Shown here in pieces: positions 1 to 64,000 of a stretch of DNA of 64,000 bases (the first letter of the stretch is position 1; each line of letters begins with the position of its first letter). A program made the translations under genes and the position numbers. The stretch spans positions 11,844,001 through 11,908,000 of the forward strand of contig CM052816.1 of the NCBI GenBank assembly GCA_028534125.1. The letters run 5' to 3'. The stretch comes from Lama glama. Its lineage: Eukaryota. The notes under the pieces were generated by a model, which searched no databases, was not told the origin of the DNA, and saw only the letters and a list, made by a program, of their open reading frames with translations.

Positions 1-539
1 CTAGCCTTGTCCTGTTCTCTGGTTATTTTGGCCATCGAAGTGTGGCTGTAATCAAGAATGCAGGCCTTGTTTATTCAAAAAATATTTAATTTCTGTAGTG
101 GAGGGATGAAAATTAGATCCCCATCTTGGGATGTTACAAGTGTAAGATCTAAAGCTCTAAATTACGAAGGGGAGAGACTGTGGAAGGACTACTCAGAATG
201 CGGTGTTGAAACAGATGAAATTATCATTATTTATCAGCCTTATATGGACGCTGGTTTCTGGCCATTAAGCATTGTCCAAATATCTTAGAAAGATCTGTTC
301 CTTTCACGGCATCCAAAACAGCAGGCATGAGGGTACCTCTCAAAGTGTTCTGTTTTAGTCGTCACTGATACATCATTGGAACAAACATGACTGACATTCT
401 CATGAGTTTCCTGGTGTTGCATAAGGATTTCCTAAGCCTCAATTCATCACGAGACTCTCAGTTTTCTCCCTTTAGTCCTTGATCCTTGACCTCCAGCAGT
501 CAGAGTTTCTTGTTTCCATCAGTGAAGTATATTCTATTA

Positions 540-800
540 TTCATTCACCCACCATTTAAGAAATATGTATTCAGTGCATAACACATACCAGGCTCTAGAC
601 CATGCTTTGAGGAAACAAAAATGAGCAAAACCAGAAACTTTTTTCAGGGAATCATGACAAACAGACAAGGAAGTGGTCATGCTAGCTATATGATGAGGCA
701 GCGATGGTGGTATGAACGTGTGTCTCTGTGGACATGAATAGCAGGAAGTGCTTAACTATGTTTGAAGGTATCAAGGAAGGCTTCCCAGTGACACAAAACT
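540..800 (-). mobile_element. L2 LINE 3' fragment
   Basis: Begins tcattcacc...aaatatgtattcagtgcata...ataccaggctct and runs to atcaaggaaggcttccc; degenerate antisense L2 3' end. Confidence 0.55.
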
Positions 801-954
801 GAGGCATAGCTATGAGGACCCCGAAGATGGCCAGATCTCCCAGTCTCTTCCTCCTCAACCTCCATTTTTTTTAAATGAGAGTCTTGAAGTCCTCATAATT
901 TCAACACATTGTCTTGACTAAGAGGTAATTCCCATCTTGCCTTTCCTTATTTTT

Positions 955-1570
955 TTCATGAAACATACACTTATTGGGCACCTGAGGTATGCAAAGCACT
1001 CTGTTGGGCCCTGAAAACAGTAATGAGTGGGACAGACACAGAATGCTGTGGAATGAATGTTCTAGTAAGGAAGCTGATCACAAATACATCACAGCCCAGG
1101 TGCTTATTTAACTGTGATTGTGTTGAACACTATGCATAAGTGTGTTACAAGGAGCCCCAGGTCCATGGAACAGGGCACCTGGCATTATCTGGGATCATAG
1201 AAGTTTCCTTGAGAGGCTAAACTTTGAACTGAAATCTCAGGCATGATTTGGAGTTTTCCAGACAAAAAAGCAGGGAGGAAGGTAAGCGGGGACACTGCTT
1301 TCCTGGCAGGAGGGAAGCTTCAGTGAAGGTTCCAGGAACAGAATGAAGGCCAGTCAGTATCAGCCAGAGCTCAGAGAAGAAGGTGGGATGTGGTTTGAGA
1401 AGGACCCATCGTGGGGCCAGTTCACGAGGTGCCTTGGGGACCATCTTAAAGGTGTTGGAAAAGGGAAGAAACTGAAGCTCTTAAGGGTTGGGTGGGGCAT
1501 GGGGATCCCAAGATGAGATCTCTAAACTGCATTTAAAAAACAGCCCTCTGGCTGTTGTGGGGAGATTTGA
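955..1570 (-). mobile_element. L2 LINE 3' fragment
   Basis: ttattgggcacctgaggtatgcaaagcactctgttggg...ttcctggcaggagggaag...cagccctctggctgttgtgggga match antisense L2 3' motifs. Confidence 0.7.
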
Positions 1571-3050
1571 TCAAAGGAAAATTCCTTTGGGGCCTTTTAC
1601 CTACCTTTCTCTGTTCCTTAAGGCATCCTGAGCAGAAGATTAAATAGATCAATTCTCCACAGGGACCAGAGCTCTGTCTCAGGCTCTTGTCAGCCGTTCT
1701 ATGGGACTCGGCAGTCAGCAGAAGGCACCCACTAAGAGAGGCATCTTGGAAGTCGTATTACTTGCACATTGTTTTTACACTGTCACTCATTCTCCAGCCT
1801 TGCTATTACCTGCTTTCATTCAGAAAGCACTTATAACAGAATAAACCAAAATGCCTTGATGTTCCTGCTTTTCCCTTTAAGCAGTTGCAAATGTATTCTC
1901 TACACTGCACATCGAGGATCCAACATTAAAGATGGTCTCTGGACAATGGATGCGTAATCAGGCGCTATGTAGCTGAACATAGTCGTTTCCCCATGCTGCC
2001 CAACGCCGCTCTCACTCCAGCTGTTTTTATTGCCAGATGCTACTCTAAACTTTAGCTAAGGTACATTTGAGGATGCACACTTACCACACAGGCTCTAATT
2101 ACGGGAGAAAGCCTTAGACAAACAGTCAGTCCCAACTTGATTACCGGACCAGGCTCTTTGGTCTTCTTGAGTCCACCTTCCACCCTCTCTGATGCATCCA
2201 ACAAACTAGGATGGACCAGCCATGGTCCATCGAAAGAACTGATGAGCCCTTTCTGTACCTTTCTCCTTTCTCCCATTTCTTAATTCCTATGAGGCACGAC
2301 TCCCTGTAAGCAGCCTGCTGAGAATCCTGAAAGGAGCTTCAGTCCTGGGCTTCGTGCACCTTCTTTCCTTCTTCCCCTGAAACTTGCTCATCACGGGGCT
2401 CATTCTCTCCATCTCTATGTCTCAGCAAGATTAAACAATATGTTGTTCTAAGCTAAGGTGTTAAGAGCTGATTAGAATTTATAATGTTACCTTCTCAGAA
2501 AACATTTGCATTTTTTAACATGAGCTTTTAGAGTTTAACAGAGCTTTGAGTACTATGGTGGTGTCAAATACCACGGCATGAACATAAGGGAAGTGTCTTG
2601 GAACAGAAGAAATGTTCCCAGTGTCTTTCCTAGAAGAGCACCATCAAACATTTGGAAAGTGTTTTAAAGTTTACAAAGTATTTTTACCTTGGTATTGAGT
2701 CCTTTTAACAACCTTGTTGGTGGGTAAATGAAGCGGCTGAGGTAAGAATACCCAGTAGATTCCATCCACAAGACGTAATGATGAGATACAGATATTATCA
2801 TATCCTGGTGGAATGTAGGCCTAGTGATCACTGTGCCATTAAGAGTACCGTATTTATATACTCATGCCAATGCTTACAACAAAAAGATGCATGGAACAAA
2901 ATTAATATAATAGCATCAGAAAGAGAAATTGTGATCTAGAAAGAGATGGGGAGATAGGCTAATTCAAAGAATTAGGATGAGGATTATTTGACGATAGAGT
3001 GTAAAGTTGTGTTATTGACTTCCTTGAAGCCAAGTTAAAAGGGGAATGTA

Positions 3051-3192
3051 GGAGGAGAGAGTATAGCTCAGTGGTAGAGTGCAGGCCTAGCATGCATGAG
3101 ATCCTGGGTTCAATCCCCAGTACCTCCATTAAAAAAGTAGATAAATAAATAAACCTAATTACTTCCTCCACCAAAACAAAACATTTTTTTTA
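3051..3192 (+). mobile_element. tRNA-Ala-derived SINE (camelid Vic-type)
   Basis: tRNA-Ala(AGC)-like head GTATAGCTCAGTGGTAGAGTGC...CCTGGGTTCAATCCCCAGTACCTCCA with A box 3064-3074 and B box 3107-3117. The AT-rich body (aaacctaattac) is shared with the copy at 18557. Degenerate TSD aaaaggggaatgt / aaaagaggaaatgt. Confidence 0.9.
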
Positions 3193-6089
3193 AAAAGAGG
3201 AAATGTGATGGGTCTCTTAGTCTTATAGTCAGGAAGGGTAAGTATTGGTCAGGGATGTTGACATTTTTTCATTTTCTTGGCATTAAATTTCAAATGCTCT
3301 TTCTCATGGCAACATTTTATGGAATGGACGCTGAATGATGAAATGGGCAGTTACCTCAGTAGCTGTTACTTTACACATCGCATGCAATTGGATGCTGGGT
3401 CTCTGTGTTCTGAATTCCAGCTCAGGACACTTCAAGGGTGTGGTCCTACACAATCTGGCTGGACCTTAGTCCATCCCCCTGGCATCTCTTTGAGACATCT
3501 CACCTGGTACTCCATGCTGGCCACATTCCTGCCTCCCTACTGTTCATCCTGATTGTTGTTCTTTCCCCCTGGCCTGTGGTCTGCCCTCAGAGATGCCAGG
3601 ACTGGCCTCCTCTGGCCTGTTTCTGCAGGCCGCCCACTTCTCGGGCTGATGTACTGTTGAATTCGAGGTATCCTCTGGGGGCTCTTTCCCTATTGGTGCC
3701 ACACTGTCCTCTTTCTTGCTGTCTTAGGCTGTACGTCCCTGATGTGTGGCTTGCTTTTGAGGGAGAGGGGATCCCACTGGAGTGTGGCTGGGCCCCTAGT
3801 TCTTTTAGGCTTCCTGGTCCTTCCAGCACCTTCAGAAGCCCCAGGCTTTATCTCCCTTGGCACACCTAACTTCTTTCTCACATGTAGCCATTCTCACTGG
3901 AGTTCTGTTTTCTCTGGCTCTGCCTCAGTGTATCTGATATGTCTGTATGAGAGTGAACCTCACTGTGAATGTGCTTCAGGTTTATCCCCAAGGCTCTTTT
4001 GGACCAAGAGGATCAGGGGACATGACCTTCTCGCAAAGTGTTATATATAATATTGACATTCCAGCATACCTGAGCCTTAGCTCCACCGCAGCTGGGATCT
4101 CATTGCAAAGTGGATTTCAAAAATTCTACTTCTTGTAGCAACCTCTGACAACAGTCTTTAAGGAACGATTTAGTGAGGATTACTCTATGAAGCTAACATG
4201 GTACATACAAGTCCATAGCCTTCTAGCGTTTGAGCTTGGTCCAAGGAATGGCTTTTCAGTATTTAGAGGAGTAAATGGGTAGTTCTGAAACCATACTTGC
4301 TTTTGTGAGATTGGAAAAATCGCTTCTGTGTCTAATTTCTTCCACAGGGTCATAATTGATGTGTGCTCACCATGGGAGAGCAAAGAAAACTTCCTGTTTC
4401 CTTGTTAAAATTCCTAGTGGTCATTTTGTTGACACATTTCTAAGCAGTGTCTTCTTTAATAGGCGATCTCATTTCCTGCAGCCCTGCTCTTGATTGAATG
4501 TGGAACATCCGAGGACAGGGGAGATTAATGGAGGATGGCTTGTTGTTCATTCGTCGTGGGCAGCTGTGATGGATGGAATGCCATGGGCTGCACGGCACTA
4601 GGTTTTCTGGCAAATCCTGTTTCTGACAGTACACTGTCCGGGGTATTGATTATGCTAACCTCTAGTTATAAATTCATGTCTGGAGTGAAGACTTGCAATA
4701 GGCCCATTTGTCAAGCACAGGCTTAATCAAAGATTATAATTGGCATTAATGAGTCCTCGGTAAAAGAGCAGAATTGGAGTGCCAGTTAAAGATGGGTCCA
4801 GGTCAGTGCATGCATCCGTCATCACCATCTGGAAGGGAAGCTGACAGCTGTGCAGGGAATTGGGGGAGTTGCTGCTGGGTTGCTTCCCTCCTTGATAGGC
4901 AGGTGCCCACAGTCCTCATTATGAATCATGTTTGGACTGCATGGATGACCTTTTGGCAAGGCTCAGGACTATCATCCCTTAATCTTCTCTTGTGGGAAAT
5001 CCATTCAAAAGGTAATTTAAAAGCTTACCACGAGGAAGCAGAGGGCTGGTTAAACTTAATTCCAGAACTTTGAGTTTGTCAGTCACAGTTTTGCAGATAT
5101 TTTGCATGCATACTTGAGAAGCGAAGTCAAGACCTCTCTCTGCTTCTCCATCCAAGAGTCAATGTCAAAAACCTTGAAGAGACTCTTCCCGCTCATGTGA
5201 TTCCATCTTTTGGGTACCAGCCGTGTTTTAGTTTCATTACACAAATGAGGTGACATCTTACGTCTTCAACTTTCATCGTCTTTTTCTTTTGGTCATACTG
5301 TTATCCATGAGGCTAGAATTAAGGCCGGCTAGCAGTTTCCTTCTGGGGAAAGACTCAATTCTATCTTTCTCTGACTCTTGGTTTTGTTTGTTTATTTTTG
5401 TTTTCCTGCACCATTAATGAGAGACGAGACAGTTGAGCTTTTGCTATCTCTGCAAGAAGTACCTTTCTCTGCCCCATCTTCCTAGAAGGGACACCCGGAG
5501 CACACTGAAGCTCAAGGAAAAGGAAACCTTAGATCTCTCAAGTTGTCAAAGAAATCATCTCTCATCTTCTCGCAATCTAGTGTAGTGCACAAGAGTGAGG
5601 GGCCAACACCCAAGCATGTGGTCAAGTTTTCATTTGCCTGGCCTTGTCTCTGTGCATCTGTTTTCTTTGTGAACTTCTCCTATTTTGTGTCTTAGTTACC
5701 TTTCATCCCTAGCATTCTGGCATCTTACAAATACATAAGGCTTCATTATGAATATTGGCTACATTCTAAGAACCTGCCAAATGTTCTCTGATTTCTTAAT
5801 CCCCGCTTCATTATGCTTCCTTGGCTCTGCATTTCCGAGGGATTGTTACTTTTCACACTTAATATAAATCACTATCCTCCTTGATTCAAGGTCTTTGCAG
5901 AAGATGTAGTTCATTAAACCAAAGGAGATTGTTCCATTCTTAAATCTCCAAACCTATTCTTCTCCATTTTTGAACAGACACATTTATGGTTCATGTTGTG
6001 ACATTGCAAGGATACATGGAACATCAGAAATCTGCGTCTTCAGATACGTTACACTCATTGGCTGACAGGAGCAATATCATTTGGAAAGG

Positions 6090-6290
6090 CCATTCGATCA
6101 TGCATTCTTTCATCCAGTAATTGTTAAATATATTCCCATGTGTGCCAAGCATTGTGCAAATGACAGATGACACAATGGTGACCAAAAAAAAAGGCAAAGT
6201 TCCTAAACTCATGAAGTATACATTCTCAGTTAATGTTAAATTACACCATGTGCTGAGAAAAGGCAGTGAAATAGGCACAGTACCTGAGGT
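6090..6290 (-). mobile_element. L2 LINE 3' end
   Basis: cattctttcatccagtaattgttaaatatattcccatgtgtgccaagcattgtgc...acaatggtgaccaaaa. Confidence 0.65.
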
Positions 6291-6559
6291 CCTAAACACT
6301 TTCAATGACTGATTTTATGTTAAATTTATAAATTGTGTACCATTGGTCACCTTTGCATTTAAATTGTATCTACTTTCTTGACTCACAGCCAAGTTAGGAA
6401 AAGTCATCTCATATTCAAGCAGAACATGCAGAGACATGTTATTTCTGCACACACACAAAAAATGTTGCTGTTCATAATTGAAGGTTCAATTAGTGTATCT
6501 GGCATACAGGCATGTACATGATGTATTTTTAGTGTTGCTAGTAGTATTTATAGTGCTAA

Positions 6560-6780
6560 TAATCATAGCTTCATTTACATGCCCACTGTGTAGTATTGTG
6601 CTAGACAAAGTACATACCACCTCCTGTTAACTTTCAAAACAGTTGTGTAAGACAGGTGTCACTTTCCAGATTTCAAAGAGGACATTCTAAGAGGTTAGAT
6701 AATTTATTTTCAGTAATTTCATTAATAAGTGGCAGAACTTGGATTTAAACCAGGGACCACCAGACTTCAAGGCTTGTGTT
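6560..6780 (-). mobile_element. MIR SINE
   Basis: agaggttagataattt...ataagtggcagaacttggatttaaaccagg matches the antisense MIR core. Confidence 0.65.
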
Positions 6781-8149
6781 CTTTCTGTAGGATTTCTTTT
6801 TCTTGATGTCTTGCCAACCATCTTGTGGGTCCTTCAAGTGTGGGTGTGAGTGTTTGGATGATCTGCTGCTGTCTGACTTCCCACAGTAAATTGTTTAAAT
6901 CCCAAGGTCCTTTTGTGTTCTAAACTCATCTGATACATTAAAAATCTTTAGTTATCAAGGGACAGTGTCATCAGCAGGACCACCTTATTGTGATAGGAAA
7001 GAAAAGATTGCTCTTTCCTTTAATCTCTACACACATGTGCACACATGTATGAAAAGAGAGAATATTGTCGAAAATACTTGTAAATGCATTTTTTAACCTT
7101 TAATATTTCCACGAGTCTAATTACACTTGAGCTTACTGTATTTGTCAGAAGATTGTCTCAAAATCAGTCCTATCAATATTGTAGTTAATCCCATGGCACT
7201 TTTTTCACCATTTTTAGAAAGCTTTTCTTGATTATTCAGGGAATTTTTTTTAAAACAACTTACAGATTCTTTTTTCTTGTTAGAGAAAAAATATCATTAA
7301 GTTTCAGTGCCATAATATGCAATGTGAAACCCCAACTAAGTAGCCCATCTTAAAATAAATCACCAATTATTATAAATCATGAATATTAAACACTGCCTTT
7401 AATAAAAAGGCTCATTACATCCTAGTTAGTGGTTCTAGCCACTGAACCAGTTTTCATTCCATCATCAATTTTGTTTGGTCTTTAATAGCACCAGTTGAGA
7501 TCCCCTTCATTGTTAGCATCCCATAAAAGGAGAGCTCGTTCAATCATTTGAGCATCTCAAATGAACAGTGTATACACTGTGTGATAATTTAATTTGTCTA
7601 GTTGAGTAGTCCTCTCTAATCTCCCCCTTCTCCCTAAAGTGACAATGAAAAAATTTAAGAATGATCCATGATTTCATTAAGGATCATATGGATCCACCCT
7701 TTCATCTCTCTCCCAGGCATCCTGAGAGTCAAGTTTACTTAGGAAGTCCACTGTTACTGTTATATGAGCTCACATATGGAATGGGTTGCTTATGGTGGTG
7801 GTTGTTTTAAGAGCCTTATTGAAGTAATTCTGCACAGGAGTTGAGACAGAAAGTAAGAGTGTATTGCTCTTGAGGCTGGAAATTTGTAGCACTTCTCTGT
7901 TGTAATAAATTATACAGATGGGCAGTAGTAGAAAGGTTCATTAATGAGAAGAGCAAATTAGGGAAAACACAAATCTACGAAGGTAGGGGAGATTGTTTTC
8001 AACCAAGAATTTTCTTTTTCCACCATTCATGAACCCTGAGTATTGTCCATCAAGAATAAAGAGTAAAGAAAATTTGGACACCATCAAAATAAGATATAAA
8101 CACAGGATGTGGCAGCCTCTCCAAATTGTGTCCCATAGTGAGGAAAACA

Positions 8150-8350
8150 CAGCAGACTAGGAATATGAACTCATGTCAGTAGCCTGTTTCTCTGATACCC
8201 TAGTTGTGCTGTCTCAGGAAAGTCGCTGAACATCTCAGAACCTGCTACCTCGTCTCTAAAGGTGGGATGATAATGCTGCCCTCACAAACTTGTGGGGAAG
8301 GGCAAGTGAGAGCGTTGGGAAAGTGCTCCAAATCATAAAAGTGCCATCCA
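8150..8350 (+). mobile_element. MIR SINE (MIR3/MIRb-like)
   Basis: ggaaagtcgctgaacatctcagaacct...ctctaaaggtgggatgataatgctgccctcaca resembles the MIR core. Confidence 0.6.
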
Positions 8351-8584
8351 ACTGAGATAGTTTACAGTGCTGATGCTGTATTACTTGGCTGCTTTCCCAG
8401 GGACTTGAAATTCTTCCTAACTCTTGGGCAGGAGAAGGAAGAACCCAGGTTTAAGGTTATAGTAGCCATTGGATGTGGTAAGGACAACTCCGTCAAGCTG
8501 GTGAGAATCGAGAAGGCTGGAGAAGGACCTCAGAAAATCATTTACGACCGTGAATGAGGCTCTTTTACCCATCCCAGAGTGAAT

Positions 8585-8820
8585 GAGACGTTGGGCTGTG
8601 GAGTCAGACAGACCTGAGGTGGAATCTTAGCTCTGCAACTCAGTGGTTGTGTAAGCATGGGAGAGTCATTTCACCTTTGAGCTTAATTTTCTGTTTCATA
8701 AATTGGGGTTAATTATACCTACTAGCTGTGTTGTGAGAATTGAATTATATAAGGCATACCAGGTACTTGCCTATTGACTGGCCTGTATCAAATGCTCAGT
8801 AGTATATTATTTGTCATTAT
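8585..8820 (+). mobile_element. MIR SINE, near full length
   Basis: ggctgtggagtcagacagacctgaggtggaatcttagctctgc...ttgtgagaattgaat...aaatgctcagtagta. Confidence 0.8.
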
Positions 8821-9379
8821 CACTGTATCAGTCATGTCCTCTTCATGTCCAGTAAGTGGATCCACTGGGCATGCTCTGGGTTCAAATCTCACAGGCCAGG
8901 ATGCTCTCTTCCTGGAAATTATCAGCCTAGAACATGGGAGAATGTGAGCTTCTCGCTGTCTGGGTTGCTGCTGTATATTTAAATCTTTGCCTCCCTTCTT
9001 GGAGCTCGGGAATCCTATATATAGGAATTCCCAAGCTCCATAATCACCTCGGTGGCCCCCTCAAATCTGGTTCCTTACGGGCATGGCAGTTTGATAGAGA
9101 CTGTGTGTGTGCACATGTGGACAAGCACATGTGTGTAAGAGAGATCATGGATAAAAGATGAGGGTGAGTGATGAGAGACACCCTGCAAAAGAATGAGACA
9201 CAAATAACTGAACACACTTTTATTTTTCAATCTCCATGGCTGGGCTTTGAAGAGCCCCAGTCAACCCTCACGCTGCCTTCCTAGTCTCACCAGATGCTAA
9301 CTATCTCCCTACTTGCCAATACACTGACACTGCCTTCTACCCGCTCCCTCCCCGTTTCCCCTACACTTTGTGGGATTCC

Positions 9380-9945
9380 AAGCTTTAGAGCCTTTGTAGA
9401 TGACTGTACCTTCTGCCCCGGAAGTGCCTTCTCTGTGTCTTGTCTGCTTAGTGAATTCCTTTGCGTCCTTCAAGACTCAGATCAAATACTCCTTTTTGGA
9501 GGAATCCTTTTAATGTTTTTCAGACTGATCATCTCTTCTTCAGATAAATTTTCTGGTGCCATATAAATAATAATGAAATTAAAATTAAAGACTATCATGA
9601 TCGAGAAGCTACTATATGCATAGCATTCTTCAGGTCATATCTTATTTGCTGCACACATAAACTTATGAAGCAGGTTCTGTAATTATGTTTATTTTGCAGA
9701 TAAACTTTCTGAGCCTTACTTTCCTTAAGTAAATTTTTGTTCAAGGTCACAAGTACAGTCTAAAGCTTGTACTCTTATTCACTAGGGTTCTATTTATTTT
9801 ATGGCATGGTGTCTCCTCTGCTAGACTGAGATTATCTTATTGTCTTATTTCTCTTGAGATCTCTCCTTGGCATGTAGCAGGATCTTAATAATTGTTTACC
9901 AAACATATGTTGACATGCATTCTCAATAAATATTTATTGAGTGAT
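9380..9945. mobile_element. L2 fragments (+) with an intervening antisense MIR (~9580-9780)
   Basis: ccttcaagactcagatcaaat and tctcaataaatatttattgagtga (L2); ttttgcagataaac...ttcaaggtcaca (MIR). Confidence 0.55.
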
Positions 9946-10162
9946 TGTTAAGCAGTAGCACTTACATTTAGATGATCTGACATACAGTATTCCTCATTAC
10001 TGAAGTACACTGATGGCACTATAATTTCACAGTTTGGATTATTATTTTTTTCATGCATTTACTTATTGTAAAGAATGTGTCTCAGAAATAGTTATAGGTA
10101 CCGTGGACTTTAGTCTTTAATGCATGCTATTTTATAATGCATAATGTCAGCTACAGAGAGTT

Positions 10163-11033
10163 TTTTTTTAACATTTTTTATTGATTTATAATCCTTTTAC
10201 CATGTTGTGTCAAATTCCAGTGTTCAGCACAATTTTTCAGTCATTCATGGACATATACACACTCATTGTCACACTTTTTTCTCTGTGATTTATCATAACA
10301 TTTTGTGTATATTTCCCTGTGCTATACAGTGTAANNNNNNNNNNNNNNNNNNNNNNNNNNNNNNNNNNNNNNNNNNNNNNNNNNNNNNNNNNNNNNNNNN
10401 NNNNNNNNNNNNNNNNNNNNNNNNNNNNNNNNNNNNNNNNNNNNNNNNNNNNNNNNNNNNNNNNNNNNNNNNNNNNNNNNNNNNNNNNNNNNNNNNNNNN
10501 NNNNNNNNNNNNNNNNNNNNNNNNNNNNNNNNNNNNNNNNNNNNNNNNNNNNNNNNNNNNNNNNNNNNNNNNNNNNNNNNNNNNNNNNNNNNNNNNNNNN
10601 NNNNNNNNNNNNNNNNNNNNNNNNNNNNNNNNNNNNNNNNNNNNNNNNNNNNNNNNNNNNNNNNNNNNNNNNNNNNNNNNNNNNNNNNNNNNNNNNNNNN
10701 NNNNNNNNNNNNNNNNNNNNNNNNNNNNNNNNNNNNNNNNNNNNNNNNNNNNNNNNNNNNNNNNNNNNNNNNNNNNNNNNNNNNNNNNNNNNNNNNNNNN
10801 NNNNNNNNNNNNNNNNNNNNNNNNNNNNNNNNNNAATACCATGCTGTCTTGATGACTGTAGCTCTATAGTATTGTCTGAAGTCTGGGAGAGTTATTCCTC
10901 CAGCCTCTTTCTTTCTCTTCAGTAATGCTTTAGCAATTCTAGGTCTTTGATGGTTCCATATAAATTTTATTATGATTTGTTCTAGTTCTGTGAAATATGT
11001 CCTGGGTAATTGGATAGGGATTGCATTAAATCT
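10163..11033 (-). mobile_element. Young 5'-truncated L1 spanning an assembly gap, with 14-bp TSD
   Basis: Perfect TSD agctacagagagtt at 10149-10162 and 11034-11047, and a poly(T) tail at the left end. The minus strand of 10836-11033 reads open as [66 protein letters not shown], a recognisable L1 ORF2p segment. Confidence 0.95.
10335..10834. other. Assembly gap (500 N)
   Basis: Run of exactly 500 N. Confidence 1.
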
Positions 11034-11804
11034 AGCTACAGAGAGTTCTTATTTTCTCTAATTGAAGGAGTGTGTGGGGAGGGGGGAAATTTGTTTTTCC
11101 TCTGAGATTTGCTTTTTGAGCATCTCTGCATAGTTTCGAGAAGCAATTACCCTTCTAGGCACAGAATTTGAGAGAAAGAATCAAATTAAAACATACAACT
11201 GAGAGTGGCTTCCTCCTCTTTGTTCCTAGGCTGGGAGGTATATTTAGAATTTGATTCTTAAATTCAGACTTTGGAGCTTGGTTCAGACATCTGATCATGG
11301 ATTCAAGTATATAGGAGAGTGTCACAGAGATACTCAGTTAATATTCACAGGAGTTACCTGAAACTAATATAATATTGTAAATGAACTATAACTCAAATAT
11401 TCACTGAATTTGATTGATTTAGCACAGATAATACACTTTGTGTCAAAGGGAATATACTTCTTTTGGTTCTAAATTTCAGGACACATTGATCCAAAGACAT
11501 ATCTCAGTTACCAGGTGATTTTATTGAAAAGATTATACTGAGAAAACACAGGCATTTGCATGATCAGGAGCGGAAGTGTAAATTTATATTAAATATGCTA
11601 GTGTCTTTTTTGCTAAGAAGGTTATATTTAAAATCTATTTGTCTGCCATAGTGGTCAAATCAGGTTAAAAAAACAAAAAGTCAAACTGTTTAGATTAGAC
11701 TGCTCTGAGCCAACATTTCAAGTTTTTTATTCCTAAAGTCTAACCATGCTATATCCCCTCCACATTAATGGTTATTTTATAAAAGGAGAAAAACATATTA
11801 ATAT

Positions 11805-12275
11805 GGTAGATATACTGCAGATTGTCTGAGCAAAGGTCTTTCCTAGCTTCCTTCTCCCTGGACTGCCCAATTATAGAGAACCAATTTCTCTGCTTTCTTT
11901 ATACCAATGGATGTCTGTGTTTCCGAATTATGGCCAGTGAGGTATGAGAGAAATCTGCTTGCTGGTGGCTTCTTGGAAAACATTTATTTTCCTGATTTAA
12001 AAGTATCTAGGCAGCTGCTCCTATTTCTTCAGACCCTATGTCTGCCTGGAACTTTAAGGTGATGCCCACACATGTGGCAGTTTCTTTAACCTTTAGATGG
12101 TAAGCATGAAGAGGAAAGTCAGCATATTAAGGACACCAGAGTAAAGGCAAAGAGCCCGGGTATTTGATGGCAAACTAAGGTCAGAATTTGCCTTCTTTGG
12201 CTTTTTATTACGTGAGGATGAAAGATTTGTTTAAGTCATAATTAGTGAGGTCTTCTGTCACTTTCAGCCAAAAAA
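11805..12275 (+). mobile_element. MaLR solo LTR (MLT1I/J-like)
   Basis: tggccagtgaggtatgagagaaatctgct...aagcatgaagaggaaagtcagcatattaagga...gtttaagtca...ttctgtcactttcagccaaa. Confidence 0.7.
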
Positions 12276-12619
12276 GTCAACATCTAGAATTGGTGGAGAA
12301 GCCCCAGGAGAACTTAAGAAAGCACCTGGGAGTTAGAGGGAGAGTGAACTGCCCCTTATCACTCCCAGAAAGGAGCAGTTTGGGTCTACCTTGGCCCCAC
12401 ATCAAGATGAGAGTCAGAACACTATTATCAGTTGTCTAACTTGTGACCCTTCCCTGGAAACCAGTCAACTAGGTCATGACCGTGATTCAGGGAGAAAACA
12501 TCTGGGTTAATTTCTTCTTCATTGCTTGAGGAAAATACATCTTATCATCAGGACTGTGCAAAACCTGTTGGTTAAAAAATTTTTTTTGAATGTTTACCTA
12601 CTATGGCTCCGTGAAAAAG

Positions 12620-13500
12620 TCCCTGTGCTTCATTTACTCATGGAATGAATATATATTGAGTATCAGCAAAAGCAAACATAGCCTCTCTCATATAGATTGT
12701 AGCCTGATGAGACTGGATGTGTGTGTGTGTGTGTATTTATATTGTAAAAATGAGCACACTTTTATAAGCTAAGTGCTATGAAATAAAGGGACACAGTTCT
12801 AAGGGTACATATAATAAGCCCATCTGGCTTTTGAGATGCTACAGGTTGGGAGATAAGTCCTGGGAAGTGACACTTGAAGTAATAAAGAATGAGTCGGTGT
12901 TAACTGAGTGAGATGAGGGAAAAACATTCCCAGAAAAAAGGAAAAGTCTGCACAAGGGACCCAAGACAGAAAGCAGCGTGGTGAGTTTGAGGATCTCAAA
13001 TATCACTGTGGTTGGAGCATTGAGAATAAGGGAAAGTCTGGAGAGGCAGGCAGGAGCCAGGGCTCTGTTGTCTACCTGAGAGTCTTTGCTCTTTATCTTA
13101 AGAACTGGGAGAAGCCACTGAAGGGTTTAAACAAGAGTCATAAATATTTTAGTGTTTTGAAAAGATCAGTCTGGCTGCATCATGGAGAATGGATTATCAG
13201 GGAGCCAGTCTAGATGCATTTAGATAATTAAGAATTTATCACATTAATTCAGGTGGGAGATAATGGTAGTTCGGTCTAAGGTGGTTCTGTTGGTGGTGGT
13301 TGTAATGCTGTTGGTGGTGAAAGAAATGGACAGATTTGAGAATTATATTCACGAGCTAAATGGAGAGGTTGGGTGCCAGCTTGGATATGAATTGTATAGA
13401 AAAGGGGGCTATCATAGATGACCCCTGAATACTTTGCTTGCTGCCTGGATGGATCATGATACTGTTCTTTTAGATTAGGAACACAGAAGGAGAACCAGAA
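12620..13500 (-). mobile_element. L2 LINE (L2a-like)
   Basis: gaatgaatatatattgagta...gagaagccactgaagggtttaaaca...ttttgaaaagatcagtctggctgc...ggagaatggatt. Confidence 0.85.
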
Positions 13501-13949
13501 TCAGAGGAGAATGTTCCGATTTTATTCTTGTTTCCATTGATTATGCTTTAATGGGCTTATATGTAATAAGGGGTGGTGGTGGAGAGGGAATGATAAAATG
13601 TGATGGAAAAGCTTCAGTCACATTCACTGATCTGTTTTATCATTGGCAACTTGCTTTTATTTCTCCTGATGGTTGACACTTACTTTTCTGATGTCTTTAA
13701 CTGACCATGGGCTCCTTGCTGACATGGAGCATCTCAGGACACAATGCCTGTTTACAGCGTCTGAATGATTTCTTCTAAGATGTTGTTCTTTGGACGATGT
13801 TTCTCCTCACCTGCCCAGAGCCTTTTTGTAGCTAAAAATACACAGTGATTCTGACCTAAAACATGGGAGACATTTGATTCAGAACAGTAAAGCTTCTCTT
13901 TCCCTTTGGTTCTGCTGGGGGAAAGTCTATATTTAGAAAGTGACTATCT

Positions 13950-15610
13950 TTTTAAAATAAATTTTATCTTTTTAGAAGTTTTAGATTTTCAGAAATATTG
14001 AAGACATAGTGTGGAAAGTTCCCATATATCCTCAACACAGTTTACTCTATTATTAACACTTTGCATTTGTGTGATACTTTTTTTTTAATAATGAACCGAT
14101 ATCAGTACATGATCATTAATAATTGAAGTACATATTCTATTCATATTTCCTTGGTTTTGACCCAGTGTCCTTTTCCTTTTCCAGGGTCCCATCCAGGTTA
14201 TCACACTACATTCACACTGCATTTAGTTGTCTTCTTGGGTTACTTTTGGTGGCGAAGATTGCTCAATTTTCCTTGTTTTTGATAACCTTAACAATTTTGA
14301 GTTGATCTGGTAAAGTGTAGGACGCCCCTATACTGAAACTTGAGGTTTTTGTCATGTCTAGACACTGATTGTGGGTTTGGGGAGGAAGAACACAGAGGTA
14401 AAGTGCTGTTTTCATCATATTGTATCAGGAGTCCATGGTATCAGCCTGACTTGGCACAGCTGATGTTAACCTTGACCACCTGGCTAAGATGGTGTTTGTA
14501 AGGTTTCTCTGCTATAGAGTTACTGCCTGCCCTTTGCCACCTTCCCACACTTTACTCTTTAGGAAGAAGTCCCTAAGTATAGCAGCCCACTCTTAAAGGG
14601 TGGGGAGTTACTTGGAATTCTTCAGCATGGGAGATTGCTTATTTAACTAGTCAATCATTTATTTATATAATTGGACACTTGGAAATGAATTTTATACTTC
14701 AGGTAAAATCCAATGTTTTCTTGCTTCAACTGTTCCAGCTCTGGCTATCAGGAGCTCTTTGGCTTGGCTCCTGTGTGCCTTTGACAGCCCTCTAACACTG
14801 CGGGTGCTTTTTCCTCTTTCTGACTTTGTGGTACTACAACATGCTCCACATTCATCTTGTACGTTTCCTGCCCCTATCCTGGAATCAGACACTTTCCAAG
14901 GAACTCTGGTTCATTTTATTGGAGAAGAGTATCAGGATCTGGATGCAAGGTGTACTCATGGTATTGTGTGTCACTTCTTTCAGGCCCTCTCAGCTGACGG
15001 AGCAAAGAAATACATGAGTATACACTAACCTAGTACACACCCAGACCTATAAATATTTCTTTACGTAATTATCTGCATCTGTATTAAGACACAAGATTTC
15101 TTTTTGATGTCTCTAGCTCTAAACCATCACTATGTGGATCCTTCTAGAGCTCCCCTTGCTTATCTGTAAACAGCCCCCCCCAAACAGTGAGAAACCTGGC
15201 GCCTATAATTTCCCACCTGTTTATTTAATTATTCAGTCCAGTATACACGCATAGCAGATCAGAATTGTTGCCCACCCTCTTAGGGACAGCAACTTTGTCA
15301 ACTAGAATACAGTGCTTACGTGCAGTTCCTTTTGCCTTTAGCCTTACAAACTCTGCTCATTTTCAGAGTTACTTAAGTCAGCACCTTTCCCCTCACCCTC
15401 TTCAGAGAGGTTGTTTCATTCATTTGTAACACAGTTAGATTCTTGTCACAGTCTGCTTTCCTTCCGGGGAGCCTGACCTCCCAAATGATCTTTTTCTAAT
15501 TTGCATATTAAGGCTCACTCTTTGTGCTATGAGGTTGTACAGGTTTTGACAAAAGCATGTTATATATCCAGTAGCCTACAGAATAATTTCACAGCCCTAA
15601 AAATCTCCCC
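13950..15610 (-). mobile_element. Old L1 3' UTR (L1MC/L1MD-like)
   Basis: ggaggaagaacacagaggtaaagtg...gatgttaaccttgaccacctggctaag...cagaataatttcacagccctaaaaat are characteristic L1MC/MD 3' UTR motifs. Confidence 0.8.
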
Positions 15611-16128
15611 AAACCAGAATCTTTTTATTTTTTACCCAAAAGAAAGTGAAAGCTTCTAGGAAGAGGCAGGAATGAGAGCTCACTCACCTGACTCACTGCT
15701 GTGAAGCTTCAAAAATGAACACAAAGAACTAAAAATAGGAAAAGGGAACTCCATAAATAATGAAATAGCCACCATAAACCACCATCACAAGCCCAGAATA
15801 TCTTTGAGGTACGATGAAATTTGGTTCAGATTCAAAGAGGAAATCCAACATGATGGCATCCGTCTTACTTTTTGCAAACAGCTGTTTTTAGGAAAGGGCT
15901 CTGAGAGGCCGTGTAAATGCTGTGCTCGTGATGACCGCGACATAGGTGAACCGGGGGACAGGCAGACGAGCATTCCCCTGGAGGCTCATTTCCTCATCAC
16001 AAGGCTTTCAAAGAGGTAGGACTGAAGAGACCACGTGACGGTGCTGTTTTTATTTCCTCCAACTCAGTGTCCTAAATTGGAGTGGCAGCCTGGAGGTCGG
16101 GCTGGGCAGTGGAGCCAGCTCCAGCTTT

Positions 16129-16196
16129 TTTTTTTTTTTAAATTGAAGTATAGTCAGTTACAATGTGTTGATTTCTAGTATACAGCATAATGCAGA
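16129..16196 (-). mobile_element. Ultra-short L1 3' terminus with TSD
   Basis: poly(T) followed by aattgaagtatagtcagttacaatgtgttgatttctagtatacagcataatg; TSD tccagcttt at 16120-16128 and 16197-16205. Confidence 0.85.
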
Positions 16197-17234
16197 TCCA
16201 GCTTTGTCACTACTGGGCAGCACTGGTTCAGCAGAAATAAATAAGCACTGACCCCCTGAGCAGCAGTTTCCTGAAATGTAGCATCTTATGCTCTGACCCC
16301 ATGTCTCCCTAGGAAGATCTGCTACCCTGGAAGGGAAAGAAGGAAAGGCTTCTCTTTTTCCCCTACGAGACCAGCAATCCCCCAGTGCCCATACGCACAC
16401 AGAAGCTTTTAATGCTGTAACCAGGTGAGGGGTGGGACGGAGTGACCACATCCTTTCTGGATAATGTGGGTATATTTCTATATTCAGGTCAAGCAGCATT
16501 GAAGACCCATGGTCCAGATATGCTCTCAATCAATTTATTTGCTTTTCATTTCATCTTTCTCAGTCCTAAGACTGATGTTCTTCTCTTCTGGCGTTTAGAG
16601 ATAAGAACACTTCACACGTCGGAAATGCAGGTCTAGGGAAATTATCAATGCTTTGAGACCCAAATCGGCTTCTCTCTCCATTGACAGACTAAAACGTATC
16701 ACCTGCTCAGAACCAGGAAGTAGAGAGTTCTCCTGCACAGGGCCAGATGGTTTTGTCAATAATTTACTCTGACAGTGTAGAAATAGCTGGGCGCTAGGAA
16801 AAGAGATCCATCTTCCGATGCTCATTTTGCTATTATAGTCCCCCTAAATCTTATTCTTAGCTGCTATTAGTTTTAAAGCCCCTAAAATGGAACAGGCCTG
16901 TTAGACTATCTGTAGTCAATAATTTCCTTCCCATTCTGAAACAATTTTGTGCGTTATCTCAGGCCAAGAATAGGAAGAGGGGAGGGGTAGCGTTTTCCTT
17001 AAATGGTGTTGCTGACACAGTGGGCAATGGGAGTGACCCCGGTCTTCCAACTATATTCAGAAGAAGCTATAAATGCTGTCAGTCTTACACATCTGAGCAA
17101 CTGAAGAAATAAGAGATTAAGATCACCAAGCTCTCACTGACTGTTTGCAATTCAAATGGAAGCTTAACTTCTTCTGAATCTTTGAGAGTTCTGAGTGTTT
17201 ACCTTCAGCTCCGGAGGGATTATGATTAAGTGTC

Positions 17235-17375
17235 AATGCTGAAGGGATTCTAATATCTAGTTCAGTCCGTTTGCTTCACAGATAAGTAAGCAGGAGTTCG
17301 CAGAGGTGGGGAAGGTTGCCCTAGGTCACAGAGCTGGTAAGAGGCAGAAAGGAGACTAGAGACTGTGTGTGGGTT
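17235..17375 (-). mobile_element. MIR SINE
   Basis: ttcacagataagtaa...ttgccctaggtcacagagctggtaagaggcaga. Confidence 0.7.
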
Positions 17376-18179
17376 CCTGGAGAAATGGTCTTTACCTTTA
17401 TTGTGTCACCAAGCCGAGGCACCATCTGACTCCCAGTGATGTGGAAGCCTGCCATTTGCTCCTCCGTAGCTGAGCCTCAGTTTATATGCCTGCATGTTGG
17501 GATAAAAATGCCTGCCCTTGCAGTGTGCGTGTGAGGCACGTGAGAAGTATGTGGAATGGCTGGTAAGTGTGTGTGCACGCGTGTGTGTGGATGGGCGGCA
17601 GTCATTCTGCAGCTTCATCAGTCTTGCAGCGTTTCTATTTCACAAGCCAAAAGCTCATAACAGCCCAGAACTCAGCAATTATTTTCAGGTTACATTAATG
17701 TGTTTTTTCTCAAAGCACTTCACTTGCAGAGGTTGTAATCTGCTTACAAGTGATGCTGAAGTGAGAAGGCTGTTATCAGCTTGGAAGAAGGCAATGCCAG
17801 ATAAAGAGTGTTTTCTTGTACTTGGATATGATAAACTATGATGCTAAGAAAGGCTTGGTGTGGGAGCTGTCCTGACTTTATTCTCAGCTCATTCAGTCTT
17901 CCTGCAGTATTCCTGCAGAGGGGAATGAGACAAGTTTGTGAGTTTCAAGGGTTTCATTGTACTTGTAGGTCACTTTGGGCTCTCTTATTCCAAGGGCTCA
18001 GGTGTCTCAAAAAATGAGTCTGTAGTTATAAGAGTCACTTAACTAGGAAATGGACAGACAAGAACATGCCTTCCCTCAGTTCCGTGATCTTGAGGAGGGA
18101 AGCTGTGCCTTATTCACCATGTGTCCCCAGGGCCTCTTCAGAATGCAATAATAATTACTGAAATAAAAAGAATGACATA

Positions 18180-19480
18180 TCTTTACTTCATAGTCAAAGT
18201 CAAATGAATTTCTGCTGGATAATTAAAGATTGAAATGTAAAAACAAAACGAAACAATGCTAGGAGAAAATATTGGTGAATATTTATATGAATTTGAAGCA
18301 ACAGCATAGGCAGAAACCGCAAATGAAGCTTGATCGTTTTGATCAGGTAAAATAATCAATTCTTACTTGGAAGAACCCAATACAAAATTTAAAAGAAAAC
18401 TCTAAACGAGGAATGAGATTTGGAACTCACACAACATAGGTTAATGCTCATTATGAATAAAGAACACCAAAAAAATCAGTAAAAGATGATGAATATCCCA
18501 AGAAGAAAAAATGGGAGAAGGACACAAAGAGGCACTTCACTAAAGGAGTGCTCAATGAGGGGAGGGTAACAGCTCACGTGGTAGAGTGCATGCTTAGAAT
18601 GCATGAGGTCCTGGGTTCAATCTCTAGTACCTCCTCTAAAAATAAGTAAACCTAATTACCTATCCCCCACCAAAATGAAATAATTAAATAATACAATTTA
18701 AAAAAATAAATAAAAAATTTTAAAAAAGAAGTGCTCAATAACATGAAAACATATTAAATCTTAGTAAATAAATCATAGGTCAGAGAGCAAGGAGGTAGTA
18801 TTTACAGCCATTAAATGGACGTAGTTTTGAGAACATCATAATGCCCATTGTTGACAGGGTGTCACTCTCACGTGTTACAGGTAGGGATGTGCATGGGTAA
18901 ACTGTTGTGGGTTATGTATTCAATATCTTAAAATCTTATTTGCCTTTTGATCTGTTAATTATACATTTAAGAAATATTTGGGGACTTATGCAAAGATTTA
19001 TATGCAAGAATATCTACAAAAGCTTAATTTATAACATTAAAAATTAGAAGCAGCTTAACTGTCCCCAAAAAGGGGATTTGTTTAAAAATTATAATACACT
19101 AGAATGTATTAGAATCTTAAAGTTATGATATATTGTAATGATATAATGGAATCATATGCCACTATTAAGTGTGATAATACAGAAATATAATTATTGATAT
19201 AGAAATATATTTATGATCTTTTACTTCATGAAAGGACTGTCTTATGTATTTACATTTATATTTATCTGGTGACATGTGAAGTGAAAAATTCTCAAAGGTG
19301 TAATATACCAAATACATGAAAATACTGAAGGTAACTATCTCTGGATAGTGGGGTGACAGGTGGTTCTTTAATTATAAAAGAAGGAAGTTGCCTACACATA
19401 CACTCTAACTTTTTTCCAAGACTGAGTATGTGTAAGGATGTACCAAACAAAGAAATAATAAAGTTTAAAAAACCAAAAGA
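18180..19480 (+). mobile_element. Old L1 (L1ME-like) ORF2 end and 3' UTR, interrupted by a SINE
   Basis: aaagattgaaatgtaaaa...ctaggagaaaatattggtgaatatt...aaatgggagaaggacacaaagaggcacttcac...ataccaaatacatgaa. Confidence 0.75.
18557..18724 (+). mobile_element. tRNA-Ala-derived SINE (camelid Vic-type)
   Basis: ggggagggtaacagctcacgtggtagagtgcatgcttag...gtcctgggttcaatc; 15-bp TSD aaaggagtgctcaat (18542-18556) / aaagaagtgctcaat (18725-18739). Confidence 0.92.
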
Positions 19481-19584
19481 ATAACACAAAATAAGTTCAT
19501 GGACATTATTAAAACCACATTGGATCTCTTACGAAATTTTCATTGCCTTTAAAAGGCCAAATGTTAGACTTGGACTGTTGGAAA

Positions 19585-20005
19585 CTTGTTTAGGTTCCCC
19601 AGGAGCTGACTCTGCATCACGGATCAAGTGCAAGTTGTTAATTTGGGAATCATTAGCAGGGCAGTGAGGAAAGAGAGAGGAAAAGAAAGCTAGTAACATT
19701 TCCCTTAGGAAAGAAGTTACTGTTGTGAGTGACTAGAGTTTAAACCTGCTAAGGAACTCAGGGGGACTATGAGGAACATGTCCTTCAGAATTATATTGCC
19801 TAAGGGGAAAGGGAGTTGGGATATTTATACACCAACTACTCTCAGTCCCTGGTTGAGCGCTGTTCCTGGGGTGTGCAAATTCCCAGAATTTCTGGCCTTG
19901 TTTACTGTCAGGCAAAGAGATGCAGGTCTTGGCAGTTGGAAATGGTCTGGCCTACATAGAAGTAGTCAGAGCTGAGATCATATAGGGGGAGGGACAGCAA
20001 CAGCT
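19585..20005 (-). mobile_element. ERVL solo LTR (LTR33-like)
   Basis: ttaggttccccaggagctgactctg...gatcaagtgcaagttgttaatttggga resembles the antisense LTR33 3' end. Confidence 0.6.
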
Positions 20006-20175
20006 GGAGTCAGAAATTTGTCCATTAACAGGTGAAGACACTTTGGGTCAAGTGTCATCACATGGTCACATGACCCACATCACATAAATGGAATCATACA
20101 CTATGTACTCATTGTGTCTGACTTTTTTTTTTCACTGAGCACATATCTTTGAGATTCAGCCGTGTTGTTGCATTA

Positions 20176-20632
20176 CAGTGACCATGAAAATGTGCTGCTC
20201 AGAACTCTTGCTGCAGGGAACATAACTGATGGGGGCCCCAGCCACTGTGCCCTGAGTCCACCACAGTCTTCATGGCTGAGGCCCCACTTCCCTCAGGCTG
20301 CTCCCAGCCAAGGACTGCACGTGGCAGGGATGCAGGGCAGGCCCTATCCTGGGAAAAGCAGGACATTATGAGTAGCAACTTTGGCTCAAGGATTCCCTGT
20401 TGGCCTGGCCAAAATCTTCTTAGAACTCTGCTGCTGTCTGAGATGCTTCTTACCCAGTCCTTTTTCTTTTCTTCTCTCCTTCTCAGGAGCAAGGTCTGCA
20501 TTGCAATATGACGACTCTGTCTTCATCCTCTTACCCCTTCCACTTTTCTCTGTAGGCGTTTTCCCCAATAAGTCTCCCATCATGTTAAATTTCATCTTAC
20601 TGGTTGCTTCTTGGACAACCTGAATTAACTCA
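20176..20632 (+). mobile_element. ERVL solo LTR (LTR16A-like) inserted in L1M
   Basis: actgatgggggccccagccactgtgccctg...ggctgctcccagccaaggactg...ccccaataagtctc...tgcttcttggacaacctgaattaac. Confidence 0.75.
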
Positions 20633-21150
20633 TTTGCTATTTAGTACTTCATTCCTTTTTATTGCTGATAATTATTCCACTGTAGGAATATATCACAATT
20701 GTTTATCGTTTCCTCTGTTGATTGACACCAGGGATGTTTCCTGTTTTTGACTATTATAAGTAAAATTGCTATGCATATTTATGTAAAGTTTGTGTTTTCA
20801 TTTATCTTGGATAAATACCTAGGAAGGTGTTCCTAGGTCAAATGATAAGTGTACATTTCACTTTAAAAGGCACTCTCACAAGGCTTTCCAAAGTAATTAC
20901 ACCCTTTTATTTTCTTACAAGCAATGTTTAAGAGGTCTTTTTGCTCCATATTCTCAGCAGTACTTGGCATGTTAGTCTTTTTAATTTTAGCTGTTTTAGT
21001 GACTGTATATTGCTATTTCATTGTCATTTGAACTTGCATTTCCCTGATGACCTAAAGATACCGAGAATCTTAACTGCCTTTGGTTGTACATATATTTATT
21101 TTCTGGAAAAGAATATATTCAACTCTTTGACCATTTTTATTGGGCTATTT

Positions 21151-21194
21151 ATTGCATTATCTCATTCTGTTATCTCATTGCATTATCTCATTGC
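21151..21194 (+). repeat. 13-bp tandem repeat, ~3.4 copies
   Basis: attgcattatctc attctgttatctc attgcattatctc attgc. Confidence 0.85.
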
Positions 21195-22249
21195 AAGAGT
21201 GCTTTAGATATTCTGAATACAACTCCTTTGTCAGTATATGTGTTGCAAATGTTTCCTCCCAGTTCTTGGTTTACTTTTTCATTTTCTTCTGTCTCTTGAA
21301 AAACAACTTTTATTTTTGATGAACTCCAGTGCATCAGCTTCTATTTTTCTTTTACAGTTAGTGGGGTTTTTGTGGTCTTTCTAAAAAATCTTTGCCTACC
21401 ACAAGGTTAGTATCTTTTGTTACAAGTTACATGTTACAGTTTTTATGTTTAGTTGTATGACCATTTTTGATTTTTTCCTCTGTAGGGTGTGGTAGAGGTT
21501 TGAGGTTCATATTTTTTCATATGGATATACAACTGTGTCATCAGTACTTGTCAAAAAGATAATCCTTTCTCCATTAATTTATCTTGATGCAGTTGTCAAG
21601 AATCATTGACTCTTTATGTATGGGTCTGTTTCTAGACTTCTTACTCTAGTCCATCAATCAGTGTATCTATATTCATTCTAATTCCATGTGATTTTATTAC
21701 TATAGCTTTAAAGTTTTGAAATAAGATAGTAATATCTTCCATCTTTGTTCTGCTTTTTTCCAAAGTTATCTTGTAAATTCCAGATTCTTTGCATTTTCAT
21801 AGGAATTTTAGCATCATCTTGTCTTATACAAAGAAGACTCCTGGGATTTTGTTTGGGATTGTGCTGATGAATTTGTGGGAGAGTTGACATCTTAATAATA
21901 CTGACTTTTTGGATCATAAACTACTTTTTTGCCAATGCCTGTAAAGACATGTTTCATATATTTTGGGAGAGCTAGTGTGGGACTTGTCATTCCATCATGG
22001 CTGAAGGGGAAAGTGGCCAATTCTGATTGTATACAGAATTCCAGATGGCCATCGCTAGTGATTCGTCTCTAACTGCAAACAAAGATTTCCCAGTTTCAGT
22101 TTTGTTACTTTTTCCCCCTTCTCTTTGATGTAAGAGAGTAGGGAAAACAAAACAAAACAAACAAAAAACCCCCAGAAAAATCTAATTGACATAGGCAGCC
22201 AAAGTTCATCAGTCAAGAGGCAAGCAAAGTGTGCTAAGAGAAAAATTTG

Positions 22250-22450
22250 GGAAGACCAATGTTTGAGTCCTGGCTTCATTTCAATTGGTATGGTCTTGGG
22301 CAAGCTACTTAATTTCTTCCAATTTTAAGTTTCTTATTAGAAAGATGGGTCTAACCCTACCTTGCTTTTTCCACAGGGATATTTTTAAGCCCTTGTAAAA
22401 TAATGCATGAATATTAAAACACTCTAAACTGTAAGGCACCAAATACAACT
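22250..22450 (+). mobile_element. MIR SINE
   Basis: tttgagtcctggcttc...ggtcttgggcaagctacttaatttct...agtttcttattagaaagatggg. Confidence 0.7.
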
Positions 22451-23511
22451 AAGAATTACGACTGTTATTCTTGAGTAAAATAAAATCCTGTCCTCTCAGT
22501 CTACTCTAGTTTTTTCTCCAATTACTTAGATGTTTGTCTCAGGATTCTTTTATACCTCCTCTTTTCTGTTATTTTGTAGTCTGCAGGAAGAGAGGGAGGC
22601 CTCGGTGCTCAGTTGGGAAGAAATGCTCTCGAAAGCATTTACTGTGGGAAATTTTCCTCCTCTCTCTCGGATGATGCCTGGGAAATAACATACTTTGGGC
22701 TTTCAGCCAATCAAGACAGCAACAGCAAGAAGCCCTGTGTACTTTCACTCAGAGAGGAAAACGGTGATTTTGATTTCATAATATTTCCTTATTTAAAAGA
22801 TTTCTCTTGGGGAGAAACTCCTTTAACTGACATCTCAGCACCCTGTTTATACGCTTCTTAACATTTACCATTGTTTGTTAACTGTGCACTAATTAATGAA
22901 CCCTTTTGGGTTGGTTTGGTTTTGCTAGTAGCATAAAAGTTTAGTATTGGACTAAATATATTCCCAATTCAATATAAATATATAGATTTATAAAGTTGCA
23001 CAACTTCATAAGTTTAAATTTTGTGTTTGTTTCCCATTGAAGCCACACTACTAGTTTCTAATGAATAGGATTGAAATAATTATGATTGAGTTTTCAAATT
23101 TAATTTACATCCTTGGTCTTGTTCCACCAGGCAGAGAGGGAGTGTCGGGATGTGACATATGCTAATATACAGTGTGTTGGTTCTGAGTATACGTTCAGGG
23201 CTGCAGATTCACTGTATTGAGTGGACTTCTTATTTTTGGCTGAGCCATGAGGGATTTGTGTGCAAGAGGAAAGAATGCATTAGATCAGAAGGAAATGACA
23301 AAGAAACAGGTTAACCATTGTGGAGAGCTGAGGCCTATTCATTCTCCCAAGCCCAAAAGAGGTCCTCAGTACACGGAAAGGACAGCCTAGTCTCCAGTTA
23401 CAGGGAAGCTATTTTGAGATAAAGAAATGTAATCCTTGTGTCCAGAGCTTTCAAATGGACTGCAGAAGGGTAAGGAAATGTACTATTGTTAACATTATTT
23501 CAGGGTAATTG

Positions 23512-23656
23512 TTTTGAGGAGGGGGGCACAGAGGAGGTCACTAGTTTGTTTGTTTGTTTGTTTATTTAATTTATTTTTAATGGAGGTGATGGGGATTGAA
23601 CCCAGGATCTTGTGTATGCTAACCCTGCACTCTACCCTTGAGCTATACCCTCCCCC
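23512..23656 (-). mobile_element. tRNA-Ala-derived SINE (camelid Vic-type)
   Basis: Reverse complement reads gggggagggtatagctcaagggtagagtgc...tcctgggttcaatccccatcacctccattaaaaataaa; no TSD recognised. Confidence 0.9.
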
Positions 23657-24634
23657 AATCCTATGAATATTTTTGGCCACTTTCAAACCATTTCACAGAT
23701 TCACAAAGAAAAGCCAGGAATTATTTATTCCGAGTAGAAAGAAACATACAGATAAATTAGAATAAATATCTCTCTTCAGTAGATCTCAAACTATCACATG
23801 TTCTGTACACAAACAAAAATGAATCAAAATAAATCAGACTCCCGGTACATACATCTCCTGTTGAGGATGATGAATTCCAAAGCCACATCGCAGTGAACTC
23901 ACAGGATTAAATCGGCCTGCCTGCCTATTACGTCTCTATTACACAGGGCCATGCCTTCGAGATTACATTTTGATGAATGAATTTATTTGCATGAGGAAGG
24001 GAGGGGAATACAAATGATCTCATACCATGAAGAGTTCTTCGCAGCACAGAGATAGTTTTGTTTTCCCCCCGTGAGACAAAATCTTGGCAAATTACAGCTT
24101 TGAAAAGCTTAGTTTTACCGAGGGGGCAATTGCTATGGCTGGATGAGTTTAAATCAATATCCAAACCTCAGTGCTTTCCCTTCCGTCTCATGTCCAATCC
24201 AACAAAATAGGGTCCTTGGGGTAAGTGAATGAGAAGCTGGGGATCTGTCAGTGGAGAAGCAAAATGTCCTGTTACATAGCATAGGCTGTGTGCTAAAATT
24301 TATTGGGTCATGTGTCCAGTGTCTTTCAGAAGGTGGACAGGGCAGTTTCACTTGCGTTCTAAAGCCATGATCAGCTACCCAGGAAGACATTTCAAAGAAA
24401 AGTACTATCTAATGATTGTCTCTGTAAATGGAATTCAGGTTGCTTAACTCTGGATTCTCATTAATATGTAACTTATTTTTCCCCTTAGTAAATTTAAAAA
24501 GGAAGTCTTTATATGCAAGAGAGATTGAATGGTTTTATTACATGTTCTGATCACTAGAAGGTCTCTCTCCACTCAGTGTCAAATACTAATACAGCTACTC
24601 TGCTACACTGACTAATTAAAAGGAGGTAATAATA

Positions 24635-24850
24635 GTGTGGAACCTCGGGCTTGAAACCAGGGGTACCTGCTTTTAATTAATGCTTAAACTAAATGGTGGT
24701 GAGAACTTCAACAATTTATTTAACCTCTCTGAGCCTCAATTTTTGCATCTCTAAAATTGGACTAATAATACTGACTGTTGGGGGTAAAGTGAGAATTAAC
24801 TGGAGACAATGCATAAAAGTAGGGCTTGTAGGCGGTGTTCGGTAACCATG
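24635..24850 (+). mobile_element. MIR SINE
   Basis: atttaacctctctgagcctcaatttttgcatctctaaaattggactaataata. Confidence 0.75.
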
Positions 24851-26399
24851 ACACTGGCCATTTTAGCTGAGTTAACATTTTGAGCCAAGTCAAATGTCTA
24901 ATTGTATTATAGACATAAGTCTACCCTCAAAGCTGCAGAGGCAGTGAGAAACAAAAAGTCAGTATGTTTGTTTTTCTCATTTTTCTCTTTCCAGATTATG
25001 CTACAGTTATTCTAAATGATAATATCTTTTTGTTTTCTATTCACAATGGCCAAAGAGCAAGGCAGATTTTCTCCAGCCTTGCTCTTTCAGCACCACTCAC
25101 TAGCAAAACAGGCAAAATCAAGTAGAGAAATATTGTGACAAGCATGGGGAAAGGTGTATGTTTTGTGTGAATTCTCTGGGTATGAATTACTCTCTTTATG
25201 GTAACCTGGTTCCCAAAGTCACTGGTCAGCACTTGGCTTCTCTTGTTCATGTAGACAGAACTGTTGAGTCCTGATGGGTTTTGATAGGTGGCAACTGCAG
25301 GCAGGCTGTGCCAAGTGCAGGTAGCATAAGGAGCCCTTAGGAAAACTACTTCCTTCCTAAAAATACGAGGAGACATTGCAACTTAAATCCAATCCAGCAT
25401 GTAACCAGAGTAAATGGAACAGGAGAATAAAATGTATTTTATTCACAATGAACTGCGACTGCACATAAAAGAATATTTTAAATATCTGAATGGTTAAAAA
25501 TGGATTATATTTCCCTTTGGGAAAGGAAGCAGCCAAAGGGATAGGGCTGATGAACTGAGCTTATTAAATTGGCTTTCAGCAGTGATGAAAATGGTATTGA
25601 CAAAAAGGCAGTGGTACATATTTCACACACATTTGCAGGGGAAATGAACATAAAGAATCACCCCGTTGGAAGTTGAGATGCTTTATATGCTGATGCCTGG
25701 ACTCTGGTGGCATGCTTATCATCCAGAGTGGAGTTCAGCTTTGAGAAACCAAAGTAATTTTATGAATAAACACCTTTAATCATTGGTGGGGCTGATTTCC
25801 AACGTGAGACAATCCTGCATGGCTGGAGAAAGGATTCAGAAAGAGCGCTGGTGGATACCACTTGCTTCAGCTGACATCATCAGGGAAACTCCAGCCCTTT
25901 TAGTCTAATGCCAAGGAATCCCTGAGCACTGAGATAGAATTCATGGCATATGAAGGCACGCCATTAACCCTGTTCTCAGAAACCCTACTTTTTCAAGACT
26001 TTGCTGTAGAATATTTGCAAGGGTAGATGATGAGTCATCTTACCATTCTTTACGTATCCCCCCCTTTGATTTAAACATAAATTGCAGGGAATTGCTGCCT
26101 TCATTGGCAAAATAAAGCTCAGATCCTGAAAATTTTAGCAAAGAAAGGCAATTCTGTGTGTGGACGATGGTGGCTGGAAAGGACAGTTATGCTTCAGTTC
26201 CTGAAATCTTCATTCCTTTGCGCTATCATCCTTAATAAGGGAGTCATCACCATGCTGGCCTTTTGGAAATGTGGATACGCCTCTAATGCTTTAACATGAA
26301 AAAATAATCCTTCCCTTGTGTCCTGGAAGCCCAGTTGAGACTTGACAGGAACTCTGCATGATATTTACTAAGTGTTTGGAGGTTATATGTATATATACA

Positions 26400-26520
26400 C
26401 GGCCTCGGTTTTTCCATCTGTAAGGTGGAATAACAAAGGATGGCTAAGAGTCCCCAATCTTTACAGTGTCTGACATCTAATAGGCTTTCAGCAAATGTTG
26501 GCTGCTGTGGTTATTATTGC
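26400..26520 (+). mobile_element. MIR fragment
   Basis: gcctcggtttttccatctgtaaggtgga...cagcaaatgttggctgct. Confidence 0.6.
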
Positions 26521-26599
26521 AATGAGATCTGTAGATCTAGAATTTGATAATCTGTGTATCAGTCACGATCTAAATAGGAACAGAGAAATCACTTTTAGA

Positions 26600-27085
26600 A
26601 TTTTTAAGAGATGAGATTTAATGTAGGCATTGGCTACCCAGGTAAAGGGTTTGCTGAGGGTCCAGCATGTCACAATGAGGTACCCTTCAGAGGGGCACCA
26701 GCAGGAGAACAAGGCCATTCCTGGGATGCTGGGACGGAGAGGGTGGGTGTTGCTACTGGAGCCCAGGGACGAGAGAAGTATGAAGTTCCCTGAGAGAAGT
26801 ATGAACCTCAAAAGAGTTTTCTGGACTGAACTGGTGTCACAGAGGAGATTTAGCCTGCTGGGGAGGGTATTCAATGACCAGAGAGGAGAGAATACCCTGC
26901 TCCTGCCTTTCCCTTCATCCTCCAATCTCTCCCCAGTTCCTCTATTGTTCAGACCCAGTCATAAGCCAAATGACTTGGTAGCCTGATAAGCAAAACATTT
27001 CAGGGGTCAACTGTCCCCAACCCTCCATCCCAGAGAAGGTCAGGATAAGACTAAGGAAAGAATGTGAGGGCAAAGAGGCCCAGGA
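26600..27085 (-). mobile_element. ERVL/MaLR solo LTR (LTR41-like)
   Basis: cctccaatctctccccagttcctctattg...cagacccagtcataagcca...ggtcaac...gagggcaaag. The subfamily call is uncertain. Confidence 0.5.
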
Positions 27086-27717
27086 AAAGCACAAACTGAC
27101 TTGTAAGGTAAGGTGTTCTCAGGGTTCACAGGCTCCCCTGAATCACCAGCTTCCTCACTGCTAGATGTTTTCCATCGTAGGAGTCATTTTAAAACCCACC
27201 ACTCGGGCATAACCTTTTCTGCACGTGAGTAATGTCTTATCTAACTTATACTCAGCTTCTACATTCAGTGGGTTCTGAAAAAATGTTGCTGAACTGAACT
27301 AATGCCCTCGAAGACTGTTGTCAGGACCCAATGGGATGACTATCTGAAAGCACGTTTTAAACTGGAGAAATGCAAGGAATTGTCTTGAGTCCATGCTGGG
27401 CCCCCAGTTGTGTATTAATGAACTCTGACACTGTGTCTACTACACTCACTTTTAAATTACTGGTCTTCCAACTAGGAACCATTTCCTTCTATCACTCTCA
27501 GCCATGGAATAGATTCCCAAAGGGCAAGAGAGATCCTGGTGGGATCTGATTTCTTCTTAGATAGAATGATCTTTTAGAAATGTGATGATGAGTGAGAGCA
27601 AGACTGTATTTGTTAAAGTTAAACAGAATTGTGGTAAATGAGGGGGAAAGGCCTAAATGAGACATCATTTACATGCAAACACATTTTCAATGAAGGAGCA
27701 AACTTTGTTGGTGATTT

Positions 27718-27902
27718 ATTTTTTTATTGAAGTCTAGTTGATTTACAATGTAGTGTTAGTTTCTGGTGTACAGCATAGTGATTTGGTTACATGTATATAT
27801 ATCTTTTTATATCTGTATATATCTTTTTCATATTCTTTCATTATAGGTTATTACAAGTTATTGAATATAGTTGCCTGTGCTCTACGGTTGGACTTTGCTG
27901 TA
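27718..27902 (-). mobile_element. Short artiodactyl-type L1 3' end with 12-bp TSD
   Basis: ttttttattgaagtctagttgatttacaatgt...tttctggtgtacagcatagtgatt; perfect TSD tgttggtgattt at 27706-27717 and 27903-27914. Confidence 0.9.
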
Positions 27903-28247
27903 TGTTGGTGATTTTGATGGAAGTTCTCCTTTAATATGAAATGACTTTTGGAACTGAGACACGGTGTTTTGTTAGCTCTGTTTCCCTAGTAGAAGTGCAC
28001 CCAGCTCCAAGGAGTAGCCCTAACTCTCAGACCTAGGTCTAATGCTCCGGTAAACAGCAAATCTATTGTGAAAACTTCAGGCAGGTTATAGGAATTGTTC
28101 TTGTCCTTTTATTTTCAGCCTTATTTCTAGCCTGTCTAGTAAACTTTTAATATTAGTTCCACCTCAGGTTTCCATTCCTTACACATTGGGAGTGGAGGAA
28201 AGAGGCAGAGATTTTAGCTATATGATGCATGTTTAGGGGATTGACAC

Positions 28248-28800
28248 AGTGATGTGATGGTAAATATTTAACAGTTGGGTCTCCAAGTTTAATTCCAACA
28301 TGAATATTAGTTGTTACTTTTGTTCATGTTAATGAGTACAATCAAAGAAAACAAGAAAGATGTATGTCAGAGTGTCACTAGTTAGTCAACGACATGAACT
28401 ACTTCTTTGATTCAGGTAATAATTTTGAATACTGGAAGGAGTTTTTTGTGTGCTATTTATAATTTCAAAATTACAGCAAAAATTTACATTTAATCTACAG
28501 TACTAACTTTTTCTCCACTTTGTTTAATCTGGACAGTAAAGGAAACAAAACAAAAACCAGTAACCAGGCTCTAATTTGTAGTGTTTGCTGGTTCCTGTGG
28601 TGCAAATACTTTTGACCATGGCCCATTTCAAGCTGTAAACATGAGATTATTGAATGTGGAGTTGTGAAGAGAAACAATAGCACACCATTATACAGTGGTT
28701 TCACCATATACACACAAGAGAGGTAAACACCCTCAAGGGCACAGATGATAGTAAATGAAGTAAAATAATTAGGAAATTATGAGTTTTGAGTATTTAGTTT
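28248..28800 (-). mobile_element. hAT-Blackjack DNA transposon fossil (MER63-like)
   Basis: Terminus cagtgatgtgatggtaaatatttaacag; internal atttgtagtgtttgc...accatggcccatttcaagct and aataattaggaa...atgagttttgagtattta. Confidence 0.75.
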
Positions 28801-28940
28801 TAACGGTTTTATTGAGGTGTAACTGACATATAAACATATTTAAGGCATACAACTTGATGTGTTGATACATATTATGAAATGATCAGCACAATCAAGCTAA
28901 TGAACATATCCATTACCTCCACGTGGTTACCATTTTCAGT
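28801..28940 (-). mobile_element. L1MA/L1MB 3' end
   Basis: ttttattgaggtgtaactgacata...atatttaaggcatacaacttgatg...acaatcaagctaatgaacatatccattacctc. Confidence 0.75.
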
Positions 28941-29654
28941 GTCCTCCATGCCTTGTGTAGATTCAGCCTAGCATTCCATGTAAAATGTGCCACCCTCTAT
29001 TTAATGTTTCTGATGGACATGTAGGTTATTGACAGAATTTCCATTTTGTCAACCGTATTTGAAACTGCTCCTTGCTGCATGTGTGTGAGGATGTGCATTT
29101 CCAGAAAGAATGTCTGACTGGTAGGATGGCTGCACAAAAAACAAAAAAGACAGGAACAAGCAAACTTCAGGACTTTCAGGTCAACCAGTTGTAGACAGAA
29201 AAAAACCTAAAGAAAGTGAAACTAAAATGTTTATAATTCTCCACTTTATATACAAGACAGTTGGAAATTATTATTCCTCATTAGATGCATTCAGATGCAG
29301 AAATACAGATTTAAGAATGATTATAGGCTACATTGATTAATAAATGGGAAGATTTAATATAGTTATAATATTCTAAATGTATTTGTCTTTCAAGATCAAA
29401 GAAAACAAATTATAAGTCCTATAGTAAAAATTACAATAAAAAAACCTCAGCAAAGTATAAAATTGAGAATCAAACAGCAAGATAAGAGATGGTAAAGAAT
29501 GACTAAAAAAGCAATATGAGTAAATTATATAAATTTATCCCAATAAAAGTTAATATCTCTGATACAAATAAAATGCAAATTCACAATGTTAATGCTTTTA
29601 GGTGCCATAATAATATTATGTATGAAACTTGTTCTTAATTTTTAATGACTAGGA

Positions 29655-29815
29655 ATGATATGGCAACTTACTTTGAAATGATACAGAAAAAAATTAAAAC
29701 TATATGGCAAAATCTTAATCATTGTTGAATCTATGTGGTAAATGTAAGTTTACTGTATTATTCTTTATACTCTTCTGTATTTCTGAAAATTTTAATAATA
29801 AAAAGTTAGAAAAAT
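29655..29815 (+). mobile_element. L1ME 3' end
   Basis: tatggcaaaatcttaatcattgttgaatct...tattattctttatactcttctgtatttctgaaaattttaataataaaaag. Confidence 0.7.
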
Positions 29816-30029
29816 CAAATACCCCTTAAAACTTCCTTGAGTCTTTGCTACTTTCTTGAAAATTTTTCAGTTGTATTAATTTTGTAGTTGATAACACTAT
29901 CCTCCTAAAGTGAATAAATAACTCTGAGTTGTCTCCAGTAGAGGAAAAGGAGATTTTGCCCTTTCCATTTTTCCTTCTTGCAAATTAGAAAAATAAAAAC
30001 TATTAGTGGAGGAGAGTAGGCAGATCCGT

Positions 30030-30275
30030 TATCAATAGAATGTAGCTGAGTGGTTTGTGTGCAGGAGGTGGGGATGTGGAGGAAAGTGGGTTAGGGAGAA
30101 ATGCAGAGAGAATGCTAATGGGTAGGGAGTCTTCTTTTTGGAGTGATGAAATGTTCTCAAGTCGATCGTGGTGATGGTTGTACAACTGTGGACATGCTAA
30201 AAACCATTAAATCGTACACTTTAAATGGGGGGATTGTATGGTATGTGAATTGTATGTAAATAAGGCATTAAAAAA
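30030..30275 (+). mobile_element. L1MB 3' end
   Basis: tgctaatgggtaggg...tttttggagtgatgaaatgttctc...gtggtgatggttgtacaactgtg...gtatgtgaattgtat...aataag. Confidence 0.85.
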
Positions 30276-31489
30276 TGCCTCATTTAAAAGTCATTAAACA
30301 ACCAAATGAACCAAATTGAACACTGCTACTTACATGAAATATACAAAAGTGAAAGACAGAGTGAGGCTAAGAATGAAAGGCTAGGCAGAGAGTCACAGCA
30401 TGCTCTTCGATCCTGCGAAAGACAAGGGGGTTCGCTCCCAGCACTGTTGCTTAGTGGAGTTGTGTTCTCAGCTGAGTCACTATTTTGGCCTCTCCCTTCC
30501 CTTATCCATGACAAAGGTCTCATGATTCCTGCCTGTTTTAAATAAATACCCTTAACTATAAAATGATACGATATAATTTAAAGTGCTTTGGTAAAGTGTA
30601 CAGTGCCTTACAGTGTATTCTAATTACTTATGGCCAAGGTCTTCAAGCTCTCAGTGGCAAGGCAGACACTTTGAAATGACCATCGGAAGAAGAGTCTAGG
30701 GCACTAGTGGCTTTTGATATTTCTGATTCCCCTACCTACTAAAAACTGGAAGCCATCCCAGAGAATTTGTTCAATTTTATTTCTTTAAGCTATTAAACTA
30801 CACCCTTGTACTTAGACAAACCATTTGACCTTTCTCAGTTTTTAAGCTATGAAGCTAGCTCAGTAAGGCAATGCTGTGACTCTTTGAGGGAGTGAGAAGT
30901 GGGAGAGAAACAAGCTGAATACTCCTCCGCACGTCCAGGCTGTTGCTTAGCCATAGAGTCACGCCACCTTCTATTGAAGTGAAAAGACATACTCTCTGCC
31001 ACCATTCCAAATAAGCCACCTTCCAACACTGCCTCACGGGATTCCACAACAGCCAGTGTAGCTTGGCTGAACAGAGCAAAAAGGCTATTGTTTGAGAACA
31101 GATGCAGGAGGAGATGTTGCCAAATTGTGCATTCCAAGGTGAGCAGGTTTTCGCAAATGGAGCGTTAATCACAGTTCTCTGACAATATCAATTATGGAAG
31201 CAGACCCAGAACAAACCTGCAAATAAGAAGAGTCCTTTCTTTCTCTTTCAAATTAAGAATGCAAGCATACTGGAAAGGCAAAGGAAAACAGATTTGCTGG
31301 AAGATCGACATCTCTGACAGAAAAAACTTCATGTAAATTTTTTTTAATAATTAGAATAATTAGAACAAAATTTTAATCTTTTTTTTTACTAGATGAGTAT
31401 ATAGCAGAAATGCCTTTAAATATGTATTGCATTCATTTCTTGCTATATTATATATATTTGTTTCATGGCATTAGCTAGAAGTTTGTTAC

Positions 31490-31650
31490 CTAAAATGAGG
31501 TTCTATAGGCTGGTAACACCAGAATTACTTGAGAGCTTGTTAAAAAAAAAAATACAGACTCGCAGTTCCTTTTCAGAGCTATTAAGTTAGAATCTCCATT
31601 TTACTCAGGAGATCTGTATGGACATTAACGTGTGAAAAACACTAGAATAT
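31490..31650. mobile_element. hAT-Charlie MITE (MER5-like)
   Basis: cagaattacttgagagcttgttaaaaa...atacagact...agaatctc...tgaaaaacact. Confidence 0.55.
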
Positions 31651-31779
31651 AAGCTTCTGGAGAGCAGGCACGGCACATCTTTCTGTGTTCTGTATCATCA
31701 AACACCTGGGTTAAAGGGAGTCATTCAGCATGCTGGGCTGCCTTTCCTGATCAGTCTATTTAACTCTGCATATAGCAGA

Positions 31780-32360
31780 ATTTGTGTTACTGCTTAGGGA
31801 AGTTCATGTGGCAGGGAAAGTATTACGTGTTCGCTGGTAAATAGAATATAAAAAAACATTTCCCAGCTACCCTTGCAAAAGTCAAGGGCATGGCCCAAGT
31901 ACTGGCCAGTGGGGGAGAGCAATGGATGAAACATGTGGCCATCTATGCATCCCTCTGGACTGACTACATAATCTGTGGGGCCCAGTGAAGAATGAAACTG
32001 AGGCCTCTTATTCAAAAATTAAACTTTCGAGTGGCCTCAGCAGAGCCTTAAACCAGATATAAGCCCTTCTGAGTGGAGAGGCAGAGTGGGGGCTGTGCTC
32101 TTGCACAGGCTGCATGCCGTGGAGCCCCTGCAGCCCTTCTCTGGCCTTGGAAGCTCCTGACATATGGTGTGAGATTATGGCATTATAAGAGGCTAGAGTC
32201 TCCGTGAGCCTGTATCCCTGAGTGACCATGGGGAGCAGAGACCCTGCCGACACTTTCTGGACATACTGTGAATGAGAAACAAACTTTAGCTTCTGCACAT
32301 CACCGCGATTTCAGAGTTAATTTGTCACTGCCTCATGGTTTGGCCCATTTTGACTTATAC
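31780..32360 (+). mobile_element. MaLR solo LTR (MLT1-type) interrupted by MER45A
   Basis: tttcccagctacccttgca...gcatggcccaagtactggccagtgg, then tccctgagtgaccatggggagcagaga...tgaatgagaaacaaacttt...tttgtcactgc. Confidence 0.7.
31955..32130 (-). mobile_element. hAT-Tip100 MITE (MER45A-like)
   Basis: gactacataatctgtggggcccagtgaagaatgaaa...ttcaaaaatt...cagcagagccttaaacca...cccttct...tgcacaggctgcatgcc; degenerate TSD catccct / cagccct. Confidence 0.8.
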
Positions 32361-33199
32361 ACCGGAGTCGTTGCCCATCACAGATGAATTGGATTGAGAG
32401 GAAGAGGTTACAACTTGGAGACTGAGGGGGTAAAGTTTGGAAGGATTGGCATGGAGAAAAGAATTAGAATGTCCAGACTTGTAATAGAAAAATATTCAAG
32501 GGAGGATTGGAACATTTATTTAGAGTTGGAGGAAGAGAGAAAGAGAGGGGAAAGGAGCTTTTCGTCTGATGCCTTTCTTTCTTTCTTAGTGACTGTGGAA
32601 GAAAAGTTACCTTGAAATCATGGGGAAGGAGGTTCAGAATTTATGAAGATGCATTTTGAAATAACTACTGCTGGAAACTTCTTAGGAAGCGAGCAGGAGA
32701 TGAGTAAAAGGATGTGTCAGAAAAGATCAAGATGACTGTAGCCTTCGGGGAGAGGGTGAAAAAAACCCCATAGGTGGAGCTAGAGAGGACAGAAGGAAGG
32801 GCTGTCCCAGCATCAGGAGTCAGAAAGTGTAGTTTGAGTTAAATTTTAGAGTATCTATCGCCTCTGTAGTTAGCAATTGATTGCTCCATTAATATAAATC
32901 ACAACCATTTTGACAGTTTCGAATAGGTCTGCAGAATCACATATGGTGATTGTCACTTGGATAAGAGCATCTGGACACTCAAAAGGCTTCCAAATGTGGC
33001 ATTTTCTTTGGTAAAACTACCACAGAGCGGATAATGATTGTTACCCCTGTGAACTGGGAAGCTGATATCATAAGGAAAAATGCAAATGTCACGCAGACTC
33101 AGCTAGAGTCACCACATTATCTTCTTCCACCCAAACTAAAGAGGAAGCCTATTTAAAACTGGATTGCTGACGGATTAAACTTCCTCCAAATAAATAACG

Positions 33200-33420
33200 G
33201 TAATTATAAACACTTACTAAATGCTCGCTATGTGCAGTACTCACAGGTACTCTTCTGAATGTTTTATATGTATGCTTTTAATTCTCACAATAAGCCTAAA
33301 GGCAAGAAGCTATTATAATCTCTGTATCTTCCCGATGAGTACACTGAGGCAAAGGAAGGCTGGGTCATCTATCCAAGGCTACATGAACAGGAGTGGCTGA
33401 GCTGTGATTTGAACTGTTTG
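33200..33420 (-). mobile_element. MIR SINE
   Basis: acttactaaatgctcgctatgtgc...ttaattctcacaataa...gatgagtacactgaggc...gtggctgagctgtgatttgaac. Confidence 0.75.
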
Positions 33421-33574
33421 TCAATGCTGTGGTTTTGGGATTGAGAAGCAGTCTAGTATCATCTCATTGGTTTAAAAAAAAAAAAAAAGACATCACTCCA
33501 GTTGGCCTGGGCAGCCAGCCTTTCCCTTAGGCAAGCTGCAAGGGAAGCTGTTTCCTTACACGGCTGCTTGGAGA

Positions 33575-33825
33575 GGCAGGAGAGTTTCACGATTAAGAGC
33601 CTGGGTGCTGGAGTCCTGCTTCTTGGGGTCATATCTTTGTTCCACATTCTTGATAGTCATGTGATTCGGGCAAATTACTAGACCTTTTGTTTGTTCCCTG
33701 AGCTATAATATGTGGAGCCCACAGAGTAGCTATAAAGATTAGGTGACAGGATAGCCTAAGTGAAAAGAGAGGAAGATGGAGCCTAGTACTGGACATATTA
33801 AGAACTCAGTCAATGTTAGCTACTT
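33575..33825 (+). mobile_element. MIR SINE
   Basis: gattaagagcctgggtgctggagtc...gtgattcgggcaaattact...aactcagtcaatgttagcta. Confidence 0.7.
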
Positions 33826-34852
33826 TCACTAGTGAGCGTGGAACCAGATCAGAGGTAATTATTGAATTATTTTATTAGGCTTATCTCATTCCATTGTCAG
33901 CAAACCCTCTTTAAACACTCAATGCAACTGGTTTCCAAAGTCACAAGGACTGCTTTTTGTCAGCAGGGCAAAGTTCTAACTCTTTAACTTAGCTGTTAAA
34001 TCCTTCTCCGGTTCTGCACCATCCCCCCCCCCTTCCCCCGTCCTTAGCTTTTGCTATTCTCCAACATGAACACTTCAATCCAGACCCTCAAAGAAGCCCC
34101 GTGCTTTTGCTCATGTCGTTTTTCTTTTCATCCTTCAGATCTAGCTTGGATCTCACCTCTCTGTGAACTCTGCTAGGAACACCCTGTTCTATAGTAATGC
34201 CTTTTCCCTTCTGAGCTTTAAGAACATCAATCTCTGCTAATATTCCTTGTGTTGATTAGTTCTTAGTTTTTTTTTTCTCTTCTCCATGTTTGCTTACAAA
34301 TGCATAGGAGAGAGAAAGCCCCAGGCATCAAACGCTACATTTTAATGCTACTGATTAAGCCCTATTATTTGACATGACCACTTTGAGGTAGAGATATTTT
34401 AATGTGTCAAAGTGTAAGAACGATTTCTAATAATCCAGTTTTAGATACAAAAGAGATCTCAGACCTTTACTTCATCCCTGCTGCCTGAGACATTATGGAG
34501 CCCTATTCCATCCTCTGAGTAGAGTCAGTGATGGGGTGGTGCCCAGGGAATTTCTGTTAGGATCCTTAATTTAGATAAAGTAAAAAAAATTATTTGATGG
34601 CATCAAAATGTCCTTGTGATCAACATGGCTTTGTCATACTGACAGTGCCTTTCAGAAAGTGTTCACATCCTCTTTGAATCTTTAGATGCCACCCATTTTT
34701 AAAATTCTTTCTAGAAGCTATGTGTCAGTGTCCACTATGTTAAGGCTCCGCTGGAAGTGGTATAATTAATAAATGCTTAATAAATGTTTGCTGAAATAAG
34801 AATACATTGTCTTAGACAAAGGAATACCTTCCAACTCCTTAACTAAAAATAC

Positions 34853-34912
34853 CTCTATCTACAAATCTATCTGCCTACCTATCTACCTATGTATCACCTG
34901 TCCATTTATCTA
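34853..34912 (+). repeat. Degenerate (TATC/TACC)n microsatellite
   Basis: ctatctacaaatctatctgcctacctatctacctatgtatc...atttatcta. Confidence 0.6.
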
Positions 34913-36505
34913 GGTAGCTATGTAGATGCATGGGTCTATATGATGACAGAGTAATCAGCATTAATTTGTGAGAACACTCTTGAATCAGCGTGCCTACAGT
35001 ACCTTGCAGTATAGTTGGAAGAAATTCAACTTGGAATAATAGTGTGTGAAAATTGAAAAGTAAGCATAAGCAATAAAAATGTTTTTAAAAAATCACATTA
35101 CAAAAAAGGAAGGCAATTGACCATTACAGCAGGGGAGATTGATGATTCTTACTGCAGCTTAAATCTCTGTCGATTAGCACATCTGTTTTCCTCCTAGAGA
35201 TATGTTTGTTAGCACTAAATCACAGAGCCATCCATACAGACAGGATATATATGTACACATCCTGGAACTGCCAGGCATTCAGGGTCTATGCTTGTCTCAG
35301 AGAATAATGGGTATGAGAGGTAGGGGCCATCAGTCATCTTGAGGCCCCCAGTGCCTCTCTCAGTCTGATAATGGCTCATGCCTGTTGGGTAGAGTAGTTA
35401 GTGGTGGCTTTTATGGTGAAATTTATTACTGTTGTCTCCCTGCAAAAGACCCCTCTTTTCCTGAGCTGCACTTCTCACTTTAATTGGACTGAACACACAC
35501 AGGGCGCAAGAGTAAGGGACGGTTAGGGGAAACGGTATGTTGAACAGGCTGAGAACATGGGACTCAGATCACCTCTGCCAGGAGGACTGGTAAATGATCA
35601 CACATAAATGATCAGGTCAAGGCTCTTATCAGAGTTTTGGGAAAAGCGCCAAAAGCAAATGAGATCTGAGGCGATCTCCTCTTTTTTCCAGCCTCAGTGG
35701 TCCTCTGGTTCTGATGGTCCAGTTCCTAAGACTCAAACATTCCCTGCTGAGGATGCATGAGCTACTGTTGGGTACCATTATCATACCATCTCTCTCGTCC
35801 ACAGCCCTCCACCCTGAACTGAAATGATGTGAGAACTCAACCTCAGGTGGCCATATTCCACATGGAGCTAGTGAACACTGATGCTGGGTGTAGGTGGAGT
35901 CAGTTGGGTAGGCGTGTTGCACACAGAGGACGGGGAGTCTCTGGATCGGGGGAGGGGGCGGTTTGACACATTGGAGGTAAGGTGGTAGTTTCCTTTTTGC
36001 AGAGTTTCAGAGCATCTTTAGCAAGTATATCAGCTTCAGTCTAAGTGTCTTCCTGTATTCACTTGGTCCCACCTACCCTTGAACCTTAGCTGCTTGGGCC
36101 ATTAGGAGACAGGCCACCAGCTCTCTGAGCTCCTATCAGGGTCAGGACTAGGCTATGTCTTGCCATTTATTGTACCTGCCTCATAGGAAGGTATGGAGGC
36201 TTCAGGACTCAGGACCATCCCAACCAGACCCAGGAAGCGGTGGCTCCTCACACTGCTTCAGCCTGAGATGAAGCATCACATCATGCCTCAGGCTGTGTAA
36301 TCTGGCTCCCCGTGGGCTGGCTGGAAGGACTAAACAACAGAAGATAAATAGCAGAAATAAAGGAAAGTGAATGCTCTGTGTGGCAATTTCTAATCGGGTC
36401 CGCTGTTAACAATTGCACAGCCTCGTAAGATTACTATGACCATATGCAAATATGTAAAAGTTAAGGACCCAATTAGCCAATTGTAAAATTAAAATAAGCT
36501 ACATA

Positions 36506-37792
36506 TCCCCATCTTACTCCACTCACAAAAATTAACTCGAAAAGAATTAAATGTAAGACATGAAACCATGCAACTCCTAGAAGAAAACATAGGAAAAAAG
36601 ATTCTCAACATCGGTTTTGGCAATGATATTTTGATTATAAAAAGTAAGAAGCAACAATAGCAAAAATAATCAAGTGGGAGTAAATCAAAGTAAAAAGCAG
36701 TCAACAAAGTGAAAAGACAGCCTAGGGAATGGGAAAAACAATTCTGCAAACCATATATCTGATAAGGGGTTAATATCCAAAATATATAAAGGACTCAAAG
36801 CACAAAACCAGATAACCCAATTAAAAAATGAGCAAAGACCTAAATTCATCCCCCTCAAAAAAATGATGGCCAATAGGTACATGAAAACATGCTTAACATC
36901 ATTAATCATCAGGGAAATGCAAACCAAAACCACAATGAGATCTCACCTCAGACCTGTTAGAGTGGCCATCATCAAAAAGACAAGAGATAACAAATGCTGG
37001 CAAGGATGTGAAGAAAACTGTTGTGCACTATTGTTGGAGTTGTAAACTAGTAGAGCCACTTTGGAGGATCCTCAAAAAATTAAAAATAGAACTACCATGT
37101 GATCAGCAATCCCACTTCTAGGAGTATATCCAAAGGAAAGAAAAACACTAACTCTGAAATATATCTGCATCTCAGTGTTCATAGCAGCATTATGTACAAT
37201 AGCCAAGGCATGAAAACAACCCAAGTGTCCACTGATGGATGAATAAATAAAGAAATTGTGGTGTATATATACACAATGGAATATTATTCAGCCATTAAAA
37301 ATGAAGAAATCCTGCTGTTTGGAAAAACATGGATGGAACTTGAGGGCATTATGCTAAGCAGAATAAGTCAGACAGAGAAAGACAAATAGTGTATTATCTC
37401 AATTCTATGTAGAATCTAAAACAAAAGTCAAACTGAGGTGAGATTGTGGTTATTAGAGGCAAGGGATGTGAAGAGGGTAAGTGGAGGAAGGTGGTCAAAA
37501 TGTTATAAATGTCGAGTTATAAATAAGTTGTTAGAAATGTAATGTATAACATGATGACTACAGTTAACACTGGTATATGGTATATATGAAAGCTATTAAC
37601 AGAGTAAACCTTAAGAGTTCTGGTCACAAGGGAAAAAATTCCTTTTTTGCATCTTTCTGAGATGATGAATGCTAAACTAAACTTACAGTGGTAATCATTT
37701 TACAGTATGTTCAAGTCAAACTATTATGCTGTGTAACTTAAACTTGTACAGCAATATATATCAATTACATATCTCAATAAAACTGGAAAAAA
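36506..37792 (+). mobile_element. L1 (L1MA-type) ORF2 C-terminus and 3' UTR
   Basis: caaaaattaactc...atgcaactcctagaagaaaacatagg...atcagggaaatgcaaaccaaaaccacaatgagatctcacctca...cagcaatcccacttctaggagtatatccaaagga...tctcaataaaactggaaaaaa. Confidence 0.95.
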
Positions 37793-38234
37793 TGTCACAT
37801 TTCCTACTCTGAAAAGCATGGTTTTATAATAACAATATTAAAAATATGAATCAAGCTGTATTATCTATATGAATTAACATGGGTAAAATATCACAGATAC
37901 CAAATTTAATAACTGTGACATGTCTAATCTATTGATGGACAGGTGATATTTTGATAAGTATTAAAAGTATATGTGTAATTTATAAATTAGTTATACTTGT
38001 TTTTGCTAAATGCTTAGATTTGCTGAAATCAGCAAAATCTAATTCATAATTATAAACAAGATGTTTACATAACTTGGGTTGAACTCAATAGTTCTTGGAA
38101 AGATTAAAAAATAAAATTTACTCAGGTGTACACAACTTGAGTGTATTTTATCAAAAAAGTAAATTAAATGTAAAATTTATTTTCCATTTATGTTTTCAAA
38201 AAGATTATTTTCTGTAGAATAACTAATATAAAAT

Positions 38235-38297
38235 TATTTTTCTATTAAATTTAAATATTTTTCTATTAAATTTAAATATTTTTCTATTAAAATTAAA
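38235..38297 (+). repeat. 21-bp AT-rich tandem repeat x3
   Basis: tatttttctattaaatttaaa twice (38235-38276), then tatttttctattaaaattaaa. Confidence 0.9.
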
Positions 38298-39049
38298 AGG
38301 AAAATACAAATCAATATCAAGTATTAAACTGAGCTAAATCTTAAATTCATTTAAAATTATTGATTAAATCATCACACATTTTTATTAAACAAAACTGTTT
38401 TCAATTGAAGAGTTCAAACTTCATCTAGTTGCAAATATAAATAATCAGTAACACTCCACGTATGTTCAGATCTACATGTAATTTATACACATTTTAGCAT
38501 AATATTCATTGTTTACTACTGGAAAATGTCTTTCAACCCACGTGAGTCACTGTCGTAACTGCTGCAAAATCATATTACACCTGCATTGTGTCCATCTTTG
38601 TATCAGCAGTGGCCCACCACAGGCTTCTGAATAAAGATGATTCCTAGGGTAAGAGATGCAGGTAATACTTCCCTGGGACCTGTGTGGTATTAGCTATGAG
38701 AGAAACTGTTGAGGTTAAGGGCTGCTCTGTGCCAGGGCTGCGTGACAGATGCGCCCATATGTTTTGTAATAAATTATTATTTTTGTGAGTGCTTACGCTT
38801 GTCGGGGCCTTTAACAAAACAGTACCCAAGGCAGGGGCCTCTCTTGGCTCGAGCGATGAAAGGCAGGGGAGGAGGATGAGATGACTTTGCTCCTTCCTAC
38901 TAATAGGCTATTCTGATGAACAGTGGTTACACACGACTTGCCTGGAAATGACCAGTTGTATGTTCACTGTGGCACGTTACCCTCAGCTGTGCTGAATAGC
39001 CCCTACTCTAAAGACTCCCTGCTTGTCCCTTCTGCAGAACTAACCTACA

Positions 39050-39435
39050 ACCTTTCCTTAGGCTGGAAAGGGCAGGTGTCTGGAAATGGAGAGTTAGGTC
39101 TTCCAACCAATCAGTCTTTCTGCAGCAGCGCCCTTTTCTTGCGAGGTACCTGGTGCCACCGATCTCTGAATCTTTGGTCGCTTCGGCAGCAGACTGGTTT
39201 GCTTCTCCATTTTGCCACTGCTGGCTTATTTCCTATTTGCGTAACTACTAATTCGATTACAACTCATCCTTTTGCTTTCCAACTTGTAAAAGTTTGTCCT
39301 TGTCATTTCTTGGCCTTTTCTTTTTATCCTTTGGGTCTATGTTTATGCTGCAAAAATCCCTCTTTTATCACTTGCAGCAAAGTTTCCAAAGTCAGTGGAA
39401 ACAGTTGTATGTGTTCAATCTGCCATCATTCATGA
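39050..39435 (-). mobile_element. Probable ancient HAL1/L1M 5' region fragment
   Basis: Minus strand gatggcagattgaacacat...ttggaaagcaaaaggatgagttgtaatcgaattag resembles the 5' region of HAL1/old L1 (recalled, not aligned). Confidence 0.4.
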
Positions 39436-40139
39436 TAGTGTAGTTTATCATAGTTGTAAATTAGGAAACTCCTAGATGTTCTCAGTAGAAGATGGATTAA
39501 TTATTAGTAGTACTTTCATACTCATTTATTCATTCAACAAATATTTCCTGAGTCTCTACTATGTTAGGCGTTGTTCTATATTACTAAATTAAATGCACTG
39601 AAGGTTTTATTTACGGAACTTCTTAGGTAATACAGAGGAATACTCATAACTTAATATGCTTTTAAAAAAAGAAGAGTAAGGTCTATGTATACCCTACGAC
39701 TTCCATTGTGAAAAACTGTAAAATGTATAACTTACCCAAAAGTTAAGGACCAATTCCTGGCTCTCAAAACATACAGCCAAATTATCTTCTAAAGTGGGTT
39801 TTTCAACTAAAACTTATGCAGCGGTGAGTGGGAGTACCAAAGGTGATTTCCTCCAATGCAGATGAACTAAATGATGCTAAATGAACTAATTGTTAACAGA
39901 ATTCCAGAATTTCATCCCAGTAATGAAATTTGGAGATCAAAGCGACACCCTTCTATGTTTGATGTCTTTTGTACACTATACAGAAAGAAATGTGTCCCAT
40001 GATGGGAGACCTAATTTGACCCCAAGTGGGAGAGTGACCCAGTAAACATAGTCTTTGTGTCTGGGGGTCGAAGGCTTAAATCCCAGCACTGATGTAACTT
40101 TAATAGTGAGAAAACAGGCAGTGATGTATATTTAAAAGG

Positions 40140-40610
40140 CTACATGCTTTGAGGTCAGAGGAACATGGGTTAAAATCTGGGCTCTGGTACCTACTACTAT
40201 ATGACCCACAGCAGATTAATCAAACTAAATCTTGGTTTTGTCATCTTCATAACAGAAATGATTGAATTCATTTCAAAATTTTGCTACAAAGATGGACAGA
40301 AGATACTTACCTTGCCTAGCATAGTCATGATACAAATAAGATAGATGCATAGGGGGCAAAACTATTAAACTATTAAGGGTGCTTGTCTCTGAAAGGTGGA
40401 GTTATGGATACGTTTTTGTGTGACTTTGGACAAGTTTCTTCACCTATCAAAGCCTTAATTTCCTTTACTGTGTAAAATGAATAGTAATAATAATACAAAA
40501 TAATGCTTTCAGAGGGTTGTTATAAGAATTTGATATATAAAGTTTTGAAAATAAAGTATTAGGACACCATGTGGCGTGTATTAACTACTCAGTATAGGTT
40601 AGCCTTTATG
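40140..40610 (+). mobile_element. Two MIR SINEs (~40140-40330 and ~40415-40610)
   Basis: gctttgaggtcagaggaacatgggttaaaatctgggctctg; tgtgtgactttggacaagtttcttcacct...tgtaaaatga...agggttgttataagaattt. Confidence 0.75.
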
Positions 40611-41287
40611 TGTTATTTTTATTTCTTTGGTCTTGCTCGCTGTATTTTGCCAATTTTCTACAAGTAGCCTGTTTTCTTTTCTTAATCAGAAAAAAAATCA
40701 ACTGTACTGTCTTTAGAATGTCCTTTCACCTCCATATTTCCAAATGGAAGCAAACTGGGAAGGTAAAAGACAGCATATCAGTGGCTCCAGTTCTGTCACA
40801 CTCTGCTGATAGTCACGGAGCACGATTATACAGCCAGCAGAGGCATCGCGTGTGCTAGAGAGTGAGTACCAAGACACAACACTGATGATCAGTCCCAGGA
40901 AACTCACTCGTCCCTAAATATGTCCTTGGGGTTTTATAGGACAGCCATCCGCATGAAATGTAGCCTTTGTAATTGTAACAATGAAGTAGTCCCTTCAAGT
41001 TGGTGCTATCATACTTTTTGTAGTCAGTGGAAATTCAATTAATCCAGTTAATTAAATGTGGGTGAGCCCAGAGTGAATTCCATTAATTAATGTTTCTGTA
41101 TAAAGACATAGCAGACCATACAGTGCTTTCCATCAAGCTCGCAGATGGCTGCCCAATTGTAACTGTCACATTTCCCATGTTGCTGGGAAGAGGAAGAGAG
41201 AAAGATACAGTAAACTGTAATTCTAAGCCCAGGGTTTACAGATGTGATCTCAGGAGACCATTGAATCACTGTAAGATTTTTTTCGTA

Positions 41288-41517
41288 CATATATATATAT
41301 ATATATATGTATTTTTAATTGAAGTGTGGTCAGTTTACAATGTGTGTCAATTTGTGGTGTACAGCACATTGCTTCAGTCATACATGAACATACATATATT
41401 CATTTCCAAATTCTTTTTTACCATAAGTTACTACAAGATATTGAATTAGTTACCTATATTATACAGTATGAACTTGTTGTTTATTTTATATATATATAAG
41501 TATCTTCAAATCTCGAA
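41288..41517 (-). mobile_element. Young camelid/artiodactyl-type L1 3' end with (TA)n tail
   Basis: (at)n followed by ttttaattgaagtgtggtcagtttacaatgtgtgtcaatttgtggtgtacagcac...ataagttactacaagatattgaat. Confidence 0.88.
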
Positions 41518-41839
41518 TTTAAACAAGCTTAATTTCTATTAGATAATACTATAAAAGTAATCTAAGACTCTGAATGCTCTGGGGGATGACCTGAAATGGA
41601 GCACTGCCACACGATTTTAGCCTCCACTTTTATCCCACGCTTGCAGTCCTATCAGGGTTACATGGTTAACTTAACATAGCGGTGTTTACTTCTTTTCCAT
41701 TAGGTAAGAAACAACCCTTAAGCAATACCTCTGTACCAAGATGTAGCTTCTGTTTGATTTTTCTCCTTTCCTTTGGGATGCCTTACAAGTGTTATTTAAT
41801 TCTGACAACATCTTAAGGACTTGTACCATTGTTGTCAAG

Positions 41840-41955
41840 TTCTGAAGTTCAGAGAAGTAAAATAACTCACAGATAGATGAGTTAGTTCACACAACTAGTT
41901 AGACAGAGCTAAGGCTTGAATCTATAACTGCTTGACTCCAAGACTGAGCTATTCC
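41840..41955 (-). mobile_element. MIR fragment
   Basis: tgaagttcagagaagtaaaataact...cacacaactagttagacagagctaaggcttgaatc...tgactccaag. Confidence 0.65.
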
Positions 41956-42849
41956 CAATGCTACCTGTGGCCACAGAGCTTAAAAAATCAGATGGATGGA
42001 GTTGAGGATTTGTATTGTGTTGACAAAATGCCATGGTCCTAATAGTGCCGAAGCCCGAATTTCCATCAACGGCTTTATGCTAGGCTCAAACAAACAAACA
42101 ACGAACCAGGCACCAGCTTGAAGAAATAACGAAATGGTTAGCTGACCTACGCAACATCTAGACCTTTGGGATCACCACAACTATGAAAGGAGGGGTTTGG
42201 GGACATGGTGTTCTTCGTAATTGCTACAGTTCTTAAATATATTTGGAAAAATATTTTGTACTTTACAGATTCTTAGTCATTGAAACTTGAATTCAGTTCG
42301 GTTGTGCTTAATTCTCTTTAAACATTTTTTTTACTCATTCAGAAGAATACTGTACCTGATTTGGGTATGTCTCATGATAGATATTTAACTCTTTAGAGTC
42401 TGGTGGTGAGCATTAAATGTATCTTCACATACTTAGAGCTAAACCTCAGTGAGGAACTGGCCTTATGTTCTGATAATTTATATAGAATATAATTGTCAAA
42501 AACTGGAAGGGAATGGGAAGATTCATGAAAAATCTGATAATTTTGACAGCTTTATAGTTCTTAACTACTTTTTAAAGTTATTGTCTATTTAAATCAGATC
42601 CAATTGGAGCGGTATCGGAGTTAAGTAGTTTTAATATTGTTCATGGTACAGAAGCGTAGACAAGAAGCCTCTGTCTCCCCTGGGAAAAGGGCGCTAATGG
42701 TATTATATAAGGTGTCAGTACATAGGACCCTATTTGAATACATAATCATGTTTTAAAAAATGAAATAGATTAAATATAATGGAACATATTTTCAAAAGCT
42801 AATTCTATTAAGGTTTGTATGTATTGATGTAATATATCAAAAAGACTTA

Positions 42850-43750
42850 CTTGAGACTAAATATATTTAATATATTATTAAATATAAATGGCCATAACTC
42901 ACCTATAAAAAAAGCATATCGGTTAACAATATCAGAAAGGTTAAAACATAAAAGGATATGAAACTATACAGCAGACAAGTGCAAATGAAAGGAAAGCAGA
43001 GGTCAAAATCTTGATATTTAGAAAAATGAAATTTAAATTAATTATTAAAAGAAGACTTACATGAATGAAGAAATGTACTGTTTGAAGATTAGAAAATTCA
43101 AAAATTTTAAGATCCAAACTTTTTTCAAGTTGACCTATTGAATTAATGCAGTCTCAATTAAAGAATCTTTTTTTTTTTTGGTGGAAATTGGCAACCTGAT
43201 TCTAATGATTTGAAAATGCAAATAACCTAGATTAGCACTTTTAAAAAAGACCTAAAAAATCCCAAAGTTGAGCAATTTACCTTACCTGCTTTCCAGACGT
43301 ATTAAGGTACAATAACCAGTTCAGTATGGTTTTGGTATAGGGTTATTCAAACTGATAAAACAAGAATAGAGGGTTTAAAAAGGGCTTTTAAAATACATAG
43401 GCAATTAATTTTGACAAAGATGCCAATGAAATTTAGTGGGGAAAAGAAAAGTCTTTTCTACAAAATGATGATCAAATAATCTTGACTTCTACCTCACACA
43501 TACAAAATTAACTTGGGATGGATCATACATATAACATAACAGCTAAAAGTATAAAGCTTCTAGACTGAAACGCAGGAGAGTATCTTTGTGGTCTTGGAGT
43601 AGGCAAGGACCTGAAAGCATGAATCATAGAAGAAAGACTGATCTGTTGAGTTTAATCACAATTGCAACTCTTCAAAAGATACCACCAAGAAAATGAATAA
43701 ACAAGTTCAGGCTGGCAGGAAATATTCACATTACATGTGTCTGATTCAAG
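42850..43750 (+). mobile_element. Old L1M ORF2 fragments (degenerate)
   Basis: Endonuclease-region-like aaggaaagcagaggtcaaaatcttgatattt, then aattaatgcagtctcaatt...ttaccttacctgctttc...aattttgacaaagatgccaa...cttgacttctacctcacacatacaaaattaac. Confidence 0.75.
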
Positions 43751-43879
43751 AATAATTAAAGGGTTACTACATATAGCAAAATACAAGATTTAATTAGGGT
43801 ACATGAATTTTATAGTATTTTTGTATTGTTTCACATAACATTTTAAAAAACTTGTATTTCAAAACTATTTAAAATACTG

Positions 43880-44050
43880 CATTACGTATTATAATGTAAA
43901 TATATGAAAGTAATTCAATATATAACCTATTAAATATATAACCCACATATATATCAAATATATAACAGAGAAAATATAGTATTAAATATATAACATCAAC
44001 ATATATAACATAATAAAATATATAACATTAAAATATATACTATACTATGC
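43880..44050. repeat. AT-rich low-complexity (aatatataac-like) repeat
   Basis: Repeated aaatatataac units. Confidence 0.75.
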
Positions 44051-45917
44051 ATATGTTTAAAGAATGTCTCTTTCTGCTGTCACTGACATTGTGGCCTCAT
44101 GGAATTCATCCATCAATCTTGTTTCTCTGTATGTTCTCTGTTTCCAGAGATCTCTTCTGCAGCTTTACACTAAGAATTTTTCTTATCAGCTATCCTTCCT
44201 AGTATAAGCAGTTACTAATACCTAATTAATTTTTCTCAAATTCTCATAAGTGTCACTGATCCTCCTTTTCTTAACAAACTGTGGTTTTTAAACTGCATTA
44301 TTTATACATTTGCATATTAGTTCATTCATTTAAAAAAAGAATATGGTTGGTCCTCCCATCAGTTTGCTATGCAGACACGGATGAATCTTTGTTTTCATTC
44401 TGAATCTCAGTTTTCACATGTGAAAAATGAAGTGGTTGGGTCTTAAGATCTCTAAAGAATTCTTGCAGCTTTAAATTTCCTCAGAACAGTGATTCAATCC
44501 TTTGTTTCTATCTGGCATGCATTACTTTTATTCTCATCCTGGGAGTACTTCCTGTTCTGTACTCGGTCAACACTTGGACCATCAGGAAATCAATAGTCAA
44601 CTTCTGTTAGTTCACTTGTTTGCAGCAAAAACACACTGCTCTTCAATCATCATTTCACACTGGCTCACTGACAGGGGGTTCTACCTTCAAATGTGTTTGG
44701 GAAACACTACAGAGTGGGTAGCATTAACTTTTAACTACTCATCTAATTAGAGACAGTAAATTAGATTACTCTGCTTTTTTTTTTTAACCCTAATTTCAGT
44801 TTCAGAATTAATTTTTCATAATAAAATAATTTTAAAATAAGGTTGTCATCAGAGGCATTTAGAAATCAAAAATTTTGGAGGACACGTGGAGATTTCAACT
44901 ATGTATGCATCTTTTTATTTGTATCATCTAAATTTGCTGCCCTGTATTCCCATGTATCACAGATGTTTCCACTTCTCTAGGGCACACTGGGCAAAATGAA
45001 TGGGGCTGCTTATAGCCAAAAGCAACCAGCCTAGGACGGGCCAGCAGCCTGGAAGTTAGGGACATCGGAGCCTAGGCTTCCCCAGTAACTCATACAGCAA
45101 AATGGTTGGGACGCTCTGATGTATTTTTTTTTTGCTCTCCTAGAATGAAAAACAAGTTTGTTGTTTGGACAGCGGGCTTTTCAACATATCTGTCAAAAGA
45201 AAGCTCAGCCACCCAGGAGCTCTCATTTTTCAGGCCAGCACAACTTAGTGGTATCCCCAAGCAGACATCTCAGTCGTAAGTTACAGGGCTTCAGGGAAAT
45301 ACAGCATTAAATGTGAAACCAGAACATCACTGTAGAGACTTGTGGCTCTTTCATCTAAACGACGGGAGTCAGGATGAGCTTGTTCCAGATAAACAGGTTA
45401 CTTACATGAGTTACAAATGCACGACTAATCACAAGATGACGTCAGTATACCCTGTGGTATTTGTCAACAGTGATACGTGCTAGCAGCTACGCAATACAAG
45501 CTGAGTTAATAATCTTGACACAGAAAACAGAGTTGTGTTTTACATTGTGAAGTCATCAGTGTGATACAGCATTGTGCATACGGAGTGATCTGTGGAATTG
45601 CAGAACCGCTCATGGAACTGTGTACAGTGTGGATACAGAATTTCTGGTTTTGTAAAATTTAAGAACTCCAAGTCATAGGGTTTTACCTCTTATCCCTAGC
45701 CAATGATGTAACCTGTTCTGGGCCAATGGGTACTAATTCAGTGGTCTAGATTACTTAGGTGAGCGTGTTTGGCAACTTTTCAGAAAAAGTTACTAATTCC
45801 TTTGTATCTTAGCACTTCTTTTTCTATCATTGTTAGTCATTATTGACGTAAATAATTTAAAAGGTGTTTATGGAGGCACACTGTTCCGTGTGATGGCATT
45901 CCTACATGGAAGGAAAC

Positions 45918-46350
45918 TGTCACAGGTAGCGTTCTGCAGAAAGCATATTCAGACTTGAAGTCTAGTGTGCAGGGTTTTTTTGGGGGGGGTTGTTTGTTTG
46001 TTAATGGATCAAACTTGGGAAGGGGATCAAACTTACAGAAGAGGAGAGGATGCATAACTAAACTGGGAGAGAAGCTGAATTGTGATGTTGACCCAAAGAT
46101 TTCCTCAGTTGATCGATCCTACATGGAGCTCTGGGCCTAGAATGACCACTGTCAGGTGCTGGGAACAGATGGCCAAGCTTTCATACTGATACATCAAATG
46201 GCCGTTGGATGTGGGCTTTTCGACGCCCAGGAAGGTGGGACACAGGGCCAGGCAGCTCTCTGCAGCTGAGACCCTTCCTGATGGGGCTGAAGGCTGGGAT
46301 GAGAAGTCCTTCCTTCAAGAGAGGTCTGGGCAGCATATATCACAGTGTCC
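45918..46350 (-). mobile_element. ERVL solo LTR (LTR16-like)
   Basis: gagaagctgaattgtgatg...ggagctctggg...ttggatgtgggc...ggcagctctctgcagctgag; similar to the element at 58300. Confidence 0.7.
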
Positions 46351-46439
46351 GCTACAGGTACCATTCAGCAGGGTTACTGCAGGGCTCTCCCAGGTGATCT
46401 CTTGCCTTCAATGTTTTCTCCCCAGCATCTCCCAGTTCC

Positions 46440-47030
46440 TTTGCCTCATGGAAGCCAGAGCACTCATCTTCAGGTGTACACTTTGTTAAAACATCGGTGA
46501 TTCCCCACAGCTTTGAGAATGAATTCCCAACACTTGAGTATAGTTCACAAGGTCTTTCTTGACCTGTATCTTTCTTTCTTCTTCAGGCTCTTTAACTTGC
46601 CCTTGTGATTTCACTCCTAAATTCAGGGCTTTCTGAATGGCTCAAAATTCTACAAACAAATCATGAGCTCTCTTCTCTCTGTGCTTGTACCCATGCTGTT
46701 TCCTCTAACGGGAACACTGTCCTCTTTTGACCACTGTTCCCGACTTACTTATACAGATCAACAGAGCTCGGTATTGGCTTACTTCCCTTTTTACCATTTA
46801 TTTTGTCTAAAGAGGCTTCTTTGATTTTATAAGCCTTGCCTCTGTTTTTTGCTCGGATAACTTTTACATAATCTGCTGTGTTGTCATTGACCGTTTACTT
46901 GATTCCATCCCACCTACCCAAACTCTCACAATGAACAACTGGAGAGAGGGCCAGAACTCTGTCTTATTTATTGAAGTATCTTCACATAGCACAGAGCCTG
47001 ACATACGGTATATGTTCAGTAACTCTTTGA
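46440..47030 (+). mobile_element. L2 LINE 3' region
   Basis: catgctgtttcctctaacgggaacact...gagagggccagaactctgtcttattta...tagcacagagcctgacatacggtatatgttcagtaa. Confidence 0.7.
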
Positions 47031-47429
47031 TGACACTTATAACTGGAAGCTCACTGCTTTCTTATGTGACCCGTGGCTGGATGGCTTGCAGAGAGATTTG
47101 CATGTTTGGAAAAATTTTTTAAAAAAATGAAGTTCCAAGGCTTTAGGTTTCTTGGCCTTGTTCTCCTGGTATTAGCCTCCTGTGGCCATCCCTGGGACCA
47201 GTCATGTGGAGTTTGGAATCAGTCCAGAATCAGCATCACTCACGGGTCAGTAGTGCCTGGTGTTTCCTTGCTTCCCATGATCCCTGTTTATCTCCTCCAC
47301 CTCCCATTTATTCTGAGAAAAGTGCCTCTCATTATGTCTCAGTCTTGGCCGTCTACAGACCCTGTTCTTTTCATTCTCTAACTCTAAAATGCACTTCTCT
47401 CTGACGTATATTTAAGAACAACAGTGACC

Positions 47430-47900
47430 ACAGATTGAGCATTGACTGTGTAGCAAGAGTTGGGTACAAGCTTTTTCTGTGTTTTCTTGAATCTTCATGG
47501 CAAGCAGCGAGGTTCCGGTTTACTATCCATGTGTGTAAACAAGGGGTTAAAGGTCATGCTGAGGTCACAGAGCTGGTAAGTAGTAACGTCATTTCCAATC
47601 TGTCTAGTCTTTCCTTACACTCACACTAGAACACTAAGAATGAATTTGAATGCCCGCAAGTCACCAGGAATGAATTTATCCTGCTCTCATGGGGCTGACA
47701 TGGTGGTTCAAATCATAGGGAGATGGTTATGAGTTTAGATTTGATCTTCTAGCCCTATTTTGCCTTCTAGTTGCTGTGCCTTTTAGCAGGATGGTTACCT
47801 CTCAGCAATAAAAAGGAACAGTAACTGGAGTTACTACCTAGAATTTCTTCAAGAATAAAACATATATTTCTTGCCAAATATTTAGCACAGAATACATAGC
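47430..47900. mobile_element. Two MIR fragments (minus ~47430-47620; plus ~47700-47900)
   Basis: gctgaggtcacagagctggtaagtag; tctagttgctgtgcctttt...tttagcacagaatacatag. Confidence 0.55.
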
Positions 47901-48030
47901 CTAGCCTAGCCTAGCTCTGATTTTCGACAGATGACATTTTCTTACTATGAAAATTATTATGAGGAAATTTGTTTGTTCTCCCAGTCCCCCAGAAATCTTT
48001 GTAAATAGTGAGACCCTCAAGTCTATAGAA

Positions 48031-48398
48031 CAAGGGTTGAAAACTCAAATACGTTTATGAGAATCAGGTAGATAAGGTAAATGCATAAAGCTGGCCATGC
48101 ATTTGACAAGGAGGAGTGGTGGGATCGGTGGCAAAGTGCAGAGGACCTGCCCTCTTCAGACAGAGGATGACTGTTCAGTGTGGTTTCAGTGGGAATAAAG
48201 ACTCAGTGTTACTGCACCTTTTGAATTTTGTCAAGCTAAGACTGGAATCTGGATTTTTATCCGAATTTTGCCAATTTAAAAATGTTGGAAACTAATTCAT
48301 TTTTAAAAAATACTATTTTTTTTAAACTTTTAAAATGTGAGACACTTAAACCACACCTGTGACCCAGATTCAACCCATGGCCTATCAATAAGTTACCC
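48031..48398. mobile_element. hAT-Charlie fossil (MER102-like)
   Basis: caagggttgaaaactcaaat...gactcagtgttac...aatctggatttttat...aaatgttggaaactaattca. Confidence 0.7.
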
Positions 48399-48959
48399 AT
48401 TTTATCATAGATTATTAACCCTAATGACATCCTCTTTTATTCAACTTGCTGTGTGTGAGACTCTGTGCTTAGAGTAGGGAATACAGCAGTCACCAAGAAG
48501 GATGAAGCCCCTGTCCTTGTGGACCCTGCTTTGTAACATTTGTGTGCCTAACAGTGCTTCGTGTGTCGGGGTGCAGGTGGAAGAGGAGTGTTCTGTTACT
48601 ATTGCATTTTCATGAAGTCATAAAATGAGTTATCTGTAGAGCAGGACCTCATATTTCATAATAAGTTTCTCTCTTTTCTTGTTTCTTCTTAATGCAGAAT
48701 CCCTCCACAGCTGATATAGAAAGCCACACACCCCAACATTTAAAATTTCATAATATAAATTTTTCTAAATCTGTGACTCCAAAGGAGAGTTTATCTTCTT
48801 CAATGCCTGAAGATAGAAATAAGAAATGATTATGAATCATTTTCAGTTGATGTAAGAAATTTATATCACCATTTTTGTGTAGCGCCTAGAGAAATTGAAG
48901 GGTCTTTTTTTTTTCTTTTTGATGAACGATCTAGAGGGAAGGAATGGTAATAAAATCTG

Positions 48960-49880
48960 CTGTTGCAAACATAAAAAATTATGAAAGAACTGAATGGCTT
49001 ATATTATATATGGAAAGTAACCAAGTATTAAAAAGAGTAGCCTAAATCCACACGAACATAGCTAACTGGTTTTTGACAAAGGTGCAATGGCAATTTAATT
49101 GAGAAAAGATTGTCATTTCAACAAACAGTGTTGGAGAAATTAGGTGTCCACATGTGAAATATTGAACCTAGACACAGCCCTTATACCTTCCATAACAATT
49201 AGCTCAAAATAGATCATATCTGTAAATGTAAAATGAAAAACTTAGAAACTTCTAGAAAAACACACAGGAGAAAATCAAGGTTACACTGGGTTTGGTGATG
49301 AGTTTTTAGATATACCACCAGAAACATGATCCTTTAAGGAAACAAAAATATAAAGTTGGACTATATCAGTTTACTAGGACTGCCACAGCAAAGTACCCCA
49401 AGCCAAGTGTCTTAAAATGACGGGAATTTAGTATCTCACATTTCTGGAGGTTAGAAGTTCAAAATTAAGGTGTTGGCAGAAGCATGCTGCTTCTGAAGGG
49501 TCTAGGGAAGCATGCTTCCTTGCCTCGGTCCTAGGAGCTCCTGGCACCCCTCAGTGTTTCAGCTTGTAGATGTTTTACTCCATTCTCGGCCTCCATCATC
49601 ACAAGGCCTTCTTCACCATGTGTGTGTTTAAATTTCTCTTTTCTCTCATATAGGTACCAGTCATTGTATTTAGAGCCCACCCTAATCCAGTATGTCCTCA
49701 TCTCGACTTGATTAGGTGTAATGAAACCCTATTTCTAAACAGGGTCACATTGACCAGTACTAGGGGTTAGGACTCGGGTGTATCTTTTGGGAGAACAAAG
49801 TTCAACCCACAACATGTACTACATGAAACATTTTAAGATTCTGTTCTGTGAAAGACACTGTTAAGAGAATGAAAACACAA
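48960..49880 (+). mobile_element. Old L1M ORF2 fragment split by MLT1C
   Basis: ttttgacaaaggtgcaatggcaatt...aacctagacacagcccttatacctt...aagttggac, then after the LTR ttctgttctgtgaaagacactgttaagagaatgaaa. Confidence 0.85.
49362..49814 (-). mobile_element. MaLR solo LTR (MLT1C-like), full length, 5-bp TSD
   Basis: tatatcagtttactaggactgcc...ttctggaggttagaagttcaaaattaaggtgttggcag...ccctaatccagtatg...ttcaacccacaaca; TSD tggac (49357-49361) / tgtac (49815-49819). Confidence 0.9.
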
Positions 49881-49924
49881 GGACCTCTTGGTTGCTTCTA
49901 ATTTTTTGTTGATTATTAATACAG

Positions 49925-50125
49925 CATAAATAAGTATAGATAAACAACAAGGTCCTACTGTATAGCACAGGGAACTATATTCATTCAATATCTTGTAATA
50001 GCCTATAATGGAAAAGAATGTGAAAAAGAATATATATATATCTGAATCACTATGCTGTACACCAGAGATTAACTCAACATTGTAAACTGACTATAATTCA
50101 ATTTAAGAAAAAAATGAAAAAAATG
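49925..50125 (+). mobile_element. Artiodactyl-type L1 3' end
   Basis: tagataaacaacaaggtcctactgtatagcacagggaactatatt...ctgaatcactatgctgtacaccag...ttgtaaactgactata followed by an A-rich tail. Confidence 0.9.
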
Positions 50126-50235
50126 AAACATGCTCATAGATAACAGTAAACAAACCTCTGATCACCAAAGGGGAGGGGAGGGGGGATTGAGCAAAATAGG
50201 TGGATGGGATTAAGAGGCACAAACATCAATAGTTA

Positions 50236-50405
50236 TTTATATATATAAAGTGTGTATATATGTACTTTTATATATTATATATATATACTTATATATAATT
50301 ACTTTTATATATATACATATATCTACTTTTATATATACACATACTTATATATATACATACATACTTTTATATATATACATACTTATATATATATACATAT
50401 ATAAA
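50236..50405. repeat. (TA)n-rich compound microsatellite, probably the expanded tail of the adjacent minus-strand L1
   Basis: Repeated acttttatatatatac / acttatatatatac units. Confidence 0.9.
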
Positions 50406-51052
50406 AGTAATTATAGTCAGTTTACAATGCTGTGTCAATTTCTGGTGTACAGCACAATGCTTCAGTCATACATACATATATTCTTTTTCACCATAAGTTA
50501 TAAGATACTGAATATAGTTCCTTGTGCTATACAGCATGAACTAGTTGTTCATCTATTCTATATATATCAGTTAGTGTCTGCAAATCTTTAACTCCCAATT
50601 TATCCCCTCCTACCCCCTTTCCCCCTGGGAACCACAAGTTTGTTCTCTATGTCTGAGAGTCTGTTTCTGTTTTGCAAATAAGTTTGTTTGTCTTTTTTTT
50701 ATTGTTGTTAGATTTTAGTGATACCGTATGGTACTTTTCTTTCTCTTTCTGGCTTATTTCATTTAGAATGACAGTCTCCAGGGACATCCATGTTACTGCA
50801 AATGGCATTATTTTATTCTTTTTTATGGCTGAGTAGTATTCAATAGTATAATATAAAACAACTTCTTTATTCCATTGTATAAATATAAAACAACTTCTTT
50901 ATCCAGTCATCTGTCAACGGACATGTAGGTTGTTTCCATGTCTTGGCTATTGTAAATAGTGATGCTGTGAACATTGGGGTGCATGTATCTTTTAGAATTA
51001 AGGTTCCCTCTGGATATATGCCCAGGAGTGGGATTGTTGGGTCATATGGTAA
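50406..51052 (-). mobile_element. Young camelid/artiodactyl-type L1 (ORF2 C-terminus and 3' UTR)
   Basis: Minus strand encodes LPYDPTIPLLGIYPEGTLILKDTCTPMFTASLFTIAKTWKQPTCPLTDDWIKK (L1 ORF2p C-terminus, within ORF 50867..51181), followed by the 3' UTR. Confidence 0.95.
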
Positions 51053-51590
51053 GATCACTGTCATTTGAAGGGTGGTGCAACACCACTTCCTTCTTGGCTG
51101 TAACACTGAGCCTGAAAAGATGTTTGGTTCAGAGGAGAAACCTGGTGCTGGAGGTAGTCTCTGACTCCTTCTACAGTGCAAGCATCCAGGGAGAGATGAA
51201 TATTGGACTTAATTTCTTTTTATTTCAGGGTCTCTAGGTAATAACTATTTTCATTTAAAATGACGTTCTTTTTATTAAATAGTTGTATCATGTTTGAAAA
51301 CATTTCACTTACAGAAAGTGATTTTTTAAAATATTCAGTGGGTCAGAGTACTTCATTTTATGTAAAATGTCTAGAATTAATCTCTTGCCTAGTTTTGACC
51401 CAATGCACAAGTCAAGGTTATTTCTGCTGTTTGCGGAGATGCAAGGGAAATTGTGATGGGGAACCCTGTAGGGGAGTGGTTCTGTTGCTGATGCTGGCTT
51501 TATATGCTGGCCTTATAGTGCCCGTTTCAATAAGTGTCTGCCCCAGCCCCATCCTTGAACTCCCAAATCCCAAATTATAGTCCCATTTAG

Positions 51591-51730
51591 ACTTAGAACA
51601 ATACAGAACAATCTCCAGGACGAGAGGATCTTTTATTTATGTTGTACAACAATGTTACATAATCCAGCAAGTAGTTCACCTTCATTCTTTATGATGGGTA
51701 TATAGGGCAATACATTTCTCAACGATTGGC
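51591..51730 (+). repeat. Left arm of ~140-bp inverted repeat
   Basis: ~84% identical to the reverse complement of 53255-53392 by manual alignment. Confidence 0.95.
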
Positions 51731-51884
51731 ACTTTGTAGTCGGTTCCTATGGTTATGGCATCTTCTAATTCTGCTCAGACCTATGGTGTGAATGACAGGA
51801 AATGCTGTCTCTGTTCCACCATCCAGTTCCTCGAGACAGGGAAGAATGTCAGAAGTAGATGCAGATGAGCACAATCAGTAAGGC

Positions 51885-52085
51885 CACAAGTTTTGACTGT
51901 ACACACCCAGATGTGAGTCCTGTTTCTCCTCTTATCAATTTCATGTCCCTTGGAAAGTGTTCTGAACCCCAGTTTTCTTAAGACCTACTCCACAGAGGAG
52001 GAGTTGTGAGGATAAAATTGGACCAGTACAACTGACATACTTCACACAGTGCCAAGCATATGGTAGGTTTCAATCAAAATTAGTT
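51885..52085 (+). mobile_element. MIR SINE
   Basis: cacccagatgtgagtcctg...ttggaaagtgttctgaaccccagtttt...gttgtgaggataaaa...cacagtgccaagcatatggtagg. Confidence 0.7.
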
Positions 52086-52324
52086 TTTTCTTTAATTAAT
52101 AGCAGACATACTGAATGCATTCTTTACATCTTGAAATAAATTCTTCTGAGGATTGATTCACAAAACCCTTTTGGAATTTTGAAAAGTTTAGATCAAAAAT
52201 CTCTATTCTTAGTGCAGAAAACTCCCTGATATAGACAGTAAAATCAGCAGGGTCCAAACCAACCACTTTCGTATTTATTTGGTGGCAGCCTGGGTCAGAG
52301 TTGCGGGTAGAAAAAATAGCAAGA

Positions 52325-52450
52325 AGCTGAGAGTTGAAGATTTGAGTTTCAGGGTAAATCCTACCATTGCTTCATTGCATTATTTTAGGCAAGTGTGGAT
52401 TTGTTTCCTAAGCAGGGAAAAATGGGGTTCTTCCTCCCACCCCTAGGGTT
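52325..52450 (+). mobile_element. MIR fragment
   Basis: gagttgaagatttgagtttc...ttaggcaagt...gtttcctaagcagggaaaaatgggg. Confidence 0.5.
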
Positions 52451-52794
52451 TCATTAGACTTCACCAGATAGAGACTCCTCCTTTAAATAAGAACAAACAA
52501 AAACGTTCTTGAATTTGCCACTATCTCTTCTTGTCTCCTTATCCATATTATTCCACATCTGTTGTTCAGCCATGATTGACACACTTTTACGTACCGGACA
52601 ATTACAGCGAACATTCTTCCCAATCTCCTGTTGTTGTATTAGCTTGTTCTTTCTCAGTACAGATCATGTCCCTAAATATCTGAAACTAATTAGCTAATTC
52701 CCTATTGTACCTAGATTGTTAACAACACACAAAGCAAAACGAGACTACTTTCCATTCATGTTGCAGAACCTAACTTTATATTCATGAGGATGTA

Positions 52795-53040
52795 GTGATA
52801 ATTTTTTAGCATCAACATTTGTTGAGTACATGCTATGTATCAGACAGTGTGCTAAGTACTTTATGTGCATTAATCCTCAGAATGAACACATGAAGAAGAT
52901 ATCATTATGGTCTTCATTTTATAGATGGACAACTGGTTAGAGAGATCAGTTACTTTCCTAAATTCAAACATTTCAAAAAATGGTGAACATATTTTAAACC
53001 AAGAAGTCTTTGTCTGTGGCACTCTTATTTTAACTACTTG
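52795..53040 (-). mobile_element. MIR SINE
   Basis: aacatttgttgagtacatgctatgtatcagacagtgtgctaagtactttatgtgcattaatcctca...cattttatagatggacaactgg. Confidence 0.8.
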
Positions 53041-53254
53041 GTTTCTGGAGTCTCTGGAAATTAGGAATGACAGAAAAACCACCATCTCTCCCCTGAAAAT
53101 TAAACAAAAAAATAAAATAAAAACAGAAGGGGGTCTTTATATTAAGAACTTACTGAATGCAGTGATAGTTTTTAGCTGAACATACATAATTAATTTCCTC
53201 TCAAATCAATTTAACATCTAAATAATGCAGCACGAGCTAATGGGCTCTCAGCTG

Positions 53255-53392
53255 GCCAAACATTAAGAGATATATTGCCCCATATACTCATCATAAAGAA
53301 TGAAGTGAACAACTTGCCTGGTTACATAACATTGTTGTACAACATACATAAAAGATTCTCTCGTTTGGCAATTGTTCTGTACTTTTCTAAGT
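53255..53392 (-). repeat. Right arm of ~140-bp inverted repeat
   Basis: Reverse complement of 51591-51730, including a perfect 20-bp core (53327-53346 vs 51638-51657). Confidence 0.95.
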
Positions 53393-54569
53393 TTTGCTAA
53401 ATCAGACTTCCTTCTAATCTCACAGATGCCAGCAGTTTAAAAGCAGTTCAAGAATCCTAATTTATATCTGGTGTTTAGCTTTGAATAAAATGGGCCAGCA
53501 AATGCGGGGGGGCGGGGGGGAGCATAACTTAAGGATGGAATTTATTTCCAGCCTTCTAAACACAGATTTCCAATAAACATCCACTTAGAGAACCATTTCA
53601 TTAAGCTAACTGCAGCCGAAAACAAGTTCCCTGATGTTTCTTTGAGCATTTTTATTTTGTAAAATGAATCATTACTTTCTGTGTTTTGGCTTGACAGTCT
53701 TTCCCCCCCAGTTGTGTAATTTTTGCATTTGTCACTCACATTGCTTGTATTTCCAGAGAATTGTTCCAAGACATTTATGCTTTGGAATGAGACGCTTAAC
53801 TTGGTGACATGAGTTTGGAGAAGCCCCCAAACCACTAAGTTGCATTACTTTGTCCTTTGAAAAACTGGTTGAGGGTCTTGACTTCCTCATTTCAATTAAA
53901 GCTTAGTAGCCCCTTAAGGCCGACTCTGGGGTGACTGTAATGAACTGGTAATAAACAGGATGGATAGCTGTGGCCCTAGGAGGAAGCAGGGGAAATGACA
54001 ACCAGGGCTTGTAAAGCTTTCTTTCATCTGTGATTTGGTCAATAATCCAGATATTTGCAAACCCATTCTTAACCACTTCACCCTCAAGTGATGAAACTTT
54101 ACTGATGGAGAACTAATGGAATGTGAAGAAAAACTGAAGCAAGATGTTGGAGGGAAAATTTTCAGTATACAAACTCCACATAGGCAAGTAAGATGATGGA
54201 AAACTCAAGAGTCAGTTAATCCTAACAGAATTTGCCTTTGGTGTCTTTGGTTAGGTAGTCAAACTGAGAGAAGAGTCTATTCAGATTACTAAAAGATGGT
54301 TATATTTCATGCCTGCTAGTAAGCATAGGAGATGCAGTCAAGAAGGGCATAATTTATCTTGTGGAGAAACTCTCAGTGTGGTAGCTACATATTCATTCTA
54401 CCATTCAAAGGATCAGATAATGATAATTAGAATAAGCAGACCCTTTCTTGAACATTTACTTTATGCTGATAGGGCGTTAAGATAATGAAAGTAAATTCAA
54501 TCGCATCAACCTCATGACAGCCGTAAGAATGAGTAGTATTATTAATAGCAATACCTAACATTGTGGACT

Positions 54570-55069
54570 NNNNNNNNNNNNNNNNNNNNNNNNNNNNNNN
54601 NNNNNNNNNNNNNNNNNNNNNNNNNNNNNNNNNNNNNNNNNNNNNNNNNNNNNNNNNNNNNNNNNNNNNNNNNNNNNNNNNNNNNNNNNNNNNNNNNNNN
54701 NNNNNNNNNNNNNNNNNNNNNNNNNNNNNNNNNNNNNNNNNNNNNNNNNNNNNNNNNNNNNNNNNNNNNNNNNNNNNNNNNNNNNNNNNNNNNNNNNNNN
54801 NNNNNNNNNNNNNNNNNNNNNNNNNNNNNNNNNNNNNNNNNNNNNNNNNNNNNNNNNNNNNNNNNNNNNNNNNNNNNNNNNNNNNNNNNNNNNNNNNNNN
54901 NNNNNNNNNNNNNNNNNNNNNNNNNNNNNNNNNNNNNNNNNNNNNNNNNNNNNNNNNNNNNNNNNNNNNNNNNNNNNNNNNNNNNNNNNNNNNNNNNNNN
55001 NNNNNNNNNNNNNNNNNNNNNNNNNNNNNNNNNNNNNNNNNNNNNNNNNNNNNNNNNNNNNNNNNNNNN
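54570..55069. other. Assembly gap (500 N)
   Basis: Run of exactly 500 N. Confidence 1.
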
Positions 55070-55089
55070 TCTTACTCTAAGAAATACAC

Positions 55090-55555
55090 CTCCCCAGTTT
55101 GCAGACTGCATGGGTTTTGGTAGTGGAGGCTGACTTCACGTCCAGGTCCGGAAGGTAAACAGTTTATTCAGTTTTAATGAATATGACCATGCATTTCCAT
55201 GGCTAGGGATTTATTCTGGGTTGGGTGTTGGGACCTAGTTGAAGCCCACTAATCACTGAATTATTGAGAAAAAGGCATGGTTTTCCAGATAAAGTTGTTA
55301 GGCTGTTAGGATATAATCCCGATTTGCTGGTTGCCATATTTTCCATTTCTTGGAGAGAACCTGAGATCTGAGCCAACAAAAAAAAGATTGCAGAATAGAG
55401 AGGTACAGTGAGAGCATATGGGTCCCACTGTTCCAAAAAGTGAGTACCCCATGGATTTTTCTATTACATGTGTGAATATGTTTCTTTTTCCTTCCCAAAA
55501 GCCAGTTTTAGTTGGGTTGTTGTCATTTGCAACTAAATCATCCTGAGTAATCCAG
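55090..55555 (+). mobile_element. MaLR solo LTR (old MLT1-type)
   Basis: 3' end aagccagttttagttgggttgttgtcatttgcaactaaatcatcctgagtaatcca is typical of MLT1J/K/L. Confidence 0.6.
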
Positions 55556-56724
55556 TAAATTGCAAAAAAAAAAAAATACAGGAGAATGTTCCAGGCTATT
55601 TTTTTTTCATGAATCAAGCTTCATCTCTTTATTAAGAGGATCTGCAAGCAAGCCAACATCTAGAAAACACATCTCTGTTCTTCTTGCTCCCATCCAGACA
55701 GAAATAGTAGATTGAAAGACAAACATTTCCTGACTGCCAGTACACACAGACACACACAACACATACGTAAATAAGCCATCAGACAGACCTGCATGATGGT
55801 TCCGTTAATGCCTGCCATACATCACTCCTGTGTTTAAATCTACAATCGGGAGTGTACTTCTTTTTAACAACACGAGCAAAGAAATTATTTCCAGTTGCAT
55901 TTTTACAAATTGCTCTCAATTGTGACATTTATCTTCCATCCCAATCAAGTGTAATTTACCAGAAAGACTGCATAATGTTTCTGTATTTAAAATATGTGAG
56001 GTTTTTGTAACAACCCCCTCACACCCCATCGCTACTAGGGATGTTCTTGTAACACACCTCCCCTCCCCCACCCCCAATTTCCCTACTAGGTAAGGTTTGG
56101 AGTTGGCATCGTTTAAACAAACTCGTCAAGATATAATGGCTCCCTCAAACCTTATCTACTGCAAGAATAAATGGCCAATTGCTAAGAAGCTTCACTGGTT
56201 CAGTTCACAGTGAATCAGTTGAAATAGCTTGGAAGTTGGAGGGCCAATTTGATTGTAGGTACTATAATGAAAAATGTGTGTTGGATGAGCAGGATGCAGG
56301 ATGAGCCCATCACTCCTTTAGTGACTAAGACACAAGAGGGCAGTAACATGAGGTCTGTTACTGTCATCTGATGGGACCTTGGACCTCTTACCCAGCAGTT
56401 GCCAAACCCTGGGCTATGAATCTGTGGAAATCCATGATGAAATTTTCACCACACTGTGGCACAAAAAAAAAAAAATCAATACTGGAACATGAGTTTTTTT
56501 TTTTCCAAAGCTAAATTTATTCCATTTAAAAGGACTGCCATTTAATTCAAGATTATGGCCTTCCAGTTCTTTGGTTTGAAATATTTTTTCTTGGATAAAA
56601 GAGTGGCAATACTCAATGAAAGCTTTGAAAATAAATTTAACTGAGAAATTAAAAATTGGCAGCCCCATATTTCTTTAATTTTTATTGTTCTGGCACCAAG
56701 CACAGTTCTGTCCAATAATGATCA

Positions 56725-56900
56725 TGTTAATGTTAGGCACTAGCATCTGGGAAATGCTATCATATGCCAAGCACTGTGCTAAATGGTGTGTATGCTTAAT
56801 CCTTACCTCAACACTGCTGCATGGGTGCTACTATTATCTCCATGTTGCAGGTAAGGAAACTGAACCCTATGGGCTTAAGGACCTTGCCTAAGGTCACAAA
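56725..56900 (-). mobile_element. MIR SINE
   Basis: atgccaagcactgtgctaaatg...ttaatccttac...ggaaactga...ttgcctaaggtcaca. Confidence 0.8.
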
Positions 56901-57510
56901 ACACAGTCACAAAATGAACTGTGTGGCCTTGTTCTTCAGAACTTCACCACATCTGGCATTAAGAATGTGAATCTGCTAGATAATGATGGTGACATTCTTT
57001 TGAGCAACTTGGCAAGAGAAACCTGAGAATGATAGCTGGTAGATACGGAAATGAGAATGGAAAAGTGCATTTAGAAGTCTCCTATTCCAGGAAGTTTTAA
57101 ACTATGACAGTGCACAGACTGACAGGATCAGAAAGGTTTGTAGACACCGAGAACTCCTTTTTCATATTACGGGTGAAAGGAAAATGTTCCTGGTAACTGT
57201 CATGGCTAGTTTGGGTAGCAGACTCCTGTGCACTTTCTGCTGTGTGACACGGCTGCAGTGCTTCTGTTCTGGGTGAGAACAGGGCCGTCTCTGCTCACAT
57301 TTCCCCCATGGTTCAGAAGAATTACTCTTGGATAAATTTCCTCAACCCTAGGAGATGCCCTGATCTCTTATTTTCCTTCCCACTCTAGGTCAAATATCTC
57401 AGACAGGCAGGAGTGTAAAGCATCACAGAGGCATTCATCAATCCCACTATTGATAAGAGTAAGACAGTGTCACTTTAGGTGTGGCTAAAGTAAACAGAAG
57501 ATAGTCCAAA

Positions 57511-58060
57511 GGTCGCAGATGGATTGTAAGATTGCCTCAAGGACTCCACCTCCTGAAGGTCACACCCTTGCGTGGACCCCTCCCCATGAGTGATGGTGGT
57601 ACTTGTGACTTGTTTCCCACCAACTGAATATGGCAAGGGTGATGGAAGGTCACTTCTGTGATTACATTACTTAGGCTTGTAACACTTGTCTTGCTCGAAC
57701 TTTCTTTCCCTTGCTGGCTTTTAAGAAGCAAACTGCCATATTTTGAACTGCCTATGGAGAGGACCACATGGTGAGGAACTGGGGGTGGCCTCTGGTCAAC
57801 AGCTAGCAAGAAACTGAGGCCCTCATTCCCAAAGCCTGCAAAGAGTGAAATTCTTCCAGGGGCTGCGTGAGCTTGGAAGTGGACCTTTCCAACTCTAATG
57901 GAACTACATCCCTGGCTGACACTGCAGAGGACCCAGCTCTGCCTGGTCTCCTGACCCCTAGAAACTATAAGATAGTAAGTGTGCCTTGGTTTTAGTTGCT
58001 ACATTTGTGGTAATGTTTTATTTATGTCTATATCTGTATCTATCAATAGATAACTAACAC
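57511..58060 (+). mobile_element. MaLR solo LTR (MLT1E/F-like), full length
   Basis: gaatatggcaagggtgatgga...gaagcaaactgccat...ggagaggaccacatggtgaggaactg...acagctagcaagaaactgaggccctca...caatagataactaacaca. Confidence 0.9.
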
Positions 58061-58069
58061 ATAACGTTT

Positions 58070-58830
58070 GTGCCTTGAGAGGCTTAGATGATGCGGGTGA
58101 GATCCCCTGAGACAGAGAAATTGAGAGAAGGCCAGAGTCTGGGGATGTGGAAAACAATATGAGTTCAGTTTGGGATTGTAGAGGCTGAGGTAACTAAGGA
58201 CATCCAGTTGGAAGGTGTTCAGTAGGTATAGAGACACATGGTTCTGGGGCTTGTCAAAGAGGACTCAACTGGAAAGAGAGGCTTGGGAGTCATGAATCCT
58301 TATGGGCAGGGTTCCCTCAAAATGGATTCTCAGATGGAAATCCATGTGCAGTAAATGTATTAGGGTATTCTGATATGGACGCCTATGTGAAATGAGGAGG
58401 CCGTAGGATGGGGTAGTGGGAGAGCATGGGTGTGATGCAGACTCAACATATGCTTCTGCTGACCCAGTGGGTGAGCTCTGAAGCTGGACGGGCCCAGGAG
58501 AGGAGCAGGCCTTTACTCCCCTGCACTGATGGTTGCTGGGTACAGACTCTGAGAAGGCATGGCCTTGAGTGAAGGAGCTCTCCTCAGCTGAGTGAGTTCT
58601 TGGAGAGGGCTGAGAGCTGAGGTTTATCAGCGAGCGGCACCCCAGCATCTGGAGGAATGACTCCTTCAGTAGGGAGTCTGGGTATTCGTGACAGTGTCCA
58701 CTAATTTGGCAGCTGGAGCTCTCGGTGTGGCTGTGAGTCCCTTCAGGAAATTGGTAGTCTGAGACGTGGAAAGGGATAAGGACAAGGATGGAAACCCTGA
58801 AGGGAAGAATGAGAAGATACTGTTTAAGAT
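58070..58830 (-). mobile_element. L2 fragment interrupted by LTR16C
   Basis: tgagttcagtttggga...gacatccagttggaaggtgttcagtagg...gcttgggagtcat, resuming after the LTR with ggacaaggatggaaaccctgaaggga. Confidence 0.65.
58300..58702 (-). mobile_element. ERVL solo LTR (LTR16C-like)
   Basis: gggttccctcaaaatggattctcagatgga...gctgacccagtgggtgagctctgaagctgg...ggcatggccttgagtgaag...ctcagctgag...gtccacta. Confidence 0.75.
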
Positions 58831-59357
58831 TTAAATGAGTAGGGGCATTAAATTTTGTGCAAGGTGAACAGCACTCCAAAGTTTTGGAGGTTGAATGAAA
58901 GAGCATCAAATACAAGGTGCATATTCTGTGGCACAAAATAAATTTTTATTAGATCTGATACAGCAGATACTCAGATTCTAAAAAATATAAAGGCAAGGTT
59001 ACTCTTTGGTTCCACATTATTCATTTATATATATTATATAATATGCACAACATACTTATTATATAATATATGTAATCTAGTTTTTTAAAATGACAATGAA
59101 GCCTTTATTGCTTCTCATCCCTGTACAAAGTTTACCAAACACTTAATAGCTACCAGACATTATGCTAGTGCTGGGACATGAGAGTGACCCCTGCAATCTG
59201 GGGAGAGTCACAGTCACAAAGGAAAGAGCACTGTGCCCTGCGGCAGGTACCAGGGTTGGAGCAGCACAGAGAAGGTGCCCTCAGCCCAGGGTCATCCAGG
59301 GTTCATTACCCTCTGGTCACCAGTCATGCAGGTGAGTCACCCGGGCACAGTGTGCCT

Positions 59358-59500
59358 TCTGAGTCAGGGAGACTGGGCTTCACTTCCCCCATCTTTTACC
59401 ATTGTGCAGCCTCAAATGAGTTACTTAACCTCTGTTAACCTTAATTCTGGCAATTGTAAAGTGGAGAAATAACCATTATCCTGCAGAGTTGCTCTAAGGA
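59358..59500 (+). mobile_element. MIR fragment
   Basis: ctgagtcagggagactgggc...gagttacttaacctctgttaacct...tgtaaagtggagaaataa. Confidence 0.7.
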
Positions 59501-59940
59501 CTATTTCTGATTCATTCATTCAGCAGATTATTTCTTGAACACCCGCAAATGTGCCAACCTCATATTAACTTTCTCATGAAAGCTTTATCATTGTATCTTT
59601 AAGACATAAAATTCTGCATACTGCCAAATACGAACATTTACTATTGCAGAAAGAATTTCGTGGCTGTGTCACAACCATTCAAGAACCAACTAGATAAATC
59701 AGTAATTCTTTGTAAACAAATGAGAGTAAGAAATGAAGGTGCCATTTTTTAGGAGTTAGGAATTTGTTAACTTACCGTGATTGGATTAGGGCAGGAAAAT
59801 TAACATCAGGAATAGCATTTTACACAATGAATCTTATTGGCCCTCGTGACTTTAGAGAGTACCAATATCTGGACCCCTTCTTTCATTCAGAGACAGTTAC
59901 TCTCCATCATAGTCTTTCTCACATCAAATATGGACACTTT

Positions 59941-60640
59941 TCTATGTGAGTCTGTTTGTTTTGTATATAGATTCATTTATATATATATTTTTAATTCCAC
60001 ATACAAGTGATACATAGTAACATTTGTCTTTGACTTACTTCACTTAGTATAATATTCTCTAGGTCCTTTCATGTTACTGTAAATGGCAAATTTTCATTCA
60101 TTTTTGTGGCTGAGTAATGTGTGTGTATATATATCTCACATCTTCTTAAGCCAATCATCTATTGATGGGCACTTGGGTTGTTTCCATGTCTTGACTATTG
60201 TAAATAGTGATGCCATGAATATTGGGGTGCATGTATCTTTTAGACTTAGAGTTTTCATCTTTTCCAGATTTATACCAAGGAGTGGGATTGCTGAACTATA
60301 TGGTAGCTCTATTTTTAGTTCTTAAAGGAACCTCCATAATGATTTCTCAAGTGGCTGCACCAAATCACATTTCCACCAACAGTGAAGGAGGGTTTGGTTA
60401 CCAAAGGGGAAAGGAAGGGAGGGAGGGATAAATTAAGAGTATGGGGATAACAGATACAAACTACTATACAAAAAATAGATAAGCAAATAGGACTTTCTGC
60501 ATAGCACAGGGAACTATATTCAATATCTTGTAATAACCTATAATGGAAAATAATCTGAAAAAAAAAACAAACAACTGAATCACTCTGCTGTACACCTGAA
60601 ACTAACACAATATTATAAATGAACTATATTTTGGTTAAAA
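59941..60640 (+). mobile_element. 5'-inverted (twin-primed) L1 with TSD
   Basis: Antisense L1 segment 59941-60394 is fused to a sense L1 3' end 60395-60640 with an A-tail; TSD aaatatggacacttt (59926-59940) / aaatacaaacacttt (60641-60655). Confidence 0.9.
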
Positions 60641-61044
60641 AAATACAAACACTTTGACCATGTGGAACGTCTACAAAGACCACAAACTAGGTAGAAAAGA
60701 GAAATTTTAAACTGCTAAAAAGAAAGAGAGGCAACTTAGGTGAAACATTTTAATGGAATGGTATGAGCGAAAGGCCTTTGATCTCCACGACTACAATAGT
60801 ACTTTTAACCAAAGTACATTGGTCGTCAGTGTTGCTTCCACCAAATTCTTTAAATGTCATTTAAAGGAAAACTGTATCATAATAAAAATGTTACTGGAGA
60901 GTAAAAGAGGAACTCGTCAATACATGCTTGCTGAATTGATCATTAAGAAACAGTTCTGCTTTTTACCTTTATCCTGCCTTCTAGTGACATCTCCGTGTGC
61001 TAAGTAGATTTTATCTCCTCTCGTTTTTTCTAATGATAAAAGTT

Positions 61045-61290
61045 GACTATAGTGAATGATTATTATGTGCCAGGAACTGCTCGAAGTATCTTATGTGTAT
61101 TCATTCATTTAACTTGACTTATGAGGTGTGTATTATGATTAATCACAATATATAGTTAAGGAAACTTGAGCAGAGGGGCTAAGTAACTCCCTGAAAGTCA
61201 CAGTGTTGGGAAGTGGTGGAGCCAGGATTTAACCCACATAGTATTCTGAACCAGACCTCTAGTTCTTTACCATTGTACTCAGTAGCCTCT
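61045..61290 (-). mobile_element. MIR SINE, near full length
   Basis: tgaatgattattatgtgccaggaactg...aaggaaacttgag...aagtggtggagccaggatttaaccca. Confidence 0.85.
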
Positions 61291-61860
61291 CAAAATTATG
61301 AAACAGTGTCTCCTCATTTACCTGTTACCACACCAATATAGCCTGATTACACTGGCATGTGCCGCTCGCCGCTCTGCAGGTCCTTCACATCACCACATCA
61401 GTCACACTCTTATTTTCTTCAGATGGTCCCTTGCCCACTTACAGCTCCAGACTCACTGCACACCATTCTGTTTTCCTCTTTTAGTCTTGCTGACCTCACT
61501 CAACCCCTCTAACACATGGTGATCTCTTCTGCCTGCCCTTAGGAAATGAGCTGGTTCCTCATTCTGGGGTCACTGTGTCCCTTTCTTCATCTGGCTCATG
61601 CCTATATCCTCTTCTGGCATTGACTTAACATGCCTTTCCTCTGAACACTCTTCCCTGACTCCTATTTCACACTCTTCTTTGCAGCATGTTGCACAGGTAT
61701 GATTAATTACTAAATTATTTATTTACCTATAATCCTATATTAGATTACCATTGTCCCCATTAGTCCTCAAGGTCCCCATGAGGACATGGCCCTGTCTTCC
61801 TGTATCCCAGTGACTTGCATAGCACCCTGCACAAAGCAAGTGATTATTAATATTCAGGCA

Positions 61861-62251
61861 TCTTATGGGCACAGTTGTGTCCCTCCTACAATTTCACATG
61901 TTGAAGTCCTACATTTTAGTGCATCGGAATGTGACTATATTCAGAAATAGGGCCTTAAAGAGGTAATTAAGGTGAAATGAGGTCATATGGGTATGATCCA
62001 ATAGGACTGGTGTCCTTATGAGAAGAGGAAATTTGGATACACAATGAAGCACAGACCAAGGTGCATCTCTGTGAGCACAGAGCAAGACGGCAGCCACCTG
62101 CAAGTCAAGGAGACTTCAAGGAGAGAGGGCTCTGAAGAAAGTAAACCTGTTGATATCTGCATCTTGGATTTCTAGCTTTCAAAATAAGTTTCTGTTCTTT
62201 AAGTCAGTCAGTCTGTGGTGTATTGTTATGGCGGCTCCGTCAATGAACACA
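61861..62251 (+). mobile_element. MaLR solo LTR (MLT1A/B-like), full length
   Basis: ttatgggcacagttgtgtccctcc...atgttgaagtccta...gaatgtgactatattcagaaatagggcctt...tccaataggactggtgtccttatgagaagagga...cagtctgtggtgtattgttatggc. Confidence 0.9.
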
Positions 62252-63029
62252 TTAGGTAATTGACTGACACCACCTCCAACTGGCCTTCTTCGACTCTGAT
62301 TTCCATTGCTTTCCATGTGTCAAGCTAAGATTTCCTCTGTATTACATTCTAGCTACCATGATCTGTCTTCTTTTTCTTTCTTCTTTACTCAAAGTAATTG
62401 ATAGGCTAGAATATATATGCAAATGCTTTTCATCATCTTTACTAGTGTTATTTATTACTTCCAGCAGCCTGATTAAAATGATGTAAGCCTTTGTGCCAAG
62501 GTGCCCACTTTTTAACCTCTAAGTCTGTGCCTATCTCAAACAGCCGTATAATCCCTTCGAATACTTGGCATGAAAACTGTTGATGAGCAAATGAGAGAAT
62601 TTCTCCCAGCTGCCGTGGGGTCTATAAATTCAAGAGAGCTCATTATTTTCTTTTCTGATGCATAATGTCACTCTAGAAAATTATCATTTAATCAGCAGTA
62701 ATGACTCTCATATTTCTGCAGCACTGCTTGTTAATCTCTCCACCTAGTATAAAGAAAAGTTTTTAGCAATGCAAATAAAGTCACAGCTTAGAAACAGAGC
62801 TGTGGAGAAGGATGGGCTCTTACCCATTCTTCTATTATTATATCTTTAACCTTTGATATTCACAGAAACAAACACTAATTGTACTTTTCCTGATGTACTA
62901 AGTAAGGTTTTCCAGGAAGGGTGGTCAGAAATAGGAGGTGATTCGTTTGATCTTATATTCTTATAAAATATCCAAATGCTTGCATCCTTTGGTCTATTTT
63001 AAGTGTACATGTTTATTGCAATCCTGTGG

Positions 63030-63440
63030 CTTCACATCCTGTAAGCCCTTACCCCCTCATCCTCATTGTGTGCCATTGTCCCTCTTGCTCACCATGCTGT
63101 ATCACTCTAGTCTTCTTGTCCTTGAACATCAAGCTCCTTCCAACCTCAGTGCCTTTGTACATGCTGCAGCTTCGGCCTGTTATAAATTTTCTGTGTTCTT
63201 TTCCTGATGATTTTAGCGTTTAGGGCTCATTTCACTGCCACCTTCCAGAGGAAGCCCTCCCTGAATTCTTCAGGACACAATAGGTTCCATAAGAATTCCC
63301 AAAATATGCATGATATTTTTCTTCAGGATATTGGTTACAATGACATTAAATATAAGTGTTTATAACCAATAATCTATTTGCTCTGCCTGTAATATTTGGA
63401 GAGGCAAAAGCATAGGCTATTTCTTCTGTGACTGTCAATC
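63030..63440 (+). mobile_element. L2 fragment
   Basis: tccttgaacatcaagctccttccaacctcagtgcctttgtacatgctg...tgccaccttccagaggaagccctccctga. Confidence 0.7.
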
Positions 63441-64000
63441 ACACACATGTATCCAGAATGACTTAGTAGTCACATCCAGTTTTCCTATCTGGGACCTGCA
63501 CTCTTCTTTTCTTCCCTGAAGTACCTGAGCCCCACACCCCCAACACCACCATCCAGAGGGCTCCCTTTCTTCCTCCTCAACTTTCAGTTCAGACAGTTGG
63601 TCATTTGGTTGCATTAGATTTTCTTCAGAACTTGGGGTAGGTGGTAGAGAGCAGGGCGGCTGGAGGACTGAGAGGGCTTCAGACTAGAAGAGGAGAATAC
63701 AGGGAAGCATCTGCTTCCAGTCTGGTGAACAAGGAGCATAGAAAGGAACATCTGAAAGACCAAGGAATCTCTTCCTTAGTAATATTGGCCGCTTCTTAAC
63801 AGTAATTCCAGAAACAATAATTTGAGTGTCCTTGCTAATGTTTCTTCGGGCCTCTCCCAATCAGAGTGATTTTTCTAAAATACAATTATGGGCCCAAACT
63901 TGAAATTGCTTCAGTGGCTCCCCCTGCCCTTTAGGATGATGTAGAGTAATGTGTACACATTTCAGCGTGGAGGAAACAAGTTCCTCCGGGATCTCATGAG

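What the first reader, a model, noticed from the sequence alone, without database searches (positions are those of the whole stretch)
51591..53392. ~140-bp inverted duplication of apparently unique sequence around a 1.5-kb spacer
Seen in sequence: 51591-51730 aligns to the reverse complement of 53255-53392 with about 22 differences in 140 columns by manual alignment (~84%; ~14 transitions, 6 transversions, 2 gaps). It includes a perfect 20-mer TATGTTGTACAACAATGTTA (containing the 12-bp palindrome TGTTGTACAACA and a SOX-like AACAATG) and a perfect 16-mer TTCATTCTTTATGATG. It may extend ~12 bp outward across a 4-bp gap. I do not recognise the arms as any SINE, LINE, LTR or MER family. The 1524-bp spacer holds three MIR fragments that look more decayed than the arms are from each other. 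A CA/TG pair between the arms fits independent CpG decay from identical ancestors. Inference, three options: (a) the footprint of a small inversion or template switch that duplicated the breakpoints after the MIRs inserted; (b) old arms kept similar by gene conversion or by selection on a long-range RNA duplex (ADAR substrate, splicing or back-splicing bridge); (c) TIRs of a DNA transposon I do not recognise.
Basis: partly seen in the sequence, partly recalled or inferred. Interest (0 to 1): 0.7.

Follow-up and report, generated by a model that had tools for sequence, protein, structure and literature searches.

The report
Old inverted DNA-repair duplication scar
A 150-base stretch of non-coding DNA lies 1.5 kb from an 85%-identical backwards copy of itself; the pair is real, and is likely the ageing scar of a DNA-repair copying event of a kind catalogued by the hundreds in mammals, with no sign of function in the tests I could run.

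Summary
The arms have decayed like neutral DNA: K2P 0.16, similar to SINE pairs in the window; the perfect 20-mer is expected by chance (P 0.50); mismatches favour a duplex on neither strand; no target-site duplication stands out. Size, distance and divergence fit the repair-mediated duplications of Pace et al. 2009 (median 147 bp, about 1.2 kb apart, 824 in human, 202 in cow), which I take as the best explanation (0.6). An inversion footprint (0.15), two copies of an unrecognised repeat (0.1) and an older pair kept alike by selection or conversion (0.1) stay open, because genome-wide copy number, outgroup alignment and read-level data could not be obtained. No coding exon was found in the window. 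Ordinary: a new member of a known kind, interest 0.15.

The parts
51591..51730 (+). Left arm, core (140 bp)
   Evidence: 118 of 140 columns identical to the reverse complement of 53255-53392
51579..51590 (+). Outer 12-bp extension of the left arm, matching 53397-53408 across a 4-base gap
   Evidence: 10 of 12 identical in the local alignment; beyond it identity falls to 1-3 per 10
53255..53392 (-). Right arm, core (138 bp), inverted
53393..53408 (-). Outer extension of the right arm, including 4 bases absent from the left arm
51731..53254 (.). Spacer, 1524 bp, 37% GC; no inward extension of the arm homology
   Evidence: 2-5 matches per 10 along the inward diagonal; composition
51905..52106 (+). 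MIR-like fragment 1 (name, strand convention and left limit recalled or by eye)
   Evidence: 51955-52106 aligns 85 of 147 to 61167-61019, opposite strand to fragment 3; weak
52305..52460 (+). MIR-like fragment 2 (recalled resemblance, limits by eye)
   Evidence: 66 of 105 aligned to fragment 3 at a score within background; not shown independently
52805..53060 (-). MIR-like fragment 3, member of an old dispersed family in the window
   Evidence: aligns to 61053-61295, 56716-56916 and 33206-33346; K2P 0.55 to the first; family name recalled

Best explanation
The two arms are an inverted 140-152-bp pair 1.5 kb apart that likely arose once, when a broken DNA end was repaired by copying a nearby stretch from the opposite strand, and that has likely decayed without selection since. 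Steps: (shown) two copies, opposite strands, sharp ends, differences spread evenly, transitions 2.3 times transversions; (inferred) a germline double-strand break, a 3' end invading the neighbouring sequence 1.5 kb away, about 150 bases of synthesis and re-annealing (synthesis-dependent strand annealing), leaving the spacer in its old orientation; (inferred) an age of tens of millions of years, 37 My (21-57) at 2.2e-9 per site per year or 16 My (9-25) at 5e-9; (untested) which arm is the copy. A recalled resemblance of both flanks of the left arm to one L2 LINE fragment would make the left arm the inserted copy, but the window could not confirm it. If transcribed across, the arms are predicted to pair over about 135 bp, as any such duplication would.
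For: Size and spacing: Pace et al. 2009 (PMC2671141) found 824 human duplications within 5 kb, median 147 bp, mean distance 1.2 kb, diverging at about the neutral rate, and 202 in cow; the first of 15 parts of their Table S1 has rows such as 145 bp / 2530 bp apart / 15.3% and 143 bp / 1899 bp / 12.7%; one described case is in opposite orientation. Neutral-looking decay: K2P 0.164 (bootstrap 0.094-0.249), inside the range of three tRNA-SINE pairs of the window (0.135, 0.148, 0.204); longest perfect run expected by chance (P 0.50); G-U-compatible transitions 5 on + and 9 on - (binomial p 0.42); duplex energy matched or beaten by 0.90 (+) and 0.46 (-) of 400 random placements of the same differences. 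No poly(A/T) of 5 or more at the four ends, no target-site duplication above chance, no third copy in 64 kb. Not an assembly quirk: 13 runs other than the possible source, 6 studies, 4 organism labels, hold 0.93-0.96 of 290 sampled words; an absent arm would cap the share near 0.933, and 0.96 would then have P about 0.05.
Against: The defining evidence is missing: no empty site in an outgroup, no genome-wide copy number (no genome held), no microhomology or filler readable at the decayed junctions, and joining the flanks across either arm matched nothing in the window above background. Pace et al. do not tabulate orientation (Table S1 head row), so the share of inverted cases is unknown to me. 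The tests against selection use 20 substitutions and have little power; the - strand leans towards G-U pairs (9 of 14). Two RNA runs of one study hold 0.37-0.38 of the words, so part of the 2.75-kb stretch may be transcribed; which part and which strand is unknown and DNA carry-over is possible. An inversion footprint predicts the same arms.
Confidence: 0.6

Rival explanations
1. Footprint of a 1.5-kb micro-inversion: a staggered break, or a template switch of type 1-3-4-2, flipped the spacer and duplicated one breakpoint in inverted orientation; neutral afterwards.
For: Staggered breaks leave inverted duplications of non-repetitive DNA at 17 of 29 Drosophila inversions (PMC1885836, passages); type 1-3-4-2 makes an inverted repeat around an inverted spacer in 23% of short human-chimp events (PMC5453318, passages). 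It predicts the same neutral decay.
Against: Joins rebuilt for an inverted spacer matched nothing in the window above background (uninformative rather than negative). Short-range switches copy a median of 12 and at most 128 bases in the great-ape gold set (PMC7954356). A staggered break of 150 bases needs long unwinding, a difficulty the authors note.
Confidence: 0.15
2. Two independent insertions, in opposite orientation, of fragments of a repeat family that neither the reader nor I recognise (an L1 or LTR piece of this lineage).
For: Arm-to-arm distance (K2P 0.16) is the same as between SINE pairs (0.135-0.20) and an L1 3'-end-like pair (0.20) in the window; such inverted pairs are common here.
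Against: No third copy in 64 kb, whereas the SINE-, L1- and MIR-like families each have three or more; both copies end at the same two points; no poly(A) tail or target-site duplication at either arm; two copies 1.5 kb apart and none elsewhere in the window is unlikely for a dispersed family (inference). A 22-letter motif shared by both arms gave one hit in JGI metagenome contigs with unrelated flanks, a weak negative because I had no control for mammalian DNA in that collection.
Confidence: 0.1
3. An older duplication, shared with other mammals, whose arms are kept alike by gene conversion or by selection, either as a long-range RNA duplex (ADAR substrate, splicing bridge) or as a doubled regulatory element.
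For: Folding 51570-53415 pairs the arms on either strand (133 and 139 arm-to-arm pairs); duplex -160 to -174 kcal/mol, far beyond the -15 cut-off of PCCRs (PMC8052449). Two RNA runs of one study hold 0.37-0.38 of the words of the stretch. 9 of 14 transitions give G-U on the - strand.
Against: Any 85%-identical inverted copy folds this way. No homogenised tract (differences per 20 columns 2,5,1,5,2,2,5; run of 20 has P 0.50), no significant G-U bias (p 0.42), energy no better than random placement. No Rfam match on the arms. No Pfam family in 288 ORFs scanned across the window, so no coding exon to regulate was found nearby; short exons would be missed. The human list of Pace et al. has no mammal-wide entry near the inferred syntenic place among the chr5 rows of its <5 kb sheet; weak, since that list needs an interrupted transposon and the synteny is inferred.
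Confidence: 0.1
4. Terminal inverted repeats of an unknown non-autonomous DNA transposon that captured 1.5 kb of host DNA.
For: Geometry only: inverted ends around an internal segment. Camelid genomes hold 64-96 de novo MITE families (PMC8605555, passages).
Against: Longest direct repeat near the outer ends is 5-6 bp, reached or exceeded (6 or more) by 79 of 278 random position pairs; no Pfam hit in spacer ORFs; the spacer carries repeats about three times more diverged than the arms; DNA transposons make up about 2.5% of camelid genomes, mostly hAT-Charlie and Tigger, whose short TIRs this does not resemble (recalled).
Confidence: 0.03

Closest known systems
Repair-mediated duplications (RDs) by capture of proximal DNA, Pace, Sen, Batzer and Feschotte 2009, PMC2671141 (read: main text parts 1-5 of 8, passages, Table S1 part 1 of 15 and chr5 places 1-120 of 125)
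   Same: Length 140-152 bp against median 147; 1524 bp apart against a mean of 1.2 kb; no poly(A/T); divergence of about 15% as in their primate-wide rows; found in cow and dog too.
   Different: Their cases were defined by an interrupted transposon, a single donor in the genome and an empty site in relatives, none of which I could test. Camelids were not surveyed. Orientation is stated for one case only.
Doublets (Thomas et al. 2004; seen only as cited in PMC2671141)
   Same: Short local paired duplication of non-repeat DNA, ascribed to imperfect break repair.
   Different: Those surveys took near-identical copies under 100 bp; this pair is longer and decayed.
Four-point template-switch mutations (Loytynoja and Goldman 2017, PMC5453318; Walker et al. 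2021, PMC7954356; passages) and MMB-TIs (PMC8421209, passages)
   Same: Reverse-complement copy of a local template that creates an inverted repeat, with (1-3-4-2) or without (1-4-3-2) an inverted spacer.
   Different: Short range: copied piece median 12, maximum 128 bases; MMBSearch looks for templates within 100 bp. Here 140-152 bases and 1.5 kb.
Inversion-associated inverted duplications by staggered breaks (Ranz et al. 2007, PMC1885836; passages)
   Same: Non-repetitive sequence duplicated in inverted orientation at two ends of a segment.
   Different: Described for large Drosophila inversions; no inversion is shown here.
Intergenic inverted duplicates (Chen et al. 2017, PMC5398296; parts 1-3 of 6) and PCCRs (Kalmykova et al. 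2021, PMC8052449; abstract and section 6)
   Same: Complementary arms able to form an RNA duplex if transcribed; distance under the 10-kb PCCR limit.
   Different: Chen et al. cap the spacer at 1,000 nt; PCCRs are short (median 13 nt), conserved across vertebrates and inside protein-coding genes, none of which is shown here.

Membership tests
Repair-mediated duplication (Pace 2009) | Duplicated piece of 50 to about 620 bp | tested here: met
   140-152 bp; range
Repair-mediated duplication (Pace 2009) | Donor more than 50 bp and less than 5 kb from acceptor | tested here: met
   1524 bp
Repair-mediated duplication (Pace 2009) | No poly(A/T) tail of 5 or more at the ends | tested here: met
   none in 45 bases around each of the four ends
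Repair-mediated duplication (Pace 2009) | Only one other copy in the genome | not testable with these tools
   no genome held; no third copy in the 64-kb window
Repair-mediated duplication (Pace 2009) | Acceptor interrupts a pre-existing sequence (split transposon, or empty site in an outgroup) | tested here: inconclusive
   flanks joined across either arm matched no in-window repeat above background; no outgroup or repeat library; L2-like look of the left arm's flanks is recalled only
Repair-mediated duplication (Pace 2009) | Microhomology, filler or small deletion at the junctions | tested here: inconclusive
   ends are sharp, background identity beyond them; needs the empty site to read
Short-range template switch (four-point model) | Copied piece of tens of bases from within one replication fork | tested here: not met
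   140-152 bp at 1.5 kb against median 12, maximum 128
Inversion footprint (staggered break) | Spacer inverted relative to the ancestral order | not testable with these tools
   no outgroup; in-window joins uninformative
DNA transposon / MITE | Target-site duplication flanking the outer ends | tested here: not met
   5-6 bp at best, 6 or more in 79 of 278 random pairs; decay could have erased one
DNA transposon / MITE | Transposase remnant or family-specific internal sequence | tested here: not met
   0 Pfam hits in the ORFs scanned; spacer holds older MIR-like pieces
DNA transposon / MITE | Many dispersed copies | not testable with these tools
   none in the window
Selected long-range RNA duplex (PCCR, ADAR editing-complementary sequence) | Stable predicted pairing within 10 kb | tested here: met
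   -160 to -174 kcal/mol; 133-139 arm-to-arm pairs
Selected long-range RNA duplex (PCCR, ADAR editing-complementary sequence) | Differences biased towards pair-preserving changes on one strand | tested here: not met
   5 against 9, p 0.42; energy not beyond random placement; low power
Selected long-range RNA duplex (PCCR, ADAR editing-complementary sequence) | Both arms in one transcript of a gene | tested here: inconclusive
   two RNA runs of one study hold 0.37-0.38 of the words, part and strand unknown; no coding exon found
Selected long-range RNA duplex (PCCR, ADAR editing-complementary sequence) | Cross-species conservation, covariation, A-to-I editing | not testable with these tools
   no orthologue or read-level data obtained

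The most novel reading that the evidence does not exclude
The pair is much older than its 15% divergence suggests: a pan-mammalian, non-transposon 135-bp duplex spanning 1.5 kb in an unannotated transcript of a gene-poor region, held complementary by selection and serving as an editing substrate or RNA bridge (or a doubled developmental enhancer kept alike by arm-to-arm conversion).
Probability: 0.07. Interest if true: 0.55.

Novelty: new member of a known kind. Interest (0 to 1): 0.15.

Why it matters
As a neutral repair scar it matters little alone: Pace et al. report 0.20 such events per Mb of transposon DNA in cow and 0.62 in human. Its use is as one dated marker of germline break repair in a lineage that was not in their survey, and as a neutral control for claims that non-repeat inverted pairs are functional duplexes. 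It would matter more if both arms proved conserved across mammals with covariation, since long selected duplexes not built from transposons are rare.

Tried and rejected
Whole-genome search: no genome held. Read-level tests of structure, copy number, inversion polymorphism and editing: no data obtained, so these stay open. Plasmid BLASTN of the left arm: no match, not relevant to a mammal. Rfam: 2 hits in the window, both tRNA-like at 3057 and 18562, none on the arms. One arm alone has no local structure (z 0.92) and is no more self-palindromic than random 152-mers. Coding origin: the right arm has a 61-codon open frame, but 0 of 138 ORFs in 44-64 kb (137 of the 140 longest of 221 ORFs of 40 aa or more, three TA-repeat ORFs dropped, one arm ORF added) and 0 of the 150 longest of 831 ORFs in 1-44 kb hit Pfam; my splice-site scans gave no recognisable exon. 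Two weak extra inverted matches (51157-51323 and 52400-52529 against about 52950-53125) beat a Markov null but not real-sequence controls: scores of 140 or more occur in 5 mirror, 4 complement and 7 inverted of 580 tiles, 4 of those 7 at one L1 pair, and the matches fade with stricter gaps; rejected. Junction rebuilding: uninformative. Metagenome motif scan: 1 hit, flanks 5-9 of 20 identical, chance. Bacterial promoter scan of part of the spacer: irrelevant. Earlier notes: nothing near or alike. Literature: no held paper has PRELID2, KCTD16 and 'inverted' together; 'repair-mediated duplication' is in 9 papers, none on camelids by title; 'short paired duplications' with two further terms gave 0. 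These searches do not cover subscription journals.

Full report
Observation. It extends outward over a 4-base gap to 51579 and 53408 (BLASTN E 1.8e-35; local score 163, maximum 33 in 300 Markov shuffles). Beyond both ends identity drops to background. Self-BLAST and a more sensitive tile scan found no third copy in the window. The stretch 51150-53900 is held at 0.93-0.96 of 290 sampled words by 13 runs besides the possible source, from 6 studies and 4 organism labels. An absent arm would cap that share near 0.933; 0.96 would then have a chance of about 0.05. This is moderate support that both arms exist in other animals; an allele with the spacer flipped would not be seen this way.

Setting. 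The window is 38% GC with SINE-, L1- and MIR-like repeats (names recalled; tRNA-like heads by Rfam; pairs). No ORF scanned hit Pfam (0 of 138; 0 of 150) and my splice scans gave no recognisable exon; short exons would be missed. Earlier notes put the JAKMIP2 start exon 1.67 Mb and the PPP2R2B start 1.11 Mb before the window and IL3 9.84 Mb after it. With the human gene order, which I recall, that places the window near the far end of PRELID2 or in the gene-poor stretch towards KCTD16. This is inference.

How the arms have aged. K2P distance is 0.164 (bootstrap 0.094-0.249). Three tRNA-SINE pairs in the window give 0.135, 0.148 and 0.204, an L1 3'-end-like pair 0.196, an L1 ORF2-like pair 0.279, and the best MIR-like pair 0.55. 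At 2.2e-9 substitutions per site per year (the rate used in PMC2671141) the age is 37 My (21-57); at 5e-9 (2.5e-8 per generation, five years, PMC8605555) it is 16 My (9-25). Differences are evenly spread (2,5,1,5,2,2,5 per 20 columns). A perfect run of 20 or more arises in half of 20,000 shuffles. Five of 14 transitions are CpG-compatible. The 12-bp palindrome and SOX-like 7-mer occur in 54 and 24 of 895 tiles of the window.

RNA duplex. Folding 51570-53415 pairs the arms on either strand (133 and 139 arm-to-arm pairs), which any such duplication would do. Selection for pairing should favour G-U-compatible changes on the transcribed strand: 5 of 14 fall on +, 9 on - (p 0.42). Duplex energies of -159.7 (+) and -173.5 (-) kcal/mol are matched or beaten by 0.90 and 0.46 of 400 random placements of the same differences. 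These tests have little power, and the lean to the - strand is noted. Two RNA runs of one study hold 0.37-0.38 of the words; I could not see which part, which strand, or whether it is DNA. Editing, covariation and conservation are untested.

Transposon. The best direct repeat near the outer ends is 5-6 bp; 79 of 278 random position pairs reach 6 or more. No poly(A/T) lies at the ends. The spacer is old host DNA. A 22-letter motif common to both arms gave one hit in metagenome contigs, with unrelated flanks; without a control for mammalian DNA in that collection this says little. Genome-wide copy number remains the main open test.

Mechanism. The closest described class is the repair-mediated duplication of Pace et al. 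2009 (PMC2671141): 824 human cases within 5 kb, median 147 bp, mean distance 1.2 kb, no poly(A), ageing at about the neutral rate, 202 in cow. Rows of their Table S1 match this pair in size, distance and divergence. The proposed route is synthesis-dependent strand annealing: one end of a break invades a nearby sequence, copies it and returns. Copying from the opposite strand gives an inverted copy; they describe one such case but do not tabulate orientation. I put this at 0.6. An inversion footprint by staggered break or long template switch (PMC1885836, PMC5453318, passages) gives the same arms with a flipped spacer (0.15); the short-range class copies a median of 12 and at most 128 bases (PMC7954356). 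I tried to tell these apart by joining the flanks as each model predicts and searching the window for a repeat spanning the join; nothing rose above background. By eye, both flanks of the left arm resemble consecutive parts of an L2 LINE, which would make that arm the inserted copy; this is recalled and untested. The chr5 rows of the <5 kb sheet of the human list hold no mammal-wide entry near the inferred syntenic place, a weak negative. Two weaker inverted matches nearby did not exceed mirror and complement controls.

Earlier notes of this scan describe several like pairs in the same genome and others, read the same way. They are unchecked AI notes; I used them for position and as a sign that such pairs recur, not as support.

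Papers seen: PMC2671141 main text parts 1-5 of 8, passages, Table S1 part 1 of 15 and chr5 places 1-120 of 125 (the other three supplements and the rest of the table were not read); PMC5398296 parts 1-3 of 6; PMC8052449 abstract and section 6; passages of PMC1885836, PMC5453318, PMC7954356, PMC8421209, PMC8605555; Thomas et al. 2004 only as cited. The camelid repeat libraries in the supplements of PMC8605555 were not examined and may hold or exclude a matching family.

Verdict. A real, old, short inverted local duplication, most likely a neutral repair scar: new member of a known kind, interest 0.15. The boldest reading left, a conserved and selected non-transposon duplex or doubled enhancer, has probability about 0.07.

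Noticed in passing
window 3057-3128 (+), 18562-18635 (+), 23556-23655 (-): Three related tRNA-like elements, likely SINE heads; the first scores 47 bits on the Rfam tRNA model. Used only as an age yardstick.
   Followed up: partly
window 49926-50098 and 50409-50567: Two L1 3'-end-like pieces (name recalled) face each other at 76% identity around a 170-bp TA-rich array, 1 kb left of the finding; an ordinary inverted repeat pair from two insertions.
   Followed up: partly
window 50837-50902: 32-bp tandem duplication (91% matches) inside the L1-like piece next to the left arm.
   Followed up: no
window 51520-51578 and 51731-51785: Both flanks of the left arm resemble consecutive parts of an L2 LINE (recalled); if true the left arm is the inserted copy. 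In-window joins did not confirm it.
   Followed up: partly
window about 53180-53255: Homeodomain-like and E-box-like motifs (names recalled) cluster just inside the right arm; by eye only, no chance test. The right arm could be part of a regulatory element.
   Followed up: no
window 51955-52106 and 52805-53060: Two MIR-like pieces of the spacer lie in opposite orientation, nested inside the arms, but are too decayed to pair well (37 of 65 aligned).
   Followed up: yes
window 10335-10834 and 54570-55069: Two 500-base N gaps; the second lies 1.2 kb right of the right arm.
   Followed up: no
window about 49365-49815 and 57540-58000: MLT1-like LTR fragments by recalled resemblance, the first inside an older L1-like piece (sequence).
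   Followed up: no
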